The position numbers and the translations under genes were made by a program. A DNA stretch of 64,000 bases, taken from positions 54,525-118,524 of the forward strand of contig JBGANK010000003.1 of the NCBI GenBank assembly GCA_044222395.1, given 5' to 3'. A model generated the notes under the pieces. The model had not been told where the DNA came from. It made no database searches and saw nothing but the letters and a program-made list of their open reading frames with translations. Shown one piece after another: positions 1 through 64,000 of this stretch. Origin of the DNA: Hyphomicrobiaceae bacterium (GTDB lineage Bacteria; Pseudomonadota; Alphaproteobacteria; Rhizobiales; Hyphomicrobiaceae). The stretch's first letter is position 1. Every line of letters starts with the position of its first letter.

Positions 1-1110
1 GTCGCTGCTGGGGAGGCCGCACTCGCCGCCGAGCGAGAGGCCGCCCGCAAAGCGGCGTCGGAGGCGGCAGCGGAGATCGCAGCCCTGCGCGGTGCGGCCG
101 AGCAACTTGCCAAAGCAAAAGCCCGCGACAAGAGCGAAACCGAATCGCGCGCTGCAAGTGAGCGCGAGGAAACATCGACCCTGCGTGCTCGCGTGAAGGA
201 TCTGGAAGCGACCTTGGCAGGCGCACAAGAGGAAATTGCAAAAGAGCGCGACACCGCCCGCAAAGCTGCGGACGAGGCTGCCAAAGAAATCGAGGCGCTG
301 CGGATGTGCGCCGACCAGCTCGCGCAGACGCAATCACCAGGGTCAAATGCTGATTCCGAACAGCTACGGCAGCGCGTGCAGGAGCTAGAGGAGGCGCTTG
401 CTCAGGCTGATACGGCCCGCACCAAGGCCGAATCGCAGCGCGACGAGGCCATCAAGGAAGCGAACAAGAGCCGCGCCGGCCAGGCCAAGTCCAGCCAGAA
501 CGAGAAGCTGCGGCAGGTGGTTTCGGGCATCGCCGTCGCCAACAGGGTGGTCAGCCAGCGCGGCATCGAGACGACGCCTTACGACCCGTCCGCCGAGGTT
601 CCGGTCTACGATGCCACGCCAGAGCCCCATGAGGACGAGCCCGAGCTGGAAGTGCCGACTGCGAAGACTGCCGACTTCCAGCTGGTCGATGCGCCAAAGG
701 GGTCCAAGTCCTGGATGTCCGACGCGCCGGCCGAGTCAGAAGAAGATCGCCGCATCTCGTCCAAGGAGCGGCGTGGGCGTGAAAAGCGCGTCACGTCCAA
801 CATGCCTGTTACGCTGTGGCGCGAAGGCATGGGGCACGCGATCTCGTGCAAGCTGATCGACAAATCATCGCGCGGCGCCAAGATCGAGATCAACCCGGAC
901 CGGTTTTTCGACGGCGGCAGCAGACTATCGGTCGGAGACCGTCTGACGTTGACGTTCTACTACGCGCAAGAGCGCACCTCCGTGTTTTGCGACGTCAAGT
1001 GGATCGACGGCAACGTGTGCGGCGTGCAGTACTACGGGCAGTTCCACACCGAGATCAACAAGCCGCGCCAGCCCGTGAAGCGCAAGCCGATCGGCACTCA
1101 GACTTCGTGA
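1..1110 (+). CDS. PilZ-domain protein with long N-terminal coiled coil (5' partial; frame open from nt 1)
   Basis: Frame 1 has no stop from base 1, so the GTG at 193 is probably internal. Ala/Glu/Lys/Arg-rich repeated coiled-coil segments. C-terminal RRxxxR-like ERRGREKR and DxSxxG (DKSSRG) PilZ motifs. Confidence 0.75.
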   Translation, partial: VAAGEAALAAEREAARKAASEAAAEIAALRGAAEQLAKAKARDKSETESRAASEREETSTLRARVKDLEATLAGAQEEIAKERDTARKAADEAAKEIEALRMCADQLAQTQSPGSNADSEQLRQRVQELEEALAQADTARTKAESQRDEAIKEANKSRAGQAKSSQNEKLRQVVSGIAVANRVVSQRGIETTPYDPSAEVPVYDATPEPHEDEPELEVPTAKTADFQLVDAPKGSKSWMSDAPAESEEDRRISSKERRGREKRVTSNMPVTLWREGMGHAISCKLIDKSSRGAKIEINPDRFFDGGSRLSVGDRLTLTFYYAQERTSVFCDVKWIDGNVCGVQYYGQFHTEINKPRQPVKRKPIGTQTS

Positions 1111-1143
1111 GCCGGGCCCGCCTCTCGATGCGCGCGGCATTTT

Positions 1144-2247
1144 TCATTCAAATGCGACGGAATAGACGGGTGGCAAGGTGTGCGACACGCACGCCCAATG
1201 CGCACCTTGATCGTCGCTGACCCACAAGCCGCCTGTGGTGGATCCGAACGCCAGCTGCGTTCCACTTCTGTCGAGCGCCAATGCGTGTCGGTAGACAACG
1301 TCATAGGCGTGCTCTTGCGGCAGGCCATCAGAAAGCACGTCGAACGTCTTGCCGCCATCGCGCGTCACCGATACGCAAAGGCGGCCGCCGACCGGAATGC
1401 GCTTCTCGTCCTTGATCTCCGGAGCGAACCATGCGGTGTCCGGGTCCGACGGGTGCACGACGACACCGAAGCCGAATGCCGAAGGTCGCGCCTGGTCACT
1501 GATCTCCGTGAAATTTCGGCCTGCATCGGATGAGACGAAGATGCCGTTGTGATGCTGAACCCACATGCGCTCTGGCGCGGCAGGGCATTGCGCCAGACGA
1601 TGCACGTCCTGTGCGACTGGAGCATTGGTGTACTCGGGCGGCACGTGATCGGCGCGCATGCCTTCGCCGCGCTGCTCCCACGTCTCGCCTCCGTCCGTCG
1701 TGTGCCAGAGACCGCCGGTCGATACCGCAATCGTCACATGCTTGGAGTTTCGCGGATCAACACAGATGGAATGGATACCAGGCAGGTCGGCGCCGCCGCC
1801 CATCCATTTCGAGCGGAGCGGGTGATCCCAAAGCGATCGGATGAATTGCCAGGATTCGCCGTTGTCCTTTGATTTGAAGAGACCGCCCGGCAAGGTGCCG
1901 CACCACAACACACCCGGTTCATCGGCGCCGCCAGATTCCAGCGCCCAAATGCGCACGGTCGACCATGGCAGCGGCCGGCCCCACATGTCGAACTCCTCGT
2001 GGCCCTCCGGCTTCTCAGGATAGGCGGGTGTTGCTATCTCCTCCCAGCCGTCACCTTTGGAACGATGCACCTTGACGCCGAAATGACCGTGATCGAGAGC
2101 GGCGTAGCAGCGGCCGTCGCGCGGATCGGTGAGCGTGAGAGAGATGTTGTCGCCAAGGAATTCCGCCTTCGAGATCTTCCAGCCGGCGGCACCGCGTTCG
2201 ACCGTGAATAGTCCTTTTCGAGTTCCAACACGAAGGCGGTCGCTCAT
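1144..2247 (-). CDS. BNR/Asp-box repeat beta-propeller protein (sialidase-like fold)
   Basis: 367-aa ORF with high GC3. Five Asp-box-like repeats: SKDNGESW, TTDGGETW, SSDAGRNF, TRDGGKTF, SDDQGAHW. Confidence 0.8.
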   Translation of the reverse strand: MSDRLRVGTRKGLFTVERGAAGWKISKAEFLGDNISLTLTDPRDGRCYAALDHGHFGVKVHRSKGDGWEEIATPAYPEKPEGHEEFDMWGRPLPWSTVRIWALESGGADEPGVLWCGTLPGGLFKSKDNGESWQFIRSLWDHPLRSKWMGGGADLPGIHSICVDPRNSKHVTIAVSTGGLWHTTDGGETWEQRGEGMRADHVPPEYTNAPVAQDVHRLAQCPAAPERMWVQHHNGIFVSSDAGRNFTEISDQARPSAFGFGVVVHPSDPDTAWFAPEIKDEKRIPVGGRLCVSVTRDGGKTFDVLSDGLPQEHAYDVVYRHALALDRSGTQLAFGSTTGGLWVSDDQGAHWACVSHTLPPVYSVAFE

Positions 2248-2277
2248 GGAATCACTCCCGTTGCTGTGGCGCCTCGT

Positions 2278-2547
2278 TCAACCGCCCGAGAGCGCCTGGA
2301 ACACATAGATCGAACTGATGTCATGGACCGTATCGCTCAAGCCGACCCGGTCGCGGATTGCTTCGCCATCGACGAAGATGATCATGTGACGCCGCAGAGC
2401 CTGCTGGTCGTCCAGCACATAGTGGCGCGCGCGCGGATTGTCGGCGAAGACGTGATCGAGCACCTCGCGCACGGTCTTGCCGGGCGCATCAGAGGGTGGG
2501 CATGCGACATGGCGCTGGATATTTTGTGTGAAGGTCACCTTCGCCAT
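2278..2547 (-). CDS. MoaD/ThiS-family (ubiquitin-like beta-grasp) protein ending in Gly-Gly
   Basis: 89-aa ORF, 30 nt upstream of the propeller gene on the same strand. C-terminus is ...FQALSGG-stop, as in sulfur-carrier proteins. Confidence 0.7.
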   Translation of the reverse strand: MAKVTFTQNIQRHVACPPSDAPGKTVREVLDHVFADNPRARHYVLDDQQALRRHMIIFVDGEAIRDRVGLSDTVHDISSIYVFQALSGG

Positions 2548-2719
2548 CGCGTTTCAAACCTAGTGGAAGCTAACGGCCGTCACTCGACTTGATTTGCCGG
2601 AGCGGACCTCGATTTCCATGCGTGCCGTGCTGCAGTGGTCCGATAGCGCCTCAAAGCCAACGTAACTTGACACGAACGTTGATGTCAACCTAACGTGCGG
2701 CCGTGGGCGGAACGAGACT

Positions 2720-3160
2720 ATGCAGGACGAGTTTCCATTCGAGACAACGCATGAGGTGCGCGACCGCTGCCTGTGTCTGCACGTGCAGCGGGCAGCGCGC
2801 GTGATCGGGCGACGATTCGACGACGCTTTGCGGCCATTGGGGCTGACTAACGGCCAATTCTCACTGTTGATGTCGCTCCATCGACCCGAGCCGCCGCGCA
2901 TCAGCGATGTGGCGCCACTGCTCGCCATGGACCGGACGACGCTGACGGCCAATCTCAAGCCGCTGGAGCGGCGCGGGCTGCTTAAAGTCCGGATCGACAA
3001 GGACGACGGACGTAGCCGGAGGCTGCATTTGACGGCGAAAGGGCGCAAGCTTCTTGTAGAAGCTGTGCCGGTGTGGAGAGCGACGCACGACGCGGTGGAC
3101 AGGCAGCTTGCCAAGGACGGCCCAGACAAATTGCGCGCCGGGCTGCTGGCGCTGCGCTGA
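2720..3160 (+). CDS. MarR-family transcriptional regulator
   Basis: 146 aa with a winged-helix MarR-like core (LGLTNGQFSLLMSL...MDRTTLTANLKPLERRGLL). Divergent from the MoaD-like/BNR pair. Confidence 0.85.
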   Translation: MQDEFPFETTHEVRDRCLCLHVQRAARVIGRRFDDALRPLGLTNGQFSLLMSLHRPEPPRISDVAPLLAMDRTTLTANLKPLERRGLLKVRIDKDDGRSRRLHLTAKGRKLLVEAVPVWRATHDAVDRQLAKDGPDKLRAGLLALR

Positions 3161-3215
3161 GCGATACCCAATTGCACAACGGGTTGCACGACGGGCCCGA
3201 GCCCGCCTGTGGCGA

Positions 3216-3674
3216 TTACTTCTTGAGTTCTGCCGGTACGATTCCGCCGTTCTCCGCCAGCTTCAGCATCACCTGCTTGTGCAGCCAGACGTTCATGGCG
3301 GAGGAATCTTTCATATTACCGTCGTACTTGAGTTCCTGGGCCAGCTGCTTGCGCGCCTTGAGACTGCTGTCGAGCTTGAGAATCTTCATCAGGTCGACGA
3401 TCGACTTGCGCCAGTCGATATCATCTTCGTCGCTTTGCTCCTCGAGTTTGTCGAGGACAGCCGCCACGTCGACCTTGGACATGGCCGACTTGGCGCTGGC
3501 CGCGGGAGTGCTCGCAGGCGGCGAAGACGGTGTGGATGAAGGAGCGGTTGAAGGAGCGGATGCTGATGGCGATGCGGGAGAGGCTGGAGCGGCGCCAGCG
3601 GGTTCCGGCTTGATCTCGTCGGCCTGCGCGGCCGAACCGAAGATGGCGTCCTTGATGGCGCTGAAAATACTCAT
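3216..3674 (-). CDS. DUF3597-like protein
   Basis: 152 aa. N-terminal MSIFSAIKDAIFG, then a Pro/Ala linker, then a conserved C-terminal DWRKSIVDLMKILKLDSSLKARKQLAQELKY...NVWLHKQVM block recalled as DUF3597. Confidence 0.75.
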   Translation of the reverse strand: MSIFSAIKDAIFGSAAQADEIKPEPAGAAPASPASPSASAPSTAPSSTPSSPPASTPAASAKSAMSKVDVAAVLDKLEEQSDEDDIDWRKSIVDLMKILKLDSSLKARKQLAQELKYDGNMKDSSAMNVWLHKQVMLKLAENGGIVPAELKK

Positions 3675-4102
3675 TTTCGATCCTCCTCAGTCTATCCGGC
3701 GCCCGCTGAGCGAGAAAGCCAGGGTGATTCGACCTCATATCTGACGCGAGGTGGTGGCCGTTTCAGGGCCGGATTTTCTACCAAATTGCGGAGCGGTGGC
3801 GCGCAAATGCAGCCGATCGGGTTATCAACGACGGATGCCCAGCGTCTTCCGCTTAGTTCAAGCCTTTGTTATCGCTTAATAATATAGCCTCCACAACGCG
3901 CTGGCACGAACTATCGAATTTCAACACCATTTTCGACGATCAAGCGGGACATATCGCTATTCAGCGATGTTCATTTGTTTGGCGATTGCGTCGAGCGAAA
4001 TCGCAGCGGCGCCGATCGACTGATCGGTGAAGTCAATTTTTCGCCGACAGTGGATTCAACCGACAATTCGGCGTGTCGTCCAGAAAGCTGGAATTACACG
4101 CC

Positions 4103-4570
4103 ATGACCTCCGCACCATCGCTAGTGCCACTCATTCGCACGGTAGCCGACGATGACCTGCCGGCGCTGCTCGACTTGTATGAGCAGGCGGGTCTGGGGCA
4201 AGGCGCGCACATGGACCTCGCGCGTGCCCAATCGCTGCTTGCACGCATCCGGGCTTATCCTGACTATCGCATCTTCGTGACAACTGAGGGCAACAGAGCA
4301 CCGATCGGCACCTATGCGCTGCTCATCATGGACAACATTGCGCACGACGGACGTCCGCTCGCTGTGGTCGAGCAGGTGGTCGTGTCGCGCGAGCGCCGAG
4401 GCAACGGCATCGGCAGCCACATGATGCGCCACGCAATGGAGGAAGCGCGCCGGGCCGGATGCTACAAGCTGCAACTGTCGTCGCACACGCGCTTCGAGCG
4501 CGCGCACGCCTTCTATGACAAGCTCGGCTTCACTCGTCACGGCTACAGCTTCTACGTCGATCTTGGATGA
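4103..4570 (+). CDS. GNAT-family N-acetyltransferase
   Basis: Acetyl-CoA motif region VVVSRERRGNGIGSHMMRHAMEEARRAGCYKLQL. ATG at 4103 preferred over GTG at 4073; the start is uncertain. Confidence 0.8.
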   Translation: MTSAPSLVPLIRTVADDDLPALLDLYEQAGLGQGAHMDLARAQSLLARIRAYPDYRIFVTTEGNRAPIGTYALLIMDNIAHDGRPLAVVEQVVVSRERRGNGIGSHMMRHAMEEARRAGCYKLQLSSHTRFERAHAFYDKLGFTRHGYSFYVDLG

Positions 4571-4608
4571 TGCGCGCGGCCTTGACAGCCGTACAGCGGC
4601 AATCTCGA

Positions 4609-6819
4609 TCACAGGAAGCTGTAGGGGTCGATGTCGATCGACAGCCTCAGATCGCCTTTGATCGGCGGAACTGCTTCCATCCAGGCGCGGATATAGCCCT
4701 GGATGTCCAACTCGCGTGCGGCCTTGACCAGCAACCGCCAGCGATGACGGCCGCGAATGATGGCGATCGGCGCCTCGGCCGGACCCAGCACCTGGATCTT
4801 TTCTGAAAACGGCGCGCGGCGAGCTATGTCGCGAGCGACGCTCTCGGCCAGGCTCTTGTCGCGGGCGGAGACGATGAGCGCCGCCAATCGTCCGTAAGGC
4901 GGCAGCAGACCGCGCTGGCGGATGCGGATCTCCTGCTCGAGGAATGCATCGCGATCGCCGGAGATGATGGCCTGCATGACGGGATGATCGGGATTGTAGG
5001 TCTGCACCAAACCGCGGCCACCGGCGAAGGCACGGCCGGCGCGCCCCGTCACCTGATGCAGAAGCTGGAACGTGCGCTCGCCAGCGCGCGGATCAGCGCC
5101 TTGCGCGAGACCGAGGTCGCCATCGACGACGCCGACAAGGGCGAGATCGGGGAAGTGATGGCCCTTGGCGACGATTTGCGTGCCAATGATGATGTCGGCC
5201 TCGCGGTTCTCGATGCGCTTGATGATGTCGCGCATCTCGACAAGGCCCGGAATGAGGTCGGAGGACAGGAGCACGACACGCGCAGCAGGAAATCGCTCGG
5301 CCACTTCCTCCGCAACGCGCTCGACGCCAGGTCCGCAGGCGACAAGCCCGCCTTCCTCACCGCACTTTGAACATTTCTCCGGTACCGGTAACGAGAAGCC
5401 GCAATGGTGGCAGTGCAGCCGCTTGCGGAAGCGATGCTCGACGAGCCAGGCGGTGCACTGCGGGCATTCGATGCGATGGCCGCAGGCGCGGCACAGCGTC
5501 AACGGCGCGTAACCGCGACGGTTGAGGAACAAGAGTGACTGCCGGCTTTTTTCCAACGTCTCCGTCATCGCCTCGACGAGGCGCGGCGCCAGCCAGCGAC
5601 CCTTGTCGGGCTGCTCGATGCGCAGGTCGATGCCAGTGACTTCGGGAAGCTCGGTGCCCGAATAGCGGCCGGGCAGGACGACATGGCGATAGCGTCCGGT
5701 GCGGGCGTTGACGTGGCTTTCGATCGACGGCGTGGCGGAGGCAAGAACGACCGGGAAGTTCCCGATCGAGCCGCGCACCACGGCCATATCGCGCGCCTGG
5801 TAGTGTACGCGGTCATCCTGCTTGAACGACGCGTCGTGCTCCTCATCGACGATAACGAGGCCGAGATCGGGATAGGGCAGGAAGAGCGCCGAGCGGGCGC
5901 CGACGACGACGCGCGCTTCGCCACGCGCAACCCATTTCCAGATGCGTCCGCGGTCGGCCGAGGTGAGAGCCGAGTGCCACTCGACAGGCGCGCCGCCAAA
6001 ACGCGCTTCGAAGCGGCCCATGAACTGGCTGGTCAGCGCGATCTCGGGCAGCATGATGAGCGCCTGTTTGCCCTGCTCCAGGGTGCGCGCGACGGCCTCG
6101 AAATAGACTTCCGTCTTGCCCGATCCAGTGACGCCATCGAGCAGCGTGACCGAGAAATTCTCCGCATCAACGACACTCGTCATTGCCATGGCGGCAGCGG
6201 CCTGCGCGTCATTGAAGGCGATGTCCTTGTGGCGCGGATCCAGGTGCGCGGGTTTGCGCTCGGGGATCGCCACGTCGACTAGATTGCCCGAGGCGACTAG
6301 GCCGTCGACGACGCCGGTCGAGCAGCCGGCCGATTCGGCGAGCGCCGACTTGACGCGGATGAGCCCATCGCAGGCGATGTCCAGCACGCGCTGGCGCGCC
6401 GGCGTCATGCGCGGTGGATCCGCGGCCTCGGCGACATAACGCACGCCGTAGCGCGGCTTGTCAGGCTCGAAAACGGATTGCGCGCTCATCATCATGCGCA
6501 CCACCATGCCGAGCGGGCTCAACGTATAGCGCGCGATCCATTCGGCAAAGCGCAACGAGATCTGCGGCAGCGGAGGAACGGCTAGAAGGTGGTCGATTGC
6601 TTTGATCTTCTTGGCTTCGACCGGCTTCTGTTCCCCCAGCGGCCGATCCCAGACCACGCCGATGCGCCGCTGCGGACCGAACGGGACCACCACGAACGCG
6701 CCTGGTTCAATTGGTGGAATGTCATCGCCTTCGGGCAGGCGATAGTCGTAGGTCTGGTCGAGGGCGACGGGCAGCACCACGGGCACCAGCGCCGCTTCTG
6801 GTGGCTGTTGGTCACCCAT
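4609..6819 (-). CDS. priA: primosomal protein N' (replication restart helicase PriA)
   Basis: Walker A GVTGSGKTE, DEEH box (VIVDEEHD), Cys-rich zinc region CRACGHRIECPQC...CHHCG...CSKCG. ATG at 6819 preferred to TTG at 6873. Confidence 0.93.
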   Translation of the reverse strand: MGDQQPPEAALVPVVLPVALDQTYDYRLPEGDDIPPIEPGAFVVVPFGPQRRIGVVWDRPLGEQKPVEAKKIKAIDHLLAVPPLPQISLRFAEWIARYTLSPLGMVVRMMMSAQSVFEPDKPRYGVRYVAEAADPPRMTPARQRVLDIACDGLIRVKSALAESAGCSTGVVDGLVASGNLVDVAIPERKPAHLDPRHKDIAFNDAQAAAAMAMTSVVDAENFSVTLLDGVTGSGKTEVYFEAVARTLEQGKQALIMLPEIALTSQFMGRFEARFGGAPVEWHSALTSADRGRIWKWVARGEARVVVGARSALFLPYPDLGLVIVDEEHDASFKQDDRVHYQARDMAVVRGSIGNFPVVLASATPSIESHVNARTGRYRHVVLPGRYSGTELPEVTGIDLRIEQPDKGRWLAPRLVEAMTETLEKSRQSLLFLNRRGYAPLTLCRACGHRIECPQCTAWLVEHRFRKRLHCHHCGFSLPVPEKCSKCGEEGGLVACGPGVERVAEEVAERFPAARVVLLSSDLIPGLVEMRDIIKRIENREADIIIGTQIVAKGHHFPDLALVGVVDGDLGLAQGADPRAGERTFQLLHQVTGRAGRAFAGGRGLVQTYNPDHPVMQAIISGDRDAFLEQEIRIRQRGLLPPYGRLAALIVSARDKSLAESVARDIARRAPFSEKIQVLGPAEAPIAIIRGRHRWRLLVKAARELDIQGYIRAWMEAVPPIKGDLRLSIDIDPYSFL

Positions 6820-7206
6820 TTGATCGCGAAGACTTTCCAATGGCCCTGCCTGGTGACTAAAAGCCAGATTCAACGGATCGCGGCGAGCGAAGAGGCATTC
6901 CTGCTATCGCGGCAGGGCGAACGCGAGGCAAGGCGCGTGTCGAGATCAGCGTGTTCGGCGATGTCGCCGACGCGGTCGAATTGGACCTACTCATGACAGC
7001 GGCCCGCGGGCGCCAAATATCGTCACGATATGGTCATCCAGCTGCAGCTGACGATAGCTAGGACTAGAACCGCGCGATAGATTGACTTTCGAGGATGCGC
7101 TCGTCAACGTCGCCTTGAGGTTTTCGACCGCCGATGAGCTGTTGGTCGCGGACAGCGATGACACATTGCGCCGTGTCGGCTAGAGGATGGTGTATCACAA
7201 CACAGC

Positions 7207-7629
7207 ATGAGGCATTGCGTGAACGGCCGGTTTCGCTTTCCGGCGCAAGGAGTGGAGGTCGATCCGGCGTTCGTGGCGATGCTGGCGAACCTCGAGCGCG
7301 AATCGATCCAGCTCGATAGCCGCTACCGGGTGGCCGGAACGCAGATCCGGTTCGGGCTCGACCCGATCATCGGAATCGTGCCCTTCGTAGGCGACATTGC
7401 CGGAGCGATGTGGAGTTTGCGCCTCGTCGACATGGCGCGGAAACTTGGTGCCGAGCCGCCGCTGGTGCGCAAGATGCTGTGGAATGTCGCGATTGATTTC
7501 ATTGTCGGGCTGGTGCCCTTCATCGGACCAATCGCGGATACATTCTACCGATGCAACATGCGCAACTTGGCGCTGCTGCTGGAGGCCGTGGAACTGAACC
7601 GGTCGTCAGTTGCCGTGGCGGAGAATTGA
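7207..7629 (+). CDS. DUF4112-like membrane protein
   Basis: 140 aa. FGLDPIIGIVPFVGDIAG...DFIVGLVPFIGPIADTFYRCNMRN signature recalled for DUF4112. Confidence 0.7.
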   Translation: MRHCVNGRFRFPAQGVEVDPAFVAMLANLERESIQLDSRYRVAGTQIRFGLDPIIGIVPFVGDIAGAMWSLRLVDMARKLGAEPPLVRKMLWNVAIDFIVGLVPFIGPIADTFYRCNMRNLALLLEAVELNRSSVAVAEN

Positions 7630-7869
7630 CTTCGTAGGTTGGCTCGGCATCGCGGCAAAGGGCGGCTCGCAGCGAAGACGGGTGCATTTCACAAAGCTCG
7701 CCCTGCGAATGAAATGGGGTTCCGCGGGATCTACTTGCTCGCGCCACATCCAGCCTAGAGCTTGTTCGCATCTGATAAAATCGCGAACGAGCTCTATCCA
7801 CTTGCTTTGAGTATGTTTTTCTCGGCTCGACCGCTTTCACTTCAGCTAAACATGCTCTAAGCGTTGCCC

Positions 7870-8406
7870 ATGTCAAAATGGATTCAACACATCATCATCG
7901 ATGTGGAGTCGGACGGGCCGTGCCCCGGGCTCTACAATATGATCTCGTTCGGCCTCGTCTCGGTGGCCGATCCTTCGCGCGGCTTTCTCGGCGAGGTTGC
8001 TCCCGTCGTCAACAACGGTGGCATTCCGCAAGCGCGCCAGGTGAGCGGCGTCAGCTTCGAGGCGCAGCAGGCCTTCGCCTCGCCTGAAGCCGTCATGACG
8101 GCCGCGCGGCAATGGCTCGAAGCGCTGACGGGCGGCAAGCGGCCGATCTTCTGGTCCGACAATCCGGCTTTCGACTGGCAGTTCTGGAACTGGTACTGCC
8201 ACAAGTTCCTTGGCGACAATCCGGCAGGCTTCAGCGCGCGGCGTATCGGCGACCTCGACGCGGGGCGTCGCGGCGAGCCGCTCAACACGAATGGCTGGAA
8301 GAAGCGGCGTGAGACACCTCACACACACAACCCGCTCGATGATGCGCGCGGCAATGCCGAGGCGCTGCGCTGGATTCTCGGCCAGATGGGAATTGATCCA
8401 AGCTGA
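7870..8406 (+). CDS. DEDDh-type 3'-5' exonuclease-like protein
   Basis: Exo motifs IIIDVESDG, WSDNPAFDW and HNPLDDARGNAEAL. ATG at 7870 preferred to TTG at 7864. Confidence 0.7.
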   Translation: MSKWIQHIIIDVESDGPCPGLYNMISFGLVSVADPSRGFLGEVAPVVNNGGIPQARQVSGVSFEAQQAFASPEAVMTAARQWLEALTGGKRPIFWSDNPAFDWQFWNWYCHKFLGDNPAGFSARRIGDLDAGRRGEPLNTNGWKKRRETPHTHNPLDDARGNAEALRWILGQMGIDPS

Positions 8407-8676
8407 TTGTCTCGGCGTTGCTTGTGAATGTGCATTCATTGCGCTTGGCGCGCGATTTCCATCGTCGTGGCGGGTGACGATGGCCGAATTCAATCCGACA
8501 ATTCCCAAGATGCATATCCAACGCCGTATTGGGCCGACGGCAGCAACACGAGTGGTACCGCCAGTGCCGAAGTCCTCCTGCGATGCTGATGACTGCGGCC
8601 CGCCATTGGGGTAAGCTTTCTTCAACCATGTTGACGCGTCATGGAATGCCCTCGATCAGAGCAGGATTCAGGACGC

Positions 8677-9693
8677 ATGCCACCAGCCGCTCGCTACCGC
8701 ACCACGACCGGTGGCCATGGCACATCCGATCTATCGGGCCTCGATCTCGGCGCCGATCTCGCCGCCGCTGCGCAAGCGTGGCTCGACCACCTCGCCAACG
8801 CGCGCGGCTATACGCGCGAGACGCTCAACGCCTACGAGCGGGACTTGCGGCAGTTCGTTTCCTTCCTCGCCATGCATCTCGACTATGCGCCCTGCGTTGC
8901 CGACCTCAAACGCGTCGATGCCAAGACTGTGCGCGCCTTTCTCTCGGCCCGACGCAAGCAAGGTGCCGTGAGCCGGTCGTTGTCGCGTTCGCTTTCGGCG
9001 CTGCGCACGTTTTTCCGCTGGCTTGAAACCGAAGGCAAGGTGCGCAACCGCGCCCTGCAGCAGGTCTTGCTGCCAAAAGTCGCGCGTTCGGTGCCAAAAC
9101 CGCTGACCGTCGCCAACGCCCAGCGCGTGGTCGAAGGTGAGATGGCCGCGGAGGACACCGCAGACTGGATCGCCCAGCGCGACATTGCCGTGCTGCTGTT
9201 GCTCTACGGCGCGGGCCTGCGCATCTCGGAAGCGCTCGGGCTCACCGCCGCCGATGCGCCGACCGGCGGGCGCGATACCGTCATCATCACCGGCAAGGGC
9301 GGCAAGGAGCGGATGGTGCCGATCCTGCCGGTGACCCAGAAGGCGATCGCTCGATATATCGAATTGTGCCCGTATCCGATCGCCGGCTCCGATCCACTGT
9401 TCGTCGGCGCGAAAGGCGGGCCGCTGTCGCCGCGTATCATCCAGCTTGCCATGCAGCGCCTGCGCGCCGCGCTCGGCCTGCCCGATTCGGCCACGCCGCA
9501 CGCTCTGCGGCATTCCTTCGCCACGCATCTGCTGGCGTCGGGCGCCGACCTGCGCCAGATCCAGGAGCTGCTGGGACATGCCTCGCTGTCGACCACCCAG
9601 GTCTACACCGCCGTCGACCGCGAGCGGCTGCTCAGCGTCTATGACGCCGCCCACCCACGCCAGGTTGGCAAACCCGAGCAAAACGAGAATTAA
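8677..9693 (+). CDS. xerC: tyrosine recombinase XerC/XerD family
   Basis: Catalytic region GLRISEAL...ALRHSFATHLL...LLGHASLSTTQVYT (R-H-R-Y). Start is ambiguous between 8641 and 8677. Confidence 0.88.
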   Translation: MPPAARYRTTTGGHGTSDLSGLDLGADLAAAAQAWLDHLANARGYTRETLNAYERDLRQFVSFLAMHLDYAPCVADLKRVDAKTVRAFLSARRKQGAVSRSLSRSLSALRTFFRWLETEGKVRNRALQQVLLPKVARSVPKPLTVANAQRVVEGEMAAEDTADWIAQRDIAVLLLLYGAGLRISEALGLTAADAPTGGRDTVIITGKGGKERMVPILPVTQKAIARYIELCPYPIAGSDPLFVGAKGGPLSPRIIQLAMQRLRAALGLPDSATPHALRHSFATHLLASGADLRQIQELLGHASLSTTQVYTAVDRERLLSVYDAAHPRQVGKPEQNEN

Positions 9694-9810
9694 CTCTTTT
9701 CACACATAACACGTCGTTTTACGCTGTTGATTAGAGACGCTTAGGCTGTCCGAATCACAATCAATCATTATTGAGGGATATTCGGGTCTCGGTTGTCGAG
9801 GAACGCATTC

Positions 9811-10860
9811 ATGTTTCGCACCTTGCGAACGGCAGTCCAGGCCGCTGCGGCGGCGATGCTTGTCTCCGCCTTACTGATGACGGCGGTGCCGGCCGTTGAA
9901 GCCGCCGGTGGCACGCGCGTGGTGGCTGCCAAATCGTGCAGCGGCGTCAACATGCTTGACGAGATGCGGTCGGCGGCGCCGGAAACCTTCGCGGAGATCA
10001 AGGCGGCATCGGAGGCAACTGCGAATTCGGGTGCCGTGCTGTGGAAGGTCGAACGGGAGGGCAAGCCCACCTCGTACCTGCTTGGCACGATCCACATGAC
10101 GGATCCGCGGGTGACCGAGTTCTCAAAGCCGCTCACGGCAGCTCTTGCCGAAACGAAGACGGTCGCGCTGGAGGTGGCCGATGTCTCCGCCGACGCCACC
10201 AACGCGGCGCTCGCCAAGGCGGCACAACTGGTGCTGTTCACCGACGGTGGCTCGCTCGATAGGCTGCTATCGGATGACGAATACAAGAAGGTGAAATCGA
10301 CGCTGGCCGGCGCCGGGTTGCCGAGCGAGATGGCATCGATTTTCCGGCCGTGGGTCGTTTCGATGATCCTGTCGGTTTCCGATTGCGAGAGACAAAAGGT
10401 CAAGCTGGGCCTTCCGGTCCTCGACATGAAGCTCGCCACCTTCGCACGCCAGCGCGGCATGCGTGTCGTTGGCCTGGAGACGATCGAGAGTCAACTGTCG
10501 GCGATGGCGGCGGTGCCGGACGATCAGCAGATCGCCATGCTGCGCGCCAGTCTCAAGCATTCGCATCGCGCCAACGACACGATGGAGACGCTGCTGCAGC
10601 TCTATCTGGCACGCGACATGGGCTCGGCGTGGCCGTTCCATCTGGCGCTGGCGAAGCAGGCGGGAATCGGCCGCGAATCCTTCTCTTCGTTCCAGAAGCG
10701 AATCGTGTCGGAACGGAATGCGCAGATGCGCGACAAGGCGCTGCCGCTGTTGGACAAGGGCCACGCGCTGATCGCCGTCGGCGCGCTACATCTGGTGGGC
10801 GACGACGGACTGGTGACATTGCTGCGCCAAGCCGGCTACACGCTGACGCCAATCGAGTAG
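9811..10860 (+). CDS. TraB/GumN-family protein (secreted)
   Basis: Signal peptide MFRTLRTAVQAAAAAMLVSALLMTAVPAVEA. LLGTIHMTD motif and C-terminal IAVGALHLVGDDGL typical of the family. Confidence 0.8.
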   Translation: MFRTLRTAVQAAAAAMLVSALLMTAVPAVEAAGGTRVVAAKSCSGVNMLDEMRSAAPETFAEIKAASEATANSGAVLWKVEREGKPTSYLLGTIHMTDPRVTEFSKPLTAALAETKTVALEVADVSADATNAALAKAAQLVLFTDGGSLDRLLSDDEYKKVKSTLAGAGLPSEMASIFRPWVVSMILSVSDCERQKVKLGLPVLDMKLATFARQRGMRVVGLETIESQLSAMAAVPDDQQIAMLRASLKHSHRANDTMETLLQLYLARDMGSAWPFHLALAKQAGIGRESFSSFQKRIVSERNAQMRDKALPLLDKGHALIAVGALHLVGDDGLVTLLRQAGYTLTPIE

Positions 10861-10920
10861 AGCAGCAGGCTTGCCGTCGTCTTCTCAATCAATGCTGCAC
10901 GCGACGCGAGAAATAGAAAC

Positions 10921-10939
10921 GGCGGGCATATCGCCCGCC
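10921..10939. terminator. bidirectional intrinsic terminator between convergent TraB/GumN and rplS
   Basis: GGCGGGC-atatc-GCCCGCC hairpin, flanked by an A-rich tract (gaaatagaaac) upstream and a T-containing tract downstream. On the minus strand it is followed by GTTTCTATTTC. Confidence 0.6.
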
Positions 10940-10975
10940 GCAATTGTCTTGTCGATGGCACAACCGTAATGAGCG

Positions 10976-11647
10976 TCAGCCCTTGGCTTCTTCCGAGGCT
11001 GCGGCGTCTTGTTCCGCCTTGGCTTCCTCGGCAGAGGCCGAAGCGATCAAGCGCTGCGCCTGGCCGACCCAATCCTCCTTCTCGATCTTGCCGTCGAGCT
11101 GAAGGGCCTCATCGACATTGGCGATGTCGTCGTCGGAGAAGTTGGCGATCTGCTCCAGCTTGAAGCAGTTGAGCTGCTTCAGGCGCGCCATCAGGTCGGC
11201 GTCGATGCCGTTGATCTGGGTGAGGTCCTCGGCCTCGCCCTTGGGCTTCTTGAAGCCCTTCCAGGCGGCGTTGAGGCGGCGAGCGCGAGCGTCCGTGCGC
11301 TCGGCGATACGGGCAGCCTTGCCGCGGCGGCCACGCAGATAATAGAGTTTGGCGCGGCGGATCTTGCCGCGACGGAGGACCTCGATAGAGGTGATGAAAG
11401 GCGAGTAGATCGGGAAGACGCGCTCGACACCCTCGCCGTAGGAGATCTTGCGGACTGTGAAGCTTTCGTTGAGGCCGGCGCCGGAGCGACCGATACACAC
11501 GCCCTCATAAGCCTGATTACGGGTGTTGTTGCCTTCGATGACCTTGACCATCACCTTCAGCGTGTCGCCGGGGCCGAACTCGGGTACGGCGCGCTTGGCG
11601 GTGATGGCCTTGATCTGCTCGAGCTCGAGCTCCTTGATGATGTCCAT
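10976..11647 (-). CDS. rplS: 50S ribosomal protein L19 with ~95-aa C-terminal helix-hairpin-helix-like extension
   Basis: L19 core MDIIKELE...[67 protein letters not shown] at 11647 is preceded by an AAGGA-containing tract. The extension is described in the findings. Confidence 0.9.
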
Positions 11648-11783
11648 GTTCGTTAGTCCTTGATTTTGTTCATCAATGCAGAGGAGCCGCGGGGCTTGCA
11701 CCGGCCAGAATGGGCGGTGGCTGCGGCTCGTGCGACCCGGTTTTCCGGGCATCCCAGCTCAAGGGGAAATTCTTGTTGGGCGG

Positions 11784-11812
11784 GTGATAGCCGAAGTCGC
11801 GGGTTTTGTCGA
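11784..11812 (-). promoter_or_regulatory. candidate sigma70-type promoter for stand-alone rplS
   Basis: Minus strand reads TCGACA-N17-TATCAC about 135 nt upstream of the rplS ATG. Sequence inspection only. Confidence 0.3.
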
Positions 11813-11943
11813 GAAGGGGCGGTTCGCCACATGACACTTGTCCAAGCAGGCTAATCTCGCAATTTCCTGCCGCGGCAGATCGCGCCCCACTCAGGGCCAC
11901 ATTACGCGCCAAGCATGCTGCGGGTATCGAAGGCACGCCCAAC

Positions 11944-12222
11944 ATGATCACGGGTTTCCTGCAGAAGCTGTGGAGCAGGTTTGCTGCTCCCTCTGGTGCC
12001 GGCCCAGCTGACGAGGGTGACGATTGGGGCCTGCAGCTGGCGCGAGCCGCCGCTGCAGACTACGGCAGCCTTGCGGATCAGCTCTTTCTGGCAGGACGGG
12101 TGTTCGAGGATGGCAAGATGATCCGCGTCTATCGGCCGGCTGTCATCGGTGCGTCACTGGTCGTGCGGATCGACGAGCAGAGCCGGAGCGTGGTTGAAGT
12201 CCGCTATTTTCCGGGGCGGTAG
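11944..12222 (+). CDS. hypothetical small protein
   Basis: 92-aa ORF from ATG 11944 with reasonable GC3. No recognisable motif. Confidence 0.4.
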   Translation: MITGFLQKLWSRFAAPSGAGPADEGDDWGLQLARAAAADYGSLADQLFLAGRVFEDGKMIRVYRPAVIGASLVVRIDEQSRSVVEVRYFPGR

Positions 12223-12549
12223 CGGGTAGCAACCATTAAGTGGCGGGCACCCATCGATTGCCGCGCCGGAGCATGGCATTCGCGTATTTGAGGAGCTTCC
12301 TGGCGCAAGCGAGGATCGGAGCTTTGATTGAGCTGCCGATTCACGCCCTCGCTCGATCGGCCTGACGGCCGCGCTCGGACGATCGGAGCGCATGTCCCCA
12401 GCCGCGACCTTCTCCGGCATTGACCGGGGCGCTGCCGGCTCCCAAGTTACTGGCCAAGTTTCGGGCTTCGGCCCGATGTCCAAGGCAACGCGCGAGCCCC
12501 GATGTTCCGGGCTTTTCGGGCGCCTGCCTGCTCCTGCGATGCCAAGTGA

Positions 12550-13524
<975 letters not shown>

Positions 13525-13584
13525 GCGGCTCCATAACGCCATGACGTGCTTGGCTTCGCGAACGGATAGCATATTTCCGTCATC

Positions 13585-13724
13585 ATCCCGGACTTGGTCC
13601 GGGATCCACGCAAGCCGCAGCGCACGCAACGTGAGCGGTGGGGGGTTGCGCGAGCTGCGAGCGCAATCATTCCAACCGGGAGAGAACATCCGGCGACGTG
13701 TCTGGGCCCCGGCCTTCGCCGGGG
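13585..13724. repeat. REP-like intergenic element with two GC-rich hairpins
   Basis: ATCCCGGAC-ttg-GTCCGGGAT (13585-13605) and CCCCGGC-cttc-GCCGGGG (13707-13724). The sequences (...tcatcccggac.., ..gccttcgccggggtgacg..) resemble interspersed repeats common in Bradyrhizobiaceae intergenic DNA (from memory). Confidence 0.5.
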
Positions 13725-14005
13725 TGACGGCGGAGTTTGGAGCACACAATCAATCCGAGTTCCGACTGTGATCCCACAGCTTGTCCGCTGATTCCATCGA
13801 ACAGCGGATGAGATTCGTCGGCGTCGCTGTCGGGGTTGGTTACATGGCTCGACGAGGCATTTTGTAGCGCGCCTGAGACCGGGATAGAGCCACCCTTCAC
13901 CCGTCCTCAACCCCAGCCAAGTACACTCGCAATAGTGTTGTGTCCCTTGTCCAAGGCGTCGCCCGCAAGGTGTGCCGGGATGAGCCATGCGTGAGTGAAG
14001 TGTTC

Positions 14006-14803
14006 ATGTCCGACGTTCGTGCCACTCCGGCGCTCGCCATCCGAAATCTCAGAAAAGCCTTCGAGACGCCGGCTGTCGACGACTTGTCGCTTTCCATTCG
14101 TGCGGGCGAATTCTACGCGCTGCTCGGCCCCAATGGTGCCGGCAAAACGACGACGCTGCGCATGGTCGCCGGACTGCTCAATCCAGACGGCGGCACGATC
14201 GAGATCTGCGGCATCGATGTCGGCAAGGATCCCGTCGCCGCCAAGCGCGTGCTGGCGTGGGTTCCCGACGAGCCGATGATCTACGACAAGCTGACGCCGA
14301 TGGAGTACCTCGCGTTCGTCGCCGGACTGTGGAGCATGAACGGCGCGGTGGCACGTGCCAACGCCGACCAGTTGATCGACGTGCTGGGGTTGTCGGGCAA
14401 GGCGAATGAGCGTTGCGGCGGTTTTTCAAAGGGCATGCGGCAGAAGGTGGCGCTGGCCGGCGCCCTCATTCACGAGCCGAAGCTGATCATTCTCGACGAG
14501 CCGCTGACGGGCCTCGATGCAGGTTCGGCACGGCAGGTGAAGTCGGTGCTGCGCCACCTCGTCTCGCAAGGTGTCACGGTCATCATGACGACGCATATTC
14601 TCGAAGTGGCCGAGCGGATGGCCGACCGGATCGGCGTCATCGCCAGGGGCCGGCTCATCGCCGAAGGGACGCTCGCGGAACTGCGCAGCTCGCGCGGTGC
14701 GCAATCCAGCAGCCTGGAAGAAATCTTCCTGGAGCTGGTGGCCGAGGAAGATGTTGCCAAGGCCGAGGCCGTTCCGGATGTCGCGCAGAGCGCAGCCGCA
14801 TGA
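14006..14803 (+). CDS. ABC transporter ATP-binding protein
   Basis: Walker A GPNGAGKTT, signature FSKGMRQK, Walker B LIILDEP. Confidence 0.92.
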   Translation: MSDVRATPALAIRNLRKAFETPAVDDLSLSIRAGEFYALLGPNGAGKTTTLRMVAGLLNPDGGTIEICGIDVGKDPVAAKRVLAWVPDEPMIYDKLTPMEYLAFVAGLWSMNGAVARANADQLIDVLGLSGKANERCGGFSKGMRQKVALAGALIHEPKLIILDEPLTGLDAGSARQVKSVLRHLVSQGVTVIMTTHILEVAERMADRIGVIARGRLIAEGTLAELRSSRGAQSSSLEEIFLELVAEEDVAKAEAVPDVAQSAAA

Positions 14804-16332
14804 GCACTCAGACTTCGACACTATCCTGGTTCGCGCGTCACGAGGCCCGGCTCGCATGGCGCGACTGGACCATGCTTATGTCGGGCGGACGCAAGCTCAA
14901 GGATCGCGCCATCGTCATCGGCATGGCGATGTTCGCGCTCGGACTGCATGGCATTGCCTACGTGGTGCTGGCGTCGCATCTTCACGGCCAGACGATGGTC
15001 GACAGCGCAATGCTTGCGGCGCTTTCGATCAGCATGTTCCTGACGTTCGCGATGATGTTCTCGCAGGCAATGGAGCAGGTGACGCGAGCCTTCTACGCGC
15101 GCGATGATCTCGACCTGATCCTGTCGTCGCCGGCGCCGGCCAGGCATTTGTTCGCGGTGCGCATCTCGGGCATGGTGCTGACGACGGCGATGATGTCCGG
15201 GCTCATCGTGGCACCGTTCATCAACGTCGCGGCGCTGCTCGATGGCGCGCATTGGCTTGCAGCCTATGTGGCGGTGCTGGCGCTTTCGGCGCTCGCTGCT
15301 GGCGTTTCGGTGATGGCCACGCTGACGCTGTTCCGGCGGATCGGGCCCAAACACACGCGGCTCGTCGCGCAGATCACGGCCGCGGTGCTCGGTGCGGTGT
15401 TCCTGATCGGCATCCAGGCGGTGGCGATTTTGTCATACGGCTCGATGTCGCGATTTGAGTTCCTCAACTCTGCCGCGTTCGTGGCGGCACTGCCGCAGGC
15501 CGACAGCTTTATCTGGCTGCCAGCACGGGCGGCGATGGGAGCGCCTGATGCGCTGGCGCTGCTCACTCTTTTTTGTGCTGTCTTTTTCGTCATCGTGGTA
15601 CGGCGCGGCTCGATCGCGTTCCGCGAGCATGTGGTGGCGGCGATGGGCGTTTCGGAAACGCGGCATCGGCATGTGATGACGCAAGGCACGTTCCGCCCGC
15701 GCTCGACATTCGTTGCGCTGCTTCACAAGGAATGGACACTGCTCGCCCGCGACCCGTGGCTCGTCTCGCAAACGCTGATGCAGATCCTCTATCTGATCCC
15801 GCCTGCACTGCTGCTGTGGGTGAGCTATGGCGCCAAGACCAACGTGCAGACGATCCTGGCGCCGGTACTGGTGATGGCGGCGGGACAGCTTGCCGGCGCG
15901 CTCGCCTGGCTGGCGATTTCTGGCGAGGACGCACCCGACCTTGTCGCAACGGCTCCGGTGAACCCCAGCGCACTCATCTGGGCCAAGGTTGTCTCGGTGC
16001 TGGTTCTGATCTTCGCGGTGGCGCTGCCGTTCGTTGTCGCCATCGCTTTCCTGTCGCTCTTCGGCGCGGCCGTGATCTTGATCGGCGTGATGGCGGGAGC
16101 AGCGTGCGCGATCCTGATCCAGCTGTGGTTCCGCGCGCAGGCCCGGCGCAGCAACTTCCGGCGCAGGCAGGTCGCCTCGCGCGTGTCGACCGTGCTCGAG
16201 GCGTTGGCGTCGATCCTCACAGCGGCGACAGCGGCAATGGCGGCGGCAGGTTCGTGGATGGCGCTCGGACCGGCGGTGCTCGCCGCGACCGTGATGCTGG
16301 TGGCGTGGACGATACGGCCGCGCGAACGGTGA
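14800..16332 (+). CDS. multi-pass membrane protein, putative ABC permease partner
   Basis: ATGA start/stop overlap with the ATPase gene. 510 aa with many hydrophobic segments. The 5' part of the long ORF (14413-14799) lies inside the ATPase gene and is rejected. Confidence 0.75.
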   Translation: MSTQTSTLSWFARHEARLAWRDWTMLMSGGRKLKDRAIVIGMAMFALGLHGIAYVVLASHLHGQTMVDSAMLAALSISMFLTFAMMFSQAMEQVTRAFYARDDLDLILSSPAPARHLFAVRISGMVLTTAMMSGLIVAPFINVAALLDGAHWLAAYVAVLALSALAAGVSVMATLTLFRRIGPKHTRLVAQITAAVLGAVFLIGIQAVAILSYGSMSRFEFLNSAAFVAALPQADSFIWLPARAAMGAPDALALLTLFCAVFFVIVVRRGSIAFREHVVAAMGVSETRHRHVMTQGTFRPRSTFVALLHKEWTLLARDPWLVSQTLMQILYLIPPALLLWVSYGAKTNVQTILAPVLVMAAGQLAGALAWLAISGEDAPDLVATAPVNPSALIWAKVVSVLVLIFAVALPFVVAIAFLSLFGAAVILIGVMAGAACAILIQLWFRAQARRSNFRRRQVASRVSTVLEALASILTAATAAMAAAGSWMALGPAVLAATVMLVAWTIRPRER

Positions 16333-16413
16333 GTGCGGGTCAATGCCAACTGCAACACGTCATATCGGGTCCGCTCTGGGTGGAACCGCAAACATCTTCG
16401 AGCCTTTCGTTCT

Positions 16414-16460
16414 GAGCATGTTTTTCACGCCGAACCGCATACATTTCGGCTGTTCATGCT
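16414..16460. repeat. nested inverted repeat between convergent genes (terminator or REP-like)
   Basis: AGCATG...CATGCT outer arms with CCGAA...TTCGG inner arms. Lies immediately after the stop codons of two convergent genes. Confidence 0.4.
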
Positions 16461-17096
16461 TTAGCGCATGGCGACGGTCTTGTGCTGATCCATCGCCGCC
16501 TTAAGCCCGGCAAACTCGGCAAGCGGGATCTCGCCGTTGTGGTCCTTGCCATCGCGAGTCTTCAAGCGGAACACCCACATCTTTTGCTTCATGTCGGCGG
16601 GCGTCGCCGTCTCGGCGACGCGGGCGAACTCGGCTGCTGGCAATTCGAACCCGACATGCTCGACGCGAATGCAGCTGTGCTCATGCTTCTTCCTGCAGTC
16701 GCTGGTGCGCGTGATGCGCTTGACGGGCGCGCTCGCCAGGGGCGTACCGAAGTTGGCCTGGAACGGCTCGCGCCAGATGTCGCCCTTGTAGGCGAGCACG
16801 ACATAGACCTGATAGGTGCGCTGCCCGGTCTTCTTGTCGAGGAAGGCGCGCAGGAACTGATCCTCGGTGACGATCCCCATCAGCCCGCGCTTCTCGGCAA
16901 AGCCCTTCTCGGTCGAGAACATCGCCTTGGTCTCGAGGGCGTCGTCCTTGATGGTGACGGACTTGGCGAAGTGATCGGCGGGAAGCATGCGGGCCTCGGC
17001 CAGCTGCTGCTCCTTCATCTGGGCAGCGCAACCTGACAGTGGCAGTGCCGCCACCATTGCCAACGCCACCAACGCATTCGACGCGCAACGCCCCAC
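16461..17096 (-). CDS. lipoprotein of unknown function (paralog 1)
   Basis: GTG start. Lipobox LPLSGC. Clearly similar along its length to the next gene. Confidence 0.75.
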   Translation of the reverse strand: MGRCASNALVALAMVAALPLSGCAAQMKEQQLAEARMLPADHFAKSVTIKDDALETKAMFSTEKGFAEKRGLMGIVTEDQFLRAFLDKKTGQRTYQVYVVLAYKGDIWREPFQANFGTPLASAPVKRITRTSDCRKKHEHSCIRVEHVGFELPAAEFARVAETATPADMKQKMWVFRLKTRDGKDHNGEIPLAEFAGLKAAMDQHKTVAMR

Positions 17097-17217
17097 AACA
17101 CCACCCCATGCCCGCTAGCCCCAGAGATAGGGGAGCTGAACGATTAGATGATGTCAGACGAGATGTTGCAAGCAAAACGGACGGGGTGCGGGCTGAATGA
17201 GTGGCGCGCCAGGACCA

Positions 17218-17859
17218 TCAACGCGAGGCAACGGGCTTGTGCGCGTTCATGGCCGACTGCAAGCCGGCGAATTCGTCCAGTGGCAGCTCACCCGCGTAGT
17301 CCTGGCCATCGCGGTTCTTGAGCTTGAACGTCCACTTCGTGGACTGCACTTCCTCCGGCGACGGCTTGGTGACGACCCGGACGAACTCCGACTCCGGCAA
17401 CTCGAATGTCACTTGCTCGATGCGATGGCATCCATAAGGTCTGGTCGCGAGGCAATTGTTCTTGCGCGACACGCGCGAAGTGGGATGCGTCGCCAGCGGT
17501 GTGCCGAAAGTTGCCTGATAAGGATCGCGCCAGCGGTCGCTCTTGTAGGTCATGCTGACGACGACCTGATAGCGGCGCGTGCCGGTCGCCTTGTCGAGAA
17601 ACGCGCGCAAGTATTGACGCTGGGTGTCGGTGCCGTCAGGGCTTCGGCGCTCCTGAGAGACCTTCTCGGTCGAGAAGATGGCGGCCTTGTCCTGCGTATC
17701 GTCCTTGACGGTGACTGCCTTGGCGGATTCGGGCGGCTGCTCGACGACCGAGGTGGCAAAGGATTCCTGCTGCTCCTGCAGGCCGTTGCTGCAGCCGGCG
17801 AGAGCCAACAACAATACGGAAGGCAGCATGGCTCGCCATGCTGTTGTCGCCGCCAACAT
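17218..17859 (-). CDS. lipoprotein of unknown function (paralog 2)
   Basis: Lipobox LALAGC. Shares FSTEK..., YLRAFLDK.TG.R.YQV, FGTPLA, C...C pair and LAEFAGL/LDEFAGL blocks with 16461-17096. Confidence 0.75.
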   Translation of the reverse strand: MLAATTAWRAMLPSVLLLALAGCSNGLQEQQESFATSVVEQPPESAKAVTVKDDTQDKAAIFSTEKVSQERRSPDGTDTQRQYLRAFLDKATGTRRYQVVVSMTYKSDRWRDPYQATFGTPLATHPTSRVSRKNNCLATRPYGCHRIEQVTFELPESEFVRVVTKPSPEEVQSTKWTFKLKNRDGQDYAGELPLDEFAGLQSAMNAHKPVASR

Positions 17860-18178
17860 CCCCGCCTGCCTCGTCTAGAACAGGTTCGATCCTGGCTGAA
17901 ACACTTCAGCCGCCGCGACCTGCTCCAAGCCTCATTTCAAGAGACTGATTCACGCCTTCGCTGGAACCATAAGCGGTTCCATCTCAGGCGATCAGGCTCT
18001 GTGCCACCCGCTGTGACGGGGCGTAGAGTAGGCGCAGGCAACCAGAACACAAGCGCATTTGCGCTTATCGCATGCGGCGAACAGCAGCGCGCCGCAGGAC
18101 CGCAACAATCCTGCGCGTTGGTCTCAAAATGGGGACATGGGTCGAATTTCGATGCGGCGACCAGGAATCGCAGTGGTG

Positions 18179-18910
18179 TCACGCGGCGCTACTCAAGATC
18201 GCCAAGGCTTCCTTGGGATCGATGCGGCCATCGTAGAGAGCGCGGCCGGAGATGGCGCCTTCGAGCATCGCATATTCGCGTTTCGTCAGCGCCTTGATGT
18301 CGTCGATGGAAGCGAGACCGCCCGAGGCGATGACCGGGATCGATACCGCGCGCGCCAGCTCCGCCGTGGCAGGCAGGTTCAAGCCCTTCAACACGCCATC
18401 GCGCTCGATGTCGGTATAGATGATGGCGGCAACACCGACATCCTCAAAGCGGCGCGCCAAGTCAATCGCGGTCAGCTCACTCGTCTCTGCCCATCCCTCG
18501 ACGGCGACCTTGCCGCCCTTGGCATCGATGCCGACGGCAATGCGATCGGGAAACTTCTTGCACGCGTCGCGCACCAGATCGGGATTGCGCACGGCGATGG
18601 TGCCCAGGATGACGCGGCGCACGCCCTTGCCAAGCCACATCTCGATCGTCTCGAGATTGCGGATGCCGCCGCCCAGCTGCGCCGGAATCGTGATGGCCTT
18701 CAGGATCGCATCGACTGCTGCGGCATTGACCGGCTTGCCTTCGAATGCGCCGTTCAAATCGACGATGTGCAGGTACTTGAAACCCTGCGCCTGGAACAAC
18801 CGTGCCTGGGCCGCTGGATCATCGTTGAAGACGGTCGCTTGATCCATCTCGCCCAGCTTCAAGCGGACGCACTGGCCATCCTTGAGATCGATTGCAGGAA
18901 ACAGGATCAA
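18179..18910 (-). CDS. hisA: 1-(5-phosphoribosyl)-5-[(5-phosphoribosylamino)methylideneamino]imidazole-4-carboxamide isomerase
   Basis: [17 protein letters not shown]... and C-terminal SGGLASIDD...GRALYDG HisA signatures. Confidence 0.93.
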
Positions 18911-19006
18911 ATCACACCCACCAGATCTTGGAGTTGCAGCCCCAACGCGGCGCTATATCTGCCACGCGCGAAGGCGCCTTGAGATTGCTGTCATTGGCAG
19001 CGACAA

Positions 19007-19390
19007 ATGGCATCCGAGCGCCAGCGTCAAGTCTCCGTTGAAGAAGTTTCGATGCACGACCACCGCCAAGACTCCGCACTGCTGCTGCCCGATCAGGCGC
19101 ATGTGGCCCTGACTCAAGATGCACCCGTGAAACTGACCGAGGCGGAGGCGGTCGAGATCTGGATCGCTCGCTGGCTACGGGTACCGCTGAAGGCGCTAGT
19201 GGCGCGCTACGGGTGCCATTCGCGCCGGCTCTACGAGGTGTGGTGGGGCGAGCGGTTCCCCGACAGCCGGGCAAAGGCCGAGGAGGTATTCCGGGGGCGC
19301 TATCCGGGCCTGACCGACCGGACCAGCTACGGCTACCGGCGGATACCCCGGGCGGCGGCGCGCAAGGATCAGATGAGCCTGTTTTCATAA
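19007..19390 (+). CDS. orphan small protein A, putative HTH DNA-binding
   Basis: High GC3. KLTEAEAVEIWIARWLRVPLKALVARYGCHSRRLYEVWWGERFP resembles short phage-type HTH modules. The start could be ATG 19007 or ATG 19052. Confidence 0.6.
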   Translation: MASERQRQVSVEEVSMHDHRQDSALLLPDQAHVALTQDAPVKLTEAEAVEIWIARWLRVPLKALVARYGCHSRRLYEVWWGERFPDSRAKAEEVFRGRYPGLTDRTSYGYRRIPRAAARKDQMSLFS

Positions 19391-19458
19391 CGAATTGTTG
19401 GGGAGTTAGGCTCCCGTGTGGCATTTCCGGGGCGAACGTGAATCGTTTGCCCTGCCCA

Positions 19459-19552
19459 GAACCGAAAAAGAACAAAATTCGAACCGATGCTGGACAAGCC
19501 CGATGATTCGTGGCATGTTCTTCCTATGTTCCAGAGCGGAACTCGACTGTTC
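19459..19552. promoter_or_regulatory. array of GAAC/GTTC tetramers with LexA-box (N7) spacing
   Basis: GAAC-N7-GAAC-N7-GAAC at 19459-19484. GTTC-N7-GTTC-N7-GAAC-N6-GTTC at 19517-19552. Located 58-151 nt upstream of orphan gene B. Confidence 0.55.
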
Positions 19553-19609
19553 TCCGGGAGTTCGTACCGCGTCTCTCTGCCAAGCCCCCCGTTAGACGAG
19601 AGAGCCCCC

Positions 19610-19978
19610 ATGCGCACGTTCCTGATCTCCTACGACCTAGCAAATCCAGTGCAGAACAAGCACGCGATCGCGCAATCCATTATGTCAGCAGGCGAACGGT
19701 GGGCGCGACCGCTGGAGAGCACCTGGTACGTCACGTCGGAGGACGACGAGGCGAGTCTGGCCCAACGCCTCGGTCCGCTGCTCGACACCGATGACGGCCT
19801 GCTGATCCAGTCGGTTGACGAGCAAGCGGTGCTCACCAACACCTCGCTGCGCTGGTTCCGCCAGCGCCGTCAGGGTGCACCAGCGTCCGGGATGCGCGGC
19901 AATGTGGTCGCCTTCCCGGCGCCGGTGCCCCCGGTTGCCGAGGTGGAGCCGGAGCTGCCGTTCGCCAAGGCGAGCTGA
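19610..19978 (+). CDS. orphan small protein B (122 aa)
   Basis: Very high GC3 from ATG 19610, while the upstream in-frame stretch has lower GC3 and contains the repeat array. GAGAGAG purine tract precedes the ATG. No family recognised. Confidence 0.65.
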   Translation: MRTFLISYDLANPVQNKHAIAQSIMSAGERWARPLESTWYVTSEDDEASLAQRLGPLLDTDDGLLIQSVDEQAVLTNTSLRWFRQRRQGAPASGMRGNVVAFPAPVPPVAEVEPELPFAKAS

Positions 19979-20120
19979 GCCGCCCAGTTCGGATTTTCAA
20001 TCGCGGTGTGTGGCGCGAACTGCGGTGTCTGCAACAGCGCTCTTTGCCCGCCGCGCCCAGTTCTTCGTGTCGAGTGACCTTGGTCTTGTTGGTTTTCACG
20101 TCCCTGTCTCTTGTCCCCAG

Positions 20121-20162
20121 CCCCTGCCGGCTCCGCCCCAACCCCAGAACAGCCGGCAGGGG
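20121..20162. other. perfect 12-bp stem hairpin between orphan genes B and C
   Basis: CCCCTGCCGGCT-N18-AGCCGGCAGGGG. No U tract follows it. Confidence 0.6.
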
Positions 20163-20254
20163 ATCCCCGCTCCCCGCTGTATCCCTCAGAATGCCGCGTG
20201 ACTGAAATTTCCGACGCCGAGCTTCCCCCAAAAGCGCCCCCCGGAGTAGCCCCC

Positions 20255-20584
20255 ATGAAGACCTTCGCCTGCGCCTCAGCCCTCCCCGAGACCAAAACCT
20301 ATATCGTCACCCACACGCAAAAGGACCCCGCCCAGACCTATGGCCTGGTCGCCGAAGGCCTACGTCTGGTGTCCGCCGAGTGCACAAAAATAGACCGCAA
20401 CGTCTGGCTGGTGCGCTCTGCGGCCAGTGCCGACGGTGTGGCCAATGCGGTGATGCCGGGTATCGGTCGCCGCGATGAAATCCGCGTCATGGAGGTGGGC
20501 GCGGAGATGGTCCACTATCAGGCCTCGCGCGTGTGGAACATGGCGCGGCTCGATGCTGACGAGTTGCTGGCGCTGCGGCACTGA
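20255..20584 (+). CDS. orphan small protein C (109 aa)
   Basis: High GC3. GGAG lies 9 nt before the ATG. Same AGCCCCC-ATG start context as gene B. No family recognised. Confidence 0.6.
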   Translation: MKTFACASALPETKTYIVTHTQKDPAQTYGLVAEGLRLVSAECTKIDRNVWLVRSAASADGVANAVMPGIGRRDEIRVMEVGAEMVHYQASRVWNMARLDADELLALRH

Positions 20585-20674
20585 TCCGCGGCGCGAAGTC
20601 TCTTGATCGTCGCAGTTGGAAAGGCTGCAGCGCACCTCTGGCTTCGCACAACGCCAAGTAGCCAAACATGCAGG

Positions 20675-20706
20675 AAGGAGCGGCACCACGCCCCGTGCCG
20701 CTCCTT
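20675..20706 (+). terminator. candidate terminator hairpin after orphan gene C
   Basis: AAGGAGCGGCAC-N8-GTGCCGCTCCTT 12-bp stem. The downstream tract is only weakly T-rich. Confidence 0.4.
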
Positions 20707-20956
20707 CGCCATTTCCGGGACTTGGCACTCGAAGCCAGCGCGGGCGTGAGGGGTGCACTTGATTTCAGGATCGATGCAATGGGCATTTTCAGTGCCAGCA
20801 AGCGCCACGCGGCTACGGAACACGACTACCGGATCGGGCGGGAAGGCCAAGTCTATGAGATCGCGCTCGAACTCAAGTGGTGCGTGATCCGAATAGTTGT
20901 CATGGACCGTGCACGGAGGGCTGAACCGACGCGGCCACGACCTTCGCCGACCGTCG

Positions 20957-20990
20957 CAAATAGAACGGCCGCAGCAGGGCGCTGCGGCCG
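20957..20990 (-). terminator. intrinsic terminator of the DUF2076 gene
   Basis: CGGCCGCAGC-agggc-GCTGCGGCCG, followed on the minus strand by TTCTATTTG. Lies 62 nt after the stop at 21053. Confidence 0.6.
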
Positions 20991-21052
20991 CTGATCAGAT
21001 TAGCTCAACGATTTCGGCGAAGTGCCGATTGGGCGGCTGGAGCGGTTAGCGG

Positions 21053-21706
21053 TCAAATGTCCATGCTGCCGCCATCACCGCCATCACCGCCACCCCAATC
21101 CTGGTCAGAGTCATCGGCGGCGTCCTGCGCCAGCAGCTCGTCCTGCAATTCGTCCTGACTTCGGTCGGCGTCGGCCAGTGCGGCCTGATCCTCGCCTCTG
21201 TGATGCGCCTCGCTGGCGTGCGATGCGCTGCCGCCAAACAGGCTGCGGAGACTGTCCGCGGCGAGAATACCGCCGGCGACGCCGGCCGCGGTCGTCATAG
21301 CGGAGCGGAGGAAACCGCCACCAGACGCTGCAGGCGCTGAAGCTGCTGGTGGAGCAGCTGGAGGTGCAGCGGCTGGACCGCGACCCCAAGGCGACAAGCC
21401 GGAGCGCTCTGCCGGTTCGGCTGCGCGGGCGCTTCCACCGAGCCTGCCCGACAGGAAGCTGCCGCCGCCGGCGCGTGCCGGGGCGGCGCCGTCGAGTTCC
21501 GCCTCCAGCCGCTGAATACGGTCGGAAGCCTCTTGCAGCTGATGCTCATAGACGAGCGCGGTCTGGACCAGCATGTAGGCGGCATCGGGGATGTCACGAA
21601 CGGCGCGCTGGATGAGGGCGTCGGCCTGGCGGTCCTTGGACGGCGGCCGCTGGCTCGCCAGCCGGTCGAACAGATCCTCGATCATGCGTTGCTCGTCGGG
21701 TGTCAT
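21053..21706 (-). CDS. DUF2076-like protein
   Basis: MTPDEQRMIEDLFDRLAS... N-terminus, Ala/Pro/Gly low-complexity centre and acidic tail, as recalled for DUF2076. Confidence 0.75.
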   Translation of the reverse strand: MTPDEQRMIEDLFDRLASQRPPSKDRQADALIQRAVRDIPDAAYMLVQTALVYEHQLQEASDRIQRLEAELDGAAPARAGGGSFLSGRLGGSARAAEPAERSGLSPWGRGPAAAPPAAPPAASAPAASGGGFLRSAMTTAAGVAGGILAADSLRSLFGGSASHASEAHHRGEDQAALADADRSQDELQDELLAQDAADDSDQDWGGGDGGDGGSMDI

Positions 21707-21839
21707 GACAGTTCCTCCTGTGGCCTGCACTAGCGAGCATTTGGGGCGGGATGGGGACGTTCACAAGGCGCATCGGGAGCAAATTTGGTTCCGGCGCCTT
21801 AGTTTTTCCGCCGGGCAAGCTGTCGCGTCAGGTCGTCGT

Positions 21840-22775
21840 CTACCTGCGCTTTGCCACCAGCACGATGGGCAAACCCCAGCGGCGTTGGCCAATAGCGTGG
21901 GTGAGCAATATGATGTCTTCACCGCGTGTCTGTGTCTCCCAGCGGCCGCAAAAGCTACGGGTGTAACTGCCTGCGCGCACGGCCTGACAGGCCGGCGGGC
22001 CGCCGTCGAGATTGAGAGCACGAACGAGCTCGACCGGTGCCGTTTGAAGGAACGCCGCCAGCCTGTCGAGCGAAAAGAAGGCTTCCATCGTCGTCCCGAA
22101 CACAATGCGCCCGCTGCGGTCCTCGGCTAGGAACGAGCGATTGGCAAGCCAGCGTGGATCCGAACGACCGGCCCGGCTGCTGCCGTCCTTATCGATGAGC
22201 AGTGGAAAGTTGACGAACGCATTTTCGGCGCGTGCGAGTTCGTGCTCCCAATTGCTGCCAGCGAGATCGACGACGGTTGCCGTTGCCCCGCTGGCGAGGA
22301 ATGCGCCGTGGCGTGCAGCGTAGCTTTCAGGTCCCAGCCGCCTGCCGTTCGAGACGAGCGGCGTAGCGGGCGCGCCGTAGCGGTCATAGTAGCTGCCATT
22401 GATCGCAAACACCGCACCGGTTTCGCCGATCCAGTCGTCGATTTCGCGGTTTCCAGGCGGGTGATTGAGCACTTCAATCCGGAACCGAGTCGGATCGATA
22501 CGCGTGAGCAGGATGCGGTCGACTTCGACGTTGTCCGCCAGCACCGGCAGCTCGCCGACCTCAAGGCCCTGTTCGAGTGCGTGCCATTCGACCGCACCGG
22601 ATTTGACAGCAGGCACCGGGAGGGAGAGCGCTGTGCGCATTGCGGGAGAGATGCGCAGATCGGTGCGCGAAACCACCGTCCAGATCGTCCCGCCCCGGCG
22701 CAGGACCACGTTGAAACCGTACCAGCCCGCGTAGAGATACATCGCGAAGGCGCCTGCGACTGCAGCCAACAGCAC
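21840..22775 (-). CDS. phosphodiester glycosidase (NAGPA/DUF2233)-like protein with N-terminal membrane anchor
   Basis: GTG start 34 nt after the hisH stop, in the same frame. FAINGSYYD...LNLDGGPPA type blocks. Confidence 0.7.
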   Translation of the reverse strand: MLLAAVAGAFAMYLYAGWYGFNVVLRRGGTIWTVVSRTDLRISPAMRTALSLPVPAVKSGAVEWHALEQGLEVGELPVLADNVEVDRILLTRIDPTRFRIEVLNHPPGNREIDDWIGETGAVFAINGSYYDRYGAPATPLVSNGRRLGPESYAARHGAFLASGATATVVDLAGSNWEHELARAENAFVNFPLLIDKDGSSRAGRSDPRWLANRSFLAEDRSGRIVFGTTMEAFFSLDRLAAFLQTAPVELVRALNLDGGPPACQAVRAGSYTRSFCGRWETQTRGEDIILLTHAIGQRRWGLPIVLVAKRR

Positions 22776-22808
22776 GCCAGCTGCAATATTTCTGGCCGCG
22801 ATTCTCAG

Positions 22809-23462
22809 TCACGGCCTCCACTTGAGGAAGTTGGCGATCAGCTTCAGGCCGAGGCTCTGGCTTTTCTCGGGATGAAACTGAGTGCCGGCCATGTTGTCCT
22901 TGGCGACAAATGCGGTGATCGGGCCGCCGTAGTTGGTGCACGCCACGACATTCGCCTCGCTTGCCGCGACGAAGTGATAGGAGTGCACGAAATAGGCGTG
23001 CAAGCCGTTGGGACCGGTCGGTATGCCGGCGAGCAGCGCGTGCGGGGTGACGACGTCCAAGGTGTTCCAGCCCATGTGCGGGATCTTGAGCGAAGGATCA
23101 CGTGGCTCAATCGCGCGCACCTCGCCCTTGATCCAGCCCAACCCGTCCGTCACCTCGAACTCGCGGCCGCGCTCGCTCATCAGCTGCATGCCGACGCAGA
23201 TGCCGAAGAACGGGTGGCCCTTGACGCGCACCGCTTCCTCGAGCGCGTCGCGCATTCCCGGCACGGATTCCAGTCCGCGCTTGCAATCCGCATAGGCGCC
23301 TACGCCCGGCAGCACAACGCGATCGGCCTTCGCCACAACTTCGGGCATTGAGGTGAGCACGGGCTCCAGGGCACTGCCGCTTTCGCGGGCGGCGCGTTCG
23401 AACGCCTTCAATGCCGAATGAAGATTGCCCGACCCGTAGTCGATGATGGCAACTTGCTGCAT
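22809..23462 (-). CDS. hisH: imidazole glycerol phosphate synthase, glutamine amidotransferase subunit
   Basis: [25 protein letters not shown] catalytic Cys, and the C-terminal TQFHPEKS motif. Confidence 0.94.
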
Positions 23463-23471
23463 GAACCGGGA

Positions 23472-23963
23472 TCAACCCTTGCGCAAGCGGGGAAGGAATT
23501 CCTGCATGAGGTGCTTCATGGAGACCAGACCCGTCGACGGTGCGGGCTGCGAAGCATCCGCGGGTCGAACGCGCGGCTCGCTCTTCAGCCAGCCTTCGAA
23601 AAAGCGCCTCTCACTATCTTCGATGCCGCGACCGGAGACCGAGCCCAGCGACGTCCAGCCGTCGGCATCGAGCTTCGTTGTGCGCAGCCAATGCGCCTCG
23701 AAACCAAGAATGACGTTGAGCGCGAACATCATGATGGAAAAGAGCGCGTCGGCCAGGCCTAACGCCGCAAGCACCAGATAGATGAGCCCGAGCAAGGCGA
23801 CGTAGCCGGCGGCCGCCAGCCACAGGCGGTTGGCGAGCAGCCAGAGCGGCCCGAACAGGAATGCACTCCAGGTGAAGCCGTCCTTAACAAATACCATCGA
23901 CTCGGCGTGATCGATGCGATCAGCCGGCGGAGCTGGCGGCTCGTGGATGGTATAGGCGGTCAT
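23472..23963 (-). CDS. DUF2628-like membrane protein
   Basis: Occupies the conserved alphaproteobacterial slot between hisB and hisH. FVKDGFTWSAFLFGPLWLLANRLW signature. ATG at 23963 preferred. Confidence 0.8.
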   Translation of the reverse strand: MTAYTIHEPPAPPADRIDHAESMVFVKDGFTWSAFLFGPLWLLANRLWLAAAGYVALLGLIYLVLAALGLADALFSIMMFALNVILGFEAHWLRTTKLDADGWTSLGSVSGRGIEDSERRFFEGWLKSEPRVRPADASQPAPSTGLVSMKHLMQEFLPRLRKG

Positions 23964-23998
23964 GCTCTTCTGGGTCCGAAACGGCCATACTGTGACAA

Positions 23999-24595
23999 TC
24001 ATCCGTTAAGGGTTCCTTTCGTCGAGGGGATCCGACCCGACTGACGCGGATCAAGGCTCACAGCCTGACGCAAGGCGCGCGCCAAGCCCTTATAGCAGGT
24101 CTCGGCGATGTGGTGGTTGTTCTCGCCGTAGAGGTTCTGGATATGCAGCGTGATTCCAGCATTCTGGGCGAATGCCTGGAACCACTCGCGGAACAGCTCG
24201 GTATCCATCTCGCCGACCTTTGGACGGGTGAACTCGACGTTCCAGATGAGGTAGGGCCGGCCGGAGACGTCGATGGCGACGCGGGTCATGGTCTCGTCCA
24301 TCGGCAGGTGGACGTCGGCATAGCGGGTGATGCCGAGCTTGTCGCCCATGGCCTTGGCCACTGCCTGGCCCAGCACGATGCCGGAATCCTCAGCCGTGTG
24401 GTGGTCGTCGATGTGGAGGTCGCCCTTCGCCCTCAGCTTGATGTCGATGAGGCTATGGCGGGCGAGTTGCTCCAGCATGTGGTCGAGGAAGCCGATGCCG
24501 GTCGATATGTCGTAGGTACCGGAGCCGTCGAGGTCGATCTCGGCGGTGATATCGGTTTCCTTGGTCTTGCGCTCGATCTTGGCTTTGCGGCTCAC
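23999..24595 (-). CDS. hisB: imidazoleglycerol-phosphate dehydratase
   Basis: ERKTKETDI...[16 protein letters not shown]...[11 protein letters not shown] HisB motifs. Confidence 0.95.
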
Positions 24596-24755
24596 GGGCG
24601 GTCCCTCGCTCAGTTTCTTGCCCTCGTCGCCTCAAGCGTTTATCAGCTCGGGCGACTGCCTGCCAGCCTTTGCCTTGGCGCCAAACAGCGCGCCGCGGCT
24701 TGAAAGTTGGTTGCCCAAATCCTTAATTCCCAGAGCATCCGGTCCCGATGAGCCC

Positions 24756-25328
24756 ATGACCCAAGTCTCACAATCCTCCACTGACGCCTCACAATGGCAC
24801 GGCACGACGATCGTCACCGTGCGCAAGGGTGGACAGGTGGTGATCGCCGGCGACGGGCAGGTCAGCCTGGGGCAGACCATCATCAAGGCCAATGCCCGGA
24901 AAGTGCGCCGGCTCGGCAAAGGCGACGTGATCGGCGGGTTCGCGGGCGCAACCGCGGACGCCTTCACCCTGTTCGAACGTCTTGAAGCCAAGCTGGAGCA
25001 ATATCCGGGCCAGCTGATGCGGGCTGCGGTAGAACTGGCCAAGGACTGGCGCACCGACCGCTACCTGCGACGGCTGGAAGCGATGATGATCGTTGCAGAT
25101 GCGACGACGACCCTGGTACTGACGGGCACGGGCGACGTGCTGGAGCCGGAAGCGCACATCATGGGCATCGGCTCGGGCGGCAACTACGCGCTGGCTGCCG
25201 CCAAAGCGCTTGCCGATCAGCCGCTGTCGGCGGAGGAAATCGCACGGCGCGCGATGAGTATCGCGGCGGAGATCTGTGTCTATACCAATGCCAATGTCCT
25301 GGTGGAAAGCCTAGCGTCGAGCCGATGA
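24756..25328 (+). CDS. hslV: ATP-dependent protease subunit HslV
   Basis: [26 protein letters not shown]... with active-site Thr after propeptide-less processing. [11 protein letters not shown]. Confidence 0.94.
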
Positions 25329-25660
25329 GCAACGTCGTCATATCCTGGATTTATCTGCTCATAGCGGGCGCATTTGAAATCCTCACCACAACCATGTTCC
25401 GCTACACCGACGGCATGACGCGGATCGCGCCGACGCTCGGCTTTTTCGCGCTCGGGCTGATGAGCCTGTTCTTTCTCAACAAGTCGCTGGCGGGCATTCC
25501 ACTGGGTACGGCCTACGCGGTGTGGACGGGATTGGGTGCAGCGGGCACTGCAATTCTCGGCATTGCCTTTTACCACGAGCCGACCAGCACGGCGCGACTG
25601 GTGCTGCTGACGATCCTTGTCGGCGCCATCGTGGGGCTCAAGTTCGTCTCGCCGGAATAG
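25325..25660 (+). CDS. SMR-family small multidrug/guanidinium exporter (SugE/Gdx-like)
   Basis: 111 aa with four TM segments. Conserved membrane Glu in IAGAFEI. ATGA overlap with the hslV stop. Confidence 0.85.
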
Positions 25661-25686
25661 CGACGACGACCAGGACGAAGGAAGAC

Positions 25687-27000
25687 ATGACCAGTTTCTC
25701 CCCCCGCGAAATCGTCTCGGAGCTCGATCGCTACATCGTCGGTCAAGCCGATGCGAAACGCGCGGTTGCGATTGCGCTCAGGAACCGCTGGCGGCGGCAG
25801 CAGCTTGCCGAAGATCTCAAGGACGAGGTGCTGCCCAAGAACATCCTGATGATCGGGCCGACCGGCGTCGGCAAGACGGAGATCTCGCGCCGTCTTGCAC
25901 GACTTGCTGGCGCGCCCTTCCTCAAGGTGGAGGCGACCAAGTTCACCGAGGTCGGCTATGTCGGCCGCGATGTCGAGCAGATCGTGCGCGATCTCGTCGA
26001 AGTTTCGATTGCGCTGGTGCGCGAGACGAAGCGCAAGGAGGTGCGCGCCAAGGCCGAGAAGGCGGCGGAGGAGCGCGTGCTCGATGCCCTGGTCGGACCC
26101 AACGCGTCGCCGGGCACGCGCGATACCTTTCGCAAGAAGCTGCGCACCGGTGAACTCAACGACAAGGAGATCGAGATCCAGGTGTCGGAAAGTGCAGCGG
26201 GCATGCCGATGTTCGAGATCCCGGGCATGCCGGGCGCGTCGATGGGCGCGATCAACATCTCCGACATGCTCGGCAAGGCATTCGGCCAGCGCAGCAAGCC
26301 GCGGCGCGTGACCGTTTCCGGCAGCTATGACGTCCTGATCCAGGAGGAGAGCGACAAGCTGATCGACGGCGACCAGATCACCGCCGAAGCGATCCGCGCG
26401 GTGGAGAACGACGGCATCGTGTTCCTCGACGAGATCGACAAGATCTGCTCGCGTTCGGACGCCGTGCGGGGCGGCGCCGACGTTTCGCGCGAAGGCGTGC
26501 AACGCGATCTGCTGCCGTTGATCGAGGGCACCACGGTCGCCACCAAGCACGGGCCTGTGAAGACGGACCATGTGTTGTTCATCGCCTCGGGTGCCTTTCA
26601 CGTCGCCAAGCCCGCCGATCTGCTACCCGAGCTGCAGGGACGTCTGCCGATCCGCGTGGAACTGACGGCACTCACTCGCGACGACTTCCGCCGCATCCTG
26701 ACGGAGCCGGAAGCCAATCTCATCAAACAGGCCGTCGCTTTGCTGGCGACGGAGGGTGTCACGCTCGCATTTACCGACGACGCCATCGACGCGCTCGCCG
26801 ACATGGCGGTGTCGGTCAACTCCAGCGTGGAGAACATCGGCGCGCGGCGGCTGCAAACGGTGATCGAGCGGGTTCTGGAGGAGATCTCGTTCGAGGCCTC
26901 CGACAAGGCCGGGCAGACGGTGACGATCGACAAGGCCTACGTCGAAGGGCGCATCGGCGATCTCGCCCGCAACGCGGACCTTTCCAAGTTCATCCTGTAG
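25687..27000 (+). CDS. hslU: ATP-dependent protease ATPase subunit HslU
   Basis: [32 protein letters not shown], Walker [10 protein letters not shown], Walker B VFLDEIDK. Confidence 0.95.
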
Positions 27001-27073
27001 GAAGGCCCGCGACAGTAGAGTGCGGAAGGTGTGCTAACCTCTCGGCCATTGCACATTCGCCGTAGCGCCCGCC

Positions 27074-28930
27074 ATGATTGTCAACAACCGCGAAAGCCTG
27101 GTCCAGTCGCTCGAGATCCTGTCGGATCTGGAGCCGCAGGCCCGCGCCGCATTGGCGGCCGAGATGGAGACGATTGCGGTCCAGCGCGGCGAGACACTGA
27201 TGCGGCAGGGCGAGAGCGCCGCGGCGATGTATATCGTCGTTTCCGGTCGCTTCGCGGTGCTGCTCGATGGACGCGCGATTCCAGTCACGGAAATCGGCGC
27301 CGGACAGCCGATCGGCGAAATCGCCTTTCTCGCTGGCGGCACGCGAACAGCGACCGTCGTTGCCCTGCGCGACAGCATCGTGCTGAGGCTCGATCGCGAC
27401 CGCTTCGACCGCCTGACCGCCAGTCATCCGTCGCTGTGGCGGTTGATCACCGTGGCGCTCGCGCGTCGCGTTGCCGATCTCAATCTTGCACGACCGGCGC
27501 CGCCCGATCCGCGCCCGCGCACGATCACTCTGATCCGCGCGGGCGGTGCGCCCATTCCCGATTCCTTCGTCGCTCATCTGATGGCCGCGCTCGGGCAGGC
27601 GTCGCAAAGGCGCAAATCGCAGGGACGGCAGGTCCAGGTCGTCGATCAGGCCCGCGCGCGCTCGCTGCTCAAGAGCGAGGGATCGTTCGATACGCCAGCG
27701 GCAACGGCATCATTCAACGATCTGGAACGGCAATCGGACTTCGTCGTCTACGTGGCGAGCGAGGAACTCGACGCGTGGTCGGACAAGGCGATCCGGCAAG
27801 CGGACGTCGTGCTGGCCGTCGGCATGTTCGAGGCCGACAGCAACGTCAATGCGCTGGAAGCCCGTGCGGCGCAGCTGCTGGCGGCGACATCGCAGCGACT
27901 GGTCCTGCTGCATGAAGCGCGCGGGCGGATGACCGGCACACGCCGCTGGCTCAAGGACCGCGACGTCGCCATGCATCATCACGTCGCGCTCGATTCGGGC
28001 GAGGATTTCGCGCGGCTCGCTCGTTTCCTCAAGGGAACGGCGGTCGGCCTCATTGCGTGCGGCGGCGGGGCACTGTGCACCGCGCAGATCGGACTTTACC
28101 GGGCATTCGCCGAGGCCGGTGTCAGTTTCGACATCATGGGCGGGACGTCGGGCGGCAGCGCCTACACCGCAGCTTTCGCACTCGGGCGGTCGCCGCAGGA
28201 GATCGAGGCGGCGACGCACGAAATGTTCGTCAAGAACCGGGCGTTGCGGCGGCTCACCTGGCCGCGCTACAGCCTGATCGACCACAAGCATTTCGACCAG
28301 CAACTCCAGCACCACTACGGCGGACACGAGATCGAGGACTTGTGGGTTCCGTTCTTCGCCATCTCAACCAACCTTTCGCACAACAGTCTGCACCGCCACA
28401 ACTCGGGAGACCTGTGGGCGGCCGTGCGCGCGTCGGCGTCGATCCCCGTCGTGCTACCGCCATACTACACGAGTGACGGGCAGATGCTGGTCGACGGCTG
28501 CCTGCTCGACAACGTGCCGATCAAGGCGATGCACGAGGTCAAGAGCGGCCCCAATGTCGTGATGAGCTTCGAGGTGCCGGAGCTGACGCGCTTTGATGTC
28601 GCGTATGACGCGCTGCCCTCGCGCAACGCATTGCTGGCAGCGGCGATGAACCCCTTCAACCGCGATGCGCTGCCGTCCGCGCCCGGCCTGTTGACGGTCC
28701 TGATGCGAAGCCTGATGGCGAACCGGCAGGACTTCACGCGGCACATGACGGAAGAAGACGTTCTGGCGATTCCTCCAGTTCCGGCGGACATCGGATTTCT
28801 CGACTGGCACCGGCACGAAGAACTTGTGGAACAGTCCTATCGCTGGGCCTTATCGGAATTCGAGCGCGAGGGCTCGGAGCTGCGGGCGTGGCTTGAAAGC
28901 GTCAAGTTGTACAACCCCAGAGACGCATAA
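27074..28930 (+). CDS. cyclic-nucleotide-binding domain / patatin-like phospholipase fusion protein
   Basis: N-terminal cNMP-binding fold (GEIAFLAGGTRTATVVA). Patatin motifs GGGALCTAQIG, GTSGGS (GxSxG) and DGCLLDNVP (catalytic Asp). Confidence 0.88.
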   Translation: MIVNNRESLVQSLEILSDLEPQARAALAAEMETIAVQRGETLMRQGESAAAMYIVVSGRFAVLLDGRAIPVTEIGAGQPIGEIAFLAGGTRTATVVALRDSIVLRLDRDRFDRLTASHPSLWRLITVALARRVADLNLARPAPPDPRPRTITLIRAGGAPIPDSFVAHLMAALGQASQRRKSQGRQVQVVDQARARSLLKSEGSFDTPAATASFNDLERQSDFVVYVASEELDAWSDKAIRQADVVLAVGMFEADSNVNALEARAAQLLAATSQRLVLLHEARGRMTGTRRWLKDRDVAMHHHVALDSGEDFARLARFLKGTAVGLIACGGGALCTAQIGLYRAFAEAGVSFDIMGGTSGGSAYTAAFALGRSPQEIEAATHEMFVKNRALRRLTWPRYSLIDHKHFDQQLQHHYGGHEIEDLWVPFFAISTNLSHNSLHRHNSGDLWAAVRASASIPVVLPPYYTSDGQMLVDGCLLDNVPIKAMHEVKSGPNVVMSFEVPELTRFDVAYDALPSRNALLAAAMNPFNRDALPSAPGLLTVLMRSLMANRQDFTRHMTEEDVLAIPPVPADIGFLDWHRHEELVEQSYRWALSEFEREGSELRAWLESVKLYNPRDA

Positions 28931-28958
28931 TGAAGGTCAATGGATCGATGCGATGCCA

Positions 28959-29345
28959 TCACTTCGTGGTCGCCGCGTTGCCGCTGTCACGGAGGGAAAG
29001 GATGTAGAAGGCCAGCGCCTCGATCTCGTCGTGGCTCAAGTGATGGTTTGGCATCATCGGCGGCACGGCGTGCAGCCAGGCAATGATGCCTTCGAGCGTC
29101 TGGAAGGGACGACGCGCCACTGCGGCAAATCCCGGCACCGTGTCCGGACTGGTCTTGTCGCCTTGGCCTGGATTGAGATGGCATTCCGCGCACAATTTCT
29201 CGGCCAGTTCCCTGCCGCGTGCAAACTCGTCGGCGACCGCCGAAGATGTGAAAGCGAGCGCGATCGCCGACAGCACCGTGGCCATGGCGATCAAGTGCCT
29301 GCCTGGGCCACCCGCGGTCCATTCCAACTGGTGCCTGCGGCTCAT
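28959..29345 (-). CDS. c-type cytochrome (monoheme)
   Basis: Signal-like segment, one CAECH heme motif, and a distal Met region (PPMMPNH). The start is uncertain (29345, 29363 or 29411). Confidence 0.75.
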   Translation of the reverse strand: MSRRHQLEWTAGGPGRHLIAMATVLSAIALAFTSSAVADEFARGRELAEKLCAECHLNPGQGDKTSPDTVPGFAAVARRPFQTLEGIIAWLHAVPPMMPNHHLSHDEIEALAFYILSLRDSGNAATTK

Positions 29346-29525
29346 GAAATCATCCACATTCATCGGTTCGTGCCCAACTCCCAGACTATGTGACACGCAG
29401 CCGCTCACCAAATACTGAGTGTTTCCGCAATTGTCGCAGGGCGAGCCTTCCCCTGGCGCCCCGGGATCGCTAGATAAAGCGAGTCATTTGCCAAACCACG
29501 ACTGGACCGCGGAAAGCTTCGACCG

Positions 29526-30746
29526 ATGACCCTTGCACTGGATAACGCGCCGGCCGGAGTAGCGGAAAGCGCTGTCGCAGCGGGCAGTTCGATGCCTTCG
29601 CTGGCCGGGCTCGATCGTGCGCGGCTTGGGGCGGCACTATCGGCCATCGGCGTGCCCGACAAGCAGCTGCGCATGCGCGTCAATCAGCTGTGGAGCTGGA
29701 TCTACGTACGTGGCACCACCTCGTTCGAGGAGATGACCGACGTCTCCAAGGAGCTGCGCGGCAAGATTGCTGCGTCCTATTCGCTGAACCGCCTGGAGAT
29801 CGTCACCGAACAGGTGTCGATCGACGGCACACGCAAGTGGCTGCTGCGGCTACCAAGACGCGGGCATGAAGCAAAGCCGCCGGAAATCGAGTGCGTTTAC
29901 ATTCCGGAAGAGGATCGCGGCACGCTGTGCATCTCCAGCCAGGTCGGCTGCACGCTGACGTGCACGTTCTGCCATACCGGCACGCAGCGGCTGGTGCGCA
30001 ATCTTGAGGCCGAAGAAATCGTCGGCCAGATCCTCGTTGCGCGCGACCGGATCGGCGACTGGCCGGGCGCAACGCCGCCCGGCGACGGCCGGCTACTGCC
30101 GATGACCGAGCGCAAGATCACCAACGTCGTGCTGATGGGCATGGGCGAGCCGCTCTACAATTTCGACAACGTGAAAGTGGCGATGGAGGTGGCTGCCGAC
30201 GGCGAGGGCCTGTCGCTGTCGAAGCGGCGCATCACGCTGTCGACGTCGGGTGTGGTTCCGGAGATCGCGCGTTGGGGAGACGAAGCCGGCACGATGCTCG
30301 CCATCTCACTGCACGCGGTCAACGACGAGTTGCGCAACGTGCTGGTGCCGATCAATAAGCGCTATCCGATCGCTGACCTGCTGCAGGCATGTCGTGATTA
30401 TCCGGGGCTTTCCAATGCGCGGCGCATCACCTTCGAATACGTGATGCTGAAAGGGGTGAACGACAGCGTCGAGGATGCCAAGAGCCTGGTGCGGCTCTTG
30501 AAGGGAATTCCGGCGAAGATCAATCTCATCCCGTTCAATCCGTGGCCCGGCACGCAATACGAATGCTCGGATTGGGAAACGATCGAAGCGTTCGCCGACG
30601 TCGTCAACCGCGCCGGCTATGCGAGCCCGGTGCGCACGCCGCGTGGACGCGACATTCTTGCCGCGTGCGGACAGCTCAAATCGCAAAGCGAGAAGCTTCG
30701 TGCGTCGATGCGGTCAAGTGCTGACAGGAGAACCGGCGGGGATTGA
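29526..30746 (+). CDS. rlmN: 23S rRNA/tRNA (adenine-C2)-methyltransferase RlmN (radical SAM)
   Basis: [11 protein letters not shown] radical-SAM cluster motif, GMGEPLYN, and conserved C-terminal Cys (ACGQL). Confidence 0.94.
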
Positions 30747-30751
30747 CGGCG

Positions 30752-31180
30752 ATGGTCTGGAAAACGGTGGGACGGCTGGTGTGGATACCGATCGCAGCGC
30801 TCATCGCGGTGGCGATCGGCGGTCTCGTGCTGGTCTCGCTCGGGCTCGAACGTATCACCCAGGCGACCCAGGGCCGGTGGCAGGACGGCGACACGTTGAG
30901 CGGGCTCTACCAACTTCTGGTCCAGGGGCAATTGCTCGCCTCCGGGCTGACGCTGGTACCGGCACTCGCCGTGATCATCATCGGCGAAGTGGCCCGCATT
31001 CGCTCGATGCTCTATTACGTTCTCGGCGGCGGACTGGCCGTGGTGGCGGTTCCGCTGCTCGCCCGGCTTGGTGAGGCGGGCACGATTTCGACGCTGCCGA
31101 GCACTGTGTGGCAGGTCTTTGCAACGGCCGGATTCGCGGGCGGTTGGGTCTATTGGATGCTTGCGGGACGCAACGCATGA
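30752..31180 (+). CDS. membrane protein of unknown function (paralog a)
   Basis: Four hydrophobic segments. C-terminal GFAGGWVYWMLAGRNA matches the next gene. Could start at the TTG at 30743, which overlaps the rlmN stop. Confidence 0.6.
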   Translation: MVWKTVGRLVWIPIAALIAVAIGGLVLVSLGLERITQATQGRWQDGDTLSGLYQLLVQGQLLASGLTLVPALAVIIIGEVARIRSMLYYVLGGGLAVVAVPLLARLGEAGTISTLPSTVWQVFATAGFAGGWVYWMLAGRNA

Positions 31181-31288
31181 GGCCGACATTCCACAGTCGC
31201 CAGAAGAAAATGCGCGCAGCCGGTTGTCGCGCGCGCAGGTGCCTGTAAGTTCGAGCAGCGGGTCGTAAGATTTCGGACCGGAGCAGGC

Positions 31289-31990
31289 GTGGCCACCTTT
31301 TTCAGAGTGACGCTTGGACTTGTCGCCGCCATGCTGACCGCTGCGGTGACCGTGGTGCTGTTCGCGCTGCCGTCACCCGATCCCGCCGGGACCGAGCACG
31401 CCGCGCTGACGCGTGGTCTTGGCGACACCATCGTACTCGTATTGCATGCGGCGACCCACGTCACGTTGTTCAGCGTTTGGTTCGCCATTCCCGTGATCGT
31501 CGTCGGCGAATGGTTCCGACAGCGTGATTGGACCTACTACACATTGGCCGGGATCGTGATCGCACTTGGCGGATTCGTTGCCCAATACGCCGCTGAAAAC
31601 GCCAGCCAGCCGACCATCGCCAACAACTATGCGCTGATCGCATTTGCAATGGCCGGCGCGATCGGAGCCTTCTTCTACTGGATGGTGGCGGGTCATAACG
31701 CGGGAGCGCGCGTTGTCGACGGGCTGCGCAAAGGCGGGACGAATTCCGAGCAGGGCGGGGAGAATGCCGACATTCATCGCGCTCGCGATACCGCCGCGTC
31801 CAACATCGAAGGCATCTCCAGCACAGACAACCGCGCGACGGAGCGAAGGACCCCCGGTCCGGTAAAAGACGCAACGCCTCCTCGCCGGTTTTCAACGGTT
31901 CCGGAGGTGGCACCGCAGCGACTCAAACTGGTGCCCAAGATTTCCCTTCGTGTGCCAGAAAGCGGACCACCCGGCCAGGATCAGACGTGA
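31289..31990 (+). CDS. membrane protein of unknown function (paralog b) with disordered C-terminal tail
   Basis: Shares ...YY.L.G..... and GAIGAFFYWMVAGHNAG blocks with 30752-31180. Has an extra ~90-aa polar tail. Confidence 0.6.
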   Translation: MATFFRVTLGLVAAMLTAAVTVVLFALPSPDPAGTEHAALTRGLGDTIVLVLHAATHVTLFSVWFAIPVIVVGEWFRQRDWTYYTLAGIVIALGGFVAQYAAENASQPTIANNYALIAFAMAGAIGAFFYWMVAGHNAGARVVDGLRKGGTNSEQGGENADIHRARDTAASNIEGISSTDNRATERRTPGPVKDATPPRRFSTVPEVAPQRLKLVPKISLRVPESGPPGQDQT

Positions 31991-32200
31991 GCTGCGAAAG
32001 CTCAGCCAGGCCGTCCGAGTTGCAGAGCCTTCTTTTTAATTGCGTTTTCGAGCATTTCTTTTTTGCATTGCAGCATCTTGTTGCGGCGCAGCAAATCGTG
32101 TAGAATTCAAAAGTTGAGGGTGTTTCGACACTTTCACGCCCGATCCGACCGCCGGCGCCCACTACGGGCCGCGCCGCCACCATCGTCGAGGAGGTCCCAA

Positions 32201-32818
32201 ATGACAGATCCCACCCGTTATGCACGAGAGTTCGCAGGATCGTCGATGGACGCCCTCACCGGCTATGCATCAGCCGCCTTCGCCGCCTACGCCGATCTCG
32301 CCGGCCAGGCGTTCGGATGCTGGGCTCAGGCCGTGGACGCCATGGTGCCGGGTGCGCAGGCGCGATCCTGGTATCGGCACCCGGACCAGGCAACCAGCCG
32401 GCAGCTCTCGTTTGTTTGGCCAGCGCCGGTCAACTCTCCATTCGCATTCTTCGGCATGCCGGTCGCGGGCCGGACAGCGCCGGCCGTTTTCAATCCGCTG
32501 GCACTTTGGATGAATGCATGGCCGGTGCAGGGCAACCCGGCGTCCTGGCCGCTTGCGTTCGCTTTGATGGGGATGGGCGTGTCGCGCTCGGTCGCCTATC
32601 CGCTGGCGCAGGCCAACACGGCCGCGCTCGACGCTGCCACCGCCGCAGGCAATGCGATCAAGGACTCCTATTCGACGTACCGGTCCGATGGTGGACACGC
32701 GAGCACGCACGTGATCATGGACCAGACGAAGCTGACCGCGACGGCCGTCATGCCGCTGGCGCTGGCGATGGCCACACCCTGGCTCAATGCGTTCAATCAA
32801 TTGTCGCGCGTGCATTGA
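32201..32818 (+). CDS. hypothetical protein
   Basis: GAGGAGG RBS lies 6 nt before ATG 32201. High GC3. Ala/Trp/Pro-rich with no recognisable motif. Confidence 0.55.
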   Translation: MTDPTRYAREFAGSSMDALTGYASAAFAAYADLAGQAFGCWAQAVDAMVPGAQARSWYRHPDQATSRQLSFVWPAPVNSPFAFFGMPVAGRTAPAVFNPLALWMNAWPVQGNPASWPLAFALMGMGVSRSVAYPLAQANTAALDAATAAGNAIKDSYSTYRSDGGHASTHVIMDQTKLTATAVMPLALAMATPWLNAFNQLSRVH

Positions 32819-32936
32819 GACGCAGGCTCGATCAGCCGCGATCCCACTACGGTTTCGAAAATGAAGAAGGCCGCACCCTCTCCAGGTGCGGCCTTCCTAT
32901 TCGTTCGACCGTCTTACTGGCAGAGCGCCAAAACGA

Positions 32937-33446
32937 TCAATTTGCCGGAGCCTTTGCCTTCTTCGCTGCAGTCGTCGGTGCCGTAGTGGCGGCATCGGCG
33001 GCGGGAGCAGCAGGCTTCTTCGCCGCAGCCGCGGCAGGCTTTGCAGGCTCAGCCGGCGTGGCAGGAGTTGCTGCCTTGGCGGGCGCCGCCTTCTTGGCAG
33101 CGAAGCCGGCCTTCTTGCGGCAGTAGGCCTTTACCGACTTGCCATCCTTGCGGGTGGTGGCGGCAATCCACGAACACGCGTCACCCATGGACGTGCAGCC
33201 GGCCTCATCGAGACCTTTGCAAGCCGATGCCGGCTTCTTGGCCGTCGTCGCCGGAGTGGCAGGCGTTGCCGGAGTGGCCGGCTTCGCAGCGGCCGGGGCT
33301 GCCGGAGCGGCAGGTGCTGCAGGCTTGGCTGCGGCCGGCTTCGCCGGCGCGGCCGGATCCGGGGCCTTCTGAGCCATGGCCGAAGGCACCATAGTGGCAA
33401 GTGCAAATCCGGCAGCGATGGCCAGAGCTCCCAAATGTTTCGTCAT
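32937..33446 (-). CDS. secreted Ala/Pro/Lys-rich low-complexity protein with 4-Cys core
   Basis: Signal peptide MTKHLGALAIAAGFALATMVPSAMA. PAKPAAA-type repeats flank CKGLDEAGCTSMGDACSWIAATTRKDGKSVKAYCRKK. Confidence 0.65.
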   Translation of the reverse strand: MTKHLGALAIAAGFALATMVPSAMAQKAPDPAAPAKPAAAKPAAPAAPAAPAAAKPATPATPATPATTAKKPASACKGLDEAGCTSMGDACSWIAATTRKDGKSVKAYCRKKAGFAAKKAAPAKAATPATPAEPAKPAAAAAKKPAAPAADAATTAPTTAAKKAKAPAN

Positions 33447-33824
33447 TGTCACGGCAAACACCTCCATGTGCTGATGCCGATGGACCTAAACCAACAATTC
33501 TGTCTTGTGACAGATGTCGGAACTCCATTACTGCACCGGCCCAATAAAATTAAGGCGGTTTTTTGCGATCTTCACCGACTTCTATTTCGCAGATGCAAGG
33601 TGCGGTCGGTGGCGACGTGGTGCGCTGAACGCTATTTTGAACAGGAATAATTCCCGCGGCGCGTACTCAAGACCATGCGGCAGCTCGTTTTTCAGGCCCT
33701 GCGCAAGGAGCGCGAGAACGCCCGAATTTCGGCCAATTGTGCTTGCGATCGGGACATCGCCGCCTATAGTGCCGAGCCTCTTTTCACCCCATTAGGCCGC
33801 AACTTCCAACCCTCAAGGTTTCTC

Positions 33825-35054
<1,230 letters not shown>

Positions 35055-35093
35055 TGCGGCAGTCACTCTCGACGCCCATGTGAGGCTTGATCC

Positions 35094-35624
35094 ATGCGCC
35101 ACACATCCAATGACGATGGGTTGTGGGAGAAGCCGCTCCCGCTAGATCGCTTGACACTCGAAAGAATCAAACCGCGGTTCTGGCCTGCCGTCCGTGCCAG
35201 CACGCCCATTTCCATACTGTTGGCGCTTGCCACGACAGCACTGCAGTTTGGCACGCGCCACTTTGCCCCCTCGCAGATAGACATGCATCTTGTTCGCCAG
35301 CCCATTCATTACGTTCTCACCTTCTTGAGCATGGCATTTGGTGTGGCATGCTGGCTCGCAATCAAGGACGCACGGTATGAGCAAGGCATCTTCGATCCCT
35401 CACCCACTGGCATTGCGAAGCTCGTGAGGGCCAACTGGCGATTGTCGCTCGCATTGGTTCTGCTCTTCGCGGCCTGGGGTTGGATTGTGTCTATACTCAC
35501 ACCGCCTTCACTGACACCGCCGTCGAAAGTGGTCGAGATGGTCGTCATGAGTGCCTCTGGAGGTTTGCTGCTGGCAATTTTCTTTGCCAAGGTTCCCAAG
35601 TCACCAGCTGGAGTAAAGCCATGA
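35094..35624 (+). CDS. membrane protein of unknown function
   Basis: 176 aa with four hydrophobic segments. Its stop overlaps the start of the next gene (ATGA). Confidence 0.55.
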   Translation: MRHTSNDDGLWEKPLPLDRLTLERIKPRFWPAVRASTPISILLALATTALQFGTRHFAPSQIDMHLVRQPIHYVLTFLSMAFGVACWLAIKDARYEQGIFDPSPTGIAKLVRANWRLSLALVLLFAAWGWIVSILTPPSLTPPSKVVEMVVMSASGGLLLAIFFAKVPKSPAGVKP

Positions 35625-36049
35625 CCCAATTCGCCCCATACGGCCACGCGATCGTGTCGATGGCGGGGTTTGCGCTTCTCACGCTGGCGATCGCGCCGAT
35701 CGCGGCGACGCGCAAGGCGAAGGATGGTGTCGTGTCCGGCTCGGCGCCAACGCCCGACTACGCCAACCCCACTTACCGGCTGTGGCGCGCGCACTTGAAT
35801 GCGACCGAGATCATGGGCGTGTTCGTCGCCGCGACGATGGCGGCAATACTCGCCGGCGCGCCGCCGTTCTGGGTCAACCTCGCGGCCAGCTTATTCTTCG
35901 TCAGCCGCATCGCGCATGCCGTCATCCACATCGCCGGCATCGGCGCGCCGAGCTACGGCCCGCGCACGTTCCTCTTCATCCTCGGATGGTTCATGTGCGC
36001 GAGCCTGGCGGTGATGGCGATTTTTTCTGTCTTCACGAAATCGGCGTGA
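35621..36049 (+). CDS. MAPEG-family membrane protein
   Basis: 142 aa with four TM segments. RAHLNATE...FFVSRIAHAVIH pattern recalled for MAPEG. Confidence 0.65.
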   Translation: MTQFAPYGHAIVSMAGFALLTLAIAPIAATRKAKDGVVSGSAPTPDYANPTYRLWRAHLNATEIMGVFVAATMAAILAGAPPFWVNLAASLFFVSRIAHAVIHIAGIGAPSYGPRTFLFILGWFMCASLAVMAIFSVFTKSA

Positions 36050-36089
36050 CCGAGGAAGTTCCGAGCGGGCACGGCTTTTCCGGCGCATC

Positions 36090-36569
36090 TCAGTCGTCCT
36101 CGAAGTAGCCCCGCTCCGCATCGAGATGACACGCTTTGCAGTCGGCAACCGACTTGGCGCCACGGCGCTTCAGCGTGGCGGGCGAGATGCGGCCCTTCTT
36201 GTCGTGCTTGCGCACGAACCAGGGCTGCTCGGAGATCCGGATTCTATCGCCAACCGTGCCTCGGCCCTCGCGCGCCGCGTTGTTCACGAGGTACTGCGTG
36301 ATCTTGCCGGCGCTGTCGGCATCAAGCTCGGCGTTGGCGCCGAAGTGATTCTTCAGGTCTGCCATCATCGCCTTCCACGACGATGCCGGCAGCAGACCGG
36401 CCGGAAAAATCATGTGGCAGGCGCTGCATTCCTTAGCCGTGAGTTGATCCCTGACAGGAGCAACGCGTTCGTATTCGTCTGCGAGTGCAAAGCCACCGAA
36501 TGCGGCGGCTGACACAAAGGCGACGGCGCCGTAAAGGCGCGTTGCACTACAAAGCTTCGTGGTTCTCAT
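36090..36569 (-). CDS. diheme cytochrome c (DHC family)
   Basis: Signal peptide plus two CxxCH motifs (CSACH, CKACH). C-terminal CKACHLDAERGYFEDD. Confidence 0.8.
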   Translation of the reverse strand: MRTTKLCSATRLYGAVAFVSAAAFGGFALADEYERVAPVRDQLTAKECSACHMIFPAGLLPASSWKAMMADLKNHFGANAELDADSAGKITQYLVNNAAREGRGTVGDRIRISEQPWFVRKHDKKGRISPATLKRRGAKSVADCKACHLDAERGYFEDD

Positions 36570-36601
36570 CTTGTCCTTCCAGTCATCGAAGTCACATCTA
36601 C

Positions 36602-37030
36602 CTAAAGGCTCATGAGATAGGCGAGCACGTCGCCCTTCTCCTGTGGGGTGCATTCGCGACCCATCACGTCATTGCAGTTGCGCTTGAACCATTTCGCCAC
36701 GTCGGCGGGATCGGTGAAGCGCTTGGGATTCACGGAAACCGCCATCGGTTCGATGCGCTTGCCAGCGCGCGTCTCACCAGGCGCCTTCAAATCAGTCGTG
36801 TGGCATGACGTGCACGACGGCGTTTCCGCGTTGCCGCCCTTGTGCTTGCCCTTGAAAAGCGTTTCGCCGCGCTTGGCATCGAAGCCGGCGAACGCGGGAT
36901 CGGCTGCTTTCGCTGCCGCCTCGTAGCTCTGCACCAGCGACTGGTGTGCCGGGCTCATTGCCGCAATCGCGCTCGGCGTACCGGCGGCGGCAACGATCAG
37001 GGATAAGATTGTGCGTTTCAACGGGCTCAT
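36602..37030 (-). CDS. DUF1924-like monoheme c-type cytochrome
   Basis: Signal peptide and a single CTSCH motif. ATGA overlap with the upstream cytochrome b gene. Confidence 0.75.
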   Translation of the reverse strand: MSPLKRTILSLIVAAAGTPSAIAAMSPAHQSLVQSYEAAAKAADPAFAGFDAKRGETLFKGKHKGGNAETPSCTSCHTTDLKAPGETRAGKRIEPMAVSVNPKRFTDPADVAKWFKRNCNDVMGRECTPQEKGDVLAYLMSL

Positions 37031-38232
37031 GATGACCTCGCTTGTGTTGCGACTTGAGTCTTCGGGATCGTGATGTTGCGCGGCGAGAAGCGACCGCTTT
37101 CGGCGTCGAGATGACATGCCGTGCAGTTGAGCTTGCCGCCGACGGGCTTTTCCTTGAAGGCAGCCTCGGGCACGTCGCGATGCAGCCGCTTCCAGCTTTC
37201 GCGCGCGGTGATGCGAAGGGCGTCTTCAGGCTTTGCTGTCGGATCGGGTTTCTTGTCGGGACGCCTCAATACATTGGCCGGCTTCGTGTCGAAGGACTCC
37301 GCAGCATTCGACTCAAGATAGGTCTTGATCTCGGTGAAAAGCGGCTCGTCGAGAGAGGCGTTCTCACCGAAGTGCTGGGCCAGTCCCGCCATGACGGCTT
37401 GCCAGGTCTGCTTCGTCGCCAGGCTGGGGTGGTGGACTGCGTGGCACGATTTGCATTCCTTGACGACGATGGCCGGCATCGGGGCCGCAGGCACGCCATG
37501 AGCAGGCAGCAGCGACAGGTAAGTGATTGCGCCGCCTATCGACAGCAGCAGTGCTACCGTCAGCGCGGCTGCGAGACCGGGACGCGCGGAGGCCAGCTTT
37601 GATGATGCCTCACGTCGTTGCTTCCAGCCCGTCACCATGGCGCGGGCGAGATTCTCTCGCGAACGAAGGCTTTCGAACAGCACGCCGGCGACGTGTAGCG
37701 CGATGAGGCCGAGCAGCGCGAAGGCCAGCGCTTCGTGAAGTTCCTTGACCTCACGCGCGGTGGCAAATGTCAGATAAGGTGCGGCCGGCCCATCCTTGAA
37801 CACGCCGCCGAGCACGATCACGCCAGTTGCCGTCGCGGCAATCAGCACCGTCAGCAGCGCCAGGATCATCATGGCGGCTATCGGGTTGTGTCCGGTATGC
37901 GCGCCTGCATGGCCCTTCACGATCTCCATCAGGTGCCGCAAAGTCGCCAGCGGATTGCGCACGAAGTTCGAGAAGCGGGCGTGCGTCGAACCGGTAAAGC
38001 CCCAGACGATGCGGAACATGACCAGCGCGGCGATGGCCGAACCGGCGATGATGTGCACATCGAAGGTCGACGGCTCGTCAAAGAAGCCAGTCACCAGGGC
38101 GATCGTCACCAGCGCAACAAAGGACCAGTGCACGAGGCGGACCGGCAGATCCCACACCTTGATACGATCGATTTGTGGCGCAGCTCCATCCGCGGTTGGG
38201 CTTCTATCTGCGCTGCCAGCCAAGACTTTCAT
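37027..38232 (-). CDS. cytochrome b561-type membrane domain fused to a C-terminal diheme cytochrome c domain
   Basis: N-terminal VRLVHWSF...four-TM b-type cytochrome pattern. C-terminal CKSCH and CTACHLDAESGRF resemble the separate DHC gene. Confidence 0.8.
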   Translation of the reverse strand: MKVLAGSADRSPTADGAAPQIDRIKVWDLPVRLVHWSFVALVTIALVTGFFDEPSTFDVHIIAGSAIAALVMFRIVWGFTGSTHARFSNFVRNPLATLRHLMEIVKGHAGAHTGHNPIAAMMILALLTVLIAATATGVIVLGGVFKDGPAAPYLTFATAREVKELHEALAFALLGLIALHVAGVLFESLRSRENLARAMVTGWKQRREASSKLASARPGLAAALTVALLLSIGGAITYLSLLPAHGVPAAPMPAIVVKECKSCHAVHHPSLATKQTWQAVMAGLAQHFGENASLDEPLFTEIKTYLESNAAESFDTKPANVLRRPDKKPDPTAKPEDALRITARESWKRLHRDVPEAAFKEKPVGGKLNCTACHLDAESGRFSPRNITIPKTQVATQARSS

Positions 38233-38442
38233 GGGTTGTACCCGCTCGTTGATCGGAGTGAATGGATAGCAAGGCGGCGATTGCACCCTTCTGACACCCG
38301 TTGTCAGCATTCGGTAATGTTGTTTGCAGCGCCCCGCTCGCGGCACGCGGCAGCCGCAAGCGTTCGTTCATCGCCTGCTGTTAACGCTCAACTGGTTGTG
38401 GAAGCACGTTGTCTGGCGCGAGGCGGCAGCGGGGATCGATGC

Positions 38443-39183
38443 ATGTTCTTTCTTGGTGGTGATCAGCCGCGCGCCACGCTCGGCCACATCGGGCATGTAC
38501 CGATCCGTGTCGACGTGACTTTCATACTGGTGCCGATGCTCTATCTGGGCAATCTGCCGCAGCAAGATCCGATCGGTGGACTGATGCACGGAGTCCTGCT
38601 GACGGCGGGGCTGTTCGTGTCGATCCTGCTGCACGAGCTTGGGCATGGAATCGTGGCGCACCGAAACCGCATGCACGTGGAGGAGCTGGTGGTCGGCGGC
38701 TTCTACGGTTATGCGCGCCTGCATGGACTGGCACCGACTCGGCTCAGTGCAGCTCTCGTGCTGTTTGCGGGTCCGCTCGCCAACTTGTCGATTTTCCTGT
38801 GGCTGTGGGTGCTGATCGGCTTTCCGACAGTCTCCCTCCATGGCGGGATCGGCGCGCCGCTGCTGGGCTACACGACCATCTACCACTACCCGACGCTCTA
38901 TGGCGCGGCGTGGTCGCTGGCGATGATGAATTTCGCCATGTTCGTCTTCAATCTGATGCCGGCGTTTCCGCTCGACGGCGGCAGGATCTGGCGACTGCTG
39001 CTGTCGAAGCGCATGGAGAATGCGGATGCCGTAAAGCTCATCGCCGGTTTCGGGATTGCGGTCGGTATCGTCGTGTGCCTATTGAGCGGGTCATTCAGCT
39101 TCATTGGCCTGCTGGTCGGACTGCAGATCGCCTGGCAGAACTACGAGGCGTTCCACAATCCCACGCGCGCACTCGGCGATTGA
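38443..39183 (+). CDS. M50/site-2-protease-family metalloprotease
   Basis: HELGH zinc motif inside a TM segment and a downstream NLMPAFPLDGG motif. The 5' part of the long ORF (37735-38442) is antisense to the cytochrome b gene. Confidence 0.8.
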   Translation: MFFLGGDQPRATLGHIGHVPIRVDVTFILVPMLYLGNLPQQDPIGGLMHGVLLTAGLFVSILLHELGHGIVAHRNRMHVEELVVGGFYGYARLHGLAPTRLSAALVLFAGPLANLSIFLWLWVLIGFPTVSLHGGIGAPLLGYTTIYHYPTLYGAAWSLAMMNFAMFVFNLMPAFPLDGGRIWRLLLSKRMENADAVKLIAGFGIAVGIVVCLLSGSFSFIGLLVGLQIAWQNYEAFHNPTRALGD

Positions 39184-39319
39184 GGCAAGTAATTCCGCGG
39201 GGGCACCGATGCCAAAGAGGCGCACAGGCAGCAAAAAGGGCGTCGTTCTTCCGCGTCGTGGATGACGGCCAACCGCGCGCGTCGCTAAAGTCGGGCGGAT
39301 CTCAGCGTGCCCGGTTGTC

Positions 39320-40135
39320 ATGACGCGTTACAAACTGAACAAGACGCTCCGCCGTTCGTATCTGGTGCTTGGACTCGTGCTCGCCGTGGCTTTCATCGCG
39401 CGCATGTCGGGGCACATCCCCGGGCTTTCGGGCAGCAGCGCCGAGCAGTTTCTCAAGGACATCTACGATTATCTCAAGGACATGGCGCTGGTGCTGGTGA
39501 CGGTGATCGCCGCCTACCTCGCCAACGTGTTCCAGAAGCGCTCCAAGTTCATCGAGAACCTGGAACAGGAGTGGCGCGGCATCGTGGCGACGAAGTCGGC
39601 GCTGGCGGGCTATTGCGACAGGCCCTATCCGACGATCGACGACTATGTCACCGCCTATTCGCGCATTTCCGACGCGATCGACAACATGCGCGTGGTCTAT
39701 CGCAACGCCGGTGAAACCTCGGGGCTGGTCGGCCTCTACCCCTATGCGCCCCTGCACGACATGCGGCGCGCGCTGCAATGGCTCGACCCGCGCAAGAAGC
39801 CCAACACGACCGCGGCGGAGCGCAAGCTGGCACAAGACGCCATCCTGCAGTCGTTCTTCGCACTCAGAGAGAATTTCCTGGAAGAACTCGACCTCGACGA
39901 GCCGCATCACCCGCTACTCATTTCGGGCGGGCGGCGTCTGAAACAGCCGGGGTCGACGCGGGCGGCGCGGCAGGAACAGGACCGGCAAAGAAAGCGGCAG
40001 GACGAGCAGCCGCAGCCGCGTCCCGATGTCGATACGCTGTTGTCGCATCTCTATTACGAGGAACAGCAGTCGGACCAGCGCTCGGTCAATGGCAATGGCG
40101 TGGGTACCACTCAGGCGCGCGGGCGCGACGTGTAG
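39320..40135 (+). CDS. hypothetical membrane-anchored protein
   Basis: 271 aa with two N-terminal TM segments and a basic/Gln-rich C-terminal tail. High GC3. Confidence 0.55.
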   Translation: MTRYKLNKTLRRSYLVLGLVLAVAFIARMSGHIPGLSGSSAEQFLKDIYDYLKDMALVLVTVIAAYLANVFQKRSKFIENLEQEWRGIVATKSALAGYCDRPYPTIDDYVTAYSRISDAIDNMRVVYRNAGETSGLVGLYPYAPLHDMRRALQWLDPRKKPNTTAAERKLAQDAILQSFFALRENFLEELDLDEPHHPLLISGGRRLKQPGSTRAARQEQDRQRKRQDEQPQPRPDVDTLLSHLYYEEQQSDQRSVNGNGVGTTQARGRDV

Positions 40136-40650
40136 ATCGGCTCGGCCATGGTCGGCGCGCGGCCGATCGAGACGCGATGCGACTTCTCAAGGGCCTGGAA
40201 AGCGAGATTAATGCGACGCGACATCGCCGACAGGTAGTCGTTCACCTCGGCCGGGAGTTCGGCCGTCGCGTAGCGGTCGGGATGATAGGTCTTGGCCAGA
40301 TCAACGTAAGCCTTGCGGACGTCTTCGTAGCTGGAGCCGGTGCGCAAACCCAGGACCTGGTAGGGATCGAACATGTCCTCCTGGCGCATTACCGAGCGAA
40401 GCTGGCCGGCGCCCGGCACCTGGATCAGCCGCAGTGCGCGGATCGTGCTCTTGGCGATCAGCCGGCTCTCCTCGCCATAGGCGCGAAACTCGATGAACAC
40501 GTTGCCGCCGTTCAGAACCTCGTGCACCGGCCGGCCGGCGGGCATCAGCAGGTCGCCTTTCAGCACCACCTGGTCGTCCATCGTCAATTCTGCCGGCACG
40601 ACAACGCTTTGGCCCTGAACCATATTGTCAACGCGGGTGCGCTCGAACAT
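40111..40650 (-). CDS. J-domain (DnaJ-like) protein
   Basis: DPYQVLGL...YEDVRKAYVDLAKTYHPDR with the HPD tripeptide. The N-terminal ~90-aa domain is unassigned. Confidence 0.8.
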   Translation of the reverse strand: MFERTRVDNMVQGQSVVVPAELTMDDQVVLKGDLLMPAGRPVHEVLNGGNVFIEFRAYGEESRLIAKSTIRALRLIQVPGAGQLRSVMRQEDMFDPYQVLGLRTGSSYEDVRKAYVDLAKTYHPDRYATAELPAEVNDYLSAMSRRINLAFQALEKSHRVSIGRAPTMAEPIYTSRPRA

Positions 40651-40934
40651 CGATCGAATTCCTGTGTTCCGGACTGGGACGGCGGCTAACCCGCGGCCCG
40701 CTTTTCGGGGTCATTGCCAGGGACAGGAGCAAGATCCGTGCAAATCCGCCAGCAAGCGGGGTTGCCGGCCAGGCTGCGGATTGCCGCTCGATTCCGTGTC
40801 GACGATGTGACAGCGGCGCTGCTGGCGGGGGCCCGGCGGATGTGTTACCTCCTCGCGCGATTTTGCGCCGCACAAGATGCGTGCCATTCGGCTGGCGCAC
40901 CACTTGCCCGAGACGGGCCTAATCCGGGACACCC

Positions 40935-42761
<1,827 letters not shown>

Positions 42762-42983
42762 GCCTTCACGCCCTTTGCTTATGCGGGACCGCTTCCGGCC
42801 GACCGCAGCCATCGACAGTTCGTTCAGATTTTTGTGAGCGCTCGGGCCGCGGCGCAAGTGCTATGCACGCGCAGTGGCTTCAAAGTGCCAGGAACCGGTT
42901 GGCGGCTCGTGCGTTCAACTCGTCAACGCCGATGCCAATCATAGCGTCTCGAGTTTCTCTGAAGACAGATGGAGGTGAATGAG

Positions 42984-43259
42984 ATGAAGCGATTTGCAGC
43001 AATTGTGACTGGTTTGTTCCTCGTGTTTCCGTCCACATTCGCATACGCTGAGGATGATGCAAAGCCGAGCGATGCGGAACTGAAATCGATCGGCGCCGCG
43101 GTCGAAGCGATGGGCTGCAAGGATTGGGACGAGATCGACAAGGAAACAAAAAAGGACGGCAGCTACCACTTCGAGGTCGACGACGCCCAATGCGCGGATG
43201 GCCAGTACGACCTCAAATTCGACAAGGATTTCAAGCTGATCAGCAAGTCGAAGGATTGA
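42984..43259 (+). CDS. small secreted PepSY-like protein
   Basis: GGAGG lies 7 nt before ATG 42984. Signal peptide MKRFAAIVTGLFLVFPSTFAYA. ...YHFEVDDAQCADGQYDLKFDKDFKLI resembles a PepSY fold (tentative). Confidence 0.6.
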   Translation: MKRFAAIVTGLFLVFPSTFAYAEDDAKPSDAELKSIGAAVEAMGCKDWDEIDKETKKDGSYHFEVDDAQCADGQYDLKFDKDFKLISKSKD

Positions 43260-43363
43260 GCTGCTCTGCTCCTTACTGACGTGGGCACGGGCGGGCGAGC
43301 ATCACGAATTCCATCTGTGCGAGGGCAGGCCCGAGTTGCGTTCAACCATGCCGGCATGAAAAT

Positions 43364-43393
43364 GGCCCGCCCTGAATAGGATCAGGGCGGGCC
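43364..43393. terminator. bidirectional intrinsic terminator (PepSY gene / Met-rich gene 1)
   Basis: GGCCCGCCCTGA-atagga-TCAGGGCGGGCC 12-bp stem. A-rich 5' flank and T-rich 3' flank. Confidence 0.75.
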
Positions 43394-43439
43394 AACTTCT
43401 TATTGTTTGTCATTCTGCCAAATCGTTGGAGATGAGATG

Positions 43440-43760
43440 TTACTTCTTCTCATCTTTCTTCTTGGCGTCGCCCGACATACCGGACATGCCGCCCATGGCC
43501 TTGAGACGCTGCTCGGCCTCGGCGGGAGAGCGTCCTTCCATGCCGACCATGTTGTCAGGCTGCATTCCCGACATGCCGCTCATGCCCTTCTGACCAGACA
43601 TTCCCGACATGCCACCCATGCCGCTCATGCCCTTCTGGTCGCCCGACATTCCGGACATGCCGCCCATACCGCTCATGCCTTTTTGCTCTTGAGCCGATGC
43701 CGCAGTGGCGATGGCGCAGGAAACAAGTGCAGCACCAGCAAGCTTCAGGATCTTCCACAT
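43440..43760 (-). CDS. secreted Met/Gly/Ser-rich repeat protein, copy 1 (106 aa)
   Basis: Signal peptide MWKILKLAGAALVSCAIATAASA, then GMSGMGGMSGMSG(D)QK repeats and a Lys/Glu tail. GGGAGAA RBS. Confidence 0.75.
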   Translation of the reverse strand: MWKILKLAGAALVSCAIATAASAQEQKGMSGMGGMSGMSGDQKGMSGMGGMSGMSGQKGMSGMSGMQPDNMVGMEGRSPAEAEQRLKAMGGMSGMSGDAKKKDEKK

Positions 43761-43990
43761 AGAATCTATTCTCCCAGTCCTAGTCATGTTGGAACAAACG
43801 GCTCTTAGGCGCCCGCTCGCGAGCACCGGATGGCTGCCGTTCGGAATTCGGGCCCCGACTCACAGCCCTCGCCAGCGGCACTCAGCATTTACTCCATCTG
43901 AGGTCAACTGCCGGGGCGCATTAGAGTTGCACGCCGTGGCAAAAAATTGCGCAATATTTGGACGTTGCAGCATTCTGTTGTGCATTTTTT
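43761..43990 (-). promoter_or_regulatory. conserved structured 5' leader/promoter of Met-rich gene 1
   Basis: Alignable with 44856-45085. Hairpins at 43876-43913, 43832-43867 and 43808-43827 (see findings). Confidence 0.5.
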
Positions 43991-44280
43991 CGGGCAAGTT
44001 CGGGCGGAGACTTATCACGAGCCAAGGTGGCGGGTCGGCTGGGACAGGGTGTGTGATTTCGCCACATCGGAGGTTGCGACGGAGATCAAACCAGGGCGAG
44101 GGCTCAAGCAGGCCCGATCTCAGCAGCACCGCCTCAGCTGCCACGTTCCGCCCATGCCTCCAATTGGTAATCTGATCATGGCCAATACCTGAACCCGAAT
44201 CGGTTCCAACCCTGCGCAATGGGCGAGCGAACAGCGACGGTTCTGAATGCGCTGCCGTGAGCCGCTCAGGCATGAAAAAA

Positions 44281-44308
44281 GCCCGCCCCGATATCGATCG
44301 GGGCGGGC
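44281..44308 (-). terminator. intrinsic terminator of Met-rich gene 2
   Basis: GCCCGCCCCGAT-atcg-ATCGGGGCGGGC, followed on the minus strand by TTTTTTCATG. Confidence 0.75.
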
Positions 44309-44354
44309 CAAGTGTCCAGTATCCGGCATTACGCCGAAATCGTTTGGGGGGAGA

Positions 44355-44855
44355 TTACTTCTTCTCGTCCTTCTTCTCGTCCTTCTTGGCGTCGCCCGAC
44401 ATGCCCGACATGCCACCCATGCCGCTCATGCCCTTCTGGCCGGACATGCCCGACATGCCACCCATGCCACTCATGCCCTTCTGATCGCCAGACATGCCAG
44501 ACATGCCACCCATGCCGCTCATGCCCTTCTGATCGCCGGACATGCCAGACATGCCACCCATGCCGCTCATGCCCTTCTGATCGCCGGACATGCCAGACAT
44601 GCCACCCATGCCGCTCATGCCCTTCTGGCCGGACATGCCAGACATGCCGCCCATTCCACTCATACCCTTCTGATCGCCAGACATACCGCTCATGCCCTTC
44701 TGATCACCGGACATGCCAGACATGCCCTTCTGATCGCCGGACATGCCAGACATGCCGCCCATGCCGCTCATGCCCTTCTGCTCTTCAGCCGTCGCCGCAG
44801 TGGCGAGGGCGCAAGAGATAAGGGCAGCACCAGCAAGCTTGAGGATCTTCGACAT
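44355..44855 (-). CDS. secreted Met/Gly/Ser-rich repeat protein, copy 2 (166 aa)
   Basis: Signal peptide MSKILKLAGAALISCALATAATA. Nine GMSGM(GGMSGM)SG(D)QK units and a KKDEKKDEKK tail. Confidence 0.75.
   Translation of the reverse strand: MSKILKLAGAALISCALATAATAEEQKGMSGMGGMSGMSGDQKGMSGMSGDQKGMSGMSGDQKGMSGMGGMSGMSGQKGMSGMGGMSGMSGDQKGMSGMGGMSGMSGDQKGMSGMGGMSGMSGDQKGMSGMGGMSGMSGQKGMSGMGGMSGMSGDAKKDEKKDEKK
44397..44777 (-). repeat. in-frame tandem repeat (48-nt / 30-nt units) inside Met-rich gene 2
   Basis: Two adjacent 48-nt units, 44511-44558 and 44559-44606, are identical. Neighbouring units differ by a few bases. Confidence 0.85.
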
Positions 44856-45085
44856 GTATCTTTTCTCCCAGTCACAGTCGCGTTGCTACAAACGGCTTGA
44901 AGGCGCTCGTTCGCGAGCGCCGGCTGGTTGCCGTTTCGAAATCAGGCCCCAACCCTCGGCCCCTTTACAGCGGCGCTCAGTATTCACTCCGCCTGAGGAC
45001 CACCGCCGGGCGCGCATTAGAAAGGCAGGTCATGGCGAAAAGTTGCGCAATAGTTGGAAGTCACAGCAATCTCTTATGAAATATT
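44856..45085 (-). promoter_or_regulatory. conserved structured 5' leader/promoter of Met-rich gene 2
   Basis: Alignable with 43761-43990. Hairpins at 44971-45008, 44926-44954 and 44902-44921. Confidence 0.5.
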
Positions 45086-45347
45086 GCGGCCTAGTTCTGA
45101 CCAAGATCAGCACCCAGTCGATGATTCCGCTTTTGGCAGCAAGCCGCCTGATTTGGCCAAGGTAGATATCCCGTGGGCTGCGAATCGATAAAGGGATCTG
45201 GTTAACGGCAGCACTTGTCGGGCCTTTCCAGCATCTGAGAAGCGCCGGAACCCTGCTTGGCAGCAGAGTTAACCAACTTCCTGAAGGGTTTGTTGATCGT
45301 TCAATGTCAAGGTCGTTCAAACCTTATTTTCAAGCAGAGCCAAACCT

Positions 45348-45932
45348 ATGAACCTCATGGCCGACGCGCGACTGTTTCACGTGGTGCAGCACGCGCATGT
45401 CCACAAATTCGTAGAGAAGCCATATGCCGGGGGCCATGCCAGCGCGCCAGTGCTGCTCGTGCTGTCAGGCCTTGCCATCGCCGGACTTGTCGCGGCGTCC
45501 ATCTTCGTCCCCGCTGCCGTAGCTCCCATGATCGTGGCAACCGCTATCCTCATGGTCGGCGCGGTGGGACTAGCCCTGTTCAGCCTCTATGCCACCGGCG
45601 AGATTATCGAAGCGCGCTTCGACAAAGGCCGGAATTGCGCTCAACTGCTTTATCGCGGACCAACCGCTCATACCGTGTGGGATATTCCGCTCAACCGCAT
45701 CTCTGGCGCACGCATGGCCATGCGCTATGATGAAAATGGCGCGAAAGTCGCAACGCCGGAGCTGGAACTGACGAATGGGCGCACGATCGATCTACCGGCC
45801 TCCACCACGTGGCAAGATATCGAGGCCATTCGCGCGCTGATTGCCGAAGATACTTCGAATAGCGATGCCGCCTGGGCGCGCAAGGCGAGCGTCCGCCAGG
45901 GCGCGCGCACGCGAGGCAAGAACACGCGCTGA
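45348..45932 (+). CDS. hypothetical membrane protein
   Basis: 194 aa with two adjacent TM segments followed by a soluble domain. Moderate GC3. Confidence 0.55.
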   Translation: MNLMADARLFHVVQHAHVHKFVEKPYAGGHASAPVLLVLSGLAIAGLVAASIFVPAAVAPMIVATAILMVGAVGLALFSLYATGEIIEARFDKGRNCAQLLYRGPTAHTVWDIPLNRISGARMAMRYDENGAKVATPELELTNGRTIDLPASTTWQDIEAIRALIAEDTSNSDAAWARKASVRQGARTRGKNTR

Positions 45933-46150
45933 GCACAGCCAACAACAGGGCAGCATCAACCCTCGCCGGCTCTCACCCTATATCGCTCACCTGTGATCCT
46001 TCGCGATACCACGACGGTGGAGCGAATCCATTCGTTCAGCGGTGACGGCACCGCATTATTGCATTTCAGCGGCAAGAGTGATCGCAGTGCAGCGGCCGGC
46101 ATCCACTATTCTTGTTGCCGGGAACTTTGACTTGGCGGTCGCGCCTTCTT

Positions 46151-47575
46151 ATGCACGTCCCGGTGTGGCTGGCGCATGCTCGCCCGGTCCTTGCACGACC
46201 CGATACCGACCGTTCGCCGGAGAAGCACAGTTTGGCCCTGCCCAGACCCGAAAAAATAGTCGCAGGAGAACACGGGACCGCCAACTGGCCAGCCGATGTG
46301 ACGCCGACTGCGGAGTACGAGGCGGCTCTTGAATTCGCGCGCGCGGGCAATGGCAACCTGTTCGTCACCGGCCGCGCAGGCACCGGCAAATCGACGCTGC
46401 TTAGATGCACGCGCGATGCGCTTGCGACGGACGCGGTGGTGGTGGCGCCGACCGGCCTTGCGGCGGTCAACGTCGGCGGCCAAACGATCCATTCGTTTTT
46501 CGGCTTGCCGCCCCGGCTGATCCGCTCGGACGACATTCGCCGCAGCCGTAACGCCAGAGTGATGCGGCGGCTCCAGCTCTTGATCATCGACGAGATCTCG
46601 ATGGTGCGTTCGGACCTGATGGCGGCGATGGATGCGTCGCTCAGGCTGAACCGTGGACGTCCGCGCGAGCCGTTCGGCGGTGTGCGCCTGTTGATGTTCG
46701 GTGATCTGCACCAGCTGCCGCCTGTGGTGACCGACAACGAGGTGGCGGCACATCTTGAAAGCGAGCACGGCGGCCCGTTCTTTTTTTCCGTGCAGGCGTT
46801 GCGCGAGGGTGCGGGAACGTCGCTCCTGGAACTCGAGCAGGTTTTCCGCCAGCGCGACGAAGCGCTTCTCGGCGTACTCAACCGGGTGCGCAACGGCGAG
46901 GCGGACGAGACCGATCTGAAGACGCTCAACGCTCGCGTGAACCCGATCCGCACGCTGGGCGAAGGAGAGCCCTACGTGATCCTCACTCCCACCAACGCCG
47001 CAGCCCAGCGCATCAACATGGCCTATCTCGACGCGCTGCCGGCTCGCGCACAAACCTACGAGGCGGGTGTCACCGGCGAGTTCAACGCCGCCGCACAGCC
47101 GACCGACCAGATTCTGGTGCTCAAGGAGGGAGCCAAGGTCATCCTGCTGCGCAACGATCCCGACCGCCGCTGGGTCAACGGTACGATCGCGCGCATCGCG
47201 CGGCTGACGGAGCGGCAGGTGTTCATCGAGGTCAAAGGTCGCGAGTACGAGCTGGAGCCGGTATCATGGGAGAGCCGGCGCTATGCCTTCGATCAGGCTG
47301 CGGAAAAGGTGGTCGAAACGGTTGCGGGCACGTTCAAGCAGTTTCCGGTGCGGCTGGCCTGGGCGCTGACCATCCACAAGTCGCAGGGGCTGACGCTCGA
47401 CCAAGTCTATATCGACCTGGGGCGCGGCACTTTCGCGCATGGGCAGACTTACGTCGCATTATCCCGCTGCCGCTCACTCGACGGGCTGACGCTGGCGCGC
47501 GCCTTGCGGCCGAGCGACATTTTGTTCGATCCCGGCGTGATGGGATACCGGGACGTATTCTCGCGTCTTGAGTGA
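46151..47575 (+). CDS. SF1B (Pif1/RecD-like) DNA helicase
   Basis: Walker A GRAGTGKST, Walker B LLIIDEISMV, and C-terminal LTIHKSQGLTLDQVYIDL motif. The start is uncertain. Confidence 0.85.
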   Translation: MHVPVWLAHARPVLARPDTDRSPEKHSLALPRPEKIVAGEHGTANWPADVTPTAEYEAALEFARAGNGNLFVTGRAGTGKSTLLRCTRDALATDAVVVAPTGLAAVNVGGQTIHSFFGLPPRLIRSDDIRRSRNARVMRRLQLLIIDEISMVRSDLMAAMDASLRLNRGRPREPFGGVRLLMFGDLHQLPPVVTDNEVAAHLESEHGGPFFFSVQALREGAGTSLLELEQVFRQRDEALLGVLNRVRNGEADETDLKTLNARVNPIRTLGEGEPYVILTPTNAAAQRINMAYLDALPARAQTYEAGVTGEFNAAAQPTDQILVLKEGAKVILLRNDPDRRWVNGTIARIARLTERQVFIEVKGREYELEPVSWESRRYAFDQAAEKVVETVAGTFKQFPVRLAWALTIHKSQGLTLDQVYIDLGRGTFAHGQTYVALSRCRSLDGLTLARALRPSDILFDPGVMGYRDVFSRLE

Positions 47576-47905
47576 TCGAAACAGTTTCCTGATTTTGCAA
47601 TGCAATTCACTTTTGGGGCCGAGTCTTGTGCGGCGCAATATGACTTCTCGCCGGCTTCGCGGGGAATTAACCCTTACGTAAACGACCTATTTTCAAGAGT
47701 TCGAAAGGTCCGCTCTTGATCTCGAGCACGACCTTTGTCGCACAGCAATATATTTGATGTTGCATTGCACAATGAACTGCGCTAGGGTCTTTCACATCAA
47801 GGCCGCCACCTGTTGGGCCTCCCGCTCTTAGGCGACCCGATCCATACCCGCCCAGCCGGGCGATACATGAATGAACCCGATCCCTTAGATATCAGGAGCA
47901 TCGCC

Positions 47906-48361
47906 ATGAACGACCAATTCACCCGCCAGGCGCAGGACATGTTCGCAGCTGCCAAGGACGCCCGTATTCCCGAGAACATCCAGGCCATGGCCGAGGAAGG
48001 CGTTGTGAAGACCCGCGAGGCCTATCACAAGCTCAGCACCGTCGCTAAGGACGGCGCAAAGGTTGTCGAGGAGGTCATGCTTGCCTCTCACGCCGGCGCC
48101 AAGGCAATCGGTGAGAAGCTTCTCCACAACACGACCGTCAACACCGAAGCCGTCTTCGATGCCGCACAGGCGATCGCGCGGGCAAAGACGATCCCGGAGG
48201 CAGTTCGCCTTCAGGCCGACTTCCTGCAGCAGCAGTTCGCCGTTGCCGGCGCGCAGAGCAAGGAGCTTTTCGAACTCTCCGCGAAGGTGACCAAGCAAAC
48301 CATGGAGACTGTGAATGCGGCTGCCACGAAGAGCTTCGAGCAGATGAAGCACGTCGGCTGA
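47906..48361 (+). CDS. phasin-family (PHA granule-associated) protein
   Basis: AGGAGC RBS. 151-aa all-helical Ala/Lys/Glu-rich sequence with the phasin-like N-terminus MNDQFTRQAQDMFAAAKDARIPENIQAMAEEGV. Confidence 0.8.
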   Translation: MNDQFTRQAQDMFAAAKDARIPENIQAMAEEGVVKTREAYHKLSTVAKDGAKVVEEVMLASHAGAKAIGEKLLHNTTVNTEAVFDAAQAIARAKTIPEAVRLQADFLQQQFAVAGAQSKELFELSAKVTKQTMETVNAAATKSFEQMKHVG

Positions 48362-48424
48362 AGTCATTCTTCACGAATGTTGCGAAGGCGCAGGCTGAAG
48401 TCGTCGCGCTCTAACCATAAGATG

Positions 48425-48457
48425 CCCGGAAGCTCGCGCTTCCGGGCGTTTTCTTTC
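48425..48457 (+). terminator. intrinsic terminator of the phasin gene
   Basis: CCCGGAAGC-tcgc-GCTTCCGGG followed by CGTTTTCTTTC. Confidence 0.8.
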
Positions 48458-48629
48458 GCCGAGAGCGCCGGCGGCTGCGGCTGCTTCATGTTGCATCGCA
48501 TAGTCGGGCGCGCGACTGCAGTAACCGGCTTGATGACTGAAACCCAGGTCGCACAGGCAACGAAAATTCGCTTACGCTCTTTGTACAATGGGCCGAGACA
48601 AACGCGTTTTTCGCGCTATAGTCGGTGCC

Positions 48630-49139
48630 ATGCTTAGTTCGAGTTCTCAAGTACGCGTGCGTTGCGGTCAGCTTTCCGATGCGAAAGCATTGGCCGACGT
48701 CTTCGAGCGTTCCTGGCGGCATGCCTACGTTGGCATCCTTCCGCGAGCGCATCTGGATTCCCTCATCCTCAGACGCGGCCGCAGGTGGTGGACAAGCGCC
48801 ATCCGTTCCGGCGATCTCATCCTCGTGCTCGAGGTCGGCGGCGAGATCGGCGGCTATGCCTCATGCGGACCGGCGCGCCATCGCGGTCGCTACGAGGGCG
48901 AGATCTACGAGCTCTATCTGGCACCGGAGTATCAGGGCCTGGGCTTCGGCGAATTGCTGTTCGAAGCGTGCCGGCACGAACTCGACCGGCGCAAACTCAA
49001 CGGCCTGATCGTCTGGGCACTCGCCGACAACGATGCTGCGGCGGATTTCTACTGGCGGCGCGGTGGCCGGCCGGTACAGCAGGTGTCCGACCGGGTCGGC
49101 ACCGTCGACATGCAGAAAGTCGGCTACGGCTGGCCGTGA
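48630..49139 (+). CDS. GNAT-family N-acetyltransferase
   Basis: YLAPEYQGLGFGELLFEACRHEL acetyl-CoA motif. The start is 48588 or 48630. Confidence 0.8.
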   Translation: MLSSSSQVRVRCGQLSDAKALADVFERSWRHAYVGILPRAHLDSLILRRGRRWWTSAIRSGDLILVLEVGGEIGGYASCGPARHRGRYEGEIYELYLAPEYQGLGFGELLFEACRHELDRRKLNGLIVWALADNDAAADFYWRRGGRPVQQVSDRVGTVDMQKVGYGWP

Positions 49140-49368
49140 CTTCGTCGGCCGCGCGGTGCCGCGCCGCGGCGAACCATCTGCCCATCCATCTGACGGCCGG
49201 TGCTGAGCGCCGGCCTTTGTCGTGACGTACAGACGGTCGCCAACCTACTCCCCACTTGGTTGCGTCTTCGATCTAAAGAGGGGTTGCCCCAAGGAGCCGC
49301 CTCGGGCAGCAAGGTTGCTGCGGAACGAGCCACGGTCCGCCCAAAAAAACCGATCCAAGGAGACCCCC

Positions 49369-49914
49369 ATGCGCATCGACGCCATCGCCATCGGCAGGCA
49401 TCCGCCGGACGACGTCAACGTCATCATCGAGGTGCCGGTCGGCGGCGAGCCTGTCAAGTACGAGATGGACAAGGAGGCCGGCGCGCTGGTGGTCGATCGG
49501 TTCCTCTACACGCCGATGCGTTATCCGGGGAACTACGGATTCATTCCGCATACCCTGTCGCCGGACGGTGACCCGATCGATGTCCTCGTCTGCAATACGC
49601 GCACGATCGTGCCGGGCGGCATCATCAACTGCCGGCCGATCGGCGTGATGATGATGGAAGACGACGGTGGCGGCGACGAGAAGATCATCGCGGTACCCAG
49701 CTCCAAGATCTCGGCGCGCTACGACCGCATTCGCACGGTCGCCGACCTGCCACCGATCACGAAAAACCAGATCGAGCACTTCTTCCAGCACTACAAGGAT
49801 CTGGAGCCCGGCAAATGGGTCAAGATCGTCAACTGGGGCGACGTCGACGACGCCAAGCGGGTGATCCGCGAGGCGATCGAACGGGCCAAGACCGCCAAGG
49901 GGGCCGAAGGCTAA
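49369..49914 (+). CDS. ppa: inorganic diphosphatase
   Basis: [32 protein letters not shown] family-I PPase signature. Confidence 0.95.
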
Positions 49915-50048
49915 CCGCAGTTGACAGCGAGCCCTTTCCAAATCGCCAGGGCTTGCTATACCGCCCGTCGAATTCACAATGTGGGCTGCGGACTCGACCG
50001 GGCCGGCGATGCGGCCGTGTCGCAAGCGCAAAAAAGTTGAGAAATGGC

Positions 50049-50855
50049 ATGAGCGACGTGAGGATCGCGGTCATGGGTGCGGGCGGGCGCATGGGACGCG
50101 AACTCGTGCGCGCCGTGCATGCGCTCGAGGGCTGCAAGGTGGCGGGCGGGGTCGAGCAGGCCGGCTCGCCCTTCTTGGGCCAGGATGTCGGCGAAGTGGC
50201 CGGCGTGGGGCCGGTCGGCGCCGCCATATCGGACGACCCGCTAGCCGTATGCGCGACGGTCGACGCGATCCTCGATTTCACCACACCGGCAGCCACAGCC
50301 GAGTTCGCAGGCCTGGCCGCCAACGCGCGCATCGTGCACGTGATCGGCACGACGGGGCTGCAACCCGAGCACGAGGCTGCCATCGCGGCGGCCGCTCGCC
50401 ATGCGACGATCATCAAGGCCGGCAACATGAGTCTGGGTGTCAACCTGCTGCTGGCGGTCACGCGCCGGGTGGCGCAAGCGCTGGACGCCGATTTCGATAT
50501 CGAGATCGTCGAGATGCATCACCGGCACAAGGTCGATGCCCCATCAGGCACCGCGCTGATGCTGGGGCAGGCCGCCGCGAACGGCCGCAACGTGCCACTC
50601 GCCGAAGTCTCGGTGCGCACGCGCGACGGTCATACAGGCGCCAGGCGGCGCGGCGACATCGGCTTCCAGTCACTCAGAGGTGGCAGCGTGGTCGGCGACC
50701 ACACGGTCATTTTCGCCGGCGAGGGCGAGCGGATCGAACTCTCTCACATCGCCAGCGATCGCGGCATTTTTGCTCGCGGAGCGGTGAAGGCGGCGCTTTG
50801 GGGTCGTGGCCGGGGGCCGGGGCTTTTCACCATGACGGACGTGCTCGGGCTTTAG
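50049..50855 (+). CDS. dapB: 4-hydroxy-tetrahydrodipicolinate reductase
   Basis: [15 protein letters not shown](P) motif and [15 protein letters not shown] catalytic signature. Confidence 0.94.
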
Positions 50856-51097
50856 TCGGGGGGGCCGGGCCTGCCCGGTCCGCCACGGCGCTGCCAGCAG
50901 AAATGGGGCAGCGATTTAATCGATCGCAAACACATGCTGCGCCCGGGAGTGCTAGTGCTTTTCAGATCGCGGCATTTTTTCCGGACACGCAGAAAGACGC
51001 GACGAGCTTTGCAATAACGTCACGCGTGCGTGCCCGCGCTCGACAGGCGATGGACTCATGCCGCAGCATGGGTCGTCATGCAGAGGAATGATCGACA

Positions 51098-51718
51098 ATG
51101 GACAACGTGCTCGTTCTGGTTCGTCACGGTCAAAGCGAATGGAACCTGAAGAACCTGTTCACCGGCTGGCGTGATCCAGACCTCACCGAAAAGGGTGTGG
51201 CCGAGGCGATCAAGGCCGGCGAGATGCTGAAGCGCGAGGGTTTCCATTTCGACATCGCGTTCACGAGCGTCCTGCATCGCGCGCAGCGCACACTCGACCT
51301 GATGCTCGACAAACTCGGACAGACCGGGCTCGAGACGATCAAGGACAAGGCCCTGAACGAGCGCCACTACGGCGATCTGTGCGGACTCAACAAGGATGAC
51401 GCGCGCAAGAAGTGGGGCGAAGAGCAGGTGCACATGTGGCGGCGCAGCTATGACATCCGCCCGCCCGGCGGCGAAAGCCTGAAGGACACGGCGGAGCGCG
51501 TGCTACCCTACTACAAGGAGCAGATCTGGCCGCGGATCAAGAAGGGCCAGAACGTACTGGTCGCCGCTCATGGCAACTCGATCCGCGCGCTCGTCATGCA
51601 TCTGGAACAGCTCAACGAAAAGCAGATCATCGAACGCGAGATCGGCACCGGCGTGCCGCTCATCTATCGGCTCAACGAGAGCGGGCAACTTGCCGACAAG
51701 CGCGAGCTGGCGGCCTGA
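51098..51718 (+). CDS. gpmA: 2,3-bisphosphoglycerate-dependent phosphoglycerate mutase
   Basis: [18 protein letters not shown] phosphohistidine motif and [10 protein letters not shown]. Confidence 0.95.
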
Positions 51719-51855
51719 CGGCCCGCCACGCAAGTGCCATCAAGACATACTGAGATCGGGTGGCGGCGGTGCGAGCGGTCGGGCCGAGGGCTGCGCGCCC
51801 GCCAGCATAAGTCTCACCTCACTTTGTCCCGTCACCAATTGCCGGAGATTCACGC

Positions 51856-52446
51856 ATGGCGCTCGACGAGCTTTCCGAACGATCCGCGCACGGGTCTCGC
51901 ACGCGCGACAGATTGATCGGCGTCTATATTGGCGCGCTGGCAGTGATTCTCGCACTTTCCGCCATGGGTGGAGACAACGCCGCCAAGAACGCGACGCTGA
52001 AGAATATCGAGGCGTCGAACACGTGGTCGTTCTTCCAAGCCAAGAACATGCGGCGGCAACTGATGCGCGTGCATACCGAGGATCTCGAGCTGATGCTGGA
52101 AACGACGCCCGGCCTTTCGCCGGAACAGAAGACACGGATCTCCGAGAAGATCGCGGCAAACAAGGCCAATGATGCGAGGCTGACGAGCGAGCCGGAGACG
52201 AAGGAAGGGCTCGACGAGCTGTTCAAGCGCGGCAAGGCGCTTGAAGCAGAGCGCGACAAGGCATTGGCGCAGGATCCCTATTTCGACTATGCGCAAGCCG
52301 CGTTGCAGATCGCGATCGTGCTGGCCTCCATTGCGATCATCTCGGGCGGGATGCCGCTATTGATTTTGAGCATGGCGCTCGGCGCAGCCGGCGTGCTCCT
52401 GACGCTCAATGGCTACCTCATGCTATTTCACATTCCGGGTATCTGA
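51856..52446 (+). CDS. DUF4337-like membrane protein
   Basis: IGVYIGALAVILALSAMGGDNAAKNAT...SNTWSFFQAKNMRR pattern recalled for DUF4337. C-terminal TM pair. Confidence 0.7.
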   Translation: MALDELSERSAHGSRTRDRLIGVYIGALAVILALSAMGGDNAAKNATLKNIEASNTWSFFQAKNMRRQLMRVHTEDLELMLETTPGLSPEQKTRISEKIAANKANDARLTSEPETKEGLDELFKRGKALEAERDKALAQDPYFDYAQAALQIAIVLASIAIISGGMPLLILSMALGAAGVLLTLNGYLMLFHIPGI

Positions 52447-52453
52447 TTAGGCT

Positions 52454-53101
52454 TCAACGGGCGGCCGCGCTCGCTGCCGATGATCTCTCCGACTCTCCGG
52501 TCAGGTCTTTGATCCATTGGGGCAGCTGCGGCGACGACGACGTGACGGAGCCCGTCTCGGTCGGCCCTGATCCTGTCGCACCCAAAGCAGGCTGTGCGTT
52601 GGGCTTGTCCGCAACCATCGGTGCCAGATCGAATGCCTTTATGCGCGCATCGATGTCGACCGGTGGACAGCCATTGGCCACCTGCTGGCGGTTCAGGGTC
52701 CTGACGCGCGCTTCGGCTTCGCGATAGGCTTCGACGCTTTCGAGGCCATCCTCCGGCCCGCCGAACATGCGACCGTAGGCCCTGGCGAGGGTTGTGGGCA
52801 ACGCCTCGCGCTCCTTGGCGATACCGTTCCGCGCCTTCTGCATGTCCTTGAGGCCCAGCTCAATGTCATCGCCGAGCGTCCGGCAGTCGAGCTGTCGCTG
52901 CTGCGGCGAAGGCTGTGGCTGCGCAGATGTGGCAACTTGCGGAGTGGTGGTGGCAGCACTGTTCTTGGAGCTGGAGGCTGCGCTGGTGGGAGCGATGGTG
53001 GGAACCACGCCGGCAGGATCGCCCACGGTCGAGCAGCCGCTGGCCAGGCTCGCTAAAGAGACCAGCAACGCCAATCGCAGCGATGTCCTAGCGCCGTGCA
53101 C
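52454..53101 (-). CDS. lipoprotein of unknown function
   Basis: Lipobox LASLASGC. GTG at 53101 chosen because the upstream part of the ORF (to 53251) is not signal-like. The start is uncertain. Confidence 0.55.
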   Translation of the reverse strand: MHGARTSLRLALLVSLASLASGCSTVGDPAGVVPTIAPTSAASSSKNSAATTTPQVATSAQPQPSPQQRQLDCRTLGDDIELGLKDMQKARNGIAKEREALPTTLARAYGRMFGGPEDGLESVEAYREAEARVRTLNRQQVANGCPPVDIDARIKAFDLAPMVADKPNAQPALGATGSGPTETGSVTSSSPQLPQWIKDLTGESERSSAASAAAR

Positions 53102-53366
53102 GTCGCCCTGCCCCGCAGTTCGTCCTTGGCGTTCTTCAACGCCTGCCGGGCGCGCCCGCCCGAAGACAACCTGCCTCAGCCAACTCACACCTGCGCAACC
53201 TAAGGGGTTGGCGGGGCTCGAGGCAAGACGCACGGCGGACACAGCTGCCACCTCCCGCGCATCGACATTCGAGCCGGGACCCGCACTGAACCGCGTCCGG
53301 TAGCCGCCGCGACCAGCCGCGAACCCGGTCTATGCGACCGGTCGCGGCAGAGCGCGAGTTGTATCG

Positions 53367-53825
53367 TCACGGCTTTATGTAGGTGTAGCCCTTGCCTTGC
53401 AGGTACGACAGTTCGGCCACGCCGGAGGGCACGATGTCGTCCTTGAACACCTCGAACAAATCCTTGTCGGGGTCGATCTTGCGGCCCACGAGCGTGTTGT
53501 TGCAGACCACGAATCCGACCTTCTGCGATTTCAGGTTGGAGACTTCTCCTTGCAGCTTCAGGTCTTGAACAGCATTGCGGAGCAAATCGACGCCATCGCC
53601 GTGCAACACGACCTTGACCTCGACGTTGTCCTTGCCGACGGCGCTGATGTGGTTCTGGACGTTCTTGAGCGCCTTCAGGTAGGCCTTGCCGTCCTGTCCG
53701 GCGTCGAAGTTGATGTGGTAGACGACCTTCTGCTTGCCGTAACGATCCTCGGCAGCGGCAGGTGCGATGGCGAGAGTGACGAGTGCGGCAAAGGCTAAGG
53801 CGACGGCAGTGATTGCACGCAGCAT
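53367..53825 (-). CDS. secreted DsrE/DsrF-like family protein
   Basis: Signal peptide. KVVYHIN...VKVVLHGDGVDLL...VVCNNTL pattern of COG1416-type DsrE-like proteins (from memory). Confidence 0.7.
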   Translation of the reverse strand: MLRAITAVALAFAALVTLAIAPAAAEDRYGKQKVVYHINFDAGQDGKAYLKALKNVQNHISAVGKDNVEVKVVLHGDGVDLLRNAVQDLKLQGEVSNLKSQKVGFVVCNNTLVGRKIDPDKDLFEVFKDDIVPSGVAELSYLQGKGYTYIKP

Positions 53826-54177
53826 GTATTAAACTCCTCCTGGCTTCATTGGACGACTTGACGTTCCTTATTGGTGTTCCTTATCGGGTGCGTATCGGCC
53901 ATGCCCGCTGCGGCAGCATAGAGCCTTCGAGCCAGCTCGCCTGAGATTGAAGCTACTCCAGCGAAAGCGATGCCCCCCCACCAGATACTGCACCAGCCGC
54001 GGGCAGAAGTTGCAACTCACAACTTTGCCGGACCACAGCCACAGTGGCGGGCGACGCACCTTTCCCAGTTGCAGGATCGTGTCCGAGACGGTAGCAGAAG
54101 GGCCTCCGGCGGCGATCGGTGAACGACTTTCGCCGCCACAAGACCTCGGCCCCGACAACTGACGGATCTTAGACCGC

Positions 54178-55293
54178 ATGCCCACTCATTCCCTGCTTCT
54201 TCTTCCCGGCGACGGCATCGGCGTCGAGATCATGGCCGAGGTGGAGCGCATCATCGCGTTCCTCAACAAGCGCTCGAACGCTGCGAAATTCGAGACGAAG
54301 ACGGATCTTGTCGGCGGTTCGGCCTATGACAAGCACGGCGTGTCGATCACGGACGAAGCGATGGCCGGCGCGATGGCTGCCGACGCCATCATCTTCGGCG
54401 CGGTGGGCGGTCCCAAGTGGGACAAGGTGCCCTACGAGCATCGGCCGGAAGCTGGTCTTCTTCGCCTGCGGAAAGACCTCGACCTTTACGCGAACCTGCG
54501 ACCGGCGATCTGCTATCCGGCACTGGCGGACGCCTCGTCGCTGAAGCGCGAGCTGGTCGAGGGCCTCGATATCCTGATCCTGCGCGAGCTCACCGGCGGC
54601 ACCTACTTCGGCGAGCCGAAGGAGATCGTGACCTTGGAGAACGGCGAGAAGCGCGCCGTCGACACGACGCTCTACACGACGCGCGAAGTTGACCGCATCG
54701 CGCGCATGGGATTCGATCTCGCCCGCAAGCGCCGCAACAAGGTGCACATGGCGGCGAAGTGGAACGTGATGCGGTCGGGCGTGCTGTGGCGCGAGGTGAC
54801 TGCGCAGGTTCACAAGAGCTATGCATCCGACGTCGAGTACCATGAGATCCTCGCCGACAACTGCGCCATGCAGCTGATCCGCAACCCCAAGCAGTTCGAC
54901 GTCGTCGTGACTGACAACCTGTTCGGCGACATCCTTTCCGACGAGGCGGCGATGATGACCGGCTCGCTCGGCATGTTGCCTTCGGCCTCGCTTGGCGGCG
55001 TCGATGCCAAGACCGGCAAGCGGCGCGCGCTCTACGAGCCGGTGCACGGTTCGGCGCCCGACATCGCCGGTCAAGGTCTCGCCAATCCGATCGCTATGAT
55101 CGCCTCGTTCGCGATGGCGCTGCGCTACTCCTTCGACCTCGGCAAGGAGGCCGATCTGGTCGAGGGAGCCATTGCCAGAGTGCTGGATAAGGGGCTGAGA
55201 ACAGGCGACATCATGCAGCCCGGAATGACCAAGACCGGCACCTCGCAGATGGGAGCGGCGATACTCAAAGAGATGGAGGCGATGGTCGCCTGA
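54178..55293 (+). CDS. leuB: 3-isopropylmalate dehydrogenase
   Basis: [39 protein letters not shown] isocitrate/isopropylmalate dehydrogenase signature. Confidence 0.95.
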
Positions 55294-55311
55294 TCGAAGG
55301 CGAGCATCCTG

Positions 55312-56109
55312 ATGGCTAGCAACCTTTCCAGCATAGGCTTCGTGTTCCGTGACGCGGAGGAGTTTCACAAGCGGATGCTTGTGCTCGCCGAGGAGACGCG
55401 CGAGCGGCTGACGTGCGACGCGGGCGAATATGCGATCTGGCGCTCGCGAACGGGGGGGGAGATCTGGTTCCAGCTGGCATCGCCCGACGAGGCGGGCGGC
55501 CAGGCAACAATCCTGGGTCTGGCTCCATTCTTCGAGGGCGAAAGCAGCATTCCGATCTTCGTTACGACGGCTTTGAAGCGGCCCGACGATACGCCGCTCG
55601 AGGGCCTGTTTCACGGCTGGGTGGCACCTGACGGGCAAGGGACCGGGCTTTATCCGCTGCTGCTCGATGCAATCGACTTCGCCGCTCATGCCGGGCGGCA
55701 ACTGCCGGCGACCTGGCATTGCCGAGTGACCGGGTTCTGCCGCAACCTCACCATCCATCCGGATGCCTCTTCGCTGCCGGAGATCGGCGAAGGACAGCGA
55801 TTGGCCTCGAAGGCACTGATCCCCATCGGGCTGTTCAACGATCCGGACGAGCAGGGCGAGGGGGAAGGTGGCTCGGAAGGAGGTGGGCGCCCCAACACGG
55901 CCGAGCCGACCGCCTGGCTCACTGGCACCGTGCGTGCACATCGGCTGCTCGAAAACGAGGCAACGGGGCGCGCGTTCCATTGGCTCAGCGTGGAGAGTCT
56001 GGCGGCAACCTTCGACCTCGTTGCCGACCCCGACATCGTCACGGGCGAGATCGTGGAAGGCGCGATCGTCGAGGTGATGGCGTGGATGTTCGCGCGGGTG
56101 ATGGATTGA
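55312..56109 (+). CDS. hypothetical protein
   Basis: 265-aa ORF 18 nt after leuB. High GC3. No motif recognised. Confidence 0.6.
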   Translation: MASNLSSIGFVFRDAEEFHKRMLVLAEETRERLTCDAGEYAIWRSRTGGEIWFQLASPDEAGGQATILGLAPFFEGESSIPIFVTTALKRPDDTPLEGLFHGWVAPDGQGTGLYPLLLDAIDFAAHAGRQLPATWHCRVTGFCRNLTIHPDASSLPEIGEGQRLASKALIPIGLFNDPDEQGEGEGGSEGGGRPNTAEPTAWLTGTVRAHRLLENEATGRAFHWLSVESLAATFDLVADPDIVTGEIVEGAIVEVMAWMFARVMD

Positions 56110-56114
56110 AGTTG

Positions 56115-56549
56115 TTAGACGCTGTGCTCCTCCGCGCAGATGCCGGGCTTGCCGACCACTGAACCGCGCGCGGTCCAGGCCGGGCGGACTTGGTCGGAAC
56201 GTGCCTCCTGCTCGGTGCGGGCCACGAAATAGAACTCGTAGCAGTTGCCGCCGACCTTCTTGACGCGATAGCAGCCGCCGGCGGGATCGGCATCGTAGAT
56301 TGTGCAGAATGTGCCCGACTCGACCGTCCATTTGCCGCCGACCGACCTGTCCGCCTCGCGGTATTCCAGGCGGCCGCCCGCAGCATAGCTTTCGCTGAAG
56401 GGGCGGCCATTGCCGTATTTGCCTTCGAGCGTCACGCCGGAGAAGGCTGAGCGCAGTTCCACGTCATTCATCCAGGTGCCCTCGGCAGCGAGTGATGCCG
56501 CGGTGCCCAGCGTCATGAGCGCCAACGCACAAAGCAAACGCAAGATCAT
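56115..56549 (-). CDS. small secreted protein of unknown function
   Basis: Signal peptide MILRLLCALALMTLGTAASLAA. Gly/Tyr/Cys-rich beta-type sequence. The start is uncertain (56549 or 56603). Confidence 0.55.
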   Translation of the reverse strand: MILRLLCALALMTLGTAASLAAEGTWMNDVELRSAFSGVTLEGKYGNGRPFSESYAAGGRLEYREADRSVGGKWTVESGTFCTIYDADPAGGCYRVKKVGGNCYEFYFVARTEQEARSDQVRPAWTARGSVVGKPGICAEEHSV

Positions 56550-56680
56550 GACAAGCGGCTGCGGCCTTCCCTGCACCTGCATCATGAACTCCCGGGTTCC
56601 CATGCGGCCCTAGTCATCATGCCCGGACTGGACCATCCTTCACAAGAAAGACCGACTGGTCGGAAACCGGATGGAGCCGT

Positions 56681-57235
56681 TCATGCATGATTGCGACCGC
56701 CGACCCGCCCGCCTGCCATGCGGGTCAATGTGCCGTCCTTGTCGACGATCTGGCGTTTCAGGGCGGCGATGACGTGGAGGATGATGGCGGCGATCAAGAG
56801 CTTGCTGCCGAGCCCGTGAACGATATGGCCGGCCTTGTCCATCCATTCGATCTTGCCGATTTCGGGGATCAGGAACAGCCCGAGGACATCGATTGAGCGG
56901 CCCGAACCTAGCGACATCATCATGCCGGAGATCGGCATGAACAGCGTGCCCAGCAACAAGAACCAGTGCGTGACGGCCACAACGCGCTCCTGCCAAGCGG
57001 GCACAATCGACAATGCCGCGGGAAAACCCTGTGCGAGACGCCACACCAGACGCCACATCGCGAACACCAGAACGGCGACGCCAAACCCCTTGTGCCACCA
57101 GATCAACGCCGACTTGGGGTCGCCCTTGGGCATGTCCGCGATGATGAGACCGAACACCAGCATGGCGATCATGGCGACGGCCAGAAGCCAGTGCAGTGCG
57201 ACCGATGTCACTGTTAGCTTATCGCTCTGATCCAT
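56681..57235 (-). CDS. cytochrome b561-family protein
   Basis: Four TM segments with conserved His pairs (ALHWLL..., WWHKGFG..., VTHWFLL..., ILHVIAALK). Confidence 0.8.
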   Translation of the reverse strand: MDQSDKLTVTSVALHWLLAVAMIAMLVFGLIIADMPKGDPKSALIWWHKGFGVAVLVFAMWRLVWRLAQGFPAALSIVPAWQERVVAVTHWFLLLGTLFMPISGMMMSLGSGRSIDVLGLFLIPEIGKIEWMDKAGHIVHGLGSKLLIAAIILHVIAALKRQIVDKDGTLTRMAGGRVGGRNHA

Positions 57236-57533
57236 ATGCGTTTTTCCTTGAGAGTTCGGGCTTTGCGAAGCATTTTTGTCTGATAACGGTGTACTTTTTA
57301 GCGTGCAACGCGGCGGAAACAAGGTTTCCGTCGTCGCACTATCGGACGAGGTCAAAACCCCTAATTCCGGTGCGGTGTTTTCCGCGCTGTGACGTGCCGG
57401 CGCGAGGTTGTGCAATCGATCGGCTTGAAACCGTTGCTAACCCCGCGTATGGGATCGCGCTTGCAGGTGATGTGTGCAAAACCAACCGCGCGGGCCAAGG
57501 CTCGCCGGCAATCTCACGCAAGGACCAATAGTG

Positions 57534-58562
57534 ATGGGCTACAAAGTCGCCGTCGTCGGGGCCACGGGCAACGTGGGCCGCGAGATGCTGAACGTGCTCG
57601 CCGAGCGCCGATTCCCGGCCGATGAGATCATCCCGCTGGCATCGCGGCGCTCGATCGGCGTCGACGTCTCCTACGGTGACAAGACCTTGAAGTGCCGCGA
57701 CCTGGAAAACTTCAATTTCAAGGGCGTCGATTTCTGCCTGATGTCGGCCGGCTCATCCGTTTCCAAGGAGTGGGCGCCGAGGATCGGCCAGCAGGGCTGC
57801 GTGGTGATCGATAACTCGTCGTGCTGGCGCTACGACCAGGACGTGCCGCTGGTGGTGCCGGAGGTGAACCCGGAAGCGCTCGCGGGCTATACCAAGAAGA
57901 ACATCATCGCCAACCCGAACTGTTCGACGGCGCAGATGGTCGTTGCGCTAAAGCCGATCCATGACGCGGCAACGATCAAGCGGATTGTCGTATCGACCTA
58001 TCAGTCGGTGTCGGGCGCCGGCAAGGAAGCGATGGACGAGCTGTGGCACCAGACCAAGGCGAAGTACGTGCCGGGCACCGAGGTGGCGCCGAAGAAGTTC
58101 ACCAAGGAGATCGCATTCAACTGCATTCCTCACATCGACGTCTTCATGGAGGACGGCTACACGAAGGAGGAATGGAAGATGATGGCGGAGACCAAGAAGA
58201 TCATGGACCCGCGCATCAAACTGACCGCGACGTGCGTGCGCGTGCCGGTGTTCGTCGGCCATTCCGAAGCCGTCAACCTGGAGCTGGAGAAGCCGCTGAC
58301 GCCAGAAGAAGCACGCGAGCTGTTGCGCAATGCTCCCGGCATCGCCGTCGTCGACAAGCGCGAGCCCGGCGGGTATGCGACTCCGGTCGAGGCCGCGGGT
58401 GAGTTCGATACCTATGTGTCCCGCATCCGCGAGGATGCAACCGTCGAGAACGGCCTGGCGCTGTGGATCGTGTCCGACAATCTGCTGAAGGGCGCGGCGC
58501 TCAACACGATCCAGATTGCCGAAGAGATGATCACGCGGAACATGCTGAAGAAGGTGGCTTGA
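57534..58562 (+). CDS. asd: aspartate-semialdehyde dehydrogenase
   Basis: KVAVVGATGNVGREM NADP motif, active-site NPNCST, 342 aa. Confidence 0.95.
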   Translation: MGYKVAVVGATGNVGREMLNVLAERRFPADEIIPLASRRSIGVDVSYGDKTLKCRDLENFNFKGVDFCLMSAGSSVSKEWAPRIGQQGCVVIDNSSCWRYDQDVPLVVPEVNPEALAGYTKKNIIANPNCSTAQMVVALKPIHDAATIKRIVVSTYQSVSGAGKEAMDELWHQTKAKYVPGTEVAPKKFTKEIAFNCIPHIDVFMEDGYTKEEWKMMAETKKIMDPRIKLTATCVRVPVFVGHSEAVNLELEKPLTPEEARELLRNAPGIAVVDKREPGGYATPVEAAGEFDTYVSRIREDATVENGLALWIVSDNLLKGAALNTIQIAEEMITRNMLKKVA

Positions 58563-58613
58563 GGCGTTGCGCCAAGGCTCCTTCGCAGCGGTTCCGTATG
58601 ACAACAGATGACA

Positions 58614-58640
58614 ACGCCCGCTCATGTGAGCGGGCGTTTC
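58614..58640 (+). terminator. intrinsic terminator of asd
   Basis: ACGCCCGCTCA-tg-TGAGCGGGCGT followed by TTCC. Confidence 0.65.
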
Positions 58641-58946
58641 CAATCGATGCGACACGAACCTTCAATTTCAAGCTCACCGATTCCAAGGCACATTCGCGCG
58701 AGCCGCGGGCGCCAAGAACTGCGAACCTTGGTCGCAGCAAGGCTGTTGGCGCGAGTTTGCTGCGCGAATTGCGTGCCGTGCGCGGTATGACGGTGCCGTT
58801 GTGAACACTTTCTGGAATGCGCAGATGCGGTTGATGCCAGCATCAAGCCGCATTCTGCTGCTCTAAGAAAATTCATCCGCAAGCCGAGAGGAAATTGCGG
58901 GGTCCATCTGCATTCGACGACTAGCCGGAGTTCAAAGGAACTCACC

Positions 58947-59954
58947 ATGAATATGATCGAGCGTGAACGTCAAAAGGACGCCGGGCCGTTCGAGAACGTG
59001 CGCAAGGCCGGTGAGGTCCTCGTCGCCGTCATCCTGCCGTGCCTCAACGAAGCGGCGACGATCGGCGCCACGATCGCCGGTTTCCAGGCGGCGCTACCCG
59101 ATGCCGACATCTACGTCATCGACAACGGCTCGACCGATCGAACCGCCGAAACGGCGAAAGCGCACGGCGCCGTCGTCCTCGCGGAGCCGCTCAGAGGCAA
59201 GGGCAACGCGGTGCGCCGCGCCTTCTCATCCATAGATGCCGACATCTACGTGATGGCGGACGGCGACGGCACCTACGATGCGCGCGAGGCACCGCGACTG
59301 GTGGAGATGCTCGACAGCAATCACCTCGACATGGTCGTGGCGGCACGGCGCAAGGCGAGCGATGACGCCTACCGAGCCGGTCACGAGTGGGGCAACTGGC
59401 TCTTCAATCGCCTCCTTCGCACGCTGTTTGGCAGCGGTTACAAGGACTGCTTCTCCGGCTATCGCGTGATGTCAAATCGTTTCGTCAAATCGTTTCCGGC
59501 CCGCTCCAGCGGCTTTGAGATCGAAACGGAAATGACGGTGCATGCTGCTTTGTTGCGCATGCCGATGCAGGAAGTGGAGTGCACGTACCTGGCGCGCGTC
59601 GAGGGCAGCGAGAGCAAGCTCAAAACCTATCGCGACGGCTTCCGCATCCTGATGACGATCGTCAACTTCCTGCGCCTGCACCGGCCGCTGCTGTTCTTCA
59701 GTGTCGCGGCCGGTGTGCTTCTCGTTGCAGGACTGGCTTTGTTCGTGCCGATCCTCACCGAATTCATGCGCACCGGACTGGTGCCGCGCTTCCCGACGCT
59801 GATCGTGGCGATCGGGCTCGGGATCAGCTCGCTGCTGCTGATGACGGCGGGACTGATCCTGGACGCGACCGCGCGCACGCAACTGGAGGTCCGCCGGCTC
59901 ATCTACCTAAATGCCGAGCGGCGCGCGAACGGAAAGCGGACAACGACGTCGTGA
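58947..59954 (+). CDS. family-2 glycosyltransferase with C-terminal TM segments
   Basis: VAVILPCLNEAATI...YVIDNGSTDRT...GKGNA GT-A motifs and a DGD (DxD) motif. Two C-terminal hydrophobic helices. Confidence 0.85.
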   Translation: MNMIERERQKDAGPFENVRKAGEVLVAVILPCLNEAATIGATIAGFQAALPDADIYVIDNGSTDRTAETAKAHGAVVLAEPLRGKGNAVRRAFSSIDADIYVMADGDGTYDAREAPRLVEMLDSNHLDMVVAARRKASDDAYRAGHEWGNWLFNRLLRTLFGSGYKDCFSGYRVMSNRFVKSFPARSSGFEIETEMTVHAALLRMPMQEVECTYLARVEGSESKLKTYRDGFRILMTIVNFLRLHRPLLFFSVAAGVLLVAGLALFVPILTEFMRTGLVPRFPTLIVAIGLGISSLLLMTAGLILDATARTQLEVRRLIYLNAERRANGKRTTTS

Positions 59955-59995
59955 TCGAAGCCGCTATCCGGCATCCAACCAATTGCTGAACAAAT

Positions 59996-61675
59996 TCAGA
60001 GCGGGCTTGCAGGGCAGATGCTCAGCGGATGCTCTTCCAGATTCGACACGATCGGCTGGCACGGCTCGGCTGCGAGCTTCAAATCAAAGTTGCGCAGGAT
60101 GCCGTTGAGCTTTGCCGCATCGTAGTCTCCGACGCTGACGATGAATTTGCGCGGCCCCGGCGTGCGCATCAGGTGCTTGATCTCGGCGACGAGCCTGTTG
60201 TCCTGCGCGAGCTTCAGCATGTTGTTCTCAAGACCGAGGTAGCGCGCGGTCGGTTCGGCATAGGGAATGAAGTAGGCCGCCGGCTGGTCCGTCGCCAGCA
60301 ATACGATGCTGTGCGGCAGGATCGGCGGCACGCGAACGTCGATGTACTTCTCGGCGTAAGGGGCCGGTCTTATTCCATCGGAGGCGTGATAGCCCCGACC
60401 CCAATCCACAAATTGCGTGGTCGCCACTGCGATCACCACAAGTAGAGCCGCGAGCGACAGTCTCAGGCGCAGGCTGTGCACGATCGCGACAAGCGCGCCG
60501 ATGACGATGACACCGGTCAGCAGTTCCAGCACGACCGCATAGCGATAGATGCTGAAGCCGAGCGCCCAGCCGAAATACGACACCACGACGAAGAGCGTCA
60601 CGAGACCGAGCCCCATCACGTCGCGCGACGACGGCGACTTGCAGGACTTCTCGCGCGCGCAGCGCGTCAGGAACATCGCGACCCACGCGATAATGGCGAG
60701 ATAGGCCATTGCGCCACGCCAATCGCGGAACGGCAGTTCGGTGACGAGATAGACGTTTCTCACCGTCCAGTAGAACGGATATGCGATGGCCTGCAGAAAA
60801 CTGCGCGGCAGGAACTGCGGGTCGCGCAACGAAGCGGCGTCGTAGAATGGCGATTGGAAAACATTGTTGAGCGTCGGGAAGAGCGGATTGCCGAACTCGT
60901 TCCACAACACGAACATATGGTGCCCCGCGGCAAGCAGAAAGCCGACCAGTAGCATTGCGCCAAATACCACCACACCCGACAGCGTGCGACGGCGAGCTGC
61001 TGCCAGCAACGCGACAAGGCCGATGCCTGGCATGAAGGTGACGGCCGTGTACTTCAGTCCGAAGCCGATGCCGGCAAACAATCCCGCCCGGGCGAATCCA
61101 GGTAGCGCAGACGTTGCTGGCTCGCGACCGGCGACATTCAGAAGTGAGAGAAGTGCTGCGAGGATGAAGATCGAGTTGATGAGGTCGCCGGTGGTCAGCC
61201 CCACCAGGGAGACATAGCCCGCACCGGTGGCACCGATCAGGAAGGCCGCGGTGCGCAGCGACCTGCGCTCAACAATCGCTTCGGGCGTGATGACCTGGCG
61301 CACGATGGCGAGGACCAGCGCGGCATTCACACCATGCACGGCGCCCATGATGAAGGCGACCACGCGCGGGAAGTCATTCAGCGGCGACGTGACGAGCGCG
61401 TAGAACAGAAAGTCGATGGTCGGATTGAAGAAGCCTTGCAGCTGGGCTGGCGCGATGTCGTAGAGGTAGCGGTCGTGCAGATAGGCCCACGGCGCGTAGA
61501 GATGATAATAGCGCAGATCCCAATTGTTATCGGGGCCGAGCACGGCCGACAGCAGGCCGAAGACCACGCATGTGAGGAGGTAAGATGACGGCTCCACCCA
61601 ACTGAAGCCGGTCCGTCGGGCCTGCGATCGCGCGTCCGTCATCGTCGCAGCAGCCACATCCTGGTTGTCTGACAT
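59996..61675 (-). CDS. large polytopic membrane protein, possibly a GT-C-type glycosyltransferase
   Basis: 559 aa with more than 10 hydrophobic segments. Convergent with the GT2 gene. Function is inferred only from architecture and neighbourhood. Confidence 0.55.
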   Translation of the reverse strand: MSDNQDVAAATMTDARSQARRTGFSWVEPSSYLLTCVVFGLLSAVLGPDNNWDLRYYHLYAPWAYLHDRYLYDIAPAQLQGFFNPTIDFLFYALVTSPLNDFPRVVAFIMGAVHGVNAALVLAIVRQVITPEAIVERRSLRTAAFLIGATGAGYVSLVGLTTGDLINSIFILAALLSLLNVAGREPATSALPGFARAGLFAGIGFGLKYTAVTFMPGIGLVALLAAARRRTLSGVVVFGAMLLVGFLLAAGHHMFVLWNEFGNPLFPTLNNVFQSPFYDAASLRDPQFLPRSFLQAIAYPFYWTVRNVYLVTELPFRDWRGAMAYLAIIAWVAMFLTRCAREKSCKSPSSRDVMGLGLVTLFVVVSYFGWALGFSIYRYAVVLELLTGVIVIGALVAIVHSLRLRLSLAALLVVIAVATTQFVDWGRGYHASDGIRPAPYAEKYIDVRVPPILPHSIVLLATDQPAAYFIPYAEPTARYLGLENNMLKLAQDNRLVAEIKHLMRTPGPRKFIVSVGDYDAAKLNGILRNFDLKLAAEPCQPIVSNLEEHPLSICPASPL

Positions 61676-61847
61676 ATAGGACGTGTTCTCCACGCGAGAG
61701 CTGATGCGGGCAGTTCGCAATGGGGCTGTCGCCGCCTGCAGATCGTTGACCGGCCCACTGCCTACATAAGTTGTGGGCCAAAGTCAGCCGCCAAGACGGC
61801 GCAGGCGTCGATGCCGCGGCTGTTTGGTCATGTTGTTTCTTGAGAAG

Positions 61848-62831
61848 CTATGGGACCAGTACGGCGGCGCCAGTGAGATTGCCGTCGCGCAGCCGCGTCA
61901 GCGCTGCGTTGGCCTGTTCAAGAGGAAAGGTCTCGACGGTGATGTCGATCGGCACGCGGGCGGCAATGTCCATGAACTCCAATCCGTCCTGACGTGTGAG
62001 GTTGGCCACGGAACGGATGATCCGCTCCCCCCATAGAAGCGAGTAGGGCATGGAGGGTATGGCGCTCATGTGAATTCCGCCTAGCACCAGCGTGCCTCCC
62101 TTCACGATCGACTTCAACGCAAGTGGGACGAGATTGCCGACTGGTGCGAAAATTATGGCAGCGTCGAGCGGTTCCGGTGATGGTTCGTCGGAATTGCCGG
62201 CCCAAGCACAGCCGAGAGATCGCGCGAATGACTGCGCCTGCACGTCGCCTTGCCGTGTGAAGGCATAAACTTCACGGCCTTCGTGGCTGGCGATCTGCGC
62301 GACGATGTGGGCGGCGGCGCCAAAGCCGTAGATGCCGAGTCGCCGGGTGGGTCCGGCAGCCTTCAACGAGCGATGGCCGATGAGGCCGGCGCACAGCAAT
62401 GGCGCGGCGTGGACGTCGTCGTAGCGATCGGGGATGGGGAAGCAATATCGCGCGTCGGCAACCGTGTGGCTGGCGAAGCCGCCGTCGATCTGATAGCCGG
62501 TGAACCGCGGCCGATCACACAGGTTCTCGCGGCCGGTGCGGCAGTATGAGCAGACACCGCAGGTTCCGCCCAGCCACGGGATGCCGACCCGCTGGCCCAG
62601 TTGGAATGTGGTGACGCCAGCCCCGAGGGCCGCAACTCGGCCGACGATCTCGTGACCCGGGACGAGTGCGCGCTTCAGATCGGGCAGATCGCCATCGACG
62701 ACATGCAGATCGGTGCGACAGACGGCACATGCCGCGATCTCCACAAGCACCTGACCTGGAGCTGGCACCGGCGTTGCGCGCTCGATGAGCCGCAACGGCT
62801 TGCGGACCTCGTCAAGCACCATCGCCTTCAT
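61848..62831 (-). CDS. zinc-dependent alcohol dehydrogenase family protein
   Basis: CAVCRTDLH, GHEIVGRV, structural-zinc CGVCSYC, GFGAAAH dinucleotide motif. Confidence 0.9.
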   Translation of the reverse strand: MKAMVLDEVRKPLRLIERATPVPAPGQVLVEIAACAVCRTDLHVVDGDLPDLKRALVPGHEIVGRVAALGAGVTTFQLGQRVGIPWLGGTCGVCSYCRTGRENLCDRPRFTGYQIDGGFASHTVADARYCFPIPDRYDDVHAAPLLCAGLIGHRSLKAAGPTRRLGIYGFGAAAHIVAQIASHEGREVYAFTRQGDVQAQSFARSLGCAWAGNSDEPSPEPLDAAIIFAPVGNLVPLALKSIVKGGTLVLGGIHMSAIPSMPYSLLWGERIIRSVANLTRQDGLEFMDIAARVPIDITVETFPLEQANAALTRLRDGNLTGAAVLVP

Positions 62832-62954
62832 CAATCGAACTCCCAGGATCAAGCCGATGCATAAGACTTGTGCGTCAGTCGCCAAACAAATTTCTCGGCC
62901 ATGAGACCGCGCGGGTGGAGATCCCCGCCGATCACTTCCACAAACGGAACCGGG

Positions 62955-63554
62955 TCATCTGCGTGGCCTGGCGAGCAAGGCACGCAGCATCTCGACCAGG
63001 CGTCCGGCGGGACCATCGGGAGCCGAGTAGCACTGGCGGCTTATGCGCGCGCCTTCAAACAGAAGGAACACCTCGTCGGCCATCAAATCGGGATTGATGT
63101 AACCGGCACGCTGGAACAGGTCGATCAGTCGCTCGCGCTTGCGCTTCTTGTAGTCGTCGATGATGCGCACTGCAGGGTGATCGGGTGCGCGCAGATCTAC
63201 TGCCGCGTTTGCAAGTGCGCAGCCGCGCTCACCTGAATCGCCGATCACCTGCTCGACATGGTGCAGCCAAGCGTCCAGTTGCGCCTTCGGATCTTCGGGG
63301 TGGGCTGCGAGTAGAGCCTCCCATCGGGCGTCCGCCTCATCGGCGAGGGCCTGGACATAGGCTTCAATCAAATCGTCCTTGGAACCGAAGTGCCGGTAGA
63401 GCGTCATCTTGTTGGTGGCAGCAGCCTCGGCGATGGCATCGACGCCGACGGCGCGAATCCCGAGCCGATAGAAAAGGTCTCGCGCAGCCGCCAGAATTCG
63501 CTGGCGAGGCGGCGTTACCTTTTCGGCCTTGGTGTGAATAAGCCTTTGGTTCAT
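62955..63554 (-). CDS. TetR/AcrR-family transcriptional regulator
   Basis: N-terminal HTH LFYRLGIRAVGVDAIAEAAATNKMTLYRHFGSKDDL. Confidence 0.9.
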   Translation of the reverse strand: MNQRLIHTKAEKVTPPRQRILAAARDLFYRLGIRAVGVDAIAEAAATNKMTLYRHFGSKDDLIEAYVQALADEADARWEALLAAHPEDPKAQLDAWLHHVEQVIGDSGERGCALANAAVDLRAPDHPAVRIIDDYKKRKRERLIDLFQRAGYINPDLMADEVFLLFEGARISRQCYSAPDGPAGRLVEMLRALLARPRR

Positions 63555-63560
63555 GGCAAC

Positions 63561-63607
63561 TTGACTGTGATGTTACCGATCAGTATACCAGATGTTACCG
63601 ATCAGTA
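63561..63607 (+). promoter_or_regulatory. sigma70-type promoter overlapped by a duplicated 17-bp operator-like repeat
   Basis: TTGACT (63561-63566)-N17-TATACC (63584-63589). GATGTTACCGATCAGTA occurs at 63569-63585 and again at 63591-63607. Each copy contains the near-palindrome TACCGATCAGTA. Confidence 0.6.
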
Positions 63608-63865
63608 CCAAGGATGGTCGACGGAAATAAGCTGAATGCTCGCTTGCTTCTGAAAACGGCATCGAAAGAATTAGCCAATACGCTGAGAGACAATCTGGGG
63701 TCCGCGCTCGCACGACAAGTCCTGTGCTACTGCGAGATCCGCTGCCGAACCACTGTCAATGTTCGGGCCTTTCGACCGCGCCTACTCCACGATGGCAGTA
63801 CCCATCTTATGCCGAGACGTGAAGCACGATCGCGAAACTTGTATGTCCGCTAGCGGAACGGCCCA

Positions 63866-64000
63866 ATGATCTGCGTGATGCCAAGCCGCCGAAATGTCGC
63901 GTTCACCTTATCGCTGGCGTTGCTGATGGCTGGCTGCGGTCAAACGAACTCGGCAAATCCAACGGCCCAGACGCCGCCGCCGCCGCAAGTCACCGTCGCC
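63866..64000 (+). CDS. efflux (RND/MFP-type) periplasmic adaptor lipoprotein, 3' truncated by window end
   Basis: Lipobox LLMAGC, followed by a Pro-rich linker and ...QVTVA typical of adaptor N-termini. Divergent from the TetR gene. Confidence 0.55.
   Translation, partial: MICVMPSRRNVAFTLSLALLMAGCGQTNSANPTAQTPPPPQVTVA

Follow-up and report, generated by a model that had tools for sequence, protein, structure and literature searches.

The window, by which we mean the whole stretch of 64 kb that was analysed, is chromosomal DNA of a Hyphomicrobiaceae bacterium. The three genes A, B, and C are encoded on its plus strand between hisA (18179-18910) and hisH (22809-23462), which are both annotated on the minus strand, and the surroundings of gene B are made up of hisA, A, C, a DUF2076 gene, and hisH. 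Elsewhere the window contains priA, a gene of a XerC/D-type recombinase, rplS, trxB, a DUF2628 gene, hisB, hslVU, argG, and typA. SOS genes were found neither in the 64-kb window nor in the DNA reachable past its edges; an earlier note on this DNA had likewise seen no classical SOS gene nearby. For comparison, 80 genome loci were fetched via gene B, while 81 sequences were used for counting tetramers and 84 loci for the scan with a weight matrix. The 84 loci belong to Hyphomicrobiaceae and Devosia, with L081 to L084 coming from a more distant B subfamily (39% identity), and because many of them are related the locus counts overstate the number of independent events. In about 75 of the 80 loci the genes are arranged in the order hisA(-), A(+), B(+), hisH(-), with A upstream of B.

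Gene B (19610-19978, plus strand) encodes a protein of 122 residues, of which the first 75 or so make up a domain with a Cas2-like ferredoxin fold that is followed by a tail. The AlphaFold2 model has a pLDDT of 84 overall and of more than 95 over residues 1-70, and its elements (E2-9, H13-27, E30-35, E38-43, H47-57, E63-69) are arranged in the order beta-alpha-beta-beta-alpha-beta. This fold is shared with Cas2 and with BPSL1038 of Burkholderia pseudomallei (PDB 7vxr), a stand-alone Cas2-like protein. The best Foldseek matches in the PDB are all Cas2 structures (5h1o, 7f84, 8d3l, 4qr0, 4es1, 1zpw, and 3oq2, with E-values of 3e-4 to 1e-2). The match of the B sequence profile to the Cas2 sequences in the PDB is weak (E 0.23-0.85), and searches of Pfam and NCBIfam gave no family match. 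An acidic residue ends the first strand as in Cas2, where the YDI or YDV motif aligns with YDL of B. This D9 is at least 90% conserved in the B orthologues and is an E in some distant members. However, unlike Cas2, B does not match the Pfam Cas2 family, neither cas1 nor a CRISPR array was found in the 64-kb window, and the gene belongs to the chromosomal core of a single bacterial family. B also has an extra tail of 45 residues not found in Cas2, which is conserved (NVVAFP...EPELPFAKAS) and ends with A-[A/S/G] in distant members. Speculatively, this end might serve as a degradation signal.

The earlier note had regarded A and B as orphans, which neither of them is. For B we detected 823 homologues and for A 346, in both cases almost all in Hyphomicrobiaceae or Hyphomicrobium assemblies. 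B also matches phrog_1090, which is included in a remote superfamily of 1198 cluster representatives. An origin of B from a mobile element was considered and rejected, as B has no DNA or protein match in phage and plasmid collections and no orthologue in viral contigs. The phrog_1090 match is therefore a remote superfamily link only. Gene C (20255-20584, plus strand, 109 residues) is a divergent paralogue of B, which matches phrog_1090 with an E-value of 4.5e-5 and is, across the 80 loci, present in close relatives only. Gene A (19052-19390, plus strand) encodes 112 residues as called in public assemblies, within an open reading frame from 19007. The AlphaFold2 model of A contains five helices with a helix-turn-helix-like core, and a fold search with this model gave no significant structural match, including to any DNA-binding family. 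In 20 diverse homologues, the core is invariant and Q-[LM]-x-L-F is found at the C-terminal end of A with no more than 7 residues after it; its Q is invariant, and its L and F reach at least 90% conservation. Dalrymple and colleagues reportedly described in 2001 a pentapeptide of the QL[SD]LF type that binds the beta sliding clamp and is usually found at a terminus. The C-terminus of A fits this pentapeptide and we take it to be a putative clamp-binding motif.

The tetramers upstream of gene B

Direct reading of the sequence from 19000 to 20700 reveals GAAC at 19459, 19470, and 19481, with N7 between neighbours. They are followed, 32 nt further on, by GTTC at 19517, GTTC at 19528 (N7), GAAC at 19539 (N7), and GTTC at 19549 (N6). 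All seven tetramers that the earlier note had listed are thus present, but the inventory was incomplete because it lacked GAAC at 19434 and GTTC at 19560, the latter resulting in a second perfect GTTC-N7-GTTC (19549-19563). The note had also placed the end of the array 58 nt ahead of the ATG of B at 19610, a distance that is 57 nt by direct reading. GTTC-N7-GTTC is found four times in the window considering both strands, and all four occurrences lie inside the 105 bp from 19459 to 19563, compared to a chance expectation of 1.98 for the whole window. The triple GAAC-N7-GAAC-N7-GAAC is present once with 0.05 expected. The clustering is therefore far beyond chance, as had been argued before.

A single phased array of seven tetramers, as had been proposed, is not what the comparison across loci reveals. 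Four of the tetramers are found family-wide and a fifth in about a third of the loci, and the rest are lineage-specific and low-scoring. Only two boxes appear functional-looking, the remaining tetramers being apparently incidental. The two boxes are the distal box GTTCGAATTTTGTTC (19470-19484, minus strand) and the proximal box GTTCTTCCTATGTTC (19517-19531, plus strand), which start 140 and 93 nt ahead of the ATG of B, respectively. When every GAAC and GTTC was marked over 230 nt ahead of B, 80 of 81 sequences turned out to have a perfect GTTC-N7-GTTC at the proximal position. At the distal position, 72 of 81 have a perfect GAAC-N7-GAAC and most of the others are one mismatch off. From start to start, the two boxes are 47 bp apart in 63 of 72 loci, and in six others the distance is 48 bp. 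Aligning the sequences without gaps on the proximal box gives a profile with the conserved block aaGAACAaaat..GAACt...gCTgGACa..ccc..tGA.TCgtGgCATGTTCTtccTAtGTTC, and in the same profile the positions flanking the block contain almost no information. Across the loci, 167 boxes were counted in the 28 kb upstream of B versus 26 in the other 582 kb.

To score the boxes we used a weight matrix derived from the 32 Caulobacter LexA boxes with ChIP-seq peaks (PMC12700426 S6 Table). Scanning both strands of the window, the distal box ranks first with 20.8 bits and the proximal box second with 20.5 bits, and both scores are within the range of the Caulobacter training boxes (14.2-25.0 bits, median 19.4). 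The third-best match of the window (15.2 bits at 36562) was rejected as another LexA-like site; it falls within cytochrome genes on the opposite strand and probably represents a chance match. The seven spacer positions can also be scored alone, a test that does not depend on the tetramers by which the region had been noticed. Here the distal box reaches 4.9, which is the median of the training set, and the proximal box 4.6, while random spacers score -5.3 +/- 4.0 (P about 0.007 for each of the two boxes). The mean spacer score is 3.8 to 3.9 for the distinct spacers across the B loci and -3.85 for 18 further perfect GTTC-N7-GTTC sites of these loci. The T-rich spacers could partly be a reflection of AT-rich promoter DNA. 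Of its 15 positions, the proximal box shares 13 with GTTCTTGTTATGTTC, the top Caulobacter box. The third GAAC, at 19459, is part of a weak overlapping box GTTCTTTTTCGGTTC (19459-19473, minus strand), whose 13.7 bits (spacer -2.2) are slightly below the weakest Caulobacter box (14.2). This GAAC is found in 29 of 81 loci, with a spacing of either N7 or N6, and it may be an auxiliary or marginal site, which would add a weak overlapping site to the distal box.

The best matrix match of the whole locus of about 8 kb falls upstream of B in 82 of 84 loci, and in 79 of 84 both of the best two are found there. In 80 of 84 loci, relocated copies included, each strand has a site scoring 14.2 bits or more upstream of B. 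The conservation of the tetramers in orthologous intergenic regions, which the earlier note had suggested to check, is thus evident for the two boxes. The boxes have also been kept upstream of B in L038 and L047 (Devosia), where A and hisA are not adjacent. In the distant B subfamily, L082 and L083 are in the his context together with A. In the other two loci B has been relocated and has neither A nor hisA nearby, in L081 being found between genes of an enoyl-CoA hydratase and a TonB-dependent receptor and in L084 after a P450 gene. Each of these four loci has a minus-strand and a plus-strand box with 16.8-20.8 bits, which are the top two matches of the locus. In the relocated copies L081 and L084 the spacing of the boxes is 35 bp instead of 47, and the distal box therefore overlaps the -35 position.

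Predicted promoter elements and the GANTC site

Between the two boxes a -35-like hexamer, TGGACA (19491-19496, plus strand), is found at a conserved position and is the candidate -35 element of the B promoter. The variants across the loci are TGGACA (40), TGGACG (14), TTTACA (6), TAGACA (4), TCGACA (2), and GTGACA (1), all of which are compatible with TTGACA. The candidate -10 element is a weak, TG-extended TGgCATGTT (19511-19519, plus strand), which is located 17 nt past the -35-like hexamer within the conserved stretch gtGgCATGTTC. The sequence TCGTGGCAT is present here in 39 of 80 loci, and other loci have related forms. This arrangement predicts a start site near A19526. The distal box would then extend from -56 to -42 and the proximal box from -9 to +6, overlapping the predicted -10 and the predicted start site, which would be the classic layout for occluding a promoter. 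A strict scan of the region for the sigma-70 consensus called no promoter, and the -10 (CATGTT) is weak, so that the positions of the boxes and of the GANTC site relative to +1 are predictions. Two other types of element were considered and rejected. The sequence TGGCAT is reminiscent of a sigma-54 promoter, for which on inspection there is no conserved GC at -12 across the loci, and a CtrA box (TTAA-N7-TTAAC) is absent from the conserved block.

The block also includes TGATTCG (19504-19510), which contains the CcrM methylation site GANTC (19505-19509) at about -19 from the predicted +1 at 19526. Of 80 loci, 72 have a GANTC exactly 12 nt ahead of the proximal box, compared to a background density of 1.35 per kb. 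The middle base is free (T in 37, C in 26, and G in 16 cases) and the G, A, T, and C are fixed. A fixed GANTC with a free middle base is the pattern that a conserved CcrM methylation site should have. CcrM and GcrA are widespread in Alphaproteobacteria; neither ccrM nor gcrA is located in the 64-kb window. The best GcrA motif is TGATTCG, more broadly YGAKTCK, and the sites of GcrA-regulated promoters are 'narrowly centered around -20' (PMC4647560). A GcrA-dependent promoter would be expected to have its GANTC at most 40 bp from the start site, either near -20 or at +2 to +30. The site upstream of B is similar to those of the Caulobacter GcrA/CcrM promoters (Haakonsen et al. 2015, PMC4647560) in having the TGATTCG/YGAKTCK context and a predicted location near -20. 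The window has TGATTCG itself, and the YGAKTCK context is found in 44 of the 74 loci having a GANTC site. In contrast to the YGAKTCK consensus, about 40% of the loci have GACTC, and in contrast to the Caulobacter promoters the position given here depends on a predicted start site. The predicted -19 agrees with the -20 or so of GcrA sites and thereby also supports the assignment of the -35 and -10 elements. We know of no described case of such a GANTC site together with flanking LexA boxes.

Likely control of gene B by LexA

GTTCN7GTTC has been published as the LexA operator of Caulobacter and, more generally, of alpha-proteobacteria (PMC9578287; PMC3091678), and the operator of Caulobacter crescentus was defined by da Rocha et al. 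2008 according to the papers citing that work (PMC9578287, PMC12700426). The geometry that the earlier note had recognised as that of the alphaproteobacterial LexA operator is indeed present in the perfect direct repeats at 19470-19484 and 19517-19531, which have the identical tetramers at N7 spacing. Their spacers are T-rich in the 3' half and have a T before the second GTTC, as those of the known operators. Of the LexA reading, two boxes with scores like those of Caulobacter sites and perhaps a weak third have survived, while a seven-unit array has not. Both sites begin no more than about 150 nt ahead of the start codon, and with the predicted promoter they would lie over core promoter elements, as known operators do. 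The Caulobacter sites are up to 107 nt away from the coding sequence compared to the 93 and 140 nt here, and Caulobacter CCNA_02004 also has two LexA sites in one promoter. Unlike known LexA operators, the B boxes are oppositely oriented at a fixed 47 bp and bracket a GANTC site. Unlike known LexA targets, the gene is Cas2-like, and we found such a gene in no SOS regulon in the literature. A literature search for Hyphomicrobium LexA or for Cas2-like SOS genes returned nothing useful. The laboratory of Barbe is said to have defined the LexA operator in Rhodobacter sphaeroides, Rhizobium etli, and Sinorhizobium meliloti. The presumed use of GTTC-N7-GTTC by the LexA of Hyphomicrobiaceae rests on phylogenetic bracketing and on this reported work in Rhizobiales and Rhodobacter.

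Taking the boxes, the candidate promoter elements, and the GANTC site together, we consider it likely that B is transcribed from a sigma-70 promoter that is SOS-repressed by two bracketing LexA operators, with a probable input from methylation and GcrA. In undamaged cells, two LexA dimers would be bound to the boxes, to the distal operator just upstream of the -35-like hexamer and to the proximal operator over the -10 and the start site, and RNA polymerase would be blocked. DNA damage would lead to RecA-stimulated self-cleavage of LexA, by which the promoter would be freed and B would be made. With GANTC (in TGATTCG) at about -19, the output of the promoter would possibly also be tuned by CcrM methylation and GcrA, which means by the state of replication or of the cell cycle. 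In our best reading, the B promoter would be a new addition to the LexA regulon, which is distinctive in its Cas2-like target and in its design combining LexA boxes with a GANTC site. Gene C is probably not under control of the B operator. The earlier note had thought C to be probably damage-inducible as well, which is unsupported because no LexA-like site was found upstream of C (the best scores -2.4 bits), because C is present in close relatives only, and because gene B is followed by a terminator-like hairpin (19971-19991).

It seems improbable that the boxes are instead bound by another regulator of repeats one helical turn apart, for example one of the OmpR/PhoB-type, or protein A, which would control B locally as a repressor or activator. 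Direct repeats of 11 bp are typical also of winged-helix response regulators, and the third tetramer, which is at N6 or N7 in 29 loci, represents a non-standard geometry for LexA. However, the spacers and tetramers of both boxes fit the LexA matrix, and it is hard to imagine such an exact mimicry, twofold, other than as a coincidence. For protein A speak its helix-turn-helix-like helical core and its adjacent location in about 75 of 80 loci. However, A lacks a significant fold match to any DNA-binding family, and the boxes have been kept without an adjacent A in L038, L047, L081, and L084. Protein A as binder of the array, as the earlier note had offered, is therefore disfavoured. The retention of the boxes in the relocated copies would fit better to a trans-acting global repressor, as LexA would be, than to one encoded by a neighbouring gene.

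We regard it as very unlikely that all seven or eight tetramers together form a single cooperative platform for LexA, or for another protein, over promoter and leader. In the host genome all tetramers are present in a roughly 11-bp register, and L003-L008 keep GAAC at 19539 and GTTC at 19560. The three downstream tetramers, GAAC at 19539, GTTC at 19549, and GTTC at 19560 (19539-19563, plus strand), are located in the predicted 5' untranslated region. Against a common platform, they are missing beyond the closest clade, with those at 19539 and 19560 being confined to the close relatives L003-L008 and that at 19549 being seen in the window alone among the loci compared. The box at 19549-19563 has 7.1 bits and a spacer score of -8.75, 19528-19542 scores -7.2 in the analysis with the Caulobacter LexA matrix, and the spacing from 19539 to 19549 is N6. 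In addition, the two conserved boxes are oppositely directed and have promoter elements between them, which argues for two sites and not for one array. A structured leader, which might have accounted for the downstream tetramers, was not established either. A small inverted repeat, kept in close relatives only, is made up of GTTCC (19528-32) and GGAAC (19538-42), and GAACTC (19539-44) could pair with GAGTTC (19558-63). With z = -0.14, folding of the window's leader is no stronger than that of shuffled sequence, the leader consensus of eight close relatives has one covarying pair, and an Rfam search of the region returned nothing relevant. We treat the tetramers at 19539, 19549, and 19560 as what is probably lineage-specific leader sequence without a conserved role.

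The least credible explanation, in our view, is that the conserved block is a promoter plus an upstream A/T-rich element, with the tetramers kept as promoter sequence and not as operator. In its favour, the proximal box reaches over the predicted -10 and the predicted start site, TAyGTT is similar to a -10 hexamer, and the distal box is located where an UP element would sit. It leaves unexplained, however, the invariant GAAC at exact N7 upstream of the -35, the match to the LexA spacer preferences, and the retention of both boxes in the relocated copies, where their spacing is 35 instead of 47 bp.

Possible functions of B and A

If gene B is controlled by LexA as we propose, the closest comparison might be BapE, a DNA endonuclease that Caulobacter makes upon SOS induction (Bos et al. 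2012, as cited in PMC13004042), or in a wider sense the small toxic proteins whose synthesis is induced by SOS. Like B, BapE is a small protein encoded behind a strong LexA box, and the bapE box GTTCGCGTTATGTTC resembles the proximal box of B. Given the Cas2-like fold, a putative nuclease role for B is plausible. Unlike BapE, B is fixed beside a protein with a clamp motif within the his cluster. It would even be conceivable that A and B together represent an undescribed DNA-damage module in the his cluster of Hyphomicrobiaceae. Such a module would comprise B as a Cas2-like nuclease or toxin, A docking to the clamp, and a promoter integrating LexA and CcrM/GcrA. It would act either at stalled or damaged forks or in a BapE-like self-destruction, and the level of B would be kept low by proteolysis via its tail (A-[S/A/G]). 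This is a tentative scenario that we consider doubtful as a whole.

To our knowledge, stand-alone Cas2-like proteins have no established job outside CRISPR. If LexA binds to the two boxes, the SOS regulon of a whole alphaproteobacterial family would include such a protein, and DNA damage would provide a testable physiological context for stand-alone Cas2-like proteins. The B promoter would then also be a compact natural case of damage control by two LexA boxes being combined with epigenetic or cell-cycle control by a GcrA-type GANTC site. If the operator assignment alone holds, B would be an ordinary addition to a known regulon. An orthologue of B, HYPDE_40128, is encoded in the cultured Hyphomicrobium denitrificans 1NES1, which makes the prediction directly testable.

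The A-B pair within the histidine gene cluster

The histidine gene cluster is interrupted by the gene pair A (encoding a helical helix-turn-helix-like protein) and B (Cas2-like fold), which lies between hisA and hisH on the opposite strand (window 18179-23462; genome loci L001-L080, L082, and L083). Because this hisA / A-B / hisH arrangement is retained in about 75 of the 80 Hyphomicrobiaceae genome loci, the insertion looks old and fixed and not like a recent island. In one related genome an IS110-family transposase is located between the B-like gene and hisH (L083, 4911-5909), which shows that insertions downstream of B are tolerated at this locus.

Two minus-strand reading frames that follow hisA in the window (16461-17096 and 17218-17859; 211-213 aa) are paralogues. 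Both have signal-peptide or lipoprotein-like N-termini and the motifs FSTEK...LRAFLDK.TG.R.YQV in common, and no family match was found for them. Other loci have hisF near this position; in the window, therefore, hisA is not directly followed by hisF.

Conserved C-termini and the paralogue of B

Protein A (19052-19390) has the C-terminal sequence Q-[LM]-x-L-F, as do its homologues; in the window it reads QMSLFS (19370-19387). By sequence, this end matches the beta-sliding-clamp-binding pentapeptide. Outside this motif the protein consists of a helical core that is highly conserved and gave no significant match in fold comparison. The C-terminal tail of protein B is also conserved (NVVAFP...EPELPFAKAS, residues ~90-122; 19880-19978), and even in distant members of the family it still ends in A-A, A-S, or A-G. 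The tail may serve as a signal for degradation or for interaction. Gene C (20255-20584) is a divergent paralogue of B with 18% identity, both matching phrog_1090; it is limited to the closest relatives and does not have a LexA-like site of its own.

GANTC and further LexA-like sites

The promoter spacer of B contains an invariant GANTC, whose middle base is free, at the same position in 72 of the 80 loci. The window version, TGATTCG (19504-19510), is situated at about -19 relative to the predicted start site and represents the best GcrA-binding context reported (PMC4647560).

One Hyphomicrobium sub-clade has an additional perfect GTTC-N7-GTTC, GTTCGTCAAGCGTTC, upstream of A in the hisA-A intergenic region (near 3447 in L023, L032, L035-L037, L041, L042, L044, and L048; 3352 in L046; 1362 in L059). 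Its spacer score is poor (-2.8), and the corresponding region of the window contains nothing comparable, the best site reaching -8.0 bits. The third-best match to the LexA matrix in the window, GTTCTCATCTTGTCC (36562-36576, 15.2 bits), falls within cytochrome c genes of the opposite strand and probably reflects chance.

Other features of the window

A tandem repeat with a period of 48 nt (about eight copies, 82% matches) is found within a 166-aa reading frame on the minus strand (44355-44855; also 43572-43679), which indicates a repetitive, low-complexity product. A Pif1-like helicase gene (46112-47575; PF05970, E 1e-26) is located in a stretch that otherwise consists of housekeeping genes.

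What the first reader, a model, noticed from the sequence alone, without database searches (positions are those of the whole stretch)
43440..44855. Duplicated cassette encoding secreted, extremely Met/Gly/Ser-rich repeat proteins
Two minus-strand genes (106 and 166 aa) share a Sec signal peptide (M[WS]KILKLAGAAL[VI]SCA[IL]ATAA[ST]A) and a Lys/Glu tail. Between these they are built almost entirely from GMSGMGGMSGMSG(D)QK units. By my count the mature copy-2 protein contains about 32 Met. Each gene has its own strong terminator and a conserved ~230-nt upstream region, so the whole expression cassette was duplicated. Met-rich periplasmic proteins are established Cu(I)/Ag(I) binders (PcoE/SilE, CopA/CopB Met motifs, CusF), and Met-rich sequences can act as oxidant sinks recycled by MsrPQ. 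NCBI also recognises MXKDX pentapeptide repeat proteins as a related curiosity. Here no cop/cus/cue, msr or regulator gene is adjacent; the neighbours are a PepSY-like gene and an unknown membrane protein. Function and regulation are therefore open.
Basis: partly seen in the sequence, partly recalled or inferred. Interest (0 to 1): 0.72.

Follow-up and report, generated by a model that had tools for sequence, protein, structure and literature searches.

The report
Duplicated secreted methionine-rich repeat protein genes
Two tandem genes encode exported, probably disordered proteins with a methionine at about every third residue. They most likely soak up oxidants outside the cytoplasm, because relatives in other bacteria sit next to a sulfoxide-reductase-type enzyme.

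Summary
Two minus-strand genes (43440-43760, 106 aa; 44355-44855, 166 aa) encode a signal peptide, GMSGM(GGMSGMSG)(D)QK units and a Lys/Glu tail. The mature copy 2 has 32 Met in 143 residues. Each gene has its own Shine-Dalgarno site, about 250 nt of shared upstream DNA and a strong terminator. Synonymous-only variation among the repeat units indicates selection on the protein.

No Pfam, NCBIfam or Rfam family fits, and the motif is absent from the searched literature.

Related Hyphomicrobiaceae carry 0, 1 or 2 copies at this locus. Outside that lineage, 22 beta-proteobacterial and other loci place similar Met-rich secreted proteins next to one conserved Tat-exported DmsA-like S/N-oxide-reductase-type operon. 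That operon comes with a histidine kinase and a sigma-54 regulator. None of 44 loci shows copper-system hallmark motifs.

The best reading is a compositionally new analogue of MrpX/BcrX. These are periplasmic sacrificial methionine sinks that a molybdenum methionine-sulfoxide reductase re-reduces. Copper or silver binding is not excluded but has no support from gene context.

The window itself holds no reductase or regulator, so function here is inferred. I rate it a new variant of a known kind, of moderate to high interest.

The parts
43440..43760 (-). Copy 1 coding sequence, 106 aa. It has a signal peptide, two and a half GMSGM...QK units, a unique segment MQPDNMVGMEGRSPAEAEQRLKAM, a last GGMSGMSGD unit and a KKKDEKK tail.
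   Evidence: The unique segment is shared with the L018 orthologue (MIGMEGRSPADIEKRMQGM). AlphaFold2 gave mean pLDDT 57, with helices only at residues 3-17 (signal peptide) and 79-89.
43363..43394 (-). Intrinsic terminator of copy 1
   Evidence: 13-bp stem with 10 G-C pairs, a 6-nt loop, then TTTTCAT.
43761..44010 (-). Upstream region of copy 1 that is shared with copy 2 (about 250 nt). It contains the Shine-Dalgarno GGGAG at 43771-43775 and the palindrome TATTGCGCAATTTTT at 43942-43956.
   Evidence: about 70-85% identity to 44856-45105. (the palindrome occurs only at the two cassettes; 0.06 matches expected by chance). The promoter was not identified.
44011..44279 (.). Spacer between the cassettes that is not duplicated
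   Evidence: identity to the DNA upstream of copy 2 falls to background.
44355..44855 (-). Copy 2 coding sequence, 166 aa. It has a signal peptide, nine GMSGM(GGMSGMSG)(D)QK-type units of 10, 15 or 16 residues (the last ends in DAK) and a KKDEKKDEKK tail. The mature protein has 32 Met.
44280..44309 (-). Intrinsic terminator of copy 2
   Evidence: 13-bp stem with 10 G-C pairs, a 4-nt loop, then TTTTTCAT.
44856..45105 (-). Upstream region of copy 2 (about 250 nt). It contains the Shine-Dalgarno GGGAG at 44865-44869 and the palindrome TATTGCGCAACTTTT at 45038-45052. It lies in the divergent intergenic region shared with the membrane-protein gene.
45348..45932 (+). Neighbour, not shown to belong: a divergently transcribed 194-aa protein with a hydrophobic, probably membrane-spanning segment. 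It is restricted to this lineage.
   Evidence: It has no family match and only 10 relatives among 5.8 billion proteins. It is syntenic in L018 and L019. It is also present in L051, where no Met-rich gene lies beside it.
42969..43259 (+).
   Evidence: No Pfam hit at E<=1 and no NCBIfam hit at E<=0.001. An orthologue lies elsewhere in L019. It shows no detectable relation to the folded domain fused to Met-rich repeats in P0036 and P0037.

Best explanation
Each cassette is an independent transcription unit. It makes a Sec-exported protein that is probably unstructured, in which Met recurs about every third residue between Gly and Ser. The protein has no His, Cys or aromatic residues and ends in a Lys-rich tail.

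I propose that these proteins are a high-capacity sacrificial methionine buffer in the periplasm.
1. Exposed thioethers are oxidised to methionine sulfoxide by hypochlorite, chloramines, peroxides or similar oxidants.
2. This spares envelope proteins from damage.
3. A periplasmic molybdenum methionine-sulfoxide reductase then re-reduces the protein with quinol-derived electrons. Here that would be MsrPQ or another enzyme encoded outside the window. In beta-proteobacterial relatives it would be the adjacent DmsA-like enzyme.

The tandem duplication and the repeat expansion raise methionine dosage.

What is shown: the gene anatomy, selection on the protein sequence, the variable copy number and the family-wide linkage to the DmsA-like operon. 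What is inferred: export, disorder, oxidation and re-reduction, and the identity of the reductase in this organism.
For: - Real, selected protein: synonymous-only variation among nine identical repeat cores, and 16 synonymous versus 5 non-synonymous differences between the copies. A conserved Shine-Dalgarno site and orthologues in L018 and L019.
- Composition fits a sink: 19-22% Met in the mature proteins, against 20% in MrpX (PMC4436054). AlphaFold2 shows low confidence and no secondary structure across the repeats. MsrP prefers unfolded, Met-clustered substrates (bioRxiv 10.1101/243626).
- Gene context of relatives: QKGMSGM-type proteins lie beside a membrane-anchored pentahaem cytochrome c, a Tat-signal DmsA-like subunit, a DmsB-like subunit and a TorD-like chaperone. 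This holds in all 9 GTDB loci with enough flanking DNA, in L024 and in 10 metagenome contigs. Most of these loci also have a histidine kinase and a sigma-54 regulator alongside.
- The same enzyme (74-75% identical) also sits beside two other Met-rich architectures, P0037 and P0021.
- The enzyme belongs to the S/N-oxide reductase clade: TIGR02166 dmsA_ynfE at E=1e-185 and bisC_fam at about E=1e-123. Its closest solved structures are DorA-type DMSO reductases and a TMAO reductase. DMSO-reductase-family enzymes reduce protein-bound MetO (PMC7402097).
- Precedents for 'Met-rich peptide + periplasmic Mo MetSO reductase + dedicated sensor': MrpX-YedYZ-SigF/NrsF (PMC4436054), BcrXQP-BcrS/AbcS (PMC8315932) and C3568 with a two-component system in uropathogenic E. 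coli (PMC8550376).
Against: - The scanned ORFs of the window include no reductase, sensor or ECF sigma factor.
- No SigF-type GTAAC-N-CGAA promoter lies upstream.
- The proteins do not match the MXKDX family that contains MrpX and BcrX. They are Gly/Ser-rich rather than charge-rich.
- Homology between the Hyphomicrobiaceae proteins and the operon-linked beta-proteobacterial proteins cannot be separated from convergence, because the sequences are low-complexity.
- The substrate of the DmsA-like enzyme is unknown. It scores below the DmsA/YnfE cut-off (615 versus 777.7 bits).
- Several stand-alone relatives also sit in housekeeping contexts.
- There are no expression or biochemical data.
Confidence: 0.5

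Rival explanations
1. The proteins are periplasmic Cu(I)/Ag(I) sponges or chaperones. Consecutive MxxM motifs bind soft metal ions through thioethers, buffering them or handing them to efflux or oxidase systems.
For: Copy 2 has 23 overlapping MxxM motifs. The M-x-G-M spacing resembles the Met-rich repeats of CopA/PcoA-type oxidases (from my own knowledge). Met-rich domains recruit Cu+ in CueO (PMC11494321).
Against: The ORFs scanned in the window include no cop, cus, cue, pco or sil gene. HMA (GMxCxxC), P-type ATPase (DKTGT) and multicopper-oxidase (HCHxxxH) motifs are absent from 512 kb around 44 Met-rich loci, apart from one stray hit 8.5 kb away. That test is crude. No family member examined has any His, unlike PcoE/SilE or the CopA repeats. 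The only recurrent neighbour is an S/N-oxide-type molybdoenzyme.
Confidence: 0.17
2. The protein is a disordered envelope polymer whose role does not depend on methionine redox or metal chemistry. It could be a hydrated spacer, a lubricant, a surface-associated coat or a chaperone-like holdase. The Lys-rich tail would tether it to anionic envelope components.
For: The Gly/Ser-rich low-complexity composition and low AlphaFold2 confidence fit this. Similar Met-rich stretches occur as linkers or tails on cytochromes c, a NapC/NirT-type cytochrome and DsrE-like proteins. The C-terminal KK is conserved across the family. The genes sit in housekeeping contexts in several lineages.
Against: Met is the invariant residue of every unit, while the residues between the Met vary (S, G, A, Q, E, D). 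This points to selection for Met itself. This reading does not explain the tight linkage to the DmsA-like operon in 22 loci.
Confidence: 0.15
3. The protein forms a collagen-like triple helix from Gly-Met-Ser triplets.
For: There are sub-threshold matches to Pfam Collagen (25.6 versus 27.2 bits) and to collagen-like adhesin models. PDB and exhaustive searches return collagens. Some relatives keep an unbroken Gly-X-Y register for 51-53 triplets.
Against: In the window the 16- and 10-residue units break the register, so the longest runs are 10 and 8 triplets. There is no Pro in the repeats, no trimerisation domain and no anchor. The register varies from 6 to 53 triplets across the family, so it follows from unit length and is not a conserved constraint.
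Confidence: 0.03
4. The ORFs are not translated, and the repeat is a DNA or RNA feature.
For: The exact proteins are absent from a collection of 15 billion proteins. Short-read contigs break at the repeat.
Against: Substitutions are strongly biased towards synonymous changes. The start codon, Shine-Dalgarno site, signal peptide and terminator are conserved across orthologues. GC3 values of 0.70-0.79 are typical of the window's genes. Absence from the databases is explained by assembly breaks at the repeat.
Confidence: 0.03

Closest known systems
MrpX (Azospira suillum PS) and BcrX (Brucella melitensis), annotated as methionine-rich MXKDX repeat proteins
   Same: They are small proteins with a signal peptide, about 20% Met and a probably unfolded chain, and they have no enzymatic domain. 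They are proposed or shown to be oxidised by hypochlorite and regenerated by a periplasmic Mo-dependent MetSO reductase (PMC4436054, PMC8315932).
   Different: There is no sequence or family match. The composition here is Gly/Ser-rich (38-51%) with 20-24% charged residues, against 44% charged in MrpX. The window genes are not in an operon with yedYZ/msrPQ, have no ECF sigma/anti-sigma pair and no SigF-type promoter. Here the genes form duplicated monocistronic cassettes.
C3568 Met-rich peptide with MsrPQ-like C3566/C3567 and the two-component system C3564/C3565 in uropathogenic E. coli
   Same: The design is a Met-rich peptide, a periplasmic Mo reductase and a two-component sensor (PMC8550376). 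It parallels the arrangement of histidine kinase, sigma-54 regulator, Met-rich protein and DmsA-like operon in the beta-proteobacterial relatives.
   Different: The reductase family differs (sulfite-oxidase-fold MsrP versus the DMSO-reductase family). The window has neither a reductase nor a two-component system.
Periplasmic DMSO-reductase-family sulfoxide reductases (DorA of Rhodobacter, DmsABC, TorZ/MtsZ-type)
   Same: The enzyme next to the relatives is Tat-exported. It matches dmsA_ynfE and bisC_fam models, and DorA-type and TMAO-reductase structures. This enzyme family can reduce free and protein-bound MetO (PMC7402097, PMC8340005).
   Different: It scores below the DmsA/YnfE cut-off. It uses a membrane-anchored pentahaem cytochrome c instead of DmsC. 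Its substrate is untested, and it is not encoded in this window.
Met-rich copper-binding regions (CueO Met-rich domain; CopA/PcoA repeats; PcoE/SilE)
   Same: They are periplasmic, partly disordered and have clustered MxxM or MxGM motifs (PMC11494321; my own knowledge for CopA/PcoA and PcoE/SilE).
   Different: Here the protein is free-standing, has no His, is not linked to copper genes and has no oxidase domain.

Membership tests
MrpX/BcrX (MXKDX repeat, Met-rich periplasmic peptide) | N-terminal signal peptide on a small exported protein | tested here: met
   By eye the N-terminus reads as n-region MSKILK, a hydrophobic core and a conserved AXA site (ATA|EE, ASA|QE). No signal-peptide predictor was available, so this rests on sequence inspection.
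MrpX/BcrX (MXKDX repeat, Met-rich periplasmic peptide) | About 20% methionine in the mature protein | tested here: met
   22% in copy 2 and 19% in copy 1. MrpX has 20% (PMC4436054).
MrpX/BcrX (MXKDX repeat, Met-rich periplasmic peptide) | MXKDX-type repeats, made almost only of Met plus charged residues | tested here: not met
   No MXKDX model appears among NCBIfam hits even at E<=10. Charged residues are 20-24% and Gly+Ser 38-51%.
MrpX/BcrX (MXKDX repeat, Met-rich periplasmic peptide) | Operon or adjacency with yedYZ/msrPQ | tested here: not met
   No MsrP- or MsrQ-type family appeared among the 40 window ORFs scanned. A cytochrome b561 gene at 56681-57415 is 12 kb away and unrelated to the cassette. 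Not every ORF of the window was scanned.
MrpX/BcrX (MXKDX repeat, Met-rich periplasmic peptide) | Control by an ECF16 SigF/NrsF-type pair through a GTAAC-N(about 16)-CGAA promoter | tested here: not met
   The only match in the window is at 59416-59441, at the level expected by chance. No sigma or anti-sigma pair was found among the ORFs scanned.
MrpX/BcrX (MXKDX repeat, Met-rich periplasmic peptide) | Oxidised by HOCl in vivo and re-reduced by the Mo reductase | not testable with these tools
   This needs a gel-shift or mass-spectrometry assay and purified enzymes.
GMSGM/QK secreted Met-rich repeat proteins (grouping defined here) | The mature N-terminus starts with [AEQ][DEQ]QKGMSGM, the units are GM[SGAQED] triplets punctuated by QK, and the C-terminus is GMSGMSGD..KK or GMEGKK | tested here: met
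   Both window copies and L018, L019, L007-L017 and L025-L041 share these features. Low complexity prevents proof of homology.
GMSGM/QK secreted Met-rich repeat proteins (grouping defined here) | Adjacency to the operon of pentahaem cytochrome c, DmsA-like, DmsB-like and TorD-like genes with a histidine kinase and sigma-54 regulator | tested here: not met
   tblastn with the operon proteins finds nothing in the window, L018 or L019. The feature is met in 20 GMSGM/QK-type loci, and the enzyme also accompanies two other Met-rich architectures.
Periplasmic Cu/Ag-binding Met-rich proteins (PcoE/SilE, CopA/PcoA repeats, CusF) | Clustered MxxM/MxM motifs | tested here: met
   23 MxxM motifs in copy 2 and 11 in copy 1.
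Periplasmic Cu/Ag-binding Met-rich proteins (PcoE/SilE, CopA/PcoA repeats, CusF) | His (or Trp) accompanying Met in the binding motifs | tested here: not met
   No His and no aromatic residues in any of seven family members examined.
Periplasmic Cu/Ag-binding Met-rich proteins (PcoE/SilE, CopA/PcoA repeats, CusF) | Genomic linkage to cop, pco, sil, cus or cue genes | tested here: not met
   for the window. The motif scan of 44 loci (512 kb) gave one stray hit. Precomputed Pfam lists for 10 loci show none.
Periplasmic Cu/Ag-binding Met-rich proteins (PcoE/SilE, CopA/PcoA repeats, CusF) | Measured Cu(I)/Ag(I) affinity | not testable with these tools
   This needs ITC or competition assays.
Bacterial collagen-like proteins (Pfam PF01391; Scl, Lcl) | A long uninterrupted Gly-X-Y register scoring above family thresholds | tested here: not met
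   PF01391 scores 25.6 against a 27.2 cut-off, and Lcl scores 32.7 against 500. The longest runs are 10 and 8 triplets.

The most novel reading that the evidence does not exclude
GMxGM-repeat secreted proteins would be the dedicated macromolecular substrate of a previously unrecognised periplasmic protein-methionine-sulfoxide reductase. This enzyme takes electrons from quinol and consists of a pentahaem cytochrome c, a DmsA-like subunit and a DmsB-like subunit, sensed by its own histidine kinase and sigma-54 regulator. It would be a third, independently evolved 'methionine redox buffer' system alongside MsrPQ-MrpX. The duplicated Hyphomicrobiaceae cassettes would be free-standing modules of that buffer, serviced by reductases encoded elsewhere in the genome.
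Probability: 0.3. Interest if true: 0.75.

Novelty: new variant of a known kind. Interest (0 to 1): 0.6.

Why it matters
Sacrificial methionine buffers are a recently recognised defence of the bacterial envelope against hypochlorite and related oxidants. So far they are known only as MXKDX peptides coupled to MsrPQ.

This locus belongs to an unannotated grouping with a very different composition. Pfam, NCBIfam and the searched literature all miss it. Because it breaks short-read assemblies, it is also under-represented in protein databases.

The linkage of its relatives to one highly conserved DmsA-like operon gives a directly testable hypothesis. It concerns a new periplasmic methionine-sulfoxide reductase system and the physiological substrate of an orphan molybdoenzyme.

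For this organism, the variable copy number (0, 1 or 2) and the repeat expansion suggest that methionine dosage is tuned quickly. One could test whether that tracks oxidant exposure.

Tried and rejected
- Family libraries. Pfam and NCBIfam gave only sub-threshold collagen-type hits caused by Gly at every third residue. Rfam gave nothing credible in 42700-45500.
- Exhaustive phmmer against 1.84 billion representatives. It returned 1597 hits, dominated by long collagen-like proteins. This says nothing useful about family size. The PDB sequence search behaved the same way.
- Structured 5' UTR. RNAalifold on four upstream regions gives a stem (AACGGC/GCCGTT) enclosing a hairpin, with 7 of 21 pairs compensatory. 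Single-sequence folds are no better than shuffles (z from -1.1 to +1.2), and four sequences are too few. I make no claim.
- Promoter and operator. There is no sigma-70 consensus and no SigF-type promoter. By-eye reading of sigma-54-like spacing around the palindrome is off by one base. The palindrome ATTGCGCAAT is specific to the cassettes. By-eye reading of the alignment did not find it in L018 or L019.
- PepSY link. The 96-aa neighbour has no Pfam or NCBIfam hit. It shows no similarity to the folded domain fused to Met-rich repeats in P0036, P0037 and P0014 (BLAST none; hhalign probability 1.2%).
- Membrane-protein partner. It is syntenic in three genomes but also occurs without any Met-rich gene in L051. 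I reject it as an obligate partner.
- Organism identity. Exact look-ups did not recover the source record. I infer Hyphomicrobiaceae from 92% TypA identity and synteny with L019.
- More Hyphomicrobiaceae orthologues. The metagenome scan returned mostly the QK-punctuated GMSGM/GME-type proteins linked to the operon, and no further Hyphomicrobiaceae orthologue.
- AlphaFold2 without an alignment. Confidence was low, which is compatible with disorder but is weak evidence.
Full report
**1. What is in the sequence**

Two ORFs lie on the minus strand, at 43440-43760 and 44355-44855. The ORF lister starts copy 1 at a GTG (43826, 128 aa). The ATG at 43760 aligns with the ATG of copy 2 and is preceded by the same GGGAG, at 43771-43775 and 44865-44869.

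Both proteins begin M[WS]KILKLAGAAL[VI]SCA[IL]ATAA[ST]A. They continue with [EQ]EQK and then units of GMSGMGGMSGMSG(D)QK or GMSGMSGDQK, and they end in DAKK(K)DEKK. With cleavage assumed after residue 23:
- Mature copy 2 has 143 residues, of which 32 are Met (22%), 48 Gly and 25 Ser.
- Mature copy 1 has 83 residues, of which 16 are Met.
- Copy 1 also carries a unique segment, MQPDNMVGMEGRSPAEAEQRLKAM.
- Neither protein has His, Cys (after the signal peptide) or aromatic residues.

Tandem Repeats Finder reports a 48-nt period with 8 copies and score 509, over an underlying 9-nt period. No other Met-rich ORF exists in the 64-kb window.

**2. The duplicated cassette**

Each gene is followed by a 13-bp, 10-G-C hairpin and a T-run, at 43363-43394 and 44280-44309. 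The two units align from about 250 nt upstream of the ATG to the terminator at roughly 70-85% identity. About 260 nt of unrelated DNA separates them.

**3. Evidence that the genes are real and under selection**

Over 61 unambiguously alignable codons the copies differ by 16 synonymous and 5 non-synonymous changes. The nine GMSGMGGMSGMSG cores are identical as protein but differ pairwise by a mean of 3.4 of 39 nt, all synonymous. GC3 values of 0.70-0.79 match the window's genes.

The long plus-strand ORFs over the repeats (43407-43808, 44247-44900) are antisense artefacts of the repeat.

**4. Organism and locus history**

The window is alphaproteobacterial chromosome. Genes include typA at 40935-42761, argG, dapB, asd and a PIF1-type helicase. 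TypA is 92% identical to that of a Hyphomicrobiaceae MAG, L019.

L018 and L019 each carry a single orthologue at the same place, beside the same lineage-specific hypothetical protein with a hydrophobic, probably membrane-spanning segment. In L019 the Met-rich gene lies directly between typA and that gene. In L018 a dihaem cytochrome c/DUF302 gene sits between the Met-rich gene and typA. L018 shares the MIGMEGRSPADIEKRMQGM segment with copy 1.

A further relative, L051, keeps the DnaJ, typA, membrane protein, PIF1 and phasin synteny but has no Met-rich ORF in the 508-nt gap. The cassette is therefore accessory at this locus, with 0, 1 or 2 copies. The membrane protein has only 10 relatives in 5.8 billion proteins and is not an obligate partner.

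The exact Met-rich proteins are missing from a collection of 15 billion proteins. Short-read contigs that hold the neighbouring gene end at or just inside the start of the copy-2 gene.

**5. Database placement**

No Pfam or NCBIfam family fits. The only hits are sub-threshold collagen-type models, caused by Gly at every third residue. No MXKDX model matches. Rfam finds nothing credible. A literature search for the peptide motifs found no paper that describes such proteins.

**6. Relatives elsewhere and their gene context**

This is the key result. A word-indexed protein search found 40 small secreted proteins or fusions with GMxGM repeats. Pattern scans of GTDB genomes and JGI metagenomes then found 13 and 20 loci.

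The free-standing relatives share three features: a mature N-terminus of [AEQ][DEQ]QKGMSGM, GM[SGAQED] triplets punctuated by QK, and a C-terminal GMSGMSGDKK or GMEGKK.

In every locus of this type with enough flanking DNA, the gene lies beside one conserved operon. These loci are:
- L007-L013, L015 and L016, labelled Azonexus, beta-proteobacterial, Burkholderiaceae, Desulfobulbus or unclassified Pseudomonadota MAGs
- L024
- L025-L033 and L035

The operon has these parts:
- a small secreted protein of about 110-125 aa
- a membrane-anchored pentahaem cytochrome c
- a Tat-signal molybdopterin subunit, MSRRHFLK...
- a DmsB-like 4Fe-4S subunit
- a TorD-like chaperone
- usually a histidine kinase and a sigma-54 response regulator

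The molybdoenzyme matches TIGR02166 dmsA_ynfE at E=1e-185, although its 615 bits fall below the 777.7 cut-off. It also matches bisC_fam. Its nearest solved structures are Rhodobacter DMSO reductases and a TMAO reductase.

Two quite different Met-rich proteins also precede orthologues of the same enzyme and regulators. P0037 has a folded N-domain and a GMSGMQGMGG tail. P0021 has MYGMTGMSGM repeats. Their enzymes are 74-75% identical to the L010 enzyme. P0036 sits next to the same kinase and regulator on a short contig.

That makes 22 loci and three Met-rich architectures linked to one S/N-oxide-reductase-type enzyme. In L010 the Met-rich gene also carries its own terminator-like hairpin. This fits a highly expressed small gene with partial read-through.

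**7. Copper**

The ORFs scanned in the window, which cover roughly 15 kb on either side of the cassettes plus selected ORFs elsewhere, include no cop, cus, cue, pco or sil gene. A crude motif scan covered 44 loci and 512 kb. It looked for HMA (GMxCxxC), P-type ATPase (DKTGT) and multicopper-oxidase (HCHxxxH) motifs and found one stray hit 8.5 kb from a Met-rich gene. Precomputed Pfam lists for ten loci show no copper genes.

The proteins have many MxxM motifs but no His. Copper or silver binding is chemically plausible (PMC11494321) but has no support from gene context.

**8. Mechanism proposed**

The closest experimentally studied system is MrpX in Azospira. It is a signal-peptide-bearing, probably unfolded protein with 20% Met. 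It is induced by SigF/NrsF, rapidly oxidised by hypochlorite and proposed to be regenerated by YedY/MsrP (PMC4436054). Brucella BcrX, annotated as an MXKDX repeat protein, and BcrQP behave similarly under BcrS/AbcS (PMC8315932). Uropathogenic E. coli has a Met-rich peptide and an MsrPQ-like pair under a two-component system (PMC8550376). MsrP prefers unfolded substrates with clustered Met (bioRxiv 10.1101/243626). A periplasmic DMSO reductase reduces protein-bound MetO (PMC7402097).

Taken together, the most economical reading is that the window's proteins are periplasmic sacrificial methionine buffers. In beta-proteobacterial relatives the neighbouring DmsA-like enzyme would be the recycling reductase. 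AlphaFold2 without an alignment gives mean pLDDT 57 and no secondary structure over the repeats, which is compatible with disorder.

Two further features would suit a long-lived unfolded periplasmic protein. These are the conserved C-terminal KK and the lack of hydrophobic or aromatic residues. This point is inference from general knowledge of periplasmic proteases.

**9. Limits**

- The scanned ORFs of the window include no reductase, sensor or sigma factor, and no SigF-type promoter is present. The promoter itself was not identified.
- A 10-bp palindrome, ATTGCGCAAT, lies about 185 nt upstream of both ATGs and nowhere else in the window. By-eye reading of the alignment did not find it in L018 or L019, so its role is unknown.
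- A possible stem-loop in the 5' region has too little support.
- Homology between the Hyphomicrobiaceae and beta-proteobacterial proteins cannot be proved for sequences this simple. The functional argument is by analogy plus family-level context.
- Other stand-alone relatives also sit in housekeeping contexts.

**10. Verdict**

The oxidant-sink option is favoured and the metal option is not. The 'PepSY-like' label is unsupported.
- I classify the feature as a new variant of a known kind: a compositionally novel, unannotated grouping of Met-rich periplasmic proteins analogous to MrpX/BcrX but not a member of that family.
- Confidence in the sink mechanism is 0.5.
- The most novel reading still open has probability about 0.3. 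It is that these proteins are the dedicated substrate of a new DmsA-type periplasmic protein-MetSO reductase system.

Noticed in passing
window 53367-53825 (-): A 152-aa DsrE-like protein with an N-terminal hydrophobic signal-like segment (Pfam PF02635). It is 51% identical to the DsrE-like domain that carries an N-terminal GMSGM-type Met-rich region in other bacteria (P0013, P0023, P0032). Here it is unfused and lies 9 kb from the cassettes.
   Followed up: partly
window 43942-43956 and 45038-45052: The palindrome ATTGCGCAAT, within TATTGCGCAAYTTTT, lies about 185 nt upstream of both start codons and nowhere else in the 64 kb (0.06 matches expected by chance). It may be an operator. By-eye reading did not find it in the L018 or L019 orthologous regions.
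   Followed up: partly
window 43790-43850 and 44885-44945 (-): A possible 5'-leader structure: an outer stem AACGGC/GCCGTT enclosing the hairpin GG(C/U)GCUCG-CGA(A/G)-CG(A/G)GCGCC, with wobble-compatible differences between the copies and compensatory changes in L018 and L019. Folding energies are not better than shuffles and only four sequences are available.
   Followed up: partly
L007-L016, L024-L035, L047, L049 (e.g. L010:845-9846): A conserved operon with no match in the papers I searched: a Met-rich secreted protein, a small secreted 110-125-aa protein, a membrane-anchored pentahaem cytochrome c, a Tat-exported DmsA-like molybdoenzyme, a DmsB-like subunit, a TorD-like chaperone, and a histidine kinase with a sigma-54 regulator. 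The enzyme is 74-92% identical across the loci, while the Met-rich partner varies freely.
   Followed up: partly
L051:3493-4000: A related Hyphomicrobiaceae lineage with the same typA, membrane protein and PIF1 synteny has no Met-rich gene in the gap. Copy number at this locus is therefore 0, 1 or 2 between relatives.
   Followed up: yes
L001-L006 (Logan contigs): Four of the six short-read contigs that carry the identical membrane-protein gene end inside the first 35-43 codons of a minus-strand ORF at the position of copy 2. The other two end before any such ORF. The exact Met-rich proteins are absent from the protein collection. Such repeat genes are probably under-counted in databases.
   Followed up: partly
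window 44811-44813 and 43716-43718 (Cys15 codons): Cys15 is invariant within the signal peptides of all four Hyphomicrobiaceae proteins, in an L-[IV]-[SA]-C context that loosely fits a lipobox. Lipoprotein processing is therefore possible instead of cleavage at the conserved AXA site eight residues later.
   Followed up: no
P0008-P0010, P0015, P0019, P0022, P0028; L045: GMxGM-type Met-rich stretches also occur as N-terminal linkers on class I cytochromes c and as a C-terminal tail on a NapC/NirT-type tetrahaem cytochrome. In L045 that cytochrome is encoded near SoxYZ and flavocytochrome c sulfide dehydrogenase genes.
   Followed up: partly
window 43407-43808 (+), 44247-44900 (+), 44312-44821 (+): Long antisense ORFs over the repeats (HARHATHAAHALL... 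and CPTCHPCRSCPS... repeats) are artefacts of the repeat and of high GC content. They could be mis-called as genes.
   Followed up: yes

Follow-up and report, generated by a model that had tools for sequence, protein, structure and literature searches.

The 5′ UTR of Escherichia coli ompA is the textbook case of a stabilising stem-loop. The Met-rich periplasmic scavenger peptides MrpX and BcrX are controlled by ECF16 sigma factors (SigF/NrsF, BcrS/AbcS; PMC4436054, PMC8315932), and their genes carry the promoter (T/C)GTAAC-N17-CGAA (PMC8315932) and adjoin msrPQ and a sigma/anti-sigma pair. Two genes in the window, by which we mean the whole 64,000-nt stretch of DNA analysed, likewise encode secreted, extremely Met-rich small proteins, and homologues of their N-terminal region were found in Dechloromonas/Azonexus-type Betaproteobacteria. 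The analogy with MrpX and BcrX suggests that such proteins remove oxidants or bind metals in the periplasm; making them costs the cell much methionine. Charged residues abound in MrpX, however, whereas the window proteins consist of Met/Gly/Ser repeats. Moreover, neither msrPQ nor an ECF pair adjoins the window genes. The 330 nt preceding each copy and each of four orthologues contained no ECF16 promoter, and the sole ECF16-like site in the window, at 59442 on the minus strand, lies inside a glycosyltransferase ORF. Consensus promoters of the sigma-70, sigma-54, EcfG and ECF16 types were all lacking in the window leaders. The features of the two genes and of the leaders that precede them are collected in Table 1.

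Table 1. Features of the two Met-rich genes, their leaders and their terminators (window positions).
Feature	Copy	Position	Strand	Description and basis
Met-rich gene	1	43440..43760	minus	106 aa; signal peptide, then MSGMGG repeats; start is the ATG at 43760 (ORF list)
Met-rich gene	2	44355..44855	minus	166 aa (ORF list; orthologue alignment)
Shine-Dalgarno GGGAGAA	1	43769..43775	minus	8 nt 5′ of the ATG; unpaired in the consensus fold
Shine-Dalgarno GGGAGAA	2	44863..44869	minus	Consensus fold and sequence read
Duplicated upstream region (promoter region and leader)	1	43761..44010	minus	Homology with copy 2 stops near −250
Duplicated upstream region	2	44856..45105	minus	Segment identities
Intrinsic terminator	1	43363..43394	minus	13-bp stem, then UUUUCAU (terminator scan)
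Intrinsic terminator	2	44280..44309	minus	Lies between both units (terminator scan)
P1 (hairpin 1)	1	43876..43913	minus	CGGCA-GUUGAC-CUCAG-loop-CUGAG-UGCCG
P1 (hairpin 1)	2	44971..45008	minus	CGGCG...CGCCG
Upstream box TTTTTTGCCAC	1	43936..43946	minus	Read from the sequences
Upstream box CTTTTCGCCAT	2	45032..45042	minus	Read from the sequences
P2′ hairpin block	1	43850..43868	minus	GGGCU-GUGAGUCGG-GGCCC
P2′ hairpin block	2	44944..44962	minus	GGGCC-GAGGGUUGG-GGCCU
Hairpin 2	1	43832..43867	minus	GGCUGU...GCAGCC, inner UCGGGG/UUCCGA
Hairpin 2	2	44926..44954	minus	GGUUG...CAACC; MFE fold GGUUGG/CCAGCC and GCC/GGC
P3	1	43796..43842	minus	Outer GAACGGC/GCCGUUU around hairpin 3 (43808-43827), then GUU
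P3	2	44890..44936	minus	Outer AAACGGC/GCCGUUU around hairpin 3 (44902-44921), then GUA

The tandem duplication took the whole cassette, from about −250 through leader, CDS and 3′ UTR to the terminator: identity between the copies was 68–77% by segment across −250 to −1 and 42% further upstream. The start of copy 1 agrees with its N-terminus, MWKILKLAGAAL, which aligns with orthologues beginning MSKILK. Since the terminator of copy 2 separates the units, copy 1 needs its own promoter within the duplicated region. A preliminary description of this locus had proposed a conserved structured leader upstream of both genes, pointing to non-coding regions that align along their length. They do so at 77% identity over about 220 nt, but the cause is the tandem duplication of the entire cassette, and the alignment therefore does not serve as evidence. 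Between the copies, identity is 74% at third codon positions in the signal peptide and 64% in the 3′ UTR; as leader identity equals third-position identity, leader conservation alone is uninformative. Judged by these identities, the duplicated cassette appears neutral in age, and how similar the leaders are reflects how old the duplication is.

A comparison with the same substitutions placed at random gave a clearer signal. The structure conservation index (SCI) of the common fold in the P1–P3 region was 0.84 versus 0.63–0.68 in this null (sense p 0.0025–0.02, antisense p about 0.6), the statistics resting on two sequences; this bears out the earlier argument, made from G.U wobbles, for selection on the sense RNA. 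As controls, the promoter region gave no signal and the genes' real terminator gave p ≤ 0.008. Substitutions fell in 7 of 60 paired columns versus 22 of 64 unpaired ones (Fisher p 0.003), and divergence alternated between stems and loops on a scale of 5–8 nt, a pattern that neither gene conversion nor regional differences in mutation rate would create. The compensatory base changes that had been offered as evidence were no more frequent than expected by chance, with 1 pair seen between the two copies versus 1.4 expected and at least 1 present in 79% of simulated alignments, and the folding energies of the whole leaders were ordinary (z −0.8 and +0.1). These results support the view that, since the copies arose, RNA structure in the leader has been retained above chance level, on the sense strand only, the signal coming mainly from P3.

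The identity equal to that of third positions, the ordinary z scores and the expected number of compensatory pairs are also what a leader with no function would give, that is, a neutrally diverging duplicate in which the hairpins are those typical of any 64% GC sequence and the SCI signal is chance or a mutation-pattern effect in a two-sequence comparison. We regard this as unlikely, since the SCI was significant on the sense strand only with controls that behaved correctly, stems and loops diverged in alternation, P3 reached z −2 to −3 in both copies, and the P2′ block is conserved across genomes.

The hairpins themselves were largely recovered, and all six pairs of hairpin coordinates in the preliminary description return exactly the sequences that it quoted. 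Hairpin 1, here P1, has CGGCA/UGCCG in copy 1 and CGGCG/CGCCG in copy 2 around an invariant CUCAG/CUGAG, as had been reported, and belongs to the RNAalifold consensus of both copies. Between the copies, its 20 stem positions carry 2 substitutions, both compensatory, versus 6 in 18 unpaired positions. The structure-conservation test on the P1 segment gave p 0.10–0.25 on the sense strand and p 0.005–0.007 on the antisense strand. P1-like regions of the orthologous leaders were no more stable than shuffled sequence, that of L070 excepted. A TTTYGCCAY-like box recurs in the orthologues 21–23 nt upstream of the base of P1; it is possibly a promoter or operator element.

The position of P1 bears on a constitutive structural 5′ UTR, in which P1, P2′ and P3 would stabilise or process the mRNA (protection from 5′-end-dependent RNases, an RNase III site, insulation of SD folding) with neither switching nor termination. 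If TCTAAT (43920-43925 in copy 1, 45016-45021 in copy 2) were the −10 element, P1 would begin only a few nt from the 5′ end, and L004 has TATACT at the matching place; this −10 assignment is a guess, however, and goes without a −35 element. Strand-specific structure conservation fits such a leader equally well, as do the weak U tract of P3 and the free SD, and hairpin-rich leaders also occur at other Met-rich gene groups in the family. Nevertheless, the P1-like regions of the orthologues stand out from shuffled sequence in L070 alone, and a P2′ loop conserved better than the SD is left unexplained, so that we consider this reading somewhat unlikely.

Hairpin 3 was found as claimed, with two G.U pairs in copy 1, and proved to form the upper tier of a larger hairpin with two tiers, P3, whose outer stem is AACGGC/GCCGUU. 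P3 folds at −23.6 kcal/mol in copy 1 (z −2.0) and −24.1 kcal/mol in copy 2 (z −3.0), and its segment reached an SCI of 0.98 (sense p ≤ 0.01, antisense p about 0.5). All three of its stem substitutions yield G.U pairs, while the loops diverge at about 35%. P3 is the clearest case in the leader of a sense-strand structure kept by selection. Other copies of hairpin 3 were absent from the genome, which rules it out as a dispersed repeat or REP element.

It had also been suggested that hairpin 3 could act as an attenuator, which is reasonable in that P3 is a stable G+C-rich hairpin, as in an intrinsic terminator or attenuator, and ends in a short U tract. UUUGU directly follows the outer stem, 35 nt upstream of the ATG, and the tail (UUUGUU, copy 1; UUUGUA, copy 2) is partly paired in the outer stem. 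By the standard of the terminator scan P3 falls short, however: where a U run of at least 5 in 8 immediately after the stem is called for, no more than 3 consecutive U follow, and an 8×5-nt internal loop lies beside 4 G-C bp. A terminator scan of 43300–45400 reported only the two gene terminators and not P3. Furthermore, P3 with its U tract is missing from the orthologous leaders L004, L005, L006 and L070, so the attenuator, if real, is specific to this genome. With P3 as its terminator, the region could alternatively make a separate small RNA of about 125–160 nt (P1, P2′ and P3) that acts in trans, the Met-rich gene being expressed by read-through. The order of elements, from a hairpin at the 5′ end through an intervening stretch to a GC-rich 3′ hairpin and its U-rich tail, does resemble that of bacterial sRNAs, and P3 is the best preserved element; but the U tract is weak, no Rfam sRNA matches, the orthologues lack P3, and neither other copies nor obvious targets were found, all of which makes a trans-acting RNA quite improbable.

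The region between P1 and P3 can fold in two ways. P2′ is present in the consensus fold of both copies. Hairpin 2 of the preliminary description exists in each copy, but its reported change from C-G to U-A is not compensatory, because the 5′ arms sit at non-homologous alignment columns (GGCUG of copy 1 lies opposite GGCCG of copy 2, and GGUUG of copy 2 opposite AGUCG of copy 1); hairpin 2 is no covarying helix. It is instead an alternative fold that excludes both P2′ and the outer stem of P3, and the copy 1 segment, folded in isolation, adopts it at minimum free energy (−18.9 kcal/mol). In constrained folding, fold A, which has P2′ and the complete P3, and fold B, in which hairpin 2 forms and the P3 outer stem opens, lay about 2 kcal/mol apart in both copies. 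Near-degenerate alternative folds are common by chance in GC-rich RNA.

Relatives of the leader were few. Queried with the leader, the DNA of 201 family genomes returned only its own two copies. At the protein level, the complete set of GTDB species genomes and the JGI metagenomes yielded few orthologues, most matches being betaproteobacterial relatives at 50–55% identity, and a set of 5.8 billion proteins added one useful relative (P0001/L070). The orthologous upstream regions of four other genomes had no BLAST similarity to the leader, and the covariance model of both copies placed them at the right position and strand with 7.7–12.1 bits, scores no better than those of background matches in 41 kb. 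By E-value, a sequence-only model did about as well, and the model-fitted alignment, 97.7% paired, is biased by construction, so its pair counts were discarded. That the orthologous leaders are unalignable and at background for the model again fits an absence of function.

Neither P1 nor P3 was recognisably conserved in the orthologous leaders of the four other genomes, and the only block conserved across them is the 19-nt P2′. When five lineages were aligned without bias, no other 19-nt window was as well conserved (0.67 versus 0.33 overall); P2′ also surpasses the SD region in this respect, and in 6/6 leaders it lies 74–89 nt upstream of the ATG. Its stem cells are paired in 30/30 cases in the six leaders, a figure matched by 129 of 500 shuffles, so that the covariation is not significant. 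A loose P2′ descriptor was uninformative, matching the genome 294 times, which is likewise in keeping with a leader that has no function.

Conservation of P2′ above that of the SD, as is often seen with promoters and operators, and its fixed distance from the ATG would also suit DNA-level elements, with the palindromes of hairpin 3 and P2′ as operators for dimeric regulators or P2′ as part of a promoter; P1 is equally conserved on both strands. The sigma-54 promoter motif (GG-N10-GC, −24/−12) fits within the P2′ block of L004, L005 and L070, but it is missing in L006 and in both window copies, for which this reading of the block was rejected, and no −10 element stands at the right spacing. L070 has a good sigma-54-like TGGCATGCCGATTGC at −292, outside the block. 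Against a DNA-level role, the signal of P3 is specific to the sense strand, and at 6/6 asymmetries between the P2′ arms the sense RNA has G.U where the opposite strand would have A.C. An explanation at the DNA level is hardly probable.

The preliminary description had recognised no known riboswitch class, and the Rfam searches agree. Rfam 15 gave zero matches in either leader even at E ≤ 10, and nothing at E ≤ 1 in the orthologous leaders or the leaders of another Met-rich gene group. A riboswitch is unlikely here, and we give very little credence to a ligand sensor (e.g., for methionine/SAM or a metal) whose aptamer would be P2′ with a pseudoknot between its G-rich loop (GGYUG) and the downstream CARCC. 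The geometry would fit an H-type pseudoknot, the P2′ block is conserved, the loop 5-mer is complementary to the downstream 5-mer in 5/6 leaders, where one position of the pairing varies among U-A, C-G and U.G, and a Met-rich product would make the sensing of Met or SAM sensible. However, no Rfam riboswitch, including SAM-II (RF00521), SAM-V (RF01826) and SAM-SAH (RF01727), matched either leader or the orthologous leaders, the conserved stretch is only about 19 nt, and conservation does not extend to the linker that joins the arms of the pseudoknot. Copy 1 breaks the pseudoknot (2/5 pairs), a single position covaries, and the distribution is confined to one genus and one metagenome contig.

Two further modes of control were rejected. 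Sequestration, which the preliminary description had raised, is not borne out as regards the SD: the SD is free in the consensus fold and a UUCC/GGGA pairing exists in copy 1 only, so control of translation initiation by this route is not indicated. Leader-peptide attenuation through Met codons was ruled out because no uORF is common to the copies, a 43-aa uORF occurring in copy 2 only.

The analysis shows that the cassette was duplicated, that P3 (and P1) were preserved in a strand-specific way, that the P2′ block is conserved and that two folds lie close in energy. In our tentative view, this is best explained by a lineage-restricted structured 5′ UTR that is possibly a leaky attenuator, a reading that we hold as possible rather than probable. 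Both leaders descend from a single 5′ region of roughly 190–250 nt, and each would be a long structured 5′ UTR. P3 would be a leaky intrinsic terminator or pause; hairpin 2 would compete with it by taking up part of the 5′ arm of its outer stem; and P2′, which excludes hairpin 2, could be the site where a trans-acting factor tips the balance. We infer transcription of the region, termination at P3, fold switching and binding to P2′ as the steps of this model. A bolder version is a long shot: a new class of regulatory switch, in which P2′, with its G-rich loop held in a pseudoknot with CARCC further downstream, would respond to a ligand or a bound protein, toggle the RNA between hairpin 2 and the P3 terminator and so set the output of the Met-rich periplasmic protein. 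An unrelated, strongly covarying double-hairpin leader precedes another Met-rich gene group in at least 7 family genomes, and together with it such a switch, if true, would make RNA-level control general for these genes in Hyphomicrobiaceae.

If the leader regulates, it would offer a first handle on how bacteria control very Met-rich secreted proteins; as only a single genus of uncultured Hyphomicrobiaceae carries the element, its wider impact is modest. Its value as it stands is mostly methodological. An alignment of paralogues with ‘compensatory changes’ between tandem copies is not evidence of a structured RNA, yet a substitution-placement test with strand and region controls can still single out a constrained hairpin such as P3.

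Among known leaders, SAM-II, SAM-V and SAM-SAH likewise have a small hairpin whose loop can pair downstream, an alphaproteobacterial host and a methionine theme; here, however, no core is conserved beyond the hairpin, the SD is uninvolved and the pseudoknot is broken in copy 1. Stabilising 5′ UTR stem-loops of the ompA kind share with this locus a long putative 5′ UTR, a gene for an abundant secreted protein, hairpins before a free SD and selection on pairing rather than sequence, whereas the conserved loop sequence of P2′ is something that a pure stability element would not need. From terminator/antiterminator leaders the present one differs in its short U tract (UUUGU), the large internal loop in its stem, the lack of a conserved uORF, an element not kept in the orthologues and a termination that is as yet a prediction. 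Like the protein-dependent attenuators of pyr (PyrR), trp (TRAP) and bgl/sac, however, it has a stable leader hairpin that abuts a U-rich tail, and as in terminator/antiterminator leaders generally, a competing upstream hairpin overlaps the 5′ arm of that hairpin (hairpin 2 versus P3), a third small hairpin (P2′) excludes the competitor, and the predicted alternative folds are nearly equal in energy.

Alignment of the two units carrying the tandem Met-rich genes (copies 1 and 2, on the minus strand of the window, which is part of a 3.65 Mb MAG) indicated that leader, CDS, 3′UTR and terminator were duplicated as one unit starting ~250 nt 5′ of the ATG, and that homology ends abruptly beyond about -250, where identity is 42%, as for random sequence. 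The copies are 77% identical in the leader (-160 to -1), 74% at third codon positions of the signal peptide (20/27), 68% upstream (-250 to -201) and 64% in the 3′UTR, suggesting near-neutral divergence of the leader since the duplication. Since leader identity is close to third-position identity, conservation by itself is not meaningful, and with the whole cassette duplicated, the alignability of the leaders, which the preliminary description had taken as a sign of structured RNA, carries no weight. Its six coordinate pairs returned the quoted sequences exactly, and both hairpin 1 (here P1), including the A-U to G-C exchange, and hairpin 3, with its pair of G.U wobbles in copy 1, were found as described. 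The compensatory changes are nevertheless no argument for structure: when the observed substitutions were re-placed randomly and each simulated pair was refolded with RNAalifold, the one consensus pair observed to have both partners changed with pairing intact compared with a simulated mean of 1.4, and at least one such pair arose in 79% of simulations.

Against this null, the quality of the shared fold stands out on the sense strand; as a comparison of two sequences, this apparent preservation may be chance. Folding of the whole leaders is energetically unremarkable (z -0.8 and +0.1). In the P1-P3 region (126 columns), the structure conservation index (SCI) was 0.84 in the sense direction vs 0.63-0.68 under the null (p 0.0025-0.02), and 0.63 vs about 0.65-0.66 in antisense (p about 0.6). 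The real terminator of the genes, as positive control, gave p <= 0.008 and the duplicated promoter region, as negative control, p about 0.1-0.4, both as expected. Substitutions hit 7/60 paired columns, all remaining compatible with pairing, vs 22/64 unpaired ones (Fisher p 0.003). The signal is carried by P3 (segment SCI 0.98, p <= 0.01 sense, about 0.5 antisense), which consists of hairpin 3 inside an outer stem, AACGGC/GCCGUU, that had not been described before; the argument for sense RNA from the wobbles of hairpin 3 held up in testing and extends to this larger hairpin. P3 folds with -23.6 and -24.1 kcal/mol (z -2.0 and -3.0) and is directly followed by UUUGUU or UUUGUA, 35 nt 5′ of the ATG; in the consensus fold the SD, GGGAGAA, stays unpaired. 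P1 is preserved without strand specificity (sense p 0.10-0.25, antisense p 0.005-0.007), and the middle region, containing hairpin 2 and the small hairpin P2′, gave no significant SCI between the copies.

A DNA search with the leader returned no match in 201 family genomes. Beyond the window's genome, orthologous genes (N-terminus MSKILK.AGAA) were limited to three genomes of the genus (loci L004, L005 and L006) and a single ENA metagenome contig (L070); when a profile was searched against a wider set of 401 family genomes, the only additions were distant or different Met-rich genes. The orthologous upstream regions have no BLAST similarity to the window leaders. A covariance model built from both copies located orthologous leaders at the correct place and strand with 12.1, 8.8 and 7.7 bits, scores equal to those of background matches in 41 kb, and a sequence-only model reached similar E-values, at 4.9, 5.7 and 2.3 bits. 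Hairpins resembling P1 and P3 can be drawn in every orthologue, with stability no greater than that of shuffles except in L070, and no U tract follows them in any orthologous leader; P3 is specific to the window's genome. From the alignment, P2′ clearly appears as the one element common to the window leaders and the orthologues. It was the best conserved window among five lineages in an unbiased L-INS-i alignment (mean pairwise identity 0.67 vs 0.33 overall and 0.46 in the SD/start region), and lies 74-89 nt 5′ of the ATG in 6/6 leaders. Its stem cells are paired in 30/30 cases, every left/right asymmetry being a sense-RNA G.U; since 129/500 column shuffles pair equally well, covariation alone is no proof of the hairpin. 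In 5/6 leaders a CARCC further downstream matches the G-rich P2′ loop (GGYUG) by complementarity, making a pseudoknot possible; the pairing is broken in copy 1, and only one position covaries.

Hairpin 2, previously put forward as a covarying helix, is present in each copy; its 5′ arms occupy non-matching alignment columns (copy 1 GGCUG opposite copy 2 GGCCG, copy 2 GGUUG opposite copy 1 AGUCG), so the helix does not covary. In both copies it is an alternative to P2′ plus the P3 outer stem, taking up the P2′ 5′ strand or loop and part of the AACGGC arm, and constrained folding placed the two states within ~2 kcal/mol of each other (copy 1 -48.9 vs -46.9, copy 2 -53.9 vs -55.6). With P3, hairpin 2 and P2′ in competition, the layout would be that of terminator, antiterminator and anti-antiterminator, and an attenuator-type leader is judged the most likely mechanism, plausible though unproven. 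Against it stand the short U tract of P3, which fails the terminator scan, the limitation of P3 to the window's genome, and the absence of any sigma-70, sigma-54, EcfG or ECF16 promoter consensus, all of which were sought; a constitutive stabilising or processing role of the structure is almost as likely. For the leader, the best description is a structured, lineage-restricted 5′ UTR in which one hairpin, P3, is well supported and one small hairpin block, P2′, is conserved.

Other elements were observed around the leaders. L070 carries a near-consensus sigma-54 -24/-12 promoter, TGGCATGCCGATTGC, 292 nt 5′ of its Met-rich gene, and this predicted promoter would give a 5′ UTR of ~270 nt that includes both the P2′ and the P1-like hairpin; in the window copies the GG is missing, and a GAATGCT/GATTGCT remnant is all that is left at a comparable position. 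The palindrome ATTGCGCAAT precedes a TTTYGCCAY box in both copies, and palindromes at about the same place in L004 (TTGCTCCAAAGCAA) and L005 (TGACGTCA) differ, which indicates no common operator sequence. In copy 2, a 43-codon ORF spanning P1-P3 starts at the AUG of CUAAUGCGC; it is probably no leader peptide, because from the same AUG copy 1 reaches a stop after 5 codons. Outside the window, about 25 copies of a palindromic repeat, (C)CC-UCUCCCC-loop-GGGGAGA-GGG, are dispersed over both strands of the same genome, often with U.GGGGUGAGGGG after them; the repeat looks like a REP-type intergenic element.

Positions of the features (window coordinates unless a locus or contig handle is given; L handles are loci in other genomes)
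Feature	Position	Strand	Remark
Met-rich gene, copy 1	43440-43760	minus	106 aa, secreted Met/Gly/Ser-repeat protein
Met-rich gene, copy 2	44355-44855	minus	166 aa, secreted Met/Gly/Ser-repeat protein
Strong intrinsic terminator, copy 1	43363-43394	minus	
Strong intrinsic terminator, copy 2	44280-44309	minus	
P2′ block, copy 1	43850-43868	minus	19-20 nt, RGGYC-loop-GGCYY
P2′ block, copy 2	44944-44962	minus	19-20 nt, RGGYC-loop-GGCYY
43-codon ORF, copy 2 leader	44886-45017	minus	
Palindrome directly 5′ of TTTYGCCAY box	43946-43955; 45042-45051		
Predicted sigma-54 promoter	L070 2208-2222		
(C)CC-UCUCCCC repeat, examples	C29:8270, C29:70283, C56:31301, C70:102691, C81:65177, C48:5259		
MKRSLATLL...VSAI group	L078 about 1237; L081 1349; L083 1347	minus	
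MKRSLATLL...VSAI group	L103 345	plus	
MKRSLATLL...VSAI group, further loci	L084, L009/L087, L023		
Peroxidase/MauG-like layout	L090 1-1750 (G067:C8)		same layout upstream in L080, L082, L085, L086, L007/L008
Third Met-rich group	L022 (G207:C167); L101 (G202:C23:68125)		

A different Met-rich group (N-terminus MKRSLATLL...VSAI) occurs in at least 7 family genomes of several genera, with a conserved double hairpin about 95-130 nt 5′ of the ATG: UCUCGYGC-loop-GCRCGAGA (H1) and, after 1-6 nt, CCGGGGC-loop-GCCCCGG (H2). All pairs are canonical (89/89), H1 covaries at positions 5 and 6 (G-C / A-U / G.U and U.G / C-G / U-A), and the wobbles favour sense RNA; L103 has an unrelated hairpin at the place of H2. 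This double hairpin, which has no Rfam match and is absent from the window's own genome, is a candidate cis-regulatory RNA better supported than the window leader. In many relatives, the Met-rich gene lies 3′ of genes for a di-haem cytochrome c peroxidase/MauG-like protein and for a small secreted protein ending in ...DDQGxWFTPF.HPGM.GPYDIR.LH; this arrangement suggests an operon for periplasmic defence against peroxide or oxidants. Neither neighbour is present at the two genes of the window. A third group (MSKILRFAGAA / MSQKVRMAGAV) shares a leader block, AUGGUUAACGNCGAAU, about 100 nt 5′ of the ATG and unrelated to the window leader.

The view that the leader belongs to no known riboswitch class agrees with Rfam, in which neither the window leaders (E <= 10) nor the orthologous ones matched a family, alphaproteobacterial SAM pseudoknot riboswitches included, and a literature search on Met-rich proteins and riboswitches returned nothing relevant. 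Functionally closest in the literature are the genes for MrpX and BcrX, Met-rich scavenger peptides under ECF16 sigma-factor control from a GTAAC-N17-CGAA promoter and adjoining msrPQ (PMC4436054, PMC8315932). Unlike these, the window genes have neither the motif nor such neighbours. The N-terminal 40 residues (signal peptide and first MSGM repeats) have counterparts with 48-65% identity in many Rhodocyclaceae (L034-L063: Dechloromonas, Azonexus, Sulfuritalea and Accumulibacter). These are activated-sludge bacteria, some of them (per)chlorate reducers, and this would fit an MrpX-like oxidant-scavenger role of the Met-rich proteins.
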